The notes beneath the pieces were generated by a model. It saw nothing but the letters and a program-made list of their open reading frames with translations. It had not been told where the DNA came from and made no database searches. Below, piece by piece: positions 1 to 64,000 of a stretch of 64,000 nt of DNA (the stretch's first letter is position 1; each line of letters starts with the position of its first letter). A program made the position numbers and the translations under genes. Source of the stretch: the human T2T-CHM13v2.0 reference genome, Homo sapiens; contig CP068257.2 of NCBI GenBank assembly GCA_009914755.4, positions 16,192,001-16,256,000 on the forward strand, in the 5' to 3' direction.

Positions 1-267
1 AAGCCAGCTATCTAGTCATTGATATATTGAACAATTTTATTTGCAAAGCTGTTCAATATCTGCAAATGGTGTTAGTGGCCAAATGAGTATATGGGCTTTA
101 TAACTCAAACTCAGTAAGAGATGTTGTGTATTCCCCACTCCTTTTTGATAATTTGAATTCAAATGACAAATACATGTATGCTTAGGATGAAAAAGTATGT
201 CATAAAATACTAGGTTCACTGGACTACTTTTCACATTAGGCTCATTGAAAGTTTATCTAGAGAAGTC

Positions 268-584
<317 letters not shown>

Positions 585-716
585 TTAGTGAAATGGCTTA
601 CTGTACAAAAAGTCTAAACCAAAGGTTCTCAGGGAACAAAGCACATGTGCAGTTTTAAAACAAAGCAGTGTTTTGTCCCATTGCTGTGATTTGTAGTAAT
701 ACTTTACCCACTCTGA

Positions 717-1088
<372 letters not shown>

Positions 1089-2347
1089 CCCATACTACTC
1101 CCTCTTAATAAACAGTTTCCACTGATAACATAAAGGGCTGGTATAAAAATGTCTTTAAATGAGTAAGCTTTCTTTGGTAAAATTAAATCATACAAATTAT
1201 TTTTAAAACCTTCTGATATATACAATATTTAGCCCAGTTTTCTAATTTTCTGGATGTAAAACAAAAGGTTTAACATACATTCCTTGAGCTGTTAGTGCTA
1301 TTGAAATCTTTTGTCCCATTTAAGTCCTAAACACTTTTGGTTGGTTGAGTAGCATGTGAGTTTTTTTGGGTCTCATAGCATGCTTTTTGGCTTAATTTCA
1401 GGTTTATATATATAAATAAAGGAATTAAGTAAAAATAAAATTTGAGTTACTTTTTGAAAGCACCTGAAATCTTGGATTGGAATACGTTGTCTATTTCAAG
1501 TCTAAAGCTGTGGTTTTCCCCTTCTGCTTTACTCTTCTTCAAATGTTGTTGTAATGTAATTCTTTCCTGAGCTTTCCCTGTTTCCTTAATAATGCATAGG
1601 ATGGCAATAAAAATAGTTTTAAATCTCATCCCTCCATGAGAGGTTAGCTCCCCAAGTATAAGCTCCTTTTGTATTGTACTTGTAATTGCTCATTCAATGT
1701 TGGTATTGCCTGGTAGACTGTAAGTTTCCTGAGGGCCAAGAATGCTTTTGCCTCTTCCATTGCTGCTTCCCGAGTACCTTCTGTATATTTCATAACCAAA
1801 TAATGTAAATGATATATTCCATTTAAAGGGTCAAAAAAAGTTTGGAAAGAAAGTTTATGTGGGAAGAAAAGGTAATATACTGTTTTCCCACAGACATAAC
1901 AGGAGAATTAATTTATATGCATGTGGAAGCTGTTCAGGAGCTACTCTTAGTTTGCTTTATGTATTTAAAGTTTGTTTTAAGTATCTTTAAGTCTTAAGTA
2001 TCCCTATTTTTTTCCTCTTTTCTAGAATGATTTTGGAATTTCCACTTTTTGTTCTTGTCTACTTTGTGATTACCAAGTTCTCTAATGGTATTTGACAGTT
2101 CCCTTTGTTTTGATTTGTGACATATGATGGATAAATATAGTTAACAGATATAGAGGGGAAATTGTCACATTTAATACATGTAAACCTGTGATTTTAAAAA
2201 GAGGAACTACTCATATATATGTCTGTGATGAAACAAAAAATAGATTATCTCATATCTAGAAATAAGAAAAGGTTATTAAAATTCAGAGGAAATAAAGCTA
2301 GCAACCCTGCCTATACCAAAGAATATTTTGATTTTCATAGTGCCTTT

Positions 2348-2570
2348 CGTCAACTAAAGAAAGAAACTGAGGCAAATTAACATAAGTCGAGAATTTATTT
2401 GGGCCAAATTTGGGGACTGCAACCAAGGAGACACAGATTCAAGTTGCCATGAATATATGCTTTGATTAGCAGTAGTTACAAGTTGGCTTTCAATACTCAT
2501 GTCTCTCTGGATCTGATACATTTTGCATACCTCACATAGCTCAGACATCTCTGAGCTACTTTTCTTCTCA
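2348..2570 (-). mobile_element. ERV LTR copy, the 3' LTR of a minus-strand provirus; shorter copy
   Basis: Co-linear similarity to 7995-8473 ('ctaaagaaagaaactg.ggcaaa.ttaa.ataagt.gagaatttatttgggccaaatttgggga...catacctcacatagc.cagac..ctctgagctacttttct'). A pyrimidine tract at 2571-2582 is a PPT (aaaaaggggaaa) on the minus strand. Confidence 0.6.
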
Positions 2571-3299
2571 TTTCCCCTTTTTGATTGAGATCTTCCTCTT
2601 CTGAAAGCATTGATAATCAACATTTTAAATGTAGCTTTTCCCCATATTGCTAGGAAGGCTCATTCCCGGGTAATCTCTCTCTACATTGGAGGGAAAGAGG
2701 AGAGGCACTACAGCTTAAGAATTTAGTGAAGTCTTAGGCTAAATTAACTGGAAACACAAAGGGGCAGAGGAATTGGGTCTCAGGATTTCATCCACTTACA
2801 AAGGAAGTATGGCGTGTTGAATAATTTCTATGCATCTAGCTATCATGAGTTTAGTTTCTGTCAACAAACACTTTAGATAGAGAAATGCAAAGCATAATTG
2901 ATTTAAGAATCAAAAATATGACACAAATAAGGACAATTACTAATTAAACAATTTGAAATCCAAATGTGAGAAATATTCCAATACCTGAAGGTAACCAGTC
3001 AAATAAATCATATAAGGGGTCTGTCTTTCCAACCATGGGTCATCTTGTAGCCATTTAGCCTTTTGAGTGATCTTTTTAAACTGAGTTTCAATTTCTTGTC
3101 CTGGTCTGAAGAACCAGGTGACTGGCTGCAGGTCAGCTTCAGTTGGAGATCTCTGATGATGGAAGATGCCTACTCACGCAGGGCTACCTTTTTAAAATGA
3201 GAAATGTAAATCCATGAGTCAATGCCTTTGAGTTTAGCTGCACAAGTATTGATAAGTAATACTTGATATAGCTTCTTCCAACATGATTACAGGGAATCC

Positions 3300-3960
3300 A
3301 AAAATCTCAAAGTTGGAAGCCATGATATTTGATGTCATAAACTCCCAAGAGCTTGCTGTTAAAAGAATCCTCAATTAATTTAGAATTTTTAGTGAAATGC
3401 TTTTTAATGCCTTGGCAATAATGAAGACTATCATCTTTAAAGAGAGCTGGTTTATAGACTCCTTCATCCAGGCACATGGGGCTTCCTGGTATCATTTCAA
3501 AGGGAAAAAGCTGATGTTTTCCAATTGGGTAGAATGTAAGTTAAGCAATAACAATGGAAGAGCCTTAGGCCAGGGAAAGTTAAATGTTTCTATAAGCTTT
3601 GTCAATTTATTTTCTTATTATCCCATTTGTGTGTTCTACTAGTCTGGAAGATGGAGGGTAGTATGTCCAATGGAAATGCTGAAAAATTGACCATATGTTA
3701 CAAATAGACTGAGTTATTTGTCTAGTGAAATGGGTTCCTTGGTCACTGGGAAGACTGGAAGGAACTTTCCAAGATAGAAAAAGACAAGTATTAAAATGGC
3801 CATGGTTAAAGATGCAATTGACAAGGAAATTTGTGCATTTTCTTTTTTTGTTGCCTACAATTCAACATACTAATCATAATTATGACTGATAACATATACC
3901 AAGATATATTAGATTTTTAGTAATCTCATACAATTTTGGGACACACACATTTATACATAT
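3300..3960 (-). pseudogene. Retroviral integrase (pol) remnant; catalytic core with stops and frameshifts
   Basis: Minus-strand translation gives 'LSWKVPSSLPSDQGTHFTRQITQSICNIWSIFQHFHWTYYPPSSRLVEHTNGIIRK'. This follows the IN core pattern 'FG.P..L.SDNG..F......Q....LGI...H.AY.PQSSG.VER.N..IK', including the catalytic E in 'LVEHTNG'. Upstream on the same strand '...ATKKENAQ' resembles 'AFPTKKETA'. Confidence 0.65.
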
Positions 3961-6900
3961 ATAACTCAAAGCTAAATGCCATTTCTTATTTGACAGTTTT
4001 TTCTGTATGATTTTTTACATACTGAATAAGCCCAGTATCTCTCTTTGGAACTTCCAGGGGTTCTTTTTGGGATGTCCAAAAGTTAGTTCCTGATGAAATG
4101 ACTTAATTTAGAATTTGAAATTTGATTTTGAGAAGTTTATTAAATATTAAAGGTTTAAAACCCTGGAGCAAAATGGAATAATTTATTTAGCCAAAGTGAT
4201 GATTAAAATATTTCAAAAAGCAAAAAAACAAAATGAAACAACAATTCCTTATCTTTGATAGAGAGATTCAGTTTTCTAAACATCAAGACTTAATAAAGAC
4301 AGCATGAGACCAATAGAATCTCTCTCTCCTTCTCTCCCTATTTTTTTTTTTTTGCAGTTTACTCAAAAGATGAAATCCTTTTACTACTTCTTATTAATAC
4401 TACACAAAAATCTTATTCACAAGAGAAAACCAAATTCTACCTTTGTATTATTAATGGTGAAAGTAATTTTAATAAAACCCTACAAACAGATCTATCCAAT
4501 CTCAATCAGCTTTAACCACACAAGATAAGATTTCTATAAAACTTTTATAACCTCTTACAATTTAATTCCTTCTTTCCCAGACTTTCTATATCCATTTAGT
4601 TTTTTTATTCCTTTAATTTAAAATAACCTTCAAATAACCTGTAAGCAAAATTACTTTTCCTTTAACCAAAACCATATTCTCCTGCCTTTCTTATAACCTT
4701 CTTTACCAAAAAACACATCCTTCTTTTCTTATGTACTCTGTGTACAAAAGAATTCTTTTGTATCTAGTAGTTTTAGTTACATATTAACTATAATTTTACC
4801 TCTTAGTGACTCTAATTTTCATTGAACAACCTAGTAAGTAAGAAATTTTAATTATGTATCAGGTGCAGAAGCTAGGACAAAGGACATAGCTGTGAAGACA
4901 ATACCTAGAGACTCTTACCCTGCTCCAGCATGGTTATAAGGCACAACTGGGCCAGGGAAGACACATTGGGTTTGGCTCTGACATGCAGCTGGTGGCCTAA
5001 GTGCTGTCAACATACACATGTTTTCAGGCATCACCATGGCCACCTGTCTAGATGTCAGAATCTAAAGGCTCAAAACCAAAGACATAGGCTCACAAACAAT
5101 TAAGCAGGTATAAAAAAAAATCATGGAAGCAACCATTTTAGGATGTTTAAAACATCTAGCAAAGACAGTATAAATTTGTCTTACCTGTAGACCCAGGTAA
5201 AAATATCTAAAATTAAATTTAATTTCGTCAATCTTGAAGACATTTCTATTCTGTTTTGCCAACAATTTAAAGACTAGTTTTGTTTACAAAGATTACTAAA
5301 GTCTTACGAATTTGAAAAGTGTTTAGTCTTATTTACTTAATTTATGAACACTCATTTCTTTATAAATCAGTTTGGTACCATGTGGACAACATGCAAACAC
5401 AGACATGTGCACATGTACACATAAAAATACAGATACACACAAATAAAATCTCATAACTTTGATTTTAAAATTCCAGCCATGAGACTGGTAAAATTCTCTA
5501 GTTTAAAAGGACAGTTAGATTAAACTATACCTCTGTAAATGGAACAGTTAATCAGTCCCCAGGGTAGCAAGTTTACATCTCAAAGCACAGGGAAAGAATT
5601 TAAGCTTTATTATTATTATTTAAGGAGTTTGGATGTATTACTTAGAGGAAGATTAAAAATGGATACCAAGGTAACACAAAAGCATAAGCATTCACCACAG
5701 GACTTTATAAGAGAACAATTTCATTTAGATAGGTAGCTTCTAATTTAGTCTCCATTTTCTAACTGGACCACTGAGCTCCGGGAGGAGCCCATTAACAAAC
5801 AGTCCTGACAAAAAATTAGCAGTTTGCAGGAGGCAGAGCATCAAGGTCTTTAAAAATCAAGGATCTCATCTTTACACGAAATCCTGGGTCCCCCTAAAGA
5901 GGGAAATGCCTTGGGACGGGGCTACACAATGTTTCCACAGTGCTACTCACTACAAAGACATTCTCCTGGGGCTGGGGCGGTGGGTGACCCAATGCCATCA
6001 GCCCCCTCTGTGATCAGCCCATTTCCCAAGAGAGTTTTATCCCTTGGTGATGAGGGTTGCTATATCCTCCAAATGTTCAAACTGCACCTTTCTTATCTAA
6101 AGACACAAAGAAATGAGTGGCCTTCTGCAGTAATAACCATTCATTGTAACTGCTGTCAGCCCCTTCCAAAACTTCAGTTCTCGCCAGTGACTTGCCAGCT
6201 ACAAAGAGGTCACAGAAAGATCAAGTTTCAGCTGATAGTACAAGGTAATCCCTGTTACTCCAAAAGCCAAAAAAAAATCAGGTAACTCAATGCAGAAGAG
6301 AACAAAGCTTTAGACCTGAGAGGAGCCTTCGTATGACTCTCAGAACTCCACAAGGATGACAGAAAACCTCCAAGCGAGGGGTGTGCATGGCACCTTTTTC
6401 TGTGTTTCTCAAGGGGTATCGGGATGTTAGAAGGCTCTTCTAGACTTCTTCATGTGGCACTGAAGATGGTAAAGGGAAGGAGGAGCAGAGTAGAAGGAAA
6501 TGGAAGAGCAAGTCTTAGAGGAGCCAATTTGGGGAGAACTTTCTAAAAGGCCAATGAAGTTTTATATTTTTCTCAGCAAAAATCATGCCAGCAAGAAAGG
6601 AAGCAAACAGAGGGAGCAAGCATCCAATTAAAAAGGAGTTTTAGGAGTTTTAGTTGACTGGAAAAATTCCTGGAAATGGATCTAAAAGGGAGCAGAAATG
6701 CCTTGCTTTTAAACCATAGATGTTTTAACAAACAAAAACCTTCAAATCCCTTATAATCAGATTTCAGCCAGGACAAACAAAAAGTAGGCCTCTCATTCAA
6801 TTTGTTTGGTTCTAAAATGTGATTTATTTTTCAATTGTGTGTGCAAATATATTAATTTAGGAATTTTAAATCACCCTCATTTTTGCCATTGTGATGGCCA

Positions 6901-7569
6901 TTTGGGGGTCATCTTGAGTCATGTGGGTCCATTTACATAGGTATTTGCCAGATGGAGCTTTATAGGTATTACATGAAAACCCAGCTAGTGTTTCCAAGGG
7001 GGATTGTCCCTTCAGGGAAAGCTCAGTTTTGATGAGCAGTTTCCCATAATTTTAGAAATTCCTTTTCAAATATGACCAAGGCCAGGACAGTGTATCAGGT
7101 TGAAGTGTGCTGTTTTGTGAGTGTCACTTCTCAAAGAGTCACCAGAGAGTCATGACTTGCTTTTCATGTGTCTTGTAATCTCTGATCACCTTATGGTGGC
7201 AGAGTGTTCAAGACGCCAGGCAACCAGCCCTCGCACGTACCTTCTGGCTGAGCTGAAAGTCATCACAGGTATTCTTGCAGACAGGACCTATGATACTATG
7301 ATACATCTTGAACAGATGTTCTGTATCTTCATAAAGTCTTTAGTCACCTACAGCACCCAATTGAGTTTGGAGGTAGCAAGTTTCTCTCAAATTTCAGGGT
7401 GAGAGAGCTCAACCTCATGCACCTTTTGGCTTAAAACTAGCAGGAATTGGTCACAAATAAAATGACAATTGTGAATCACAAGCAGTAAGAAGCAGCTACA
7501 ATTTTAAAAGAATGTAATTTATGTAATTTCAGGCCAAAAAAGGGAAACTGGCAGTGTTAGACTGCCAAT

Positions 7570-7698
7570 GCCATAACCTGAACCTCTTGCCATGAGCGGA
7601 GGCAGAGAAGGCAGAAATTTTCTGCAGAGTGGTGTGCTGCACCATGACCTGAACCTCCTACCATGGGGCAGAGGTAGGGAAGGTATTTCTCTGCAGAG
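7570..7698. repeat. Diverged tandem duplication, two units of about 60 bp each with period about 70 bp
   Basis: 'gccataacctgaacctcttgccatgagcggaggcagagaaggcagaaattttctgcagag' is followed by 'caccatgacctgaacctcctaccatggggcagaggtagggaaggtatttctctgcagag', about 75% identical. Confidence 0.6.
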
Positions 7699-7737
7699 GT
7701 TTTCACCTGAAGCTCCCATTCAGAGACGGAGACCAAA

Positions 7738-7790
7738 GCCTTCAGTCTTTAAAAACAAAAACAAAAACAAAAAAAAAAACAACAAAAAAA
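7738..7790. repeat. A-rich simple repeat, (AAAAC)n-like
   Basis: 'aaaaacaaaaacaaaaacaaaaaaaaaaacaacaaaaaaacc'. Confidence 0.8.
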
Positions 7791-7964
7791 CCCCAGCCCA
7801 AATAAAGCCTAGACCTCAACTGAGAAGAAAGAGGTTCAGATTCAGTAGGACTCACCTTTTGTACTCAGGGAAAGATGTGGAGACAGAGAAACACAGTAGG
7901 TTTGTGCTGGTGCTGAGTGCTGAGTCCAGGAGGGATCACTAGGTGGTCCAGGGTGTGAGGAGGT

Positions 7965-7989
7965 TGCTCTGAATCCTGACAGCTACACC
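7965..7989 (-). promoter_or_regulatory. Candidate primer-binding site of the provirus, resembling the tRNA-Ser 3' end
   Basis: The minus strand reads 'TGGTGTAGCTGTCAGGATTCAGAGC' immediately after the 5' LTR. The remembered tRNA-Ser complement is 'TGGCGTAGTCGGCAGGATTCGAACC'; the differences are mostly CpG-to-TpG/CpA. Confidence 0.35.
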
Positions 7990-7994
7990 AGATA

Positions 7995-8473
7995 TGTTGA
8001 CCTAAAGAAAGAAACTGGGGCAAAATTAATATAAGTAGAGAATTTATTTGGGCCAAATTTGGGGACCGTAACCCAGGAGTCACAGATTCAAGCTGCCCTG
8101 ATGGTATGCTTTCATTAGCAGCAGTTACAACTGGATTTTAAAAGAAAAAAGGAGTGGTTTTTACATTGGTTCATTAAAATAACATAAGCTAGTGATTGGC
8201 TATACATATTATTCTTTGTATCACAAATTCTAGAACCATAAAGATAATGAGTGAGGGTCACATTGTGCAACTTGTGATAACATTTTAGGTAATTTATCAA
8301 CTAGTCTGGAAACTGCAGAGAAGCAAAGAAAGAACAAAATGCCTTTAAATAATTGCCCCTGGGAATGGGTGCACCAGGAGTGTGCTGAAGTTTCTTACTC
8401 ATGTCTCTCTGGGCCTGATTAATTTTACATACCTCACATAGCACAGACCGCTCTGAGCTACTTTTCTTTCTCA
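7995..8473 (-). mobile_element. ERV LTR copy, the 5' LTR of the minus-strand provirus; longer copy with about 250 bp not present in 2348-2570
   Basis: Homologous to 2348-2570 at both ends. The middle 8130-8385 has no counterpart in the other copy. Confidence 0.6.
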
Positions 8474-9799
8474 CTTTCTTCTAAGGAGATCACAAGTATT
8501 TCATGTATTACCTTATGTTCATGACATTCTTACTATTGTATATCTGCTTTATATTGTGGCATTGAAGGTTCATCTCCATGGTGGCAGAGATGAACATGAC
8601 TCTGAGAGCAATGACTTTCCCATCAATCATGAAAGACATATTTATTCACCACCATTCTGTATTAGGGATCCTATTGTGTACTGAGTTACTGCAGTACCCA
8701 CAAGGGAGTCTCTGAAAATTCTGACCCCCAGGACCTCTATAGGGCACACTTGGCATCAGATTTAATTGGAAAAGCATAAGGCAAGCCATGCAGCATGCCA
8801 GAATGACAGCATCAGGCACCCCTTTTTAATAAGACTTCTTGCAGAAGTCCTCACACCAATCAAAAAGCAAATCTCTGGCTTTTAAGTTGACAGTTAAGGT
8901 GCAAGGAGATGAGACATGTACATATGGTCCATCTTGGCTTAGAAGCCTTGTGTCTCCAATAAGATCCTGTATTTCTTACAATGTTTGAGGCATCAATTCC
9001 AGAGTCCCTGCAGTGAGCCTGCCCAGCTGTGAGAGTCATCACACTTAGGGATCCCAAAGCTATGGTTTCCCACTAAGTATTTATAGTTTATATATAGTTT
9101 CTTTCCTGTCAGATGCAATTTGTCATTTTTTTAATCATAAGAAATATTGCCTAGTAGCAATATTTTCATCCTACCCTTTGCAGATCTCCAGGGAAACAGT
9201 GCTATAAAGTTAACCCAAGGTCAAGTTTGTTCATATAGGACAAAAGATTTTGTTAATGCTTTAACCACAGATAATGCAGTCTTTTTTATACTATTAGGAC
9301 TAGGTCACAGGTTTAGCAGATCTTATTAGTTACTGATCAATTGACACATTTTCTTTGGTTCTTGATAAAATGAAGTCAGTTACGTTTAATTTACTAGCTA
9401 ACAAAAATATTTTCCAACCTTTTTGTCTTATAAATAAAATCCTGTTGTACTGTATTTTGTATTTACGACTATAGGAAGAGATAGAATTAGCTCTTGGCAT
9501 TTGTCTGATAGAACAGATCAAATGCAGGGCAGAATGCAGCCCCACTGTTAGGAATTCCTAGTGAGTTAAAATGTAATCCAGAGTGAAACAACCTCCAATG
9601 TATAATCTTGACTCTCCATTTACATCTAAAAAGGCGCAGATGACGACAGATCTTTCCAGGCATACAGAAAATACAGACATACCCCAACAGTATTTCTCCC
9701 AGTTTAACATTTTTCCATCAGAATGCCTTGTGACTTTTTATATCTGAACTTCATAAAGCGTACGCATCTCTTAGCCGATGCACGTTTAGGACAAATTTA

Positions 9800-10520
9800 T
9801 ATTTGTGCCTATAAAATGTGATATGGTATGTATTTTTTAATGTATAATTTTCATGTGATAAAATGTGTAGATTTTAAGTATATTGTTCAATAACAAAATG
9901 AATATACCATAACATTATAATAGCAACATAACCCTACACCATTGTCAATAACAATGTAAGCTACATCATTGTTGAGATATAAAACATTTCCAACACTTTA
10001 TAGTAAATTCCCTTATGCCTCTTCCTGGGCTCTTTTCTCCTCATCCTGAGATAACAACTCTTAATTTCCATCAATATCAATTAGTTTTACCTATTCTGAG
10101 CTTCATGTAAATGGAATCAAAGTGTATGGTCTTTTCTGTGTCTGTCTTCTTTTGCTCAACATGTTTTTGTGATTGATCTATTGTATACATCAGTAGTTCA
10201 TTCATCAATGTATGAATATACCACAATTTGTTAATCTCCTACCTATTGTTGGACCATTATGCTATTTCCAGTTTTAAGCTATTATGAATATGGCTGTGAT
10301 AAATATTTTTGTATGAGCTTTTTGTGGACATGTTTTCACTTCTCTTGAGTAAATACCTAGAGTGAAATTTCTGGGTCATAGAGTAGGTACATGATTAACA
10401 TTGTAAGAACCTTCCAAACAATTTTCTGAAGTAATTTCCATTTACCTATATCATTTTGTGCACTAATACACACATCTTTGCTTGCATTAGGTGTTGTCAA
10501 ACTTTATTTTTAGCCATTCT
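9800..10520 (-). mobile_element. Old L1 (L1M-type) 3' end: ORF2 C-terminus and 3' UTR
   Basis: The reverse complement matches the L1M 3' region, e.g. the rc of 'aaactggaaatagcataatggtccaacaataggtaggagattaacaaattgtggtatattcatacattgatgaatgaactactgatg...'. Confidence 0.8.
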
Positions 10521-10559
10521 AGTATGTAAAGCTTCAGAAGAAAGAAACACGGCGATAAC

Positions 10560-11290
<731 letters not shown>

Positions 11291-12115
11291 CAAGTCACAT
11301 GTTGATATTTTGAAAAATTCTTGAGGCTTCAAAAAGAAGATGTTTAGTATTTTGTTATATACCACATAAGCGATTATGAGGTATATTAATTTATTGGTTA
11401 TTAAGAAGTATGTTCCTCTTGAGCATTTTACCCCCTAACAAGATGTTTTATTGAGTTTTAGTTATGTTTGAGGAAATTGGCTGTCGGTTATGGTTGACAT
11501 ATTCTGCATTATAATTTTTCCCATGTAAAATCATGATAATTAGGCTCCCAGTTAGCATTTTTTCAATAGAACTAACCAAGAACAGATTACTGAAATTAAG
11601 ACAGAGATGACGTATTGATTGATTGATTAATTGAATTGTACATTTTAAAGGAAGAAAGTATTTAAAGAATTCCAATGCTTTTTTTTAGGTGTTAAATATT
11701 TCTTAAAATAATCTAATAAACAATCTAAGTTTTGTCTAAGGCTTCTCCAGAAAAAAAAGAGCCTGTGTACACTAAATGTCTTCTATTAAATAAAAGTGGT
11801 TGGTCAACTTGAAGAGGCCGCCAGGATTCAGGAAATGGGTAGGCTTCTAATTTACCTCTAGAGTAGGTTTCTCAATCCTGGTATTAATGACATTTTGGCC
11901 CACATAATTCCTTGTTGTGGGGGTTGTCTGGCATCGAGTGATGTTTAGCAGCATCTTTGGCTTCTACCTACTAGTTGCTAGTTGTGACACCCTCACTTGT
12001 GACAACCAAAACTATCTTCAGACTTTGCTAACTGTCATATGGGGAGGAGACCCCCTATACCCAAACCCCATTGAGTAAAACTACTCTAGAGTTTATCTTA
12101 ACTATAGGTCCATTT

Positions 12116-12410
12116 TGTATTAATCCATTCTCACACTGCTATAAAGAACTACCCGAGGCTGGATAATCCATAAAGAAAAGAGGTTTTATTGACTCACTGC
12201 CCTGCAGGCTGTACAGGAAGCATGACTGGGAGGCCTCAGGAAACTTACAATTTTAAACCATTAGAACTTGTGAGAACTCACTATCACAAGAAGAGCAAGG
12301 GGGAAATCTGCCCCCATGATCCAATTACCTCCTACCAGGTCCCTCCTTCAACACTGGGAATTACAATTCAACATGAGATTTGAGGGGGAACACAGAGCCA
12401 AACCATATCA
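12116..12410 (-). mobile_element. THE1/MST-type MaLR solo LTR with an internal deletion
   Basis: 'tgtattaatccattctcacactgctataaagaactacccgaggctggataatccataaagaaaagaggttttattgactcactgccctgcaggctgtacaggaagcatgactgggaggcctcagga...cccatgatccaattacctcctaccaggtccctcc...gagccaaaccatatca' is the reverse complement of the THE1/MST consensus (TGATATGGTTTGG...GACTAATACA). Confidence 0.8.
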
Positions 12411-15099
12411 CACATCAATGGCTAATAAATCTGTTCTGAGTCCTCTAGACTTTGATTGACTCATGAGTGGACTAGAAATCTTTGGATTGTACTGAAGAAT
12501 ATTGACTGGAATCATCTTGGTGACCCAAACCAATTAGAATTAAATTTAATCTAATTTAATTAGAATTCAATTAGAATCAGAACATGCCTCAGAGGGAGGG
12601 CCAGGCATGGGGAAAGTAGCAATTCACTTTAATTTCAACTTAGAGTTGAAACATTTCAGCCAATAATTTGTTATTTTTTTAATGAAACCTGTTATAGTTC
12701 CACAAAAAGAACTCTCAATCCTCTTACAAATGGAGTAAACTCCTTTGTACCTATTGTAAGTGTAATTTTCATAGGCCTTAAAGTCATACATACAAACTAG
12801 GTAATATTTTATTTTTGGGTAATTGAACTTAGTTTCTATTATATGCCCTATTTCCCCTGATATTGTAATGCAAAATCTAGTCATTTCTAGATGGATTTAG
12901 CCTTTGTCATACTTTTGTCATGTCATCCTTTGTCTTGTAACTTCAAGTTTAAAATCATGTCATTTCTGGACTTTGCCTTTGCCTCCTGCTCTTCAGGGTG
13001 GTATTCCTGTTCCCTAGTTTATTCTAGACAGGATGGAGGTAGGGAGTCAGGGAAAAGGGACCTGTTCTTCCGTGGTCATGGTATTTGTCAGTCTTCCAGA
13101 AGGCCACCTCCTGAAATCTCTGCAACTGTGAGCGCCTCAGCTGCATAATGCCCACTTGCATTTGGGTTAAAAATTCTAGACCCTTGGGTCCTAAGCTGTC
13201 TCTTTCAAGTACCTTCTGAGCCCTGCTTGGGGAAGTGGGAGGTTTATTTGTCCACTTCTCACGGGTGACCTTAAGGTAGGATCAGAGCCGTCATCAGAGT
13301 CTCTTTGCCCCTCGATGTCACACCGAGCCACATCTAACTGTTGGCCCAATGTAACTGACCATTTTTGCTCTGATGCTGGGGTACTAAGTTGATGTGGTAG
13401 ATCTAGAACACACTTTTTCCAACCTTCTCTCTCCTCAAACTATACACTAGGGAAGAGTAAGGTTTCAGTCTTCCCTCATGTGCATTTAACCCTTTTGCTG
13501 CTCCTCCATGAATTATTTTCATCCTATCAGGACGCTTTCACCTACTGGGCACCTAAACTTGCGTGGAGATGAAGGGTGTAACTTCTTTCTGTAAGTACTC
13601 TTCCAAAGTCTTTGCTGTTCTACAACATTGCTGTTTGAAGCTAAAAGCAAAAAACATGACATCCCTTTTATTCTGTTCTGCAGTAATTTTTCCTTTCCTG
13701 AGTTTGAAAATACCTTAGAATAAACAGGATGAAGGAAAGGTCTTTGGGAAACAAGAAAATTATCATAATTAAAAAAAACACATTTCAATTTTTTTGTCAT
13801 GATATATGAACATACTCCTTCCTCTCCCTCCATCCCAGAACCAGTCAGATGCCAACATCTTCTTAATTTTATTTCATGCAGCTGGCTCTTCTCTTGCATT
13901 AGTGTGGCTAGCCCCTTCCACTCTCAACCTACTACATTTTGCAGTAGGTTGCTGGCTAGGCTCTGGCCTCACACTCTTATTTGCATCCTACACACTGAAT
14001 ATAGGTGAATCTTTCTAATAAATAGTACAAAAACCTTTAATGACATTATGTTGCCTCTGAGCTAGGTTGCATTTATATCCTGCATAATCTGACACCAACC
14101 TGTTTTATAAGAGTGACCTCTCATTTCATGAATCTCTAGTTTATTTATGTAGAAATAAACACTGAGGTCTTAATATGTTTCAGACACCATGCCAGGCACT
14201 GGGGAATGAATGAAAGATTTCAGTCACTCAGGTCGAAAGATTCTTGATGATAAGAACCAGTGAGGAACTGAGGAAACAATGGGAATCCTAATTACTTTGC
14301 TAGGTTTCATGCCTCTGTGCATTTTTCTAATATAACCAGGGCTGGGGAAGGCAGAAGTCAGAGAAAATTTCCCAGGGAAGATGAAGAGGAATTATTAAAA
14401 TAGAGAAAGATAAGGAGTGTGTTCAGGCATGGTTCTCAGCAACAGTAAACAATGAAGGTATGAAATATTATAGTATACATAATAGCATTTGTTTTTTGGT
14501 TTGATGACCCAGCATCTGAACACCCTTCCTGCATTGGATAATTCTCTATTTTATTAAAGGGAAACGATTTCCACTGTAGAAACCGAAGATACCAATGTGA
14601 AACTAGGGCATGAGCACACGACTTAGGTTCCATGAATTAGATGGAGACTCCCTAGACTTTGAATTGAGGGTAGTGATACCAAAAAAATCAAAACAAAACA
14701 CAATCCATTCTGGTGAGCTTGGCAGCCGTGGTGGGAGGTACATGCCCTTTCCAGAGACCCTAGTAGTGGTGCCATGTTTGGTATCAGTAGGTCAGCCACG
14801 CAAGCTGCAGTTTCTGGGTCTAGCAGGAGGGGTGGTGGGGTTTCCAATGCACCAGTTCTGTGGCGTGATTTGAAAAATGATATTATTTAGATTTTGCTGC
14901 ATAACTGATCATCCCATAACTAAGTGGTAAGTCGCAAAGACTCTCTTCTTGACTGAACTTTAGATAAGCTCTTCTGAGTTCTGTTTTTGACCATGCCCCA
15001 GTGTAGGCTTATAAAAACTGCAGACTCTCAGCATAAATGATTTTTGTCTATTTTCCATACTCCACTCCCACACTAAAATTTTTGAGCAAAAATTAATAT

Positions 15100-16060
15100 A
15101 GTTTCTAGCAGCTCAAAGCTACATTCCTAGAATGACCCTAGCCCCTTAAACTGCTCACCTTGGAAAGCTCAAGACTGATCCAGTCCAAACCAGTAATAAA
15201 CAGGCCCCTGAACCCTCCCCTCTTAGAGCAGTTGTAGTTTAGGAAGCTTGCAGTTGTAATTCCTTTCTCTTCCCCTTTGCGATGTAGATCTTCTACCACC
15301 CAAAATTAACATTCAGGGAAATAATTCCCCCTCTGGTGCCCAGCCCCGTGGCACCTTGCCTCTAATTTACACCACTGCCTTCTGCCATATAAATATAAGA
15401 AGTTTGCTTCTCCTTTAGATAAGCACCAATTAACAAGATCAGTTTCTGCTTAAGCCCCTGCTCATTCCCCCTTCCTTAGTCCCTCATTGTCCCTTTAACA
15501 TGCCCAGTCACCTCTGCACAAATCAAAGTTCAGTTCATGTTGGAACCTCTTTCCCTTTGCAGTGATAATTACGGAATAAAGTTTATTCTTAGTGCTTTAA
15601 CCAGTGTCTAACCAGTGTCTGGATTTATCTTTGACACAAGTCATCTCAGAACTTAGTAACTTATATTTAGCTTATTTATGATCTTGTGAAAACAGCAGTT
15701 TGAATTGGGTTTAACTGAACAGCTCTGGGCTCATTCATGTGTTTGGAGTTGGCTGCTGGTCGATGAGGCAGCTCTGTTTCTGTGGTTTGGCTGACTGTCA
15801 GCTGAGGCTATGGGGATGACTGGACCGCATGTCTCTATCACCGAACAGTCCAGCCCAGGGTTGTTCACATGACAGGTCAGCAGGGTTCCAAGAAGTAGAG
15901 CTCCTGTGAAGTCTACATTCAGAACTGATATAACCATCACTTCTGCCACATTCTTTTGGCCAAAGCAAGTCACAAGGCCAGCACCAAATCAAAGGGTAAA
16001 GAAACACCCTACCTCCTGATGGGAGGAACTTCAAAGTCACATTGTTAAGGGATGTGGATA
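15100..16060. mobile_element. Ancient interspersed-repeat-derived sequence, LTR-like, family unresolved
   Basis: An 'ggaataaagtttattc' poly-A-signal-like motif sits at about 15570. The tract 'caaagcaagtcacaaggccagcaccaaatcaaagggtaaagaaacaccctacctcctgatgggaggaacttcaaagtcacattgttaagggatgtggatacagg' resembles a widely dispersed mammalian repeat motif. Confidence 0.35.
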
Positions 16061-16745
16061 CAGGAAGAAAAATGATGGCAGGTATTTTGCAGACTATCTC
16101 TATACAATTGTACCCGCTGTGCAGCCTCCAAGCTTGATTCTTTGGGCCAGGTTTTGGAGCCTCCTTTAATCTTTAATGAAGTCTTTCTTACATCCGCCTA
16201 AATTGTTTCTGTGGCTTACAATTAAACATCTTGTTGAATATTCTGAGTCGCACATACATTCTCTCTCTCTCTTCACACCATGACTCTTTCCTATAATGTT
16301 TAGAGCAGCGCTGTCCAATAGATGTATACAAGCCTTAATATAACTTAAAAAATTTGGGTAGCCATATTTGAAAACATGAGAAGAAACAAGTGGAATTAAT
16401 ATTAATACTATATTTTATTTCACCCAATATATCCACAGTGTTATTTCAACTAATCAATCTACAAATTATTATATCATGAGATACTTTACTTTTTTTTATT
16501 CTAAGTTTTTGAAATCTCTTGTAAAGCTTACACTGTCAGCACCTCTCAATTTGAATTGGCTGCATTTCAAGTCCTCAGTGGCCTCTACAGGCTACCATAT
16601 TTAGGACATTGTTTTTCCCCAGAGTGAGTCATTGCTTAGATCTGGATATCTGATTCACAAGTAAAGAATGACACTACTGAAGAGGCATAGGAAACGAAAC
16701 CATCATATACTAACCATGAATTTTATACTGGACTCTTTTTTTTTT

Positions 16746-17035
<290 letters not shown>

Positions 17036-18995
17036 ACAGGGCGCTATTAAAAGCACTTTAACTAATATCTTAGTTTGGGTTCTACCCCTAGCAGAGCTTG
17101 AGACACGCATTTGGGTGAAAATAATTTATTTGAGGAATGATTCCAGGAAGCCAATTAAAGATATATTATTGAGCCAGTTATTGCTATGGAGAACTGGCTC
17201 AATTCCATGGACCCCTCGGGGAGCCATATAGAATGAATTTCAGAATTGTTCCTCTGAAGAACAGAAGACTGAGGCATTTATTTACTGACCCCCATTTCTC
17301 ACTGGCTGAGGGTTGTGCCCATGGATGTTAGTGCCCCAACGTTTCTGGACTGTCCTATATAAGGCTGAGGAATCTTATAGCTTCAGAACGAGTCCTGAGG
17401 CAGAAAAGCTGAGCAATAAGGCAAACATCTGGCATAAGGTTTTTCCAGTATGTATGGGAATTGTCTGCCACCAGTTGGAACTGGAATCAGTGATGGGGCA
17501 GGCACATGGCAAAGCCTCTGCTATGCGTACATTGTACAATTGTCTTCTTTTGTTCAGGCTGCTATAACAGAATCCCATAAATTGGGTGGTTTATAAACAA
17601 CATGAATTCATTTTTTACAGTTCTAGAGGCTGGGAAGTCCAAGAGCAAGGCACCAGCATATTTGATATATGGTGAAGGCTCATTTCCTGGTTCATAGAAT
17701 GGTACCTTCTTGCTGTTTTCTCACATGGTGGAAGGGAAGAACTCTGGTCTCTTCAGACTCTTAAAAGGGCATAATCCCCCTATGAGGGCTCCAACCTTAT
17801 GACCTAATCACCTTCCAAAGGCCCCACATCCTAATGCCTTCACATTGGGAATTACTTTTTAACATATAAATTTGGGGGGAACCCAAACATATTTTTCAAC
17901 AATACTTGTAAAACAGACATTATAATTTCCAATTTAAAGAGGAAACTGAGTATAATAAAAATTCCAATAGTATTCAAGATGATATACTCTTAAGTGACAG
18001 AGTGTGTTTCTTCACAAATATGACTTATTACAAGGTCCACAAAGAACATATTTTTTGGGATTTTTTTTTCCTTTTGGGGGAAATGTCCAGAGATTTTTTT
18101 TGGCTTGTGTATTTATTTATTATTTCAGAAATTTAGACAAATCTACAAAGTAGGCTTTGTTTGAGTTATCTTTAATCAGTTTTTTTTGAAAGGGTACTGC
18201 CATAAAACAGGGTCTCATAAGAATGTGGTATATATATTTAAAAAAATACACATTTGCTATTGTGCTTGTTATATTTTCTGACCTTCAAAAAGAAATTTCC
18301 AATAAATTTTGTAAGCTCACTTATTTCCGTCATTCACTGCTGAATTTCTAGTGCGGAGCTCATTTTCAAGTCGATATTACGTACAGCAGATTCTCCCTAA
18401 ATGAAAGGGACTGAACACACCACAGACTGGACAGCTCCCATTATCTGAAATAGCCATAAGCGGCTTTAATGCTGGAGATTTAGTTTAAAGGATTGTCCTC
18501 CTGGAAGACTGGCTGCAGTTGTTTGTGAGGCAGAACAAATTATAAAATGATTATGGCTTCAGAGATGTATGTTTCTAAATGATTGCTTCGCCAGTCCATA
18601 AAATGTCTGCTTTTAAAAAACAGGTGAAATCTGAGAGCCTTAAGAGATTGGATCTTTGGGATATTATTAAAAATGTCTTTATAGGGTCTGGATGCAACGC
18701 CACCGGAGTATATAACTTACCAAGAATGCTGACAGGAAGTCATCAGCATAAAGAAAGAAAAGCAAATTTAAAGATGAAAAAGAAAAGCCTTAAGAATGAA
18801 CTTAGAATATAAACCTAAGCTAGAAAAACAGTTGGAAAAGTTCAGCCCAAACTGTTAACCATATTTTCCTCTGCAAAGTCTTTAGAATTGGGGATAGTCA
18901 TGGGTGTTTGCTTCTGTATTTACTTGAATTTTTCAATACACAAACATGTATCGTGTACAATTTGTGCAATTAAAAATAATCTTAAAAGAAGATGC

Positions 18996-19383
<388 letters not shown>

Positions 19384-20529
19384 CTAATAACACATAGTAA
19401 GTATTCACTAGACATTCACTGAAGAGGGAATCCTCAGAATTTTTGATGTCATCAACAGTTTCATTTTGCAGTCAGGGATATATTTCAGCTTCTCAGTGTT
19501 TTCTAAAAATGTAAATTTTACTGTCAAATATGATTTTATGCCTGCCAGACTCCTTCTATGCAATGAAAGATACGGTGCCTTGTACTAACAGTCCCTTATC
19601 AGAAGCTTTCTAGAAATCACAATTATGAAAAGCTACCTGAAACAGAGAATAAATATTTGACCAGAGGAAACTAAGTTTTTAATATTTTGTTATCTCCCCT
19701 GATCTATTCATGTATTTAAAAATACTTGTTCTTATTATGAAAGTCATAATAAGACTTTTTTGGGGGTCTTGCTTGGCCTGTTTTATTGGAATTGCCTCTC
19801 TCTCCCCAATATTTGGCTGAAGTAATGGGGTTGGGTGGCCAGTGGCTGCCATATTTTGATTAGTTGACTTCCTACTCCTGTTTCCAGCTAATTGAACAAA
19901 ACAGGGAATCTTGATCCAAGCTGAGCCAACTAGCTTGTCTCTTGTGGATTCTATCTAAGAAGAATAAAGATTCAGTCAGGCGATGGTGGTTTCTGGGAAT
20001 ATGGGCTAAGATAAGAGCAGCCATATTGGGGGCCATGCGTTGTTTGTCAAGCACAAGGACTCAAGGGAATGCAGATGCCCAGAAGGAAACATACACAGGA
20101 GACAACACACTCAGTGAGAGAAAAGATGAAGATAATTGCCATGTTTTATTGCTTTCAGATTTAAATTTCTTGTGGGACCTGGCTCTACTACTTTCTCTTT
20201 AGTTATATGGGATGGTCCTGAATACTAATTGACTTAAGATAGGTTAATTTTGAGTTTTGCAAAAAAATTTAGAGAATATGGATATGGAAGAAAATAAAAA
20301 CTGCCCGTAAAAACATAGCCACCCATACATGTCTTTAGTGTGTTTTTATTCTATAGGAATGCTATAATATGCTTCTATGTAAAATTTCCTATCTTTTTAA
20401 AATAAAATTATGAACATGTTCATATTTTGTTAATTCCAATCTTGGTAAATCTCGCTCTTAGTTTATTAAGGTCTGTCTCTGTGTGGCTAAATGTGCCTGG
20501 GAAAAAATATTACCTTGCTGACTGGTTGA

Positions 20530-20995
<466 letters not shown>

Positions 20996-20999
20996 TGAC

Positions 21000-21890
21000 C
21001 TTGTTTCCCGTTTTACTGGGATAATAAAAGCCACTAGAAAACATGTCCTGCATTTTGCTGCCAGCATTGCTACCCACCCGCTTGCTCTGTGCCCACATAC
21101 TCTGCTTTTCACTAGCAGCAAGCTCTCTACACTCCAGCCCTCTCCACTCCTTCACCAGTTTCTATTCTCTCTCATGTATTCGAGGACATCACATCAGCAG
21201 CAGGCATCTCTCTTCTTGTAACATCATGTTTTCTCTATTGCTTCATCATTTCCATGAGCTTATAAATGCTATTATTTTTCCTATCTTAAGAGAGAAGACA
21301 ATTTTCCAGACTCTTTATTCCCCTGCAGTTACTGGATCACTTCTCTGCTCCTGTAAAAGGCAACTCTTCTCAATAGTTATATCTACTTGATATCTGCAAT
21401 TTGCTTGTCTCTCATTTTCTAATCAGGCATTCATTCTCGTGCCTCTTACAAAACAGCTCTTGTCAAATTGCTATTGACTTTCACATAGCTAAAACCAGTG
21501 ATGGTTGTTAGTTTTCATCTTACTTGAACTGTTGGCAGCATTTGACAGAGGTGATCTCTGTCAAGGTCTTGCTTTACTGGCCCCCTCCTTTTAAGGCTTA
21601 TTTGCTTGTCCTTTTATCTATTTCTAACCTCTAACCATTGGTGTGCCCTGAACAATGTCTCAGGTCTCTTCTATTTATTTTCTACACTCACTTTCTAGGT
21701 GATGTCAGCTAGTACAATGGTTTTAAATACTATCCATATATTAAGGACTCTCAAATTGATTTCTTATGCCCAGACCTCTCTCCTGAACTTCAAATTTACA
21801 TACTCAAACTCCTATTCAGAATTTCATCTTGGATGTTTAATAAGTATCACAAATCTCTAAATAGTCAATGGCCCTAGGACTCAAATCTTA
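21000..21890 (+). mobile_element. Ancient interspersed repeat copy, family unresolved, ending abruptly at an L1 junction
   Basis: 'tggttttaaatactatccatatattaaggactctc...tctcctgaacttcaaatttacatactcaaactcctattcagaatttcatcttggatgtttaataag' is family-level similar to 23170-23700. Confidence 0.35.
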
Positions 21891-21911
21891 GAACTTTCCT
21901 CTTTAAAATGA

Positions 21912-23145
21912 TATTATTGAGATGTAATTCACATGGCATACAAATCAACCATTTGAATTGTACAATTCAAGGGCTTTTAGTGCATTTCAGAGTTATTCAA
22001 CCATTACCATAATCAATTTTAGAACATTCTCATTATCCCCCTTAAACCCATCTTGGACATTTCATATATATGTAACCATATAATATGTGGTCTTTTGTGT
22101 AAAGACTTTAGAGTGTTCTAATTTGTTTTATGCAATTTTTTTTTTTTTGCAAATTTGACTGCATGAAAGTGCATTATCACAATGTTGACCTTGTGTGTGA
22201 GACATTGCACATGTACATAAAAACATTGAAACTTCCTCAATAAATGAAGGGATGTCCTTTTTGTACATCTGCATTTGTGAAAGATAAAACTTCTTGAGAT
22301 CTCAACTCTCTAGGCGATTACATATGTAGTGGTGACACATTGTGGTTTCTTATCGATCTCATCAAAAGACATAGGTCATCTGTCATGGTATTTCAGATGA
22401 CCACAGTTATAAAACTGGATGCACACAATTACCAACCATAGTGATATGCGTTTATACATTTTCTTTTGGACCTATTTATGAATATGGTTCATCTGCTTAT
22501 AACTGTTATACCCATGTTTCTGTTGTTAGTATATCTGAGTTCTTATGCTTATAAAAATGTTATTGTTGCCTATTTTATTGTATAAAGTGGCAACTTTATA
22601 CAACTTTATCATGTATTTTATTGTATACTATGAAGTATTCTGTCATGTTTTTATATGTTGCTCAAATAAATCTTTTTTACAAGCATAAATAATTTTCTTT
22701 TAAAGAAAATTAAATTTTTTTCCAGAATTATATTTTTAGAATTTTCAATTTTTAAGATTGTGATTTCTGATATTATGGTGTTTAGAATTATGTCTTTTGG
22801 TATTATGGCCCAACTCTAGTTTTTGTGACTGGCTTCTTTTGTTTAACGTGTTTTCAAGGTTCATCCACATTGTAGTATGTACAAGTACTTCATTCCTTTT
22901 AATTACCAAATAATATTCTATTGAACAGCTATACCATACTTTATCCATTCACCAGTTGATGATAATTTGGATTGTTTCCATCTTTTAGCTACTGTGAATT
23001 CTTCTTCTGTAAACATTCATGCACAAGATTTTGTGTGGACACATGTTTTCACTTGTCCTGGATATATACCTAGGAGGGGAATTGCCAAATCATATGGTAA
23101 CTCTGTGTATAGAGGAATTGCCAGACTATTTTCCAAAGTGGCTTG
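21912..23145 (-). mobile_element. Old L1 (L1M-type) 3' end fragment
   Basis: 'ttgagatgtaattcacatggcatacaaatcaaccatttgaattgtacaattcaagggcttttagtgcatttcagagttattcaaccattaccataatcaattttagaacattctcattatccccc...catttcatatatatgtaaccatataatatgtggtcttttgtg...gttcatccacattgtagtatgtacaagtacttcattcc...' matches the reverse complement of the L1M 3' UTR and the end of ORF2. Confidence 0.8.
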
Positions 23146-23169
23146 GAATTCTTCTATTGGTGCTCACTG

Positions 23170-23700
23170 CATTGGTGCATGGCATCTAGGCCATGGTTTT
23201 AAATATCATCTCTATACTGAAGTCTCGCAAACTTGCCTCTGAACTCGAGATCCACATGACCCATTCATTGCCCACCCACATATCCATCACCTAACTCCTG
23301 ACTTTCCCCTTCACCTCACACCCCTGACCTCAAGCCTGCTTCTCCTCTTATCTTCTTCTCAATTAATGGATTCCCTTCTTCCAGTTGCTCAGGACAAAAA
23401 CCTCAGAGTTGCTCTTGACTCCTCTCATTCTATCCCATCCCATATCTAATCTGTCAGCAAATCCTGTTTGCTCTACTTTCAAAATACTGTCCCCACTCCC
23501 TGTCTGCAGTAGCTCCTCTGCTACCACCCTCATCCAAATCACTCTCACTTCTTTATCACATTGTTGCAACAGCCTCCTAACTTGCCTTCCAGCTCCAGCT
23601 TGATTACCCTTCAGTCTATTCTCAACAGAGTATTCTGGATGAACTTTAAATAACTCTAATTGCTTTCCATTTGAGACTATGGCATTGGGGATCGTGTCTT
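23170..23700 (+). mobile_element. Ancient interspersed repeat copy, same family as 21700-21890
   Basis: '...cttccagttgctcaggacaaaaacctcagagttgctcttgactcctctcattctatcccatcccatatctaatctgtcagcaaatcctgtttgctctactttcaaaatactgtcc...gctaccaccctcatccaaatcactctc...caacagcctcctaacttgccttccagc...cagtctattctcaacagag' matches a widely dispersed mammalian repeat. Confidence 0.5.
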
Positions 23701-24416
23701 TCGGGATTATTATTGGCTCTGACATGCGCACGCAGGTTGAAAGTGCCAGGAAGTTAACATTCCCAGGATTAACCTTCCCTCTATTATCTTCATCCTCAGG
23801 GTAGCACAACACTGAAGTGTCTTGTAAACAGTGTCCCAAAGGTCCCAGAGGGACCAAACCCCAGTTGCTCTCTTCATTAATGCATCTTTGAATGGATTTT
23901 CTTTCCTGTTTTGCTTTCCACAACTCCCTACTGATGCTTCTGGGATAATCTCACAAATAAACTACCTATTTCTGTGTCTACTTTTGGAGGAATCCAGCTA
24001 AGATAAAAATCTTTATAAAGAAATCTTGCCTATATTTCTGTTTCTTAGAGTCGTGAAAAAGGAAATACTAGTTCAAAAAGTGATTTTTTTAAAAAACTGA
24101 GATTTGAGTTCTCTGTGTCAAAACCACCATCTGTATTTGGGGAATTCCACTTTATAAGTCTTGGTGGGAGGGAAGAGTTTGTCTCTTTCTTAGAAGATAG
24201 AAACACCATATATTCACTCTGTTAGCGTCTCGAAACTATATTATTAACATATGACTCAGGTTTGGCTAAGCAGATGGATCTTTCCTAGATTATGCTTGGG
24301 AGGTAGAAATGCAAAGAAGACAAGATAGGGAAGACTCTTCCCTGTTGGGGTTAGTTGTTTTAACAACTTCCAGTTTTTGGAGACCACATTGGTGGTGGTG
24401 ACCATGGCAATTACTA

Positions 24417-24805
<389 letters not shown>

Positions 24806-26260
24806 AAATGTAATATAAGCCACACATGCCATTGAAAACTTTCTAGTAGTATAATTTTTAAAAAAAAAAAGTAAAAAAAGAAACAAGTAGAATTAATTTT
24901 AAGAATGTATTTTTCTTAACCCAAATATCCCAAATGCTATCAGTTTAGCCTGTAATCCATTTAATAAATTATTGAGCTATTTTATAATTATTTCTTTTGC
25001 ACTTTAGTAATCTGGTGTGTATTTTGCACTTAGAGTACATCTGAATTTGGATTAGCCGTATTTCAAATGCTCAGTAGCTGGTTGTGGCTGGGGACTCCCA
25101 TATCGGGCAGTGTAGGCCTAGAGCTGAGAGGCAGTGGGCAGCCATGTCTTCACACAAGACTAGATCTGTACTGTGCTGTGATTTATGCACTGTTACTTTT
25201 TGAGTCTCTAAGCCTAGTGTTTCAATTCCCTGGTTGCATTTGTTAGCAATTTAACATATTTTCATTTCTACCTAAATCAGCCTTAGTTAAGTTTCTGTTG
25301 TTTGCAACTAAGAACCGTATTGTTATAGAAATTTCAATGAGAAGCTTTGTAGGCACAGACATTCAAAGAAATGAGGAGATCTGGGATTGTGTATCTGGCC
25401 TTGTTAGAAATTATGATAGTTTAGATTACTGTTCAGCAAATATTCATTTTCTTTTTCCTCCTCCTGTGGGTAGAATATATTACCCTGCCTCATGATGTTG
25501 GAGTTGACCATGTGACTTGCTTTGGCTAGTAAGATGTCAGTGGATATAATGTGGGCAAAGTGCTGAGATGTGTTTGTGCAATGGTTTCCTGGCCTCTTGT
25601 ACTTCTGCTGTCACCATGAGGAAAATATGCCCCTGTTAGCTGGTGGGTAAAGGAAAATGAAAGGTATGTGAAATAATTTGAAGACCTAGTTAAACTCAAG
25701 CTAGGTTAGCCAACTTCTGTCAATCTGAAGTTAAAAGAAAAAGCATAAGTGATTATATTAAGCCATCTAGTTATGTTATGTAGCATTATTGTTGGAATGA
25801 CTGAAACAGAACTAAAGGTAGCAAAAGTTACAGCTAGTAAACAATGAGTCTCTAACATACGGTATGCAGAGGAGACACAATATATTAATTTATTCACCCT
25901 GGAATGTAGTGCTAACGAAGCAAAGTTTTGAGGAAGCAATTAGCTTGTTAGAGTATAGTAAAATGACTTATATAAGACTTGTAGTAAATAGTATTTATTG
26001 TTAAAATTTCCAAATACTTTAAAGAAATAGATTTATAGTTGTACAATTTGCAGTTGTACTGTTTCCTGCTTAAGGCATTGATTGAAAATCAGTGACTTTT
26101 TTTTTTTTTTTGGCTAAAGAAACATCACATTTCTTTCAGTCACTGGGTTGAGAGAGCCAAAATATACACACAGAAAAACTGAGTCTTTGGTTTGCCAAAA
26201 TTCAATGTCAGTTGAATTTACAGCCTTGCCATGTGTCTGATACAAAGTTTGGGCATTGAT

Positions 26261-26733
26261 GTTATCCTCAGCCAACTAACACAGGAACAGAAAACCAAAT
26301 GCCTCATGTTCTGCCTTGTAAGTGGGAGCTGAACAATGAGAACACATGGACAGAGGGAGGGGAACAATGAACACTGGGGCCTGTGGGTCAGAGGAACAAC
26401 GGGGACAGGGAGAGCATCAGGATAAATAGCTAATGCTTGTGGGGCTTAATAGCTAATGCATGTGGGTGCAGCAAATCACCATGGCACACGTTAACCTATG
26501 TAACAAACCTGCACGTCCTGCACATGTATCCTGGAACTCAAAATCAAATTAAATTAAAAAAATCTATTACTTTGTCTTGTTTAAAAAAATGAGTTACAAG
26601 TTATATACAATAAAATATGCCCTTTTGAATGTGTAGTCCTATGAGTTTTGACAAGCACTCGTGGTTATGTAATGATCACTACTACCATGATCAAGATATA
26701 GAATATTTTTATCACCTCTCAAAAAAAAAAAAT
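26261..26733 (+). mobile_element. Composite L1 insertion: young-type L1 3' UTR end (26261-26565), then about 150 bp of extra sequence, then a poly-A tail
   Basis: '...cagccaactaacacaggaacagaaaaccaaatgcctcatgttctgccttgtaagtgggagctgaacaatgagaacacatggac...gcagcaaatcaccatggcacacgttaacctatgtaacaaacctgcacgtcctgcacatgtatcctggaactcaaaat...aaaaaaa' is followed by non-L1 sequence ending in A12. The whole unit is flanked by a 17-bp TSD 'aaagtttgggca(t/c)tgat' at 26244-26260 and 26734-26750. Confidence 0.8.
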
Positions 26734-29700
26734 AAAGTTTGGGCACTGATCCAGAAGAAATAGAATGCCGAGAATGAAAGTCTTATATGGGAGGAACTTC
26801 AACTCCTCCATGAGTTTTATTGGCAACTGAAGCCACCTTTCTCTTTCGATGATGCTCTTTCCCCTTTGCTTGAAGACTCTTAACAAGCCCTCAAACAGGC
26901 TCATCTAAGAGATTTACCTGACCAGAGACCCTAATTTGTCTTTTGTTCCATCCATACCCTCTTCTTTGTCTCTAAGGCCTTAAATGTTGTCAGATCCCAA
27001 CATGTTCTGGGAGCCAATTTAAAGGCGAATTTGCAAGATGACAGAATAGCCACAAAAAATGGCAAAACTTTGTTAATTTATATCAGACTTGTGGGTTTGT
27101 GTGTATGTGTGTGTATTTTGAATGAGTAGGCCAAAGAGGGAACTGATGAGTTTAGATTAGGCTGATTTTAGCATCATGGGGACAACTCACTGAGATTCTG
27201 GATTCAATGTGCCTCTTCGAGCTGAGAGTAATTCTAATTGTTTGTTTGGTTGACTTGTCTTGGAAACAAAGCCTTACTTTGTGTTTGAATCAGAAACAAC
27301 CAGTGGCATTATTATTCTAAAAAACAACAGATGTTGGAAAAGAAGAGCAAATTGAACCAATTTCTCCTCACTCAAAAGTTTTTTGTAGTAGATATAGATT
27401 GGAAAGATATAGAAAAGTGGAGAAGAAAATAAATTGGGAATGTTCAACAGTGTAAGTGAATAAGATCAGGCATATAATTCATGAAGCAATATTGTTGGTT
27501 TTTCACGCAATGGAATACTCTTAAATCAAATTTAAAATCTGGTAGGATGTTGAAGAGAAAATTTCATTCGTTCATTCATTCATTCATTCAAATGTTCATT
27601 AAATGTCTAATATGTTCACACACAGTATTTTAGGTACTGGAGATATAACAATAAACTAGGGAAATTAAAATTTTCTCATGTAACTTATATTCTAGTGGAG
27701 AAAGAGAATGAACAAATGCATTAAAATATACAGTATTTTAGAAGGTTATCTATGTAATATGAACCCCAAAGTATCTGAGACAGGTCTCGATTTAGCCAAA
27801 GTTAGGCATGCACTTGTGATACAGCCTCAGGAGATCCTGATGACATGTACTCAAGGTTATTGGGGGTACAGCTTGCTTTTATACATTTTAGGGAGAAATA
27901 GTACATCAATCAATACATGTATGATTTACATTGGTTCGACCTGGAAAGGTGGGAAAACTCGGAGCCATGGCTTCCAGGTCATAGGTAGATTTAAAAATTT
28001 TCTGATTGGCAATTGGTTGAAAGAGTTATTATCAATAAAAAGGAATGTCTGGTTTATGATAAGGGATTGTGGAGACCAAGGTTTTATCATGCAGCATGAC
28101 ATCTCCAGGTAGCAGGCTTCAGAGAGAGAATCAATTGTATATATTTCTTACCAGACTTAAGATCTGTGTGGATGTTAATTCTGGTTGGCTCTTCCTGAAT
28201 TCCAAAAGGGAGGAAGAACTAATGAGGCATGTTCGAACCCTGCTTCCCGTCATGGCCTGAACTAGTTTTTCAGGTTAATTTTGGAATGCCCTTGGCCAAG
28301 AGGAGAGGTCTATTCAAATAGTTGGGGGTGGGTCTTAGAATTTTATTTTTGTTTACAGTAAGAAGAAAATAAATCTGCTTAAATCAGGATTGCCAGGGTG
28401 TAGAAGAGTACAATTTAAAAAATGGTTGTCAGGGATGATGTCAATGAGAATGTCACATTTGAGTAATAGCCTGAAAGGAGGCATTAAAGTAGCCTTGTGC
28501 ATCTCCAAGGGAAGACTATTCTAGGCAGAAAGGACCAGGGGAAAGATTGGGACCTTAACTGGCCCCATGGAGTGGAGTGAACCAGGGTGATACTAGTAGG
28601 AGATGAAGTCAGAGGTATAGAGTGGAGCCTGATTGGATTATTTCCCACAAAGATGAAAGATAGAGAATTATAAGCAGTGGAAAATTAGAAACCAACATTG
28701 AAGTTAGACACGGTCAGAAGTCCTTCATCAGCAAGTGGAAGTGGATTCCACTAATATCCAGGATTAGGTCCACGTCAATTGTGAAGGCAGAAATAAGTTG
28801 CATAAATAACTTTATGAACACCCACCTTGCCTCCTCCTGCTGCCACTGTGCTCTTGTGGGGGAATTTCTTCATATCAGTTGACTGAAGAGGAAAACATTT
28901 GATTCTTTTAAAAGGATGGCTCTGCATATTTGTGTACCAACCAGAAATAGATTGCTGAGGCATTACTTTCACCCTCAGGAGTGGTCCTGAAGGACAGTCA
29001 AAATGGAAATTCTCCCAGTGAAAAGAAATGTAAACAATTTATCTTATTGTCCACTTTGTCAGTTAGTAGAAAGCCCCAGGTAGGTATCTGTACTGATTGA
29101 TGGGCAGTGGTTAATGGTATAATCAGATTGTCAGGGAACTAAAAGAAGCAGAATTGTAAGATTGATCACAAAGTGTTTGGGGAAGACACTTACGTATGGA
29201 CCCCTCTGAATGGGGTTTCTAAGTGTGACTAAATATAGCCTATGCAACTGACCAACAAAAGGCTACAGTGAATGAGGGTTTTAATTATCAGGTGGACAAG
29301 ATGACTCACTATTTATGTCAGTCGGCTTTTTTCTGATTTCCTTAGTACTTGATTAAAGTGGATATGGTGACAGACATTAACACATGGACTTTTTCTAAAA
29401 AATCTGACCTTGTGTACTTTCCAGAAACAGCAATTAACCCTGAGCTTGTAATACAATACCATGCCCTAGGGAGGGCAGCGAGACTTCTATCAAGGAGGAG
29501 GCTATGACACTTTAGATTTTAATTTGCCTTTCTTCCTAATTTTGCTTCAGTACCACTATACATGGAATGACTATTTTATACACAGTTATGATATTCCACC
29601 CAGCCTTTCTCTGATCAAGGAAGTCTATTTTACAGTGAAAAAAAAAGTGAGGCAAAGGGTGATTGACAAGTCTAAGATACCCAAGGCTCAGAAACAGCTA

Positions 29701-30433
29701 TGGCCGATCGGAGTCTCACATATAGGAGAGCTTAGACACAACACCTTGTGACTAGAGGACTGTCTCGTAATATCCTTTTAGCCAAGGATCAGTATACAGT
29801 ATTATATCTCCCACAAACTGAATACATGCATTTGGAGACAATAGGCTGGAAGTGAGAGTAGAGTTTCTCCCTAAATAGGAGAAAGTGAAATCATTTAATA
29901 ATCTATTTGCAAATGTTTTACCTCCCATCCTCACTCTTTCAGACTTTGAAGATTTTAGTATTGAAGAGAAGAATGTTTCCTTCTGGGATATTTGGCAAAT
30001 GATTCCTTTAAATTTGAAGCTTAGACTATAGCTTACCCATTCAGAGTTCTTCATGCCACTGAGTAAATGAGCAAAAGGAAGTTATGTTGTTAACTAATTA
30101 ATCCTGTCAAGGGTTTTACTACACAGTGGGCACAGAGAGAGGCATGATAGTGCTAAAATAATAATCTGAATTTCCTCCTAGTACAGCCATGCCCAATAGT
30201 AAAATTTAACAAAAGCTAAAACATCACTTTATAAGCAGAATAATCTATGGCTCAGGTATTATACTTTAGGACTAAGATTCTGAGTCACCTATTGGTTGAA
30301 GGGCCACGACTATCTGGAGTGCTGGTTAAAGACAAAGGCACATGGAATAAGTAATGGAGAAGGGCAGTCATAAGTACCTTATTTTATCAACTGAAAGCTT
30401 TGGAGTTTATCAAAGCATCCAAGCCTCCCTTTC

Positions 30434-30435
<2 letters not shown>

Positions 30436-30484
<49 letters not shown>
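30436..30484. repeat. (GT)n microsatellite, about 24 units
   Basis: An uninterrupted 'gtgtgt...' run. It abuts the T-rich tail of the Alu at 30486-30769. Confidence 0.98.
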
Positions 30485-30485
<1 letters not shown>

Positions 30486-30487
<2 letters not shown>

Positions 30488-30769
30488 AAATTTTTTTATT
30501 TTTTATTTATTAATTTATTGTTTTTAGAGATCGTGGGTCACTGCATCCTCCACCTCCTAGGCTCAAGCGATCCTCCACCCCAGCCTCCTGAGTTCCTGGG
30601 ACTACAGGCACTTGCCAACATGCCTGGCTAATTCTTGTTTTCTTTTTTTAATAGAGACTAGGTTTTGCCATATGGTCTAGTCTGGTCTCCAGCTCCTGGG
30701 CTCAAGAGATCCTCCCACCTTGGCCTCCCAAAATGTTGGGATTATAGGGGTGAGCCAGTGTGCCTAGCC
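30486..30769 (-). mobile_element. Alu SINE, diverged and probably an old AluJ-like copy
   Basis: A T/A-rich tail is followed by 'agagatcgtgggtcactgcatcctccacctcctaggctcaagcgatcctccaccccagcctcctgagttcctgggactacaggc...ttgggattataggggtgagccagtgtgcctagcc'. Confidence 0.9.
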
Positions 30770-31194
30770 ACTTCATGAGTCTTTAACTTTTATTCCCCAG
30801 CTCTTATCACTCTATAGCAAGCTGTGCTCATCTTCTGAACTTACAACTAGAATTAGCAAATGCCCTAAGAGGAAAAGTCATCCTGACTGTCGGGTTCACC
30901 TCTCAGCAATATCCTCCTTTCTTGGATTTTGGCCCATCAAGAGCTCTCAATCTTGGTAGCTTTATGACACATTCAAACATTTTTTTTTTAAATCCTTTTT
31001 TTTTTTTTTAGTTTTCTCAGTAAGATGGTTAGTCTAAAACAATCTAGTCTGCATTTAGCAAACTCATAAAACCATATTTCTTTTTCTTCATAGCACTTGT
31101 CTCAGTTTGCAATTAGAAACTCATTTCTGTGATTATTTGCTAAATATCTGTCTCCCCCACAACACATAATTAGAAACTGTACCCATTTTTGCTC

Positions 31195-31270
31195 ACTGGA
31201 TTATCTATGGCCTAGCACAGTGCTAGGCACATAGTAGATACTTAATATTTACTGAGCCAATTAATGAATG
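31195..31270 (+). mobile_element. MIR/MLT1-like 3' terminal fragment
   Basis: 'gcctagcacagtgctaggcacatagtagatacttaatatttactgagccaattaatgaatgaa' carries the conserved MIR/MLT1 terminal motif. Confidence 0.5.
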
Positions 31271-31575
31271 AACCTTGGGCAAGTTGCTTATTATTAACAA
31301 TAGCAAGCACCTGTTAAGTGCAAAACACTAGGGTCAAGTTATGGCACTTAGAGTCTAAAGACTTTTGCTCTTATATCCTACCATTTATCCTTATCAATGA
31401 AACAACACAAAATGTTTTGCCTTCAGGATCAAGGCTTTTTCAGATATAGATTTTAAATGGCTCAGAAAGGAATGAATATTTGAAGAAAGAATTGTACATA
31501 GATTTAACTGGAAGGGAGGAGCCCAAGGAATTTAACACAGAAATGGTTAGTGGCACAGACCCTAAATCACAGTCA

Positions 31576-31919
<344 letters not shown>

Positions 31920-31977
31920 GTTAGCGTTAAGTGCCTGGAAAAAGGCTACATGGTGTCAGCGTCTAAGTATCAACTGA

Positions 31978-32407
<430 letters not shown>

Positions 32408-32920
32408 TTAAGTCACAGACCTGAAATCCTGTGTATTCTTGAAATTTGCGCATGTGTATTTTGTTTTTTATCATTTTATTTCATACTTTATAGACAGACT
32501 AACTTAATAATTTATGTTTGCTGTCTTCATAAGTATTTATATCTGTGCATACATATAGATACATGTAATTTAGAGTATATATAGGATGTTTTATTAATGC
32601 TTTCTTGGTTGTAAATCCTTGAAAGAATGCTAATTACTCTGTCTTTATTTCTTAATTAGGCACTATGCAGCCTCCATAATAACTACTAGCTGTGAACGAG
32701 AGCACTATAAAAGTTACTCAAGTAATTGCCTTACAAACTACAACTCTACTTAAGTGACAAGTCATATGAGTTAAATAAAAATTGTAAAAACAAAGTAGCC
32801 TCCTATCATATTAAAAGTCCTTCAGCATTTCAGTTCCTGGATGATGGTGAAAGGAGCTATACATTTAGAAATAGAAGAATATCCATCTTAGATGATCCCA
32901 AAGAAGCATCTTTTCATGCT

Positions 32921-33224
32921 TTTTTTTTTTTTTTCTTAAGATACTGGATCTCACTGTGTTGGCCAGACTGGAGTGCAGTGGTGTGATCATAGCTCACTGC
33001 AGTCTCTGAACTCCTGGGCTAAAGTGATCCTCCTACCTCAGCTTCCGGAGTAGCTGGGACTACAGGCACGTGACACTATGCCTGACTAATTTTTCAAATT
33101 TCTTGTAGAGATAGAGTCTTGTTTTGTTGCCCAGGCTGGTCTCGAACTCCTGCCCTGAAGTGATCCTCCTGCCTCAGCCTCCCAAAGTGTTAGGATTAAA
33201 AGTGTGAGCCACCAAGCCCTGCCC
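32921..33224 (-). mobile_element. Alu SINE, diverged
   Basis: Poly-T followed by 'cttaagatactggatctcactgtgttggccagactggagtgcagtggtgtgatcatagctcactgcagtctctgaactcctgggctaaagtgatcctcctacctcagc...'. Confidence 0.9.
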
Positions 33225-33809
33225 ATGATCAATTTTAACTTGCAATTGCATCATTTAAGAAAAAAGTTTTATTCAGAGCTAGTAGCTACAGCTAGCAGTA
33301 CATTCAGTTGCTGGTAACAAAATCCAGACAGACTGAACAAAGTAGGGATCATATTCTCTCATGTAAGGACAAACTAAAATAAAGCTGTCCTGGGCTGGTA
33401 TGAAAGCTCAAAGATTAATAGAGAACCAGACTCCCATCTTTCTTTAGGGCATGGCTTTGCATCTTCAAGCACACATATGATGTTTCCTAGAACTCCAGAC
33501 ATTGTGAACATGTTTTAGGAAGAAAGGGGAAAAAATAATGACAAAATTTAGTCAGCCTCCTTTAAAGCAGTTTCCAAAAAGCCATCCGTGACTTCTTTTA
33601 CCTCATTGGTTTTCAGTCCCGCAAGGGAGGATGGGAAATATAGTCATTGAGCTGGGCACATTATCACTGGAAAAAAATTTGAATTCTGTTAAGAAGAAAG
33701 GGCAAAACAGATTGAGTTGTGTCACAGAGATTCAAAATGTTCTAAAAAATTTCAGGGCAAGAAGCTATTTTTAGATACCTAATATATGCCAGGCTGTCTA
33801 CTACATCCC

Positions 33810-33900
33810 AGGGGACAAAGACAAATATGAGATTGGGCCTTCTCTCAAGGAGCTGACTGTTTAGTGGGGGTGGCAGACTGTAAAAAACATATCTCAATTT
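33810..33900 (+). mobile_element. Possible MIR core fragment
   Basis: 'ccttctctcaaggagctgactgtttagtgggggtggcagactgtaaaaaacatatc' resembles the MIR core 'cctcatggagcttacagtctagtggggagacagacaa'. Confidence 0.35.
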
Positions 33901-34384
33901 ATGTCTTGATAATGATATTCCAGGACTTTTCCTTAGTTCAGCTAAAGAGGGGGTCTTTGCCCCACAGCCACAAAAATTTAGGCTCGCAGACGATTTGAAG
34001 GGAGAGAATAATGGGATTTATAGGGCAAAAAGGAAAAAAGGGAGAACAGGGGCTCTCTGCAAGGTCAGAGTTCCTGCTAGTGTGCTCACCACCTCACAGC
34101 TTGAATTCCAGCCACCCAGGAAGCCTGGCTGTCTCAATGAGAGGTTTGATGGGGTGTTGTGGGAGAGCAGAGATAAATTCAATCAAACCTGGAAGTCTTG
34201 GCTTCTGGGAAGTGATATTCTCAGAATCTAATCTTGAAGGATGAATAAGAGCCAGATGACATTCCAGGCTTAGGAAACATCACAAAGAGAGCTAGGATAA
34301 GGAAAACATCATTGTTTACCAAGAATTGCTAGCAGCTAGGGATTATTAGAAGGTAAAATAGAGGGTAGTTGCAGACGGCATGAT

Positions 34385-36279
34385 TTTATATTTTAAAAAA
34401 CCCATCATCTGAGCCCAAAAACTTCTTGAACTGATAAGCAACTTCAGCAAAATCTCAGGATATAACATCAATGTGTAAAAATCACAAGCATTCCTTTACA
34501 CCAACAATTGGCAAGCAGAGAGCCAAATCATGAATGAACTCCCATTCATAATCTCTACAACGAAAAACAGTATCTAAGGAATACAGCTAACAAGGGATGT
34601 GAAGGACCTCTTCAAGAAGAACTACATACAACTGCTCAAGGAAATAAGAGAGGACAAAAACAAATGGGAAAACATTCCATCCTCATGGACAGGAAGAATC
34701 AGTATCGTGAAAATGGTTATACTGCCCAAAGTAATTTATAGATTCAATGCCATTCCCATCAAACTATCATTGGCATTCTTCATAGAGTTAGAAAAAACTA
34801 TTTAAAACTTCATATGGAATCAGAGAAGACCCCATATAGCCAAGAGAGTCCTAAGCAAAAAGAACAAAGCTGGAGGAATCATGCTACCTGACTTCAAACT
34901 ATACTGCAGGGCTACAGTAACCAAAACAGCATGGTACTGGTACCAAAACAGACTTATAGACCAATGGAACAGAACAGAGACCTCAGAAATAACACTGCAC
35001 ATCTACAACCATCTGATCTTTGACAAACCTGACAAAAACAAGCAATGGGGAAAGGATCTCCTATTCAGTAAATGGTGCTGGGAAGACTGGCTAGCCATAT
35101 GCAGAAAACTGAAACTGGACCCCTTCCTTACATATTATACAAAAATTAACTCAAGATGGATTAAAGACTTAAAATCCAAAATCATAAAACCCTAAAAGAA
35201 AACCCAGGCAATACCATTCAGGACATAGGCATGGGCAAAGACTTCATGACAAAAATGCCAAAAGCAATTGCGGCAAAAGCCAAAAATGACAAATGGACCT
35301 AATTAAACTAAAGAGCTTCTGTACAGCAAAAGAAACTATCATCAGAGTGAACAGGCTATCAACAGAGTGGGAGAAAATTTTTGCAATCTATCCATCTGAC
35401 AAAGGGCTAATATCCAGAATTTACAAGGAACTTAAACATATTTATAAGAAAAAAACAACCCCATCAAAAAGTGGATAAAGGATACGAACAAACATTCTCA
35501 AAATAAGACATTTACGTGGCTGACAAACATATGAAAAAAGCTCAATATCATGATCATCAGAGAAATGAAAATCAAAACTACAATGGAATACTATCTCATG
35601 CCAGTCAGAATGGCGATTACTAAAGAGTCAGGAAACAATAGATGCTGGCGAGGCTGTGGAGAAATAGGAATGCTTTTACACTGTTGGTGGGAATGTAAAT
35701 TAATTCAATCATTGTGGAAGACAGTATGGCAATTCCTCAAGGATCTAGAACCAGAAATACCATTTGACCCAGCAATCCCATTATTGGGTATATACCCAAA
35801 GGTGTATAAATCATTCTACTATAAAGATACATGCACAAGTATGTTTATTGCAGCACCATTTACAGTAGCAAAGACATGGAACCAACCCAAATGCCCATCA
35901 ATGATAGACTGGATAAAGAAAATGTGGTACATATACATCATGGAATACTACGCAGCCATAAAAAGAAATGAGATCGTGTCCTTTGCAGGGACATGGATGA
36001 AGCTGGAAGCCGTCATCCTCAGCAGACTAACACAGGAACAGAAAACCAAACACCGCATGTTCTCACTCATAAGTGGGAGTCAAACATTGAGAACACATGT
36101 ACACAGAGAGGGGAACAACATGCACTAGGGTCTACTGGGGGGTGGGGGGTGAGGGAAGAGAACTCAGAGGATGGGTCAATAGGTGCAGCAAACCACCATG
36201 GCACACGTATACCTATGTAACAAACCTGCACATTCTGCGCATGTATCCTTTTTTTTTCTTTAGAAATTAAAAAAAAAGA
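34385..36279 (+). mobile_element. 5'-truncated primate L1 (L1P-type): 3' half of ORF2 plus 3' UTR
   Basis: Nucleotide match to L1 ORF2 ('...caacttcagcaaaatctcaggatataacatcaatgtgtaaaaatcacaagcattcctttacaccaacaa...atggtgctgggaagactggctagccatatgcagaaaactgaaactggaccccttcc...gtaacaaacctgcacattctgcgcatgtatcc'). The 192-aa ORF at 35550-36128 is the ORF2p C-terminus ('...MEYYAAIKRNEIVSFAGTWMKLEAVILSRLTQEQKTKHRMFSLISGS...'). Confidence 0.92.
35550..36128 (+). pseudogene. L1 ORF2p C-terminal remnant, not a cellular gene
   Basis: Recognisable ORF2p C-terminal domain sequence. There are in-frame stops upstream in the same element. Confidence 0.85.
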
Positions 36280-36844
36280 AGGTAAAATGGAGCATAGAGG
36301 TGAAGAAGTAAATATGTTACAAAAGGCCCAGTTTGCTAGTTGAGTAACCAGGCTATGGAAAGCCTTGGAAGAGATTTCAACCTGGTAATTCTACCATCGA
36401 ACAGAATTTTAGATGTCTCATTGTGGATGTTCTGTGGAGGAAGCATCAAAGGAGGGAAAAGTTGAGAGACAGAGAGTCGTTAGGAGGCTATTTCAGTAGT
36501 CAAGGTAAGAAAGAATGGAATCCTAATTAGGCAGTAGTAGTAGGAATGAGGAGAAAAAAAGGATTACAGAACCATGTAGGAGGAATAATTAGTGAATGAA
36601 AAGATGTGGGTAGAAGGGGAGAAAGGAATTTAGAATGACTACAAGATTTTTGCTTTAGGAAACTAGGTGGATGATGGCACCATTAATTGTCATTATAAAT
36701 GCAAGAGTGGGAGGAGCAGGTGGGATGGGGATGGAGGAGTGGGAGAAATATTAGCTCAGTTGGAACATGTTGAGTTTGAAGTGTCTCTGTAGAAATACTT
36801 AGTAGGCAATTAGATATAAAACTCTTAATCTTGTGATTAAGGTG

Positions 36845-37409
36845 TGTATTAATCAGGGTTTGCCAGAGAAACAGAATCAATAGGAGACATATATATGAGG
36901 AGATTTTTAATGGGAATTGGTTTAAGTGATTATGAAGGCCAAGGAGTCCCGCCATCTGCCATCCGCAAGCTGGGGGACCAGGAAAGCCAGTGGTGTAATT
37001 CAGACGGAGTCCAAAGGCATTAGAGCTAGGGGAGCCTACGATAGAAGTCTTGATCTGAGTCTGAAGACCTGAGAACAGTGGGGTTGGGGGCAATGGTGTA
37101 AGGTCAGTCTGAGTCCCAAGGCCTGAGAACCAGGAGCACTGATGTCCAAGGGCAGGAAAAGATGGCTATCCTGGCTCAAACAGAAGGAGTGAGTTTGCAC
37201 TTCACCACTTTTTTGTTCTATTCTGGCTCTCAACAGATTGGATAATTCATATTCACATTGGGGAGGGTGGATCTTCTTCACTTAGTTTACTGGTTTAAAT
37301 GTTAATCTCTTCCAGAAACACCCTCACAGACACACCCAGAAATAATGTTCACCAGCTATCTAGGCATCCCTCAGCCCAGTCAAGTTGACACATAAAATTA
37401 ACCATCACA
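36845..37409 (-). mobile_element. MLT1/MST-type MaLR LTR, the 3' LTR of a minus-strand MaLR element
   Basis: The plus strand reads 'tgtattaatcagggtttgccagagaaacagaatcaataggagacatatatatgaggagatttttaatgggaattggtttaag...cagcccagtcaagttgacacataaaattaaccatcaca'. This is the reverse complement of a MaLR LTR ('TGT..GGTTAGTTTCATGTGTCAACTTGACTGGG...CCTATTGGTTCTGTTTCTCTGGAGAACCCTGACTAATACA'). Confidence 0.75.
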
Positions 37410-37949
37410 AGTCCACCCCTTGTCAACTTGGCACCAGTACCTATCTCCTTAAACCATACTTAACCTCCAGATAAAGGCAATAACAGGGTAATAAGCACCT
37501 AACATGACACAGATATTTTGTGTGTAACTCTCATCTCTTCCCCAGATGAGAAATAAAGTCTTTGAGTGATGTTTACTCATCTTCTCATATTCTATAACTT
37601 AAATATTATGATGTAAAATTAACAATATTAAAACACTAATACTGTTAACATATATGTTACATAATAAAGGAATAAGAGAGGAAATAAGACAATGATATTT
37701 ACTTAATATATCTATGTCTACATACAAATGTATTTCTAACAAAATAAGGGGGGACATCTTCATAATAGTCTGTTTCTGTAACTGGTCTTGTGGTCATAGC
37801 AGGTATTTATAATGACCATATTTACTATTTATTCTTTTTTCTCTTTGCTTTCATTGAGCATCTTGACTGGTGCTTCTGCTTAGTAGTCCAGATCAATCAC
37901 TCCAGCTAATACTATGACTCTGTTATAGACTCATAGGCATGAGAAGCTC

Positions 37950-40330
37950 AAAGTGGCCAGATGACAGTCTTAACTTCCAGTTCAATGGGATCATTGTTGT
38001 GCTTCTTGGTGGAAGCTGGAACTAAGATTTTTAGGCCAGCAGAGCATAAGGTTGTGGGAACAGGAAGAAAACATTTTGGGTAATATTGAGTAGTGCCACT
38101 CCCATTTCCACCCCTTGATTCCTGTAAACCCCGGCTATCAGAGAAACAGAACTGTATGTTGTACATGCTCAATTTTGTGGCTTAGCAGGTCAGATAACAC
38201 CTGGTTTATGATGGAGGTCTCAGGTTGTGTGGTAACTTGATAGCCCATGGTCAAGTGTTTGGCTTCTCCTAACTCCCAGTAGCAGTCAAAGAGCTGTCTC
38301 TCAAAAGGAGAGTACTTATCTGCAGATGATGGCAGAGCTGTGCTCCAAAATCCTAAAGGTCTGTGCTGCAGTTCATCTATGGCAGCTTGCAAATGTCTCC
38401 AAATGGCATTCCTATCTGTCACTGAAACTGCAAGCACCACTGGATCTGCTAGATCCTATGTTCCAAGTGGCATAGCAGCCTAGACCTGTTATAGAGCTTT
38501 CTTTTATTCCAGAGCCCACCCACAACTAGCAGCTTTTTGGTCACCTGATAGATGAACTGGAGGAACACACCCAAATGAAGAGATGTTGCCTTTAAAATCC
38601 CAATAGGCTCTTTAGTTATTGTACCGCTTTCTTGATTGGGAGGGGTCAAATGCAACAACTTCTCCTCGACCTTAAAAGGGATATCTTGATAGGCCCCACA
38701 CCACTGGACCCTTAGAAATTTCACTAAGATAGAAAGCCTCTGAATTTTAGTTGGCTTTATTTTTTATCCTCTAACGTACACTCTGTTAACAATATGTCTA
38801 GAATAGTTGTGACTTTTTGCTCACTAGATCCAATAAGCATAATGGCATCGATGTAATGAACCAGTGTGATATCTTGTTGAAGGGAAAGGCAGTCAAGATG
38901 CCTGTTAACTAAATTATGACATAGGGCTGGGGAGTTGATATAATTTTGAGGACAGAGAAGGTATATTGCTGGCCTTGCCAGCTGAAGGAAAACTACTTCT
39001 GGTGGGCCCTATGGACAGATAGAGAAAAAGACGTGCCAGATCAATAGCTGAATACCAGCTATCAGAGGATGTGTTAATTTGCTCAGTGAATGAAACCAAA
39101 TCTTGTACAGCAGCTATAATTGGAGTTGTTACATGGCTAAGCTTATGATAATCATACTGTCATTCTCCAAGATCAGTCTGTGTCTTTTGCACAGGCCAAA
39201 TAAGAGTTTTGAATGGGGATGTGGTGAGAATCACCACCTCTGCATCTTTCAAGTCTTTGATGGTGGCATTAATCTCTGCAATCCCTCTAGGAATGTAGTA
39301 TTGCTTTTGATTTACTATTTTCCTAGGTAGAGGCAGTTCTAATGGCTTCCATTTGGCCTTTCTTACCATTATAGCCATTATTTTACAGATCAGGGAACTA
39401 GTGTGGCAGTTCTGCCAGCTGCTAAGTATGTCTATTTCAATTATGCATTTGGAAGTGGGAAAATAACCACAGATTGGGCTCAGGAACCCACTGGACCCAC
39501 CGTGAGACAGACCAGAGCTAAAACCCTATTGATCACCTGAACTTTATAAGCCACTACTCTGATAAAGGCCCACAGTGACATTTTGGGTCTCCTGTAATTA
39601 CTGTCATTTCAGAGCCAGTGTCCAGTAGTCTCCTAAATGTCTGATTATTTTCTTTTATCCCAGTGCACAGTTACAATGATAAAAGGTCCTATGTCTCTTT
39701 AGGGAAGGTTAGGAGAAAGATTAACAGTATAAGTTTCAGGTAATGTACTGTGTTTTTCCTTGAGGGGAGGTTGCCTCCACTTCATTCAAGGAGTTCTAGG
39801 TCTGTAAACTGGCCCAAGTCTAGAAATTGATTGAAGGGCAATGTCTGTCTGTTTTTGAAATACACTTGACTTAGAACTTTTCTGCTTGTTCAGATCAAGT
39901 AAGAATTTGTAGGCTTTCTATTTCATTTGTAGGAACACTGTGATTAGCCAATGTCATTGCTCTGCAAGGGTCGGAATATTCTGACTGCTGCTTTGACTCT
40001 ACTGACCGTTAGGGTAACTACATCCATCTTGCCTTTGGTGGTTGAGTGCCAGACTTGGCCCTGGCCACCCAAGATTGAATTACTCCCATTACGTTAGGTG
40101 TTGTCAAGGAGGCTGGGGCTTCCTTCACAAACTTATTTCTGAAAGTATTGGTGAAGGGTATGTTTTCTGGACCCTCCTAGTGTGGGTGAGTAGGTCTACT
40201 CTAATATACTTTAATATTTTGCTCTCCCTAAGCCTTTGAATACCTTCCTCTCCATTAAACCAAGGGCGGTCAAGCATCTCCAATTCACTTATGGTGGGCG
40301 GTGGGGCATGGGCCATCTTTTGGCTCATGT
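37950..40330 (-). mobile_element. Nested class-I (gamma-like) ERV internal fragment: protease/RT/RNase H portion of pol and the upstream region
   Basis: Minus-strand ORFs include 'KWKPLELPLPRKIVNQKQYYIPRGIAEINATIKDLKDAEVVILTTSPFKTLIWPVQKTQTDLGE', 'FTEQINTSSDSWYSAIDLARLFLYL' and 'RPLGFWSTALPSSADKYSPFERQLFDCYWELGEAKHLTMGYQVTTQPETSIINQVLSD'. These carry the class-I HERV RT motifs 'IP...I...IKDL..AGV..PT.SP.N.PIWPV.K' and 'YSPFEKQLLACYWAL.ETEHLTMG.QVT'. Confidence 0.7.
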
Positions 40331-40596
40331 TTCAGTCAACCAGCCCAACAAACTGTTAAGCCCTTCTTTTTAAATTAAATTAAAATTTTTGATTGTGAAT
40401 GGTGTAAAACAAAACTCTAAATTCATCACTCCCACCCGTATAAATAGCCAGGTATTCCTAGAACTCTTTACAGAGTAATCCATCTTTTCCTCACTATAGT
40501 CAGCATTGCAGTATTTGTCATACATCATATTCTACGTAGAGTCTGTTTGGGGGCTCTTTACTCTTCCGTTAGCCTGTTTGCCTGCACTGCACTACT

Positions 40597-40740
40597 ACAA
40601 TTGCTATAACAATTTTAATTACTGTTATAATGGCTACAATTTAAAAATATTTAAAATTTTTAAATATCTATTTTAAAATTGTAGCCATTATAACAGCTGT
40701 ATAATTATAATGTAACAATTAAAATTATAGCGGTTATAGG
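40597..40740. repeat. AT-rich imperfect palindrome (long inverted repeat, hairpin-capable)
   Basis: Left arm 'ctgttataatggctacaatttaaaa' at 40622-40646. The reverse complement of 40671-40696 is 'ctgttataatggctacaattttaaaa'. The 24-bp spacer 'atatttaaaatttttaaatatcta' is itself near-palindromic. Weaker arm extensions ('gctataacaattttaatt' versus the rc of 'aattaaaattatagc') bring the total to about 145 bp. Confidence 0.8.
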
Positions 40741-41170
40741 ACAAATCTGATATCCCATTTTTCTTCCTTAAAATTGCCTTAGCTATCTTGGATTTTCCTC
40801 TTCTTTAGTATGTATAATCTTTTAAACTCTGGGAAAAAAACCTGTCAAGACTGGGATTAATCGAAGTAAAATTATAATCTGGGTGAGAATTAATCTTTAT
40901 GGAGTCTTCCTAACATGAAGATGGTATGTCTATTCATTTATTTAGGTTTTCTTTAATGTTTTCATTTTACATAAGTTTCATAATTTTCTACATAAAAGTT
41001 CACACAGATCTTTTATTACATTTGTTTTTAGGTACCATTTTTTATCTGTTTCGTTTGTATATATATTTTTAAAAGTAAATCTTCACTTATGGCTCCTATC
41101 TAGAAATAAAATTGATTTTTATATATTGATCTAATATCTAAAAAATTAAATCAAGCCTTTTATTAAAAGA

Positions 41171-41467
41171 TTTTTTTTTGAAGTAGATCTCGCTCTGTCA
41201 CCCAGGTTGGAGTGCAGTGGCATGGTCCTGGCTAACTGCAGCCTCTACTTCCCAAGGTCGACTGATCCTCCCACCTCACCCTCCTGAATAGCTGGGACTA
41301 CATAGCATGCCACCAAGCCTGGCTAATTTAAATTTTTTTTTTTTGTAGAGACACTATCTATCTTGTTATGTTGCTTAGGCTGGTTTCAAGCTCCTGGGCT
41401 CAAGCAATTCTCCTGCCTTGGTCTCTCAAACTATTGGGATTACAGGTGTAAGCCATGGCGTCAGGCC
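41171..41467 (-). mobile_element. Alu SINE, diverged and AluJ-like, nested in the MaLR element
   Basis: Poly-T followed by 'gaagtagatctcgctctgtcacccaggttggagtgcagtggcatggtcctggctaactgcagcctctacttcccaaggtcgactgatcctcccacctcaccctcctgaatagctgggactaca...'. Confidence 0.9.
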
Positions 41468-41468
41468 T

Positions 41469-42100
41469 AGAGTCCTTTCTATCACTCTTAGCTGCAACAT
41501 TAACTGCAGAATTTCTGCCTAGTGAGCTTATATCAATAAATTTAGCCTGATTCAACATTTTGTTCCTTCCACCATTATCCCACATTCATAATAAGCGTTC
41601 CCACACATGTTCCCCAGATTTCTGCTTGTATAAATTAGAAAGCTCAAGCAGTGCTTTTAAAGTGTATTGCATCTCCTCTTGGCTCACACTTTGTATATCA
41701 CCTTTAGGAATCTCCTGGGACTTCAGTCTAGTTAGAGGTCTAGAAGCAAAAAGTGGGGGTGGGTCCTGAGGAGAATCAGCATTGTCTTGCATGGCAACTG
41801 CCTCAGGGAAGGCCATTACCATTTCTTCAGTCAACAGAAGCTAGCTCCTCAGATGGAGTTGAGAAGGTCACTATCACTGTGGATGGGAAGGCCACTTTTG
41901 CTGCGATGAGGGAGGCTAATTCCACTAAGGATGAGAAGGCTGCTTCCAGTGACACTGGGAAGACCTCTTTCACTAGCAAAGAAGAATCATTAGAATGTAG
42001 GGACTTAATGTCTCCAGCTTCATCAGTCTTTCCACGCAGCCCCATCCCAATTCATAGAATCCCACTTTTTTCCCAAACGATGGCCTCACTTTAACAGTAG
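41469..42100 (-). pseudogene. Retroelement gag-like ORF remnant, internal region of the MaLR element
   Basis: Minus-strand ORFs '...SVSQEEMQYTLKALLELSNLYKQKSGEHVWERLL' and 'MWDNGGRNKMLNQAKFIDISSLGRNSAVNVAAKS...' are contiguous apart from a frame break. Interpreted as gag-like by position immediately downstream of the 5' LTR; no alignment was run. Confidence 0.4.
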
Positions 42101-42623
42101 ACATTCTGCGAGACTGCAAGTTCAACTTGTATTATAATTCAGCCAACTGAAGGATGAGGTCCTATGTTTGATTTTCAGCAATTTCAGCCCTGTGACTACA
42201 GGAGATAAGGAACTCCTTCTGAGCACACATAGAAGCTCTTAGGCCATTTATTCAGCACTTGAGTTGGGAACTGGAATCCCTGAGGTCATCCTTTAAAAAA
42301 CAAGGCAAACAAAACAAAACACACTTCTAGACATTAGGAGCAAAGAACCAACATCCTTATATTCCTTAGTTTTCAAAAAATGTTGGATGTTATGATATAC
42401 AGTCATTTAGCTCTTTGATTCTCATAAATGGTTGATTAGGACTATCCACTGCAGATATTTTGCATATCATAGCCATTTACTATTAGTGCTCTCTTTACTA
42501 CTAGAAATAGAATTTAAAAACCTGATCAGATTAGTAATCCAATTCCATAAACCCCAGAACAAATTCACAACAGTTATTCATAAAATTATGTTCCTCTAGA
42601 ACTACTCTTAGTACAAAAGTCTA

Positions 42624-43141
42624 TGCTAGTCAGGGTTCTCCAGAGAAATAGAACCAATAGAACTCAAAATATATGAAGATATTTATTGTGGAAATTGGCT
42701 CAAGCAATTATGGAGACCAAGAAAGTCTTACAGTTTTCTGTTTGAGAGCTGGAGAACCAGGAAAGCAGGTGGTGTAAGTCCTGGTCTCACTCTGAAGACC
42801 TCAGAACTGAGGATAAAAAAGTGGAGAGGTTTAAGTCACTGTCCCCGTCCCAAGGCCCAAGAACCAGGGCCATGAATGTCTAAGGGGAAAGAAGGATGGA
42901 TATCCAGGCTCAAACAAAAAGTGTAAGTTTATCCTTTCTCTGCCTTTTCATTCTATTCAGGCTTTCAGAAGATTGGATCATGTGTACCCACATTGGTGAG
43001 AGTCATCTCTACTCAGTCTACTTACTCAAATGTTACTCTCTTCCAGAAATACTCTCACTGACATACCCAGAAATAATGTTTCACCAGCTAGCTGGACATC
43101 CCTTAGCCCAGTCAAGATAACACATAAAATTAACCATCACA
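42624..43141 (-). mobile_element. MLT1/MST-type MaLR LTR, the 5' LTR of the minus-strand MaLR element
   Basis: 'tgctagtcagggttctccagagaaatagaaccaatagaactcaaaatatatgaagatatttattgtggaaattggctcaagcaattatggagaccaagaaag...ccttagcccagtcaagataacacataaaattaaccatcaca'. Confidence 0.75.
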
Positions 43142-43369
43142 GGGTGAAGAAGTTGATTTTTAAGTTATAGCATATAGCTGGTAGTTGAATGCATGTGAAT
43201 AGATGAGACTGCCTTTGGGTAGAGGGTATCCAGAGAAGACCATGAAGTTAAGGCAAAAACTCTGCTAACACCAACATTTAAGGAAGAAACGCCTGTTAAG
43301 GGCAATGAGAAATTATTAAACTGAGTGGTTATTAAGTTAATCAAAATAAAACAAAATAGATTTACTAAG

Positions 43370-43470
43370 GGCTTCCCATGGACCAGGCACTGTGCTGTGG
43401 CTTATAATTCTGCCATGAACAAGGCAGACTTAGTCCTTTTTCTTCCTGGAGCTTAGAGTATAGAGATGCA
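43370..43470 (-). mobile_element. Possible MIR fragment
   Basis: 'ccaggcactgtgctgtggcttataattctgcc...ggagcttagagtatagagat' resembles the reverse complement of the MIR 3' end and core. Confidence 0.3.
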
Positions 43471-44619
43471 TATATTTAAGAGAACTTTAATTGAGAATGG
43501 AACAAATGAAAATAATCGGTTTTTTGGAGCTCAAAAGGTAGTGAATAGAGCTAGTTTGGAAAAGCCTTCTCTACAGAAGTAATACTTAAGCTAATACCTA
43601 ATAAGAAGATAATTTGGTGTGGGGAGGTGGTTAAGAATCAAGACAAAAGTATACAGGGTATGCAACAGTACCACATGACTAAACACTCTGAATTTGGTGA
43701 GAACTTGGTGCATTTGAATTGTGATATCAACATGGTAGAGTACAAAAAAGAGGAGAGAGAAGTATGTGACAAACCTAGAGAGATGGGGGTGGGGCTAGTT
43801 CACATGAGACCAAATAGTCCATGTTTATTCCATATTCCAAGGGAAATAGAGGCCATATGCAATGACCATTAAATTTTCTTTTTGTCGGGCTAGCTTCCCA
43901 CTGCTTCATTTTTAAACATTTCCTCTTCTACCCCATGAGATCTTGGTTGAATTTCCAGTTACCTGGATCAGTTTGCCCCCCAGGATAGCTAATAAGAGGA
44001 CTCCATCCCTTTGGAGACCAAAGATTAGGTTAGTGGAAATATATAATTTAAGCAGGGCTAATCATAGTCTAATTTATGTGGATCCTTGGATGAAAAATTT
44101 TATTTTCCTCTCCTTAGATTTGCCAGCAGACATCTTGATACAACATAAAGAAAGCTTGTTTGAGACAAAAGCCAAGTGGAGGCAAAGTAGCCAAGAGATG
44201 GGGAGACAGTAGTACAGATCCCAGTGATCTCATTTGATTCTTGAATTCATCCAGAGTACCTCTTGGACTTTTCATTTTCTAAATGCCATTGAATTTATTT
44301 TTGATCAATCTAATTTAAATTGGGTCTCTGCCATGTAAAGTTAAAACAACATAGATATCAAAGGATACAATGTAAATATATAGAAATAAATTTTATATCT
44401 TAAAAAGATCATTTATAATAACACCAAAAATAAAATACATAGAATAAATCTAATGAGAGATAGGCAGGAACTCAACAAAAAAACTATACATTTAAACCAA
44501 GAGAAATTAAAGACCTAAATAAATGGAGGACTCCAACAAGTTCAAGGGTTAGAAACATTATTATTCTAAATATTTCTGTTTTAAAAATTGATCTATAAAA
44601 GCCATGCAATCCCAATCAA

Positions 44620-44735
44620 AATTTCAATCTATGTATGTATGTGTATATTTATACAAAATATATAAAATATATATATACACACACACATGCACACACACAT
44701 ATACGCACATATATGTGTGTGTGTAGAGCTGATTC
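44620..44735. repeat. Compound (TG/TA/CA)n microsatellite
   Basis: 'tatgtatgtatgtgtatatttatacaaaatatataaaatatatatatacacacacacatgcacacacacatatacgcacatatatgtgtgtgtgtag'. Confidence 0.9.
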
Positions 44736-45533
44736 TACAATTTATAGATTTTTTTTTTTAAGCCAAGCATAGCCAAGACGATCTTGAAGAAAAAAGAAGA
44801 AGTCATGTTAAATAGCTACAGCAATTAAGGTAGTGTGGTATTGGCACAAGGATATACACATAAACTAATGGAACAAAATAGGGAGTTTAGAAATAGCCTC
44901 AGACATATAAGGTCACATGAAATTACAAAAGTGTCACACTGTTTTGCAGTGGGAAAAAATATTGTCCTTAAATAATGATTCTGGGTAAATTGGGTAAACA
45001 TATGAAAAAAATGGAGGTTGACTACCAATGTACATGATACAGTACAATCAGTTTTAGGTGGATTGTATCTAAATGGAAATGGTAAAATAATAAAACTTTG
45101 AGAAAATAACACAGAATACTTCATGGCATTCTGGTAGGCAAGTTTTTTTTTCTTTTTTGAGAATATAAAAAGTATTAACCATAAAGGAAAAAATTGATAA
45201 TTTAGACTACTTTAAAATTAGGAATTTCAATCATCAAAAGACCTCATTAAGAAGTGGAAAAGACAAGTCAAAGGATGGAAGGAAGGAGATAATTGAAATA
45301 TATATGTTATATATATATAGGTTTGATAAAGGACTATTAGAAATCAAAAAGAAGGCAGAAACCTAATAGAAAAATGACAAATGACTTTAACAAACACTTC
45401 ACAAAAAGTACATCCGAATAGCAAATAAGCACATGAAAAGGTATCTTATTCATCAGGGCAATGCAAATCAAAACACAGTAAGATGCCACTACACAATCAT
45501 GAGAACAGCTATCATTAAAAAAACTGACATTAT

Positions 45534-45822
<289 letters not shown>

Positions 45823-46682
45823 TTAAGTGTTAATGCAAACAGGGAGTAATTGGAATTCTCAAACGTTAATGAGAGTTCAAATTGGTAAAACCACTTCAAA
45901 AAATTGTGTGGCAATATCTACTCTATAGCTAAACACATAATCCTATGATTTAGTAGTACTATTCCTAGGTGTATTACTAACAGAAATACAAACATATGCA
46001 TACCAAAAGGCATGCATAAGAATGTTCTTAGTATCTTTGTTTACAATAGCCTTAAACTGGAAACAATTAAAATGTCCACCAGCAGTAGAATGGGTAAATA
46101 CATTTTATACAGGGGAAATCCACAGAGCAATAAAAATGAATAAGCTATTGCCGTGTGCAACACTGAGGGATGAGTCTCGCATATGTAATTTGAGAGAAAA
46201 AACCCAGATCCAAAAAGCACAGTGTGTGATACCACTTACATGAAGTTAAAAAACTAGTAAAGTTGATGAATAATGATGGAAGTCAGCATAGTAAGTTCTT
46301 TTGGGGTGCGGCTGGGAGACTGTTCGCATTCTACTTCCTGACCTGTGGCAGTGACAAGGGTAGATTTCACACGGTGAACATTCATGAAGCTGTACATTCA
46401 TAATCTGTGTGCTTTTCTGTTTGTACGTGATACATCGGTAAAAAGGTTACTTAAAGAGAAATAGAGTTTCAAGAGGGAATGCATGTATTGGACTGGGTAC
46501 TTAATTATATTTGAATTTGTTTCCGAATAAAATTTCAAGATAATTAAAACTGAGATTTTTTCTTTTCCGCATTTTTTTCTTAATGTTGCATGGTCTTTAC
46601 CCTTTCAGTCAGTGGCATCTGGTATTTAAGAGGAAAAACAGATTCAGCCAAGCAAAGAAGACAGTTTATTATTTGGAAATCA

Positions 46683-47052
<370 letters not shown>

Positions 47053-47548
47053 CTAATTTTTGAGCCAGAAAAAGTTTTTATAAATCTCCCCAAAGCAAGA
47101 TTTTTAGCATCAGTTTTCAAAGCTTGCAGAAAGAATACATCAAATTTATCCATAAACAACACAGCAGGGTGAGAATAGATTCAAAGCCAGTTTTTCTGAC
47201 ACACGGAGATTTTTTTTGTCTTTTTAATTTTTAAAATATTCTTGGCATGTGAGTGGAGCTTCAGAATTAGGAAAAGGAAGCGAGATAGTTAGCAGCTGGT
47301 GTGAGTTTCTAAAGCTGGTAGGGCACCATTTTGTCTCTTAAGATTTAGGTCTCGGTAGGGTTGGGGTTGGAGGAATTATAGGAATGTCTGACCCACTGGG
47401 TGAATCTGAGAGCAGAGTGGCCTATATCTTGCTCTGTTGGGAGTAGCCTGGGGAGACTACAATTATTGTAGAGAAGTCTTATGCCCGCTGTGGTCCTGGA
47501 GTGACAGAAGAGCAGTGGTTCAGTGAGATGTTGGGCTGACCGGGTTTA

Positions 47549-47824
<276 letters not shown>

Positions 47825-49139
47825 CTAAGAGGGGGAAGAAAGGTGCGTGCAACTGCTAGGAGATGCCAGTCACATCCAAAGGGCTATGGAGGAAACGAAC
47901 TGATACATGTAAAGGCCTTAGAATAAAAGCCAGTTGTTGTTGATGTAGTTTTTCACTTCTGAGTGCATATGGGGCTTTAGAACTAAGTTGTTAATAATAA
48001 AGAGCTGAAAACAAGTGCACTCATTAAGAATATGATGCCACTCACAGCTGCATACTTCACCCTCTCTCTGCCTCAGCAGGGCAAGGATTTTGAGAGACTA
48101 AAGGTCCATTTACAAAAATAAGACCAGAACTTTGGGACCCTTAACCTTTGTAAGGCAAGGACTGTGCTTTATTTGGTTTTGTACACCCTCTGCCCCAGTG
48201 ACTGGGCATGGAAAGCTATTTGTGTTTGTTGAGATGAATAAATAGATGCAGTTTCCATTGGGAAAATTACACAAGCAATAATGTTACCCCTCCAACAATT
48301 TCTGCAAAATAGTTACACTACAAGGTATCACATGCAAGGGGCCCTTCAGATCAGCAGATAATTGTGCCTTTGGAAAATGAAAATCAAAATCAACACTCCT
48401 GGTATAGCTTCCCCATCTCTATAGATTCTAGTACTTACTCTCTGCCTGCTGGTTTCTCAGGCATGAGAAAAGGCTTTTTGACTCCAAGTCATAACACTAA
48501 AATACTCATAGTTCTGGCTACTATTGGATAATAAAGTTGGCAGTGCTATTCAGGAATCATATCTGAGTGTGGTTTCTATGATGGGACCAATCAACTGTAT
48601 ATTTACTACACGTTTTGGAGCCCTCTGTAAAACAAATGCTTGTCCTGCAATTTCTCCTTATTACAGAATGTATTCTGAATAGGTAATTTGGGGTTTCCCC
48701 TTCAAATTCACTCCTCCTTACCCAAACACATTCGCTGAGTATGTGTTTGTGTTTGGGTATGTGTGTGTGTATGTGTGTTTATCTACTCTCTGAGTCATGT
48801 CTCATCCTAACTTTGCCTTATTAGCAAATCTGTTGTTTTCAGCAGAATGGGTTAACAGACTCGTAGCCCTCTGCAGATCCGCAAAGGAGACAGTCTCTCT
48901 TAGATGTTACCTCCTAAGTTCTCTGGCCTGTCCCTGGTGTGTGCTCACTGACTGTTCTGAGGTTATTCCTCAGCCTATCTGCAATGGAATTCCTTCAACA
49001 CAAGCAGTGATGAGAGCTGGCAGCCTTAACCTGTGCACAGTATCTTTGCCATACATTTTGATAAGAAGCATGTCTCCTTGGAGATCTTGATAAGGTAAAT
49101 ATTATCTTGAACTCATGGCCTGAGTATAGCTGCCTGATT

Positions 49140-49174
49140 ATTAGGGATTGCAGGCATGAGCCACTGTGCCCAGC
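49140..49174 (-). mobile_element. Tiny Alu fragment (first about 35 bp of the Alu 5' end)
   Basis: 'ttagggattgcaggcatgagccactgtgcccagc'. It is flanked by 19-bp direct repeats 'ggtaaatattatc(tt/aa)gaac' at 49095-49113 and 49180-49198. Confidence 0.7.
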
Positions 49175-49234
49175 TATGAGGTAAATATTATCAAGAACAC
49201 TTCTTCACTTAGAAATATTAAAAATTATTAGGTG

Positions 49235-49477
49235 TCTGCATGTTCTCATAAGTGGGAGTTGAACAATGAGAACACATGGACACCGGGAGAAGAGCATCAC
49301 ACACGGGGGGCCTGTTAGGGGGTCAGGAGCTAGGGGAGGGATAGCATTAGGGGAAATACCTAATGTAGATGACGGGTTGATGGGTGCAACAAACCACCAT
49401 GGCATGTGTAGACCTGTATAACAAACCTGCACATTCTGCACATGTATCCCAGAACTTAAAGTATAATAAAAAAAAAA
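49235..49477 (+). mobile_element. L1 3' end fragment (young-type L1P 3' UTR) with poly-A
   Basis: 'ctgcatgttctcataagtgggagttgaacaatgagaacacatggacaccgggagaagagcatcacacacggggggcctgttagggggtcaggagctaggggagggatagcattaggggaaatacctaatgtagatgacgggttgatgggtgcaacaaaccaccatggcatgtgtagacctgtataacaaacctgcacattctgcacatgtatcccagaacttaaagtataataaaaaaaa'. A TSD of about 15 bp 'aaaattattaggtgt' sits at 49220-49234 and 49475-49489. Confidence 0.95.
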
Positions 49478-49570
49478 TTATTAGGTGTCAACGATATACC
49501 AGGCCCCATGTAAGGTACTGGTGGTGTGTTACATACAGATACAGGAGCCAGTCATTTCTGTTTGTCTTTT

Positions 49571-49865
49571 TTTTTTTTTTTCAGAGATGGAGTCTCGCTT
49601 TGTTGCCCAGGCTGGAGTGCAGTGGCACAATCTGGGCTCACTGCCAGCTCTACCTACCTGATTCATGCCATTCTCCTGCCTCAGCCTCCTGAGTAACTGG
49701 GACTACAGGTGCCTGCCACTATGCCTGGCTAATTTTTTTGTATTTTTAGTAGAGACAGGGTTTCACCATGTTAGCCAGGATGGTCTCGATCTCCTGACCT
49801 TGTGATCTGCCCGCCTTGGCCTCCCATAGCGCTGGGATTACAGGCGTGAGCCACCGCGCCTGGCC
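49571..49865 (-). mobile_element. Alu SINE
   Basis: Poly-T followed by 'cagagatggagtctcgctttgttgcccaggctggagtgcagtggcacaatctgggctcactgcc...gcgtgagccaccgcgcctggcc'. A 14-bp TSD 'tctgtttgtctttt' sits at 49557-49570 and 49866-49879. Confidence 0.95.
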
Positions 49866-50022
49866 TCTGTTTGTCTTTTATAATCTTTCCATCTTCTCAC
49901 CTATCCTCCCTCACCTTTCTGAATGGGATTGCAATGATTTATGACAAGCACACACAACAAACAAATGGAGACTGAGAAACTCAGTCATGACCAAAGGAGG
50001 CATTAATAAGAGTACGGAGTCA

Positions 50023-50338
<316 letters not shown>

Positions 50339-51623
50339 CAAATAGCAAGAAAGAAAGAAAAAATCTTTCAGACCGTAAAGGCCTATGTGGTTATTATACT
50401 TGTGCTGACATTAGGCTTTGGGTTTCCTGGCAATCAAAGCAAGCAGAAAGACCTATTGCTCTTTTTCAGAAAGGAAAGAGGATTTCAGTTCCTCAGGGAA
50501 GGCAAAACTGTTTGTTTTTAGCACTAAGTTCTGAAAAGCATTTTCAATGTGGTGCTTTATATAAGGGGCACTGAACAAGATAATAGACAACATGCTTGAC
50601 TTCTTCCAAATAGCAAGCACATGAATGGAATCTATATGACGACTTCTTGTGTTGTCTTTAGATAATAGTGATATAACCTTAAAATGCATCTCAATGGATG
50701 CGATTATGTGGGGACTTGGCTCTGACGAAACGAAGCTGCCTAGACAAGATGAATTTTATCCATAGATAAAATTCCAAGAACCAGTCCAAGAAAAAGAGTT
50801 GAACAAATCCAGTTTTTCCTTGGGAAACGTTCATCTTCACTATCAGCAGTTTCTTAGCCATTTGAGTGCCCCTTTCTGGCTCCAATACAGTTGGCGGTCT
50901 TTTGTTTAATTTTGGCATCTTGCTCTCAGCTAGCTGTTATTATAATTCTCATAGCAGTCATAAATGCCATTGGAGCCCTAAGAGTTAAGAGTTTTGGACT
51001 TGCTGAGTTTTGAAAAGTTTAAAATTCCTTTAAAAAATAATCGTTGAACTCTTCAGAGTTTTTTATATGCTAATATATATTGTGACTCTGTAAGAGAGAA
51101 AAATAATGTTCAGTATTTCTTCATCATATTTGATCATGGAACCCCTTAGTCATGTATCAGATACCTGTTGGGAAATGCTGTTGAAAGTTATTCTTTGTTA
51201 ATGACTTTTAATGTAGACATTACAAGATCCCTTGCAGGGATATTGGCACTTTAGTATAGGATTAATGATGGTCAACAAATGTTTGAAATTGAAAGCTATG
51301 AATTTTTAGTAAAGCATCCTTGGTGCCCTGGCAAGTAGATGAAATATATTTGGGCAGGTGGAACTTTCTAGAATCCTCATGTCATACCACGTATTTATAA
51401 GACCAGCCCTCACAATCTTGGTCATGGCCTAAAAGTCTTTCTTCATCTATAAAATCAAGATTGTATTCTTCAGCTTAATCTTTGAATATCAACTGAATAA
51501 AATAATCAAAATACTGTTGAGACATTTGAAATGTAATCATTTTAAACTACCACTTAAAAAGAATAGAGCATAATAATAATCTTTGGGCAAAATTTATAAA
51601 GAATACGCTAGAGAATGGCTTTC

Positions 51624-51924
51624 TTTTTTTTTTTTTGAGACGGAGTCTCGCTCTGTCGCCCAGGCTGGAGTGCAGTGGCGTGATCTCGGCTCACTGCAAC
51701 CTCCGCCTCCCGGGTTCAAAAGCGATTCTCCTGCCTCAGCCTTCCGAATAGCTGGAATTACAGGCACACGGACGCCACCACGCCCGGCTAATTTTTTTGT
51801 ATTTTTAGTAGAGACGGGGTTTCACTGTGTTAGCCAGGATGGTCTCAATCTCCTGACCTTGTGATCTGCCTGCCTCGGCCTCCCAAAGTGCTGGGATTAC
51901 AGGCGTGAGCCACCGCGCCTGGCC
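51624..51924 (-). mobile_element. Alu SINE, CpG-rich and close to consensus, so probably a young AluY/AluS-type copy
   Basis: Poly-T followed by 'gagacggagtctcgctctgtcgcccaggctggagtgcagtggcgtgatctcggctcactgcaacctccgcctcccgggttcaaaagcgattctcctgcctcagccttccgaatagctgg...gcgtgagccaccgcgcctggcc'. A 12-bp TSD 'a(g/t)aatggctttc' sits at 51612-51623 and 51926-51937. Confidence 0.95.
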
Positions 51925-54665
51925 GATAATGGCTTTCAAAAATGCACGTTACTCTCACTATGACACAAAATAATGTGAATAAACATTTTAATAGCAAAGG
52001 CATTTTAAAACAAAACAGTTAATTAGGGGCATCACGCATGGTATAATTCTTTAAAGGTAGACATTGCTTAAGACCTTGAGACTGGATAGAGTGAAAAGAT
52101 ATCTCATCTTTTACATCTTAGAAATAAATATTTGTAACCATCTGGAGTCTATTTTCTGGATTAAAGAGAAGAGCAATAATCACACAAATTTATCTTTGAA
52201 ATGTCACTTCTAACATTTGCTAGTTGAACAATACTATACCTTCCCCCCTCCATTACATGGTCAAATATATTCTCCCTAAAAATATAATTTTAACATCTTG
52301 AAACAAAAGCAGTTTCTATTCTCTAAGCTAAAACATTAGTCACCAGAGAATGGAATTCTGTCTGAAGATTAGGTTTCTCTATCATGCTCCAGTGAGACTA
52401 AACTGAACATTCTTAACTCTTCTACTCTTCTGTGCATTTGCCTGATTATTATGTTTACCTGCAGGGAATTCTTCCCAACACATGATGAACTCTTATTCAT
52501 CCTCTAAAACCCAACATGCTTTCCTTTTCCAAGAACGCTTATCTTCCTCCCATTTTATCCATTTCTCCTGTATGCTACCTGCTGCATATACCTATTTCTA
52601 TTTTTTCATTTATCATATGGAAAAAATTCCATAAGAACATTAAAATATGTTCTTAGAGTATGAGTTCAAGGGAGGCATGAACTACCTCTAATTTGTTTCT
52701 GTCTTTTGGGGTTAAAGTATACACTACAATACAGATCTGCACAAAATATGCTGCCTCTTTTATTTGCTATAGTTGATTGCATCTAGCTCTGCATACCCCA
52801 GTTCTGCTGCCGGTGGAAGCATGAACGTGGTAGAAAACACTTACCTTGTCTGTGAGAGGTAACAGCCTTTTCTGGTTTAACAAACATTTTCTTCTGATTG
52901 GTTTAACATTTGTGATTAATTAGCCTTTAGATGGGTGGTAGAATAAAATATTATTTCAAAGTTCAAACTTCCTATCAAGATTGTCTCCTCACTTCTCACA
53001 AGCTCTCTCTTCTCCTCTTTCCCCCAAGATGGCATGTTTGTTCCAAGAGAAGATTGGATTGTTTAATTCAGTGTGCAGGAGTCTTCTGGTGTGGGGCTGC
53101 CTTCTCGGCACTGAGGAATGATTAACCTGTTCAGTGCCTGGTTCCCTTGGGTTGGTGTTCACTAAGGCATAGATAATCCCACCAATCTATCTGGGCTTCT
53201 TGCTGGGACCACCTCTTGATGTGATAGTCCTTTCAGTTTGGGTTTTCTAGGGTCCTGTGTTTTATGGTCTCATTCTCCCAGTACCAGCTCCTTCAAATTT
53301 CTCAACATCAAGTCTCTCAAGTTCCTCATCTTGGGTCATGAGAACTCCAAGATCTCCTACATACCAAATGTTGCTCGTGGGGAATATGCTGCTCACTACT
53401 GTCTGTTTGTGTCTAATCTTTCACACCCACTTCATGATGGATTCAGTGGAGAAAGGGGGAACAACCCTGGACATTTTGATCCTCTCTCAAATAATCTAGA
53501 GTCTCTATCAAGGTCTCTATCTATCTCTGTCATTTTTGTTTTTCTTTATTGGAACTTGAGTTTGGGAAACCAAGTTCCTTCTCAAAGACCCAGGCTATAT
53601 TCTCATCCTAGTGAAATTCCTTCCAGATATTTCTTTCTTTTTTACTGAATTAGATGAATGTCATTTACATTGAATCCTTACTCTATCCTAGAGCTTTTAG
53701 TAAAACTCTATGATTCAAGTCAAGTCATCTAGGTTTGGCTCCTGACATGAGAATGAAGCTTTTATAGTTTAGAGACCACCTTTCTTTATCACAATAGGCT
53801 GGCTTGCAAGACTAATGCTTCACTGTGGACTCAAGAGTTTCTTTGGGTTTTTTTGGTAGTCAAAAGCTGAATATTAGATATATCCTTCTTTTTTTGCATT
53901 CCTACTTTCATGTGTAAATTCACACAGCTGGCAAGAGGAAGGTTGATATTTTTTATCACCAGCACCTTAATGTTGACTTGGGTTTTTCTCATTTGTCAAA
54001 CCTACTCCTTTTCTGCCTCTCCACAGACTTTGTGGTTCTGCTATATTTGGCCCTATGTGATTATGCTGTATTGACCCAGTTGCCCCTAATCATGCTGTCT
54101 GTGCTCAGTACCTGCAGAAAAGATAAGATATTTCTTTTTCCTCTTTTCTTCAGAGCTAAACAACAGTTTAGAGCTTCCTTGCAGATAGGTGGGACTCTAT
54201 GTCTAAGTTCTGGCCAGGGAATATGTGTGGAAATGACACACCCTACTTCCAAGGCTGCCTTCTAACACTTCTTTTGCAGTCCTCCATAAACTTTTTTATA
54301 GTTTGTCAGTTGGCCAGAGGGAGAGGATTCACTGAAGGAAGGGCCCTGAGGTCCTAGGGGATGACAGGTCTACCCAGTCAACTTTCCGGGTCTATTATTC
54401 ACTGACCTCTAATTAAAATTTAAGATCTCTTTTAATTGTGAATATAGTCTTAATTTGAAGAGTATTTCCAGTATCTCTTACTTTGTCACTTATAGAATTA
54501 TAGATATTTTTATATTGCTTTACAGATATCTCAAAATATTAATTACACTCATTTCTAGTTTGACATTGAACTAGTTATTATTAGACTTGCCACTGAATCT
54601 TGTTATTTAATATACTAAAAACAAGTACATAATTAGCTTATTTGAAGTTTAAAAGATATATTTAG

Positions 54666-54954
54666 GGCTGGCCACAATGGCTTACACCTGTAATCCCAGC
54701 ATTTTGGGAGGCTGAGGGAGGAGGATTGCTTGAGACCAGGAGTTTGAGACTAGCCTGGGTAACATAGTGAGACACAGTCTTTACAAAAAATTTAAAACCT
54801 AGCTGGGCGTGGTGGCATGTGCCTGTAGTCTTAGCTACTCGGGAGGCTGAGGCAGGAGGATCACTTGAACCCAAGAGTTAGAGGCTGTGGAGAGCAATGA
54901 TTATGCTACTGTGCCACAGAACAAGACCTTGTCTCTTAAAAAAAGTATATATAA
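54666..54954 (+). mobile_element. Alu SINE
   Basis: 'ggctggccacaatggcttacacctgtaatcccagcattttgggaggctgagggaggaggattgcttgagaccaggagtttgagactagcctgggtaacatagtgagac...'. Confidence 0.92.
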
Positions 54955-56549
54955 AACTGTATTTAAATATACTTGCTTTCATTTTCATCTTATGTATTTT
55001 ATCTGTGTTTTTTTTCGCTTGATTTTTGGCCCTCTGTGGTGTCTCTCACCATATCTGGTAATTTTTGATTAAGTGATGGATATTACCATGGTATTTTTGG
55101 TTAAATGCAGAAGGAAAGCCATTTAAGAAAGTCACTGGGCCAGGATGTGTATCTTAAATATATTATACTGTTTTACCCCCTTACTCTTATCAATGTTTCT
55201 CAATTTGGCTTTATTAAAAGGATTAAACCCTAGAGAAGATGAAATCATTGTGTGACCATTTTCCATAGGTGGTCTTTAGCTGGTATCATTTTAGATGCAC
55301 AGGGACACAGTCAATTCATTATACCTATAGTAGTTGCCTCATGGCATTGAGTTTGATTCTCTCTCAGAACCCTGGTTGAGAAAGGCTGCTCTGGATGACA
55401 GGAAAATTTTAAGAGACAGGGCAGCTTCAATTCATCTGATCCCTGCAAAGGAGTGACCAGCAAGAAAATTATGGTCCTAAGACAGTTTAGGGGAATCAGC
55501 AAAAATGGAGTAGATTTTGCCATTCTTATTTGTGGAAAGAGGGCATTCAGTTAGCCTCTGTTGGGCTATGAAGCCTCTAGAAAACGGTGGTCTGATCAGC
55601 TCAGAGTGTTGATCTAGAATTACTGTAAAAGCAAAAATTAAAGAAAGATAATGTGCTTTCAGCTGTAGGCACTTTGATAACCTTGAGACTGTTTGGGATT
55701 GATGCCTTCAAGAAATATTAGGGAGATATTGTCAGACTTTTGCATAATAATTTCTATTATTAGTTCACAGTAAAAACTGCTATCAAGGTTGGCCAATGGG
55801 ATTGCTTACACACCATTGCCTAATCCTTGGGGGAAGTAAATGAACGTGACATTCTTCTTTGTACCTCTTCCATTAAAACGCTATCTGTGAAAGAATAGAA
55901 TCTGATGGGTAATGCGCAGAAACTAAAGCAGTGAATAATACTCATTACTCTCAGAGACTATTCAGCTTGGCATTATTTGCTTTTCCTCTTCTGATGAAAA
56001 TCTCTAAAAATTTTTCAGAAGCTATGAATATAAAAATTATAACCTAAGGATTCCCAGCAGGTTGAATTATTTGCTGAAACACTTACGAACAGCAGGTGTT
56101 TAGAGAATATGTGGCATCAAAAGCCATTTTCTCTCAGCCAAAGCATTCTTTTCACATGGAGGCATAAAATGCTATCAAGATTCAGATTTAAAAATGCTGA
56201 GGCATCTGTTATTTTTTCTCTCCCATCTCTGTATTTGAGTTTTTTTTTCATTTTTAGGTTATTTTAGGCATTTTATCTTTTGTATCTTTTGGTAGTAAAC
56301 AAAATATTATTTATTTATTATTTTTTCTGTAATTCTTTGGACTTAATCACTTGTAGACAAATTAAACATATTCATTATACAATTTTTAGTCAGTAGTTCT
56401 CTGATTACTCCCATTCTGAGGTTAATAGGAATTATAGGCATTATCATTTAATTTAGCACTAAATTATAGGATTTTGTCATTTTTTACTATTATTTGTTGT
56501 TTATCTTATTTCTTCCCTAAATAATTTTTTTAATGTGTATATATGGGTA

Positions 56550-56998
56550 CGATGGTTAGTTTCATGTGTCACTTTGACTGGGTACAAGTGCCCTGACATT
56601 CAGCTAAACATTATTCTGGGTGTGTCTTTGCAGGTGTTTCTGGGTGAGATTAACCTGATTGGTAAAGTGAGTCAAGCAGATGGCCCTCTCTAATGTAGGT
56701 GTGACTCAACCAATCAGTTGAAAACCTGAACACAACAAAAGGCTGAGTAAGAGGGAAGTCCTCCTGCCTGACTGCTTTGAGCTGAAACATTGGCTCTCCC
56801 CACGTCTTGAGCCTGCCAGCCTTCAGACTGGAACCAGCACTATTGACTCTCCTGGGTCTCCAGCTTACTGACTGAAGAACTTGGGAACTTACTGACTGAA
56901 GCCTCCATAATGAAATGAGTCAATTTCTGAGAGAGAGAGTGTGAGAGGGAGACTTTCATCCTATTGGTTCTGTTTTTCTGCAGAACTCTGACTAATCC
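56550..56998 (+). mobile_element. MLT1/MST-type MaLR solo LTR
   Basis: 'ggttagtttcatgtgtcactttgactgggtacaagtgccctgacattcagctaaacattattctgggtgtgtctttgcaggtgtttctgggtgagattaacctgattggtaaagtgagtcaagcagatggccctctctaatgtaggtgtgactcaaccaatcagttgaaaacctgaacacaacaaaaggctgagtaagagggaagtcctcctgcctgactgctttgagctgaaacattggctc...cctattggttctgtttttctgcagaactctgactaatcc' matches the MaLR LTR consensus from start to end. Confidence 0.8.
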
Positions 56999-58479
56999 AG
57001 TGGATCATGTCTTTGATATTAATTTTGTATATCCATAGCACATAGTAGTACATCACGAGTATGTTAGAAACTTAAAATAGACGTTTAGAAGCAGAGTGTT
57101 CCTTGATCAAATGATTCATGAAACCTAAAGTCAGTTACTCTGACATAAAAATTGACTACACATTTGCTAAATCCTTGAGTGCAGGTACTGTTGCACTTGT
57201 TGGGTTTGATATAGGTGGAAATAAAGGCAGTGAGAAATGCAGTATTGATCTTGATTAGGTGGTATGCTGAGTCACTATATTTGAATGAGGAATTGTAATT
57301 ATAGCACATAATACAGCATGATTTTCATAAAAAAAGGTATTATTTAAATGACAGGTTAAACTCATTTACCTTTGTCAAAAGCCCATGTATATCTTCTGAA
57401 AATTCATAATATTGTAAGTGACAGAAGAAGGGTTCTATTTATCAATGCTACCATAAGATTTGTAAACCAGTTAAAGCATGTCATCTTTCCTGCAGCGATT
57501 AGTGCTTTTGATCCAAGTCAGGGCATGCATTTAGAGTTGTTTTTCAAATTGTGGTGATGAATATCTTGTCTGATTTCACCTATAACCCTTGAAATGGATA
57601 TGCAGGAAGACTAATCAAGATAAAAGTTTTAATGCGTTGTTATAAAACAGAGTGAAATTATGACTGGTTCATGCTCAATTTTAACTCCACAGCCTTAGCC
57701 TCATTGGGTTGTGTAGTAACCAAATTAATGGATTAAAGTTAGAAAATGTGCCAAACCATAAACCAGAGATAAGTAAGCAGAAAACTGCACTGTCATGAAT
57801 GGACATCGTTCTAGTCACTTCTGAGTGTGATGGCATGAGTATTCTCACATGAAAGACTATTGTAAACTCTTACATTTGTTAAAACCAAACACTTACAGTC
57901 TTTACATGAACATTATAAACACAATTTATAAAAATATATAATGTTGCTTTTCTCTTGAGATGTTTCAGCTGAGAAATCTGAGAAGGTAGAAACATTGAAC
58001 TGCAAAATGCAACTATCCTCTAAAATACCTGGTAGTCTAGATTTGCTACCGATGTAATTTTTATACACATTTCAGAAAGTAATTTTTTCCCCAATACTTT
58101 GCTGGATTGCCCATAGGAATATAAAAAAAAACACACATGCTAATGTTGCCCACCTGATATTGAGCAGCACGATAGAGTTAGACTCCTGAGCTGCAACTTC
58201 TGGGTCAAAAGTTGATGCTATTTCAGGGTAGTAAGCACAGCATCCCTGTTGCCAGGAGGAAATGTATTTTCAGCTCTGCTCTCATTAGGTGGTTTTTTGT
58301 CCTCTTCAAATATGAGGAAAATAAAATCCTCTTCATCACCTCAACACAGTGGGGACTCAAAGTGCATACTCCCCAAGGGACACAGAGGGCTCAGAATAGA
58401 GACAAATGGGGATGACATTTTGCAGGTATATTGGAGAACAGTGAAGACAACCACTTTAGCAGAGTAACTTTTTTTTTTT

Positions 58480-58744
58480 TTTTTGAGATGGAGTCTTGCT
58501 CTGTCACCCAGGCTGGAGTACAGCAGTGTGATCTCAGCTCACTGCAACCTCTGTCTCCTGGGTTCAAGCGAGACAGCCACCTGAGTAGCTGGAATTAAAG
58601 GACCGCTTAAGTTTTGCATTTTTATTAGAGACAGGGTTTCGCCATGTTGGACAGGCTGGTCTCGAACTCCTGGCCTCAAGTGATCCACTGGCCTCGGCCT
58701 CCCAAAGTGCTGGGATTACAGGCGTGAGCCACTGCGCCCAGCCC
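58480..58744 (-). mobile_element. Alu SINE with a partly diverged left half
   Basis: Poly-T followed by 'gagatggagtcttgctctgtcacccaggctggagtacagcagtgtgatctcagctcactgcaacctctgtctcctgggttcaagcg...gctgggattacaggcgtgagccactgcgcccagccc'. A 9-10 bp TSD '(c)agagtaact' sits at 58470-58479 and 58744-58753. Confidence 0.92.
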
Positions 58745-59096
58745 AGAGTAACTATTAAGAGTGGATATTAAATGGAACATTGCACAAGCTCATGAGCAGA
58801 TAGTAAGAATGCCAACTCTGCTAGAAGGTAGTGACCTGTAAAACCTGTAAAACCATGAACAGTGTGTGGCTTTCAACAGAAGAGATGCCACAGTTGGATA
58901 AAGATAGAGACAGAGAAATTGTATCTGGATTAAACTGAAATAGTGATGATTTTCTGAATCATCCTTGATTAAGGATTTTCACCAAAGACTTATTGAGGAA
59001 TACTGTAAATTAATATGATAATTTATCTGCATGTATGCCATTTATTGTTTGTATTCTGTATATAATTATGATTCATTAACTATATAGTAAAATGTA

Positions 59097-59175
59097 TTAG
59101 GTGGATGCAAAAGTAATTGCGGTTTTTGCCATGACTTTCAATGGCAAAAACCCCAATTACTTTTGCACCAACCTA
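59097..59175. mobile_element. MADE1 (Hsmar1-derived 80-bp palindromic MITE)
   Basis: 'ttaggtggatgcaaaagtaattgcggtttttgccatgactttcaatggcaaaaaccccaattacttttgcaccaaccta' matches the MADE1 consensus 'TTAGGTTGGTGCAAAAGTAATTGCGGTTTTTGCCATTAAAAGTAATGGCAAAAACCGCAATTACTTTTGCACCAACCTAA'. TA dinucleotides flank it at 59095-59096 and 59176-59177. Confidence 0.92.
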
Positions 59176-59454
59176 TATGTAATTTTCATTTTCCAGTGCA
59201 GATCCATTCGGTCTAAATTAATCTTTTTATCGTCACAAAGTTCTTGAGTTTAAGAATATTTCACATGTTGTTGTAGGTGACTGGACTGGGAAGACACTAC
59301 CTGAAAACAGCAGTCTACATCTGGGCCCAGAAGATCCAAATCTGGAAATCAGCCCATTGTCTAGAATGCTACCTTTGCCATACTCGTTTCAGTCTAGGAT
59401 ACTAGACATATCCATTTTTTTTTAGAGATCATCAGGATTTTTGTAAGAGGGCTT

Positions 59455-59485
59455 GTGGGGGCAGGGGTGGGGTGTGATGGGGAGG
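59455..59485 (+). other. G-quadruplex-forming motif, four G4+ runs
   Basis: 'gtgggggcaggggtggggtgtgatggggagg'. Confidence 0.5.
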
Positions 59486-61924
59486 TGAACGGGATGACAA
59501 AGAATGCCTTTAGAACTTCATTCAAAACACTGTGCTCTATCACTTACTAAGCATGACTAGTCTTTGTTTGTGAGAGTATGCGGAGGAGAATTCAGACATT
59601 TATGATTCCCAACTAAGACCATGAATTTGAAGGAGGCATGCTTCCTATCCAACTTCAGAAATGGAAGCAAATCAAGTAACAAATATTTTTTTATCCCTTT
59701 TTATGGGCCCATCACTGAGCTAACTGCAAGGTATACTAAAGAGAGACTAACTGTACTCATTACCCTTAAATAATTACTGTAATTACATAAAAATACAAAA
59801 GAAAGAATTGTCACAGTCTAAAACATTTCATATTAGCTAGAGAGGCAATAGGAGACAAATTGTAAAAAATTAACTGGTTCTGGAACAAATAGGTTTTATA
59901 GAAGAAACATACTTAGTGACGTTCCTTGACGGAGTAGAAGGGCGGGGAGGGGAACAGGTAGGAGACAGGAGAAGCAAGTCCACAGCACTAACAAACCCAT
60001 TCCTGGACTTGTGCACATCCTTGAGCTTCAGCCCAGCTTTTGCAGGCAGCAGTGACCCTGTATTTCAATTGTTAATGCCATGATACCCCTATATAGAAGA
60101 AATTCCATGACTGCTTTCTTAAAACTGTTTTTGATATTCAGTTCCTTCCTAATTTCATTTTAGTTTATCCTCTTGGCTATTTGTCCTCCTTGAGAAGAAA
60201 GAGTCCGAGAGAGAGAGACATGGTCTTTGGTATCAAGATTTGCATGTATAATTTTCTGAGCTAGCTTTTCTCAGGAGGAGTTATTCCTTCTGTCTGTAAG
60301 TGTCCCCAAATCTTTATGAAATAACATACTAATTGCGGCCAAGATGCTAGTGCTCACGAGCACCTGTATTCTCTTCTTTATCCTGAGCCCCCAGGTAGAC
60401 CACACTTTCTAGGCTCCCTTGCAGATTGGTGTAGCTATGTGAGAGTTCTCGTAAATGGCAAGCAGAAATGATGGGACCATTTTCAGACTGACACACAGAG
60501 AACCTCCCACATGCAATTCTCTAAGCTCTTGGCTGATTAGAGAGGACTCTGGGACACCAAAAGAGAATGGAGCCTCTGGTGGGAAAGACCCTGGGCCCCT
60601 AAACTGTGGGTATAAGACAGAGCCTTCCCTTCCTCCCAGTGCCTCAGATTGGACTGTGATGTGATGTGAGCTACAAATAACAATGATTGCATTAGCTGAA
60701 TCTCCAGTTGGTTGCTCATTGATTCATTTAACGTATATTATTGGACCACTTCTCATGTTCAATACCATAATCCTATTGATTTTCCAAAGCAATGTCACTA
60801 TCAATTTAAAGCACATGAATAAATTTATTATAATAGAGCATAGCCATTTTGGACAAATGTTTAAAAAACTTTTTATTTAGAAGAATTTCAAGGTAACACT
60901 TGTGAGAACAGCACAAAGAACACTTGTATGCTCTTCACCCACATTCACCTACATTTTGTTCCATCGGCTTCATCTCTTGTTCTTTCTTCACGTATACACA
61001 TATTTTTCATATTTTTCTGAACCTGATCACTGTATAAAAACAAGGACACTCACCTACACAACAGCAGTACAGTTGTCAAACTAAAGGAAATTTCTCACAT
61101 CTATTCAATCGACTGTGTGTATTCCAGTTTATGAATTGACCCCAACCTGTCCTTCATAACATTTTTTTCTCACTTATAGAGTAGCCCAGTCTAGGAGCAT
61201 GCACTGATTTTAATGGTTGTATCTTTTTAGTCTCCCTTAATCTTTGTCTTTACCTTTAATTTCTGTCTTTTGTGACATTGACATTTTAAAAGAATACAGT
61301 CCTATCTTTCTAATAGAATGTTTTTCATTTTGGCTTTGTCTCATTTGTCAGCATTGGAGTTGGGATATGGATTCTTTTTAAAAATCTTTTTATTGAAGTA
61401 CAATAAGCAAACATTTTGAACCAAAACTTTGATAGCTCATTGAACAAGGGTGAGGGATTGAGGTATCCAATTGTAGTTGTTTCATTGCTAGGTTATGAGG
61501 TAGATGCCATTTCTTCTTCTTTTAAAAAAATTTTAAAAACCAGAACATTTATTGCGTGACTAATCATTGAAATTCTTAAGATGAACTGGATGCTGCAACA
61601 GTTGTCTTTCTGGATTTAGCTGTTGTTCCTTCACGGAATCTATGGCTGAATCTGCAGTACCCAATTTTTAGGTGCCTCACTTCACCAGTCCCAGTGGTAT
61701 TTTGTCTTTTAGACTTGACACTCGAGTTATACTTCCTCTTGCACTTGGCAGAGTAGCCACATTTGCCACAGGTCACTTCTGAAGGTGGTAGGCCTTAGAC
61801 CCACAGCAGGGACACAGTATGTGCATCTTATTGTGGGGCTTTCCAAACTATGACATTCCCTTTGTCATCTCGCTTCTGTGGCTAAGACCAAAGAGCAGTA
61901 GATGCAATTTCTTGTTTTCTTTTT

Positions 61925-64000
61925 AATTTTTCCATAAGTTATTGGGATGCAGGTGGTGTTTGGTTATATGAGTAAGTTCTTTAGTGAGATTTTGATGCAC
62001 CCATTACCTGAGTAGTATACACTGCACCCAATTCATGGTCTTTTATCCCTCATCCCCTTCCCACTCTTTCCCCCTGAGTCCCCAAAGTCCATCGTGTCAT
62101 TCTTATGCCTTTGGATCGTCAAAACTTAGCTCCCACATATCAGTGAGAACATACAATGTTTGGTTTTCCATTCCCGAGTTACTTCACTTAGAATAATAGT
62201 ACTCGATCTCATCCAGGTCTCTGCAAATGCCATTAATTCATTCCTTTTTATGGCTGAGTAGTATTCCACTGTATAAATATACCAAAGTTTCTTTATCCGC
62301 TCGTTGATTGATAGGCATTTGGGTTGGTTCCATGATTTTGCAGTTGCAAATTGTGCTGCTATAAATATGCATGTGGAAGTATCTTTTTTGTATAATGACT
62401 TATTTTCCTCAGGGTAGATATCCAGTAGTACGATTGCTGGATCAAATGGTAGTTCTACTTTTAGTTCTTTAAGGAATCTCCACACTATTTTCCATAGTGG
62501 CTGTGGTATACTTTACATTCCCACTTGCAGTGTAGAAGTTCCCTGTTCACCACATCCATGCCAACATCTACTGTTTTTGTTTTTGTTTTTTTTAATGGCC
62601 ATTCTTGCTGGAGTAAGGTGGTATCCCATTGTGGTTTTGATTTGCGTTTCTCTGATCATTAGTGATATTGAGCATTTTTTCATATATTTGTTGGCCATTC
62701 GTATATCTTCTTCTTTTTTTTTTTTGAGACAGAGTCTTGCTCTGTCGCCCAGGCTGGAGTGCAGTGGCGCAATCTCGGCTCACTGTAAGCAACACCTGCC
62801 GGGTTCACACCATTCTCCTGTCTCAGCCTCCTGAGTACCTGGGACTACAGGCGCCCGCCACCACGCCCGGCTAAGGTTTTGTATTTTTAGTAGAGATGGG
62901 GTTTTACTGTGTTAGCCAGGATGGGCTCGATCTCCTGACCTCATGATCTGCCTGCCTCAGTCTCTCAAAGTGCTAGGATTACAGGCATGAGCCACCACGC
63001 CCAGCCTGTATATCTTCTTTTGAGAATTGTCTATTCATGTCCTTAGCCCACTTTTTGATGGGACTGTTTGTTTTTTTCTTACTGATTTGTTTGAGTTTGT
63101 TGTAGATTCTGCGTATTAGTCCTTTGTCAGATGTATAGATTGTGAAGATCTTCTCCCACTCTGTGGGTTGTCTGTGTACTCTGTTGACTGTTCCTTTTGC
63201 TGTGCAAAAGCTCTTTAGTTTAATTAAGTTCCAACTATTTATCTTTGTTTTTATTGCATTTACTTTTGGGTTCTTGGTCATGAAATCCTTGCCTAAGCCA
63301 ATGTCTAGAAGGGTTTTCCAATGTTATCTTGTAGAATTTTTACCATTTCATGTTTTAGATTTAAGTCCTTAATCCATCTTGAGTTGAGGATCCAGTTTCA
63401 TTCTCCTACACATGGCTAGCCAATTATTCCAGCACCATTTGTTGAAAAGGGTGTCCTTTCCCCACTTTATGTTTTTGTTTGCTTTGTGGAAGGTCAGTTG
63501 GCTGTGTTTGAGTTTATTTCTGGGTTCTCTATTCTGTTCCATTGGTCTATGTGCCTATTTTTATACCAGTACTATGCTGTTTCGGTGACTATGGGCTTGT
63601 AGTATAGTTTGAAATCAGGTAGTGTGATGCCTCCAGATTTGTTCTTTTTGCCTAGTGTTGCTTTGGCTATGAGGGCCTTTTTTGGTTCCATATGAATTTT
63701 AGAATTGTTTTTTTCTAATTCTGTGAAGAATGATGGTGGTATTTTGATGAGGATTGTGTTGAATTTGTAAACTGCTTCTGGCAGTATGGTCATTTTCACA
63801 ATATTGATTCTATCCATCTATGAGCATGGGATATATTTCCATTTGTTTGCATTGTCTATGATTTCTTTCAGCAGTGTTTTGAATTTTTCCTTGTAGAGGT
63901 CTTTCACCTCATTGGTTAGGTAGATTCCCAAGTATTTTTTTTTTTTCAGCTATTGTAAAAGGGGTTGAATTCTTCATTTGATTCTCCACTTGGTTTGTGT
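61925..64000 (-). mobile_element. Primate L1 (L1P-type), 3' UTR and ORF2 in reverse orientation, continuing beyond the window end, with a nested Alu
   Basis: 'ttattgggatgcaggtggtgtttggttatatgagtaagttctttagtgagattttgatgcacccattacctgagtagtatacactgcacccaattcatggtcttttatccctcatcccc...ctcccacatatcagtgagaacatacaatgtttggttttccattcccgagttacttcacttagaataatagtactcgatctcatccaggtctctgcaaatgccattaattcattcctttttatggctgagtagtattccactg...' matches the reverse complement of L1. Minus-strand ORFs give ORF2p peptides: 'KRNELMAFAETWMRSSTIILSEVTREWKTKHCMFSLICGS', '[68 protein letters not shown]' and '[68 protein letters not shown]'. Confidence 0.92.
62714..63006 (-). mobile_element. Alu SINE nested within the minus-strand L1
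   Basis: Poly-T followed by 'gagacagagtcttgctctgtcgcccaggctggagtgcagtggcgcaatctcggctcactgtaagc...gcatgagccaccacgcccagcc'. A 13-bp TSD '(c/t)gtatatcttctt' sits at 62700-62712 and 63007-63019. Confidence 0.95.

What the first reader, a model, noticed from the sequence alone, without database searches (positions are those of the whole stretch)
26244..26750. L1 3'-transduction-like composite insertion with a 17-bp TSD
A 17-bp duplication 'aaagtttgggca(t/c)tgat' (26244-26260 and 26734-26750) brackets one unit. The unit is a young-type L1 3' UTR end (26261-26565, ending in its own short A-run 'aaattaaaaaaa'), then about 150 bp of non-L1 sequence (26566-26718), then a clean A12 tail. The architecture (L1 end, weak poly-A, extra sequence, strong poly-A, TSD) is the signature of read-through transcription from a source L1 into its 3' flank. 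The ~150-bp tag, if unique, identifies the progenitor locus. The tag looks like an old L1M tail ('...ccatgatcaagatatagaatatttttatcacctctc'), so the source L1 probably sat in an older L1.
Basis: partly seen in the sequence, partly recalled or inferred. Interest (0 to 1): 0.55.

Follow-up and report, generated by a model that had tools for sequence, protein, structure and literature searches.

The report
Old L1 insertion carrying flanking DNA
This is an ordinary, dead fragment of a primate L1 jumping gene that took about 158 bases of its old neighbourhood with it when it copied itself; that kind of event is common and well described.

Summary
A 17-nt direct repeat (16/17) at 26244-26260 and 26734-26750 brackets one retrotransposed unit. 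The unit has three parts:
- a 5'-truncated L1PA-type 3' end (26261-26562), made of the last 23 ORF2 codons, the 3' UTR, two ATTAAA signals and an A7 run;
- 158 nt of other sequence (26563-26720);
- a pure A12 tail (26721-32).

The extra 158 nt is an old L1M 3' end, but on the opposite strand. A profile of five independent L1M 3' ends hits 26721->26599 on the minus strand (E=1.2e-12). The decayed L1M tail abuts the L1PA-type tail, so the two elements lie tail-to-tail. The extra sequence is therefore not a longer L1 UTR.

The best explanation is a partnered L1 3' transduction (confidence 0.8).

The nested-insertion rival fails on three counts. The L1 piece alone has no duplication. The 17-mer is far too well kept for an L1M-aged event (P about 0.002-0.007). 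The nick site would also be poor.

Two weaknesses remain. No poly(A) signal lies within 100 nt of the A12 tail. The source locus could not be searched, because no primate genome was available.

This is a textbook structure of low interest.

The parts
26244..26260 (+). Target-site duplication, 5' copy (AAAGTTTGGGCATTGAT). It may start at 26242, giving a 19-nt version.
26261..26562 (+). 5'-truncated L1PA-type 3' end (302 nt): the end of ORF2, the 3' UTR, the element's own poly(A) signals and an A7 run
   Evidence: blastn to three other L1 3' ends in the window; alignment A1 fixes both boundaries
26261..26332 (+). Last 23 codons of L1 ORF2 plus the stop codon (VILSQLTQEQKTKCLMFCLVSGS*)
   Evidence: ORF listing, compared with AVILSRLTQEQKTKHRMFSLISGS from the L1 at 35.4-36.1 kb
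26548..26562 (+). The L1's own 3' terminus: two overlapping ATTAAA signals (26548, 26553) and an A7 run (26556-26562). This is the bypassed poly(A) site.
26563..26720 (+). Transduced passenger sequence (158 nt), carried in the same transcript as the L1
   Evidence: no match elsewhere in the window; not contiguous with the L1 3' UTR
26563..26720 (-). Identity of the passenger: the 3' end of an old L1M-type LINE-1, read on the minus strand. The 3' UTR runs from 26720 down to about 26583. The decayed A-rich tail AAACAAGACAAAGTAATAGA runs from 26582 down to 26563 and abuts the L1PA-type tail.
   Evidence: nhmmer profile of five independent copies hits 26721->26599 on the minus strand, E=1.2e-12; the sense strand was fixed by ORF2 homology upstream and an A13 tail in the reference copies; about 78% identity to the family consensus
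26721..26732 (+). Pure A12 tail of the composite insertion. One T (26733) separates it from the duplication.
26734..26750 (+). Target-site duplication, 3' copy (AAAGTTTGGGCACTGAT)

Best explanation
This is a partnered L1 3' transduction.

Inferred history:
- At some other locus, an L1PA-type element sat tail-to-tail with the 3' end of a much older L1M on the opposite strand.
- A transcript of that L1 ran through the element's own ATTAAA/A7 site and continued 158 nt into the antisense L1M.
- It acquired, or already ended in, an A tract.
- The L1 machinery nicked the bottom strand at the present site (5'-CTTT/GT, or 5'-TTGT/AT if the duplication is 19 nt). It primed on the A tail and copied the passenger first and then 302 nt of L1 before stopping (5' truncation).
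- Repair of the staggered breaks produced the 17-nt duplication.

The product has no promoter and no intact ORF, so it was dead on arrival.

Shown directly: the anatomy, the identity and orientation of each piece, and the statistical reality of the duplication. Inferred: the read-through, the source arrangement and the time of the event.
For: - A 16/17 duplication sits at exactly the two outer junctions, with a chance of about 2e-7.
- L1 homology starts at 26261 and ends at 26562. That is the same end point as two other L1PA-type copies, and it carries the element's own ATTAAA signals and A7 run.
- The next 158 nt are a different, much older element on the other strand (E=1.2e-12). As I recall, L1M families had stopped moving before the L1PA families became active, so this piece should only have moved as a passenger. 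That timing is my own knowledge, not a tool result.
- A pure A12 tail lies directly before the 3' duplication.
- The L1 piece on its own has no duplication of 6 nt or more.
- Published figures fit. About 25% of L1 insertions carry a 3' transduction. 72% of partnered ones show two poly(A) tracts. 71% of those seen by long reads are under 100 nt (PMC13009371).
Against: - No recognised poly(A) hexamer lies within 100 nt upstream of the A12 tail. The nearest is AATAAA at 26609, 106 nt away. In the cited data, 79% of transduction end points have a signal 10-30 nt upstream.
- The nick site CTTT/G is only a partial match to the TTTT/A preference.
- The source locus was not found, and could not have been. 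Exact 21-mer scans of the metagenome and prokaryote-genome collections were empty, and no primate genome was available.
- With only 302 nt of L1 retained, I cannot show that the parent RNA was a full-length L1 transcript.
Confidence: 0.8

Rival explanations
1. Retrocopy of a non-L1 host transcript, or a template-switch chimera. In the first form, a cellular RNA (for example a long 3' UTR, intron or lncRNA) happened to contain an L1PA-type fragment followed by an antisense L1M, and the L1 machinery copied it in trans with 5' truncation. In the second form, reverse transcriptase began on an unrelated A-tailed RNA holding the antisense L1M and jumped onto the poly(A) end of an L1 RNA.
For: The final structure would be identical: one duplication, one terminal A tail and an internal A-run. 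Only 302 nt of L1 are present, so nothing shows that the RNA began at an L1 promoter. The lack of a poly(A) signal before A12 fits no model well, so it does not favour read-through specifically.
Against: The L1 machinery strongly prefers its own RNA, and 3' transduction is frequent (about 25% of insertions). In the template-switch chimeras I know of, L1 is usually the 3' partner rather than the 5' partner. Both points rest partly on my own knowledge and were not tested here. The tail-to-tail junction, with the decayed L1M tail directly against the L1 A-run, looks like a normal genomic L1 insertion junction.
Confidence: 0.12
2. Nested insertions at this site. The 17-nt duplication belongs to an ancient L1M insertion on the minus strand (26733->26563). 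An L1PA-type fragment later landed exactly between the L1M tail and its 3' duplication.
For: On the minus strand the order is 17-mer, T12, L1M 3' UTR, decayed A-rich tail, [L1 piece], 17-mer. That is the layout an L1M with its own duplication would have. The family has a short T-run where the T12 lies.
Against: - The L1M piece is only about 78% identical to its family consensus. A duplication of that age should differ at about 35-40% of sites, and P(<=1 mismatch in 17) is then 0.002-0.007.
- The L1 piece would have no duplication of its own.
- Its nick site would be AGA/AT, with no T's to prime on.
- The L1M nick site would be TGAT/, which is worse than CTTT/G.
- The landing point would have to coincide with the tail/duplication border to the base.
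- A pure 12-nt homopolymer would have to have grown from a T-run of about 6 nt.
Confidence: 0.03
3. The 17-mer pair is a coincidence, and the pieces are unrelated neighbouring repeat fragments.
For: None beyond the general AT-richness of the region.
Against: The chance is about 2e-7 at the fixed junctions. The repeat is not low-complexity. It sits exactly at the L1 5' truncation point and one base after the A12 tail.
Confidence: 0.01

Closest known systems
Partnered L1 3' transduction (described by Moran 1999, Goodier 2000 and Pickeral 2000; recent long-read survey PMC13009371)
   Same: It has an L1 3' end with its own bypassed poly(A) site and short A-run, downstream genomic sequence, a second A tail, one duplication around the whole unit, 5' truncation, and a short passenger (158 nt).
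   Different: No poly(A) signal lies 10-30 nt before the second tail, as in about 21% of end points in PMC13009371. The passenger is itself an old repeat in the opposite orientation. The event looks old rather than recent or somatic. The source is not identified.
Plain 5'-truncated L1PA-type insertion, such as the one at 49236-49471 in this window
   Same: It has the same L1 3' end, the same type of duplication (16-17 nt) and an A tail.
   Different: That copy ends at its own AATAAA and A-run and is followed directly by its duplication. The finding has 158 nt of foreign sequence and a second tail in between.
Bipartite chimeric retrocopies made by L1 reverse-transcriptase template switching (Buzdin et al.; cited from my own knowledge)
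   Same: Two unrelated RNA-derived pieces sit inside one duplication with one terminal A tail.
   Different: In those chimeras L1 or Alu is usually the 3' partner and a small RNA or mRNA the 5' partner. Here L1 is the 5' partner, and its junction looks like a genomic insertion junction.

Membership tests
L1 3' transduction (partnered) | An L1 3' end in sense orientation that runs to the element's normal terminus, with its own poly(A) signal and A-run | tested here: met
   Aligns from 26261 to 26562 with two other L1PA-type copies and ends where they end. ATTAAA x2 and A7 are present. The ORF2 C-terminus and stop codon are present.
L1 3' transduction (partnered) | Sequence directly after the L1 terminus that is not part of the L1 consensus | tested here: met
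   The tag has no match to any other L1 3' end in the window. It is an L1M 3' end on the opposite strand (E=1.2e-12).
L1 3' transduction (partnered) | A second poly(A) tail at the end of the extra sequence | tested here: met
   Pure A12 at 26721-26732.
L1 3' transduction (partnered) | One target-site duplication flanks the composite, and none flanks the L1 piece alone | tested here: met
   16/17 at the outer junctions. No anchored match of 6 nt or more around the L1 piece alone.
L1 3' transduction (partnered) | A poly(A) signal 10-30 nt upstream of the second tail | tested here: not met
   None of 15 hexamer variants lies within 100 nt. The nearest is AATAAA at 26609. This feature is usual but not defining: 79% of end points have one in PMC13009371.
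L1 3' transduction (partnered) | An L1 endonuclease-type nick site (TTTT/A) at the 5' edge of the duplication | tested here: inconclusive
   The bottom strand reads 5'-CTTT/GT (17-nt duplication) or 5'-TTGT/AT (19-nt duplication). This is a partial match, read directly.
L1 3' transduction (partnered) | The passenger sequence lies directly 3' of an L1, ideally full-length, at a source locus | not testable with these tools
   No primate genome is available. Exact 21-mer scans of the metagenome and prokaryote-genome collections were empty, and exact-protein look-ups were empty.
L1 3' transduction (partnered) | An empty site with a single copy of the 17-mer in an outgroup species | not testable with these tools
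   No outgroup genomes are available. There is only a weak hint: a 62%-identical paralogous stretch (42206-42066) aligns across the reconstructed empty site.
L1M-type LINE-1 3' end (identity of the passenger) | Homology to independent copies of a repeat that lies 3' of L1 ORF2 and ends in a poly(A) tail | tested here: met
   Five contigs were found with a consensus pattern. Three have L1 ORF2 C-terminal homology 200-300 nt upstream on the same strand. Two end in A13. Their profile hits the tag at E=1.2e-12 on the minus strand. The subfamily was not assigned, because no repeat library was available.
Template-switch chimeric retrocopy | The two parts derive from RNAs of two different, unlinked loci | not testable with these tools
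   This needs a genome search for the tag's source.

The most novel reading that the evidence does not exclude
The 3' end of the mobilised RNA was not made by signal-dependent polyadenylation. The passenger stops exactly where the antisense L1M family has a short internal A-run (the family reads ...ATCACTCAAAAAATTCCC), and no poly(A) signal precedes it. Reverse transcription may therefore have been primed on an internal genomic A-tract of a longer read-through RNA. That would make this an instance of internal-A-tract priming in L1 3' transduction.
Probability: 0.15. Interest if true: 0.25.

Novelty: already known. Interest (0 to 1): 0.1.

Why it matters
It matters little beyond annotation. Once a genome search is run, the passenger can serve as a fingerprint to link this dead copy to its parent L1. 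It is about 20% diverged from its family consensus, so it should be distinctive. The locus also shows that a 'tag' made of an old repeat in the opposite orientation can be misread as a tail. The lack of a poly(A) signal before the second tail is a small point of interest for how transduction end points are set.

Tried and rejected
- **Long UTR variant:** rejected. Two other L1PA-type copies end at the same point, and the tag matches neither.
- **Source inside the window:** rejected. The tag has no second copy in the 64 kb.
- **Finding this locus or its source through called ORFs:** three exact-protein look-ups were empty (a 61-aa and a 44-aa ORF over the tag or flank, and a 192-aa L1 ORF as a control). 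I take this to mean this genome is probably not gene-called in that collection. For that reason I did not spend the costly homology searches.
- **Tag-specific 21-mer scans:** the metagenome and prokaryote-genome collections gave no hits.
- **L1M consensus pattern:** the prokaryote-genome and viral collections gave no hits. Only the metagenome scan gave copies.
- **Pfam on two degraded ORF2-like translations from the reference contigs:** no hit. I replaced this with tblastn using the window's own L1 ORF2 C-terminus.
- **Rfam on 25500-27500:** only two matches far below the gathering scores, which I treat as chance.
- **Nested-insertion model:** considered seriously once the L1M orientation was known, then rejected on duplication age, the missing L1 duplication and the nick sites.
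- **The 14/17 similarity between 26554-26570 and 26581-26597 (family D5):** considered as a possible duplication. I judged it an A-run coincidence, because one copy includes L1-derived bases.
Full report
**Observation**

The sequence is as described. The 17-mer AAAGTTTGGGCATTGAT (26244-26260) recurs as AAAGTTTGGGCACTGAT (26734-26750), matching 16/17.

- For two fixed junctions with +-5 nt of slack, the analytic chance of at least 16/17 is about 2e-7.
- Of 200,000 random 60-mer pairs drawn from the window, 34 reached 16/17 or better. Random pairs can include Alu/Alu and poly-A pairs, which would raise this count; I did not inspect the 34.
- Window-wide there are only 23 direct repeats of that quality that are not low-complexity at spacing 100-2000. 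Most look like Alu-internal pairs or duplications around other insertions, including an L1 at 49.2 kb.

The repeat is therefore real and has the character of a target-site duplication.

**Anatomy**

- **L1 piece.** blastn against the rest of the window shows that 26261-26565 is homologous to three other L1 3' ends: 36012-36249, 49249-49483 and 62196-61897. A three-way alignment fixes the boundaries. L1 homology starts at GTTATCCTCAGC (26261) and ends at ...TATCCTGGAACTCAAAATCAAATTAAATTAAAAAAA (26562), which is the same terminus as the 49.2-kb copy.
- **Coding remnant.** The piece begins with the last 23 codons of ORF2 plus the stop (VILSQLTQEQKTKCLMFCLVSGS*). Compare AVILSRLTQEQKTKHRMFSLISGS from the L1 at 35.4-36.1 kb.
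- **L1 terminus.** Two overlapping ATTAAA hexamers (26548, 26553) and an A7 run (26556-26562) form the element's own terminus.
- **Passenger and tail.** The extra sequence is 26563-26720 (158 nt). A12 is 26721-26732, and one T (26733) precedes the 3' duplication.

**What the extra sequence is**

The tag has no second copy in the window. From memory, its reverse complement looked like the 3' end of an old L1M, so I tested that.

1. A 23-nt pattern from the remembered consensus (TTGTCAAAACTCATYRAACTGTA) found five metagenome contigs, L001-L005.
2. These share long-range similarity with each other and with the reverse complement of the tag.
3. In three of them, tblastn with the window's own L1 ORF2 C-terminus finds ORF2 homology 200-300 nt upstream on the same strand. 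L001 and L005 end in A13. Together these fix the sense strand of the family.
4. An nhmmer profile built from the five copies alone has its best hit in the window at 26721->26599 on the minus strand, E=1.2e-12.
5. The tag is about 78% identical to the family consensus, with about 10% gap columns, so it is an old copy.

On the minus strand the L1M 3' UTR runs from 26720 down to about 26583. A decayed A-rich tail (AAACAAGACAAAGTAATAGA, 26582->26563) follows it and directly abuts the complement of the L1 A7 run.

The two elements therefore lie tail-to-tail inside one duplication.

**Mechanism**

As I recall, L1M families had stopped moving before the L1PA families became active, so the L1M piece should only have moved as a passenger. 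That timing is my own knowledge and was not tested here.

The simplest account is a partnered 3' transduction. A transcript from an L1PA-type element at another locus read through its ATTAAA/A7 site and 158 nt into an adjacent antisense L1M. It was then reverse transcribed at a CTTT/G nick here and 5'-truncated after 302 nt of L1.

Published figures fit this account (PMC13009371):
- about 25% of L1 insertions carry a transduction;
- 72% of partnered ones have two A tracts;
- most transductions are short.

**Weak points**

- None of 15 poly(A) hexamer variants lies within 100 nt upstream of A12. The nearest is AATAAA at 26609. In the cited data, 79% of end points have a signal, so this case belongs to the minority.
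- The passenger ends exactly where the antisense L1M family has a short A-run. Part of A12 may therefore be templated, and priming on an internal A-tract cannot be excluded.
- The nick site matches the TTTT/A preference only partly.

**Rivals**

- **Nested insertions.** Once the L1M orientation was known, I had to consider that the 17-mer pair belongs to an ancient minus-strand L1M and that the L1 piece landed later between the L1M tail and its duplication. I reject this for five reasons. A duplication as old as a 78%-identical L1M should differ at about 35-40% of sites, which gives P(<=1 mismatch in 17) of 0.002-0.007. The L1 piece alone has no duplication of 6 nt or more. Its nick site would lack T's. 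The L1M nick site (TGAT/) would be worse than the composite's. The landing point would have to coincide with the border to the base.
- **Host transcript or template switch.** A trans-mobilised host transcript or a template-switch chimera would give the same final structure. Neither can be excluded without the source locus. Both are less likely a priori.
- **Chance.** Excluded.

**What could not be done**

No primate genome was available. These attempts were all empty:
- tag-specific 21-mer scans of the metagenome and prokaryote-genome collections;
- the family pattern in the genome and viral collections;
- three exact-protein look-ups.

Pfam found nothing in the degraded ORF2 translations. Rfam found only sub-threshold noise. 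A weak paralogous stretch (42206-42066, 62% identity, E=2e-6) aligns across the reconstructed empty site. That is only a hint that the 17-mer is ancestral single-copy sequence.

**Verdict**

- This is a textbook, dead, probably old L1 3' transduction. It is a known kind of event and of low interest.

Noticed in passing
window 49219-49488: A plain 5'-truncated L1PA-type insertion (about 49236-49471) ends at its own AATAAA and A-run. It is flanked by a 16/17 duplication, TAAAAATTATTAGGTGT, at 49219-49235 and 49472-49488. It is a useful internal control for what a non-transducing insertion looks like.
   Followed up: partly
window 26420-26465: An imperfect 23-nt tandem repeat lies inside the L1 3' UTR (GGATAAATAGCTAATGCTTGTGG / GGCTTAATAGCTAATGCATGTGG, 87%). 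The two other L1PA-type copies in the window lack 12-29 nt here. It may be a subfamily feature or a local duplication.
   Followed up: no
window 36240-36290: The long L1 that ends near 36249 loses homology just before the usual terminus. It continues as TTTTTTTTTCTTTAGAAATTAAAAAAAAAG instead of the normal ...CAGAACTTAAAGTATAATAAA end.
   Followed up: no
window 22049-21898 (-), 46337-46461 (+), 10018-9955 (-): There are further weak hits of the L1M 3'-end profile (E=2e-4, 1e-3 and 0.012). They are probably other old L1M 3' ends.
   Followed up: no
window 26097-26112: A pure T16 run lies about 130 nt upstream of the insertion. The stretch between it and the insertion site (26129-26260), continuing at 26751-26760, is weakly similar (62%) to 42206-42066 on the other strand. 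The composite may therefore have landed inside an older repeat.
   Followed up: partly
window 774/1089, 24475/24801, 32028/32352: Three more 16/17 direct repeats that are not low-complexity lie 315-326 nt apart. That spacing fits duplications around Alu-sized insertions.
   Followed up: no
L001 1000-1160 and L005 1850-2010: Two metagenome contigs share an identical L1M 3' half and downstream flank but differ upstream of the search pattern. They are either chimeric assemblies or a recent duplication in the host genome.
   Followed up: no
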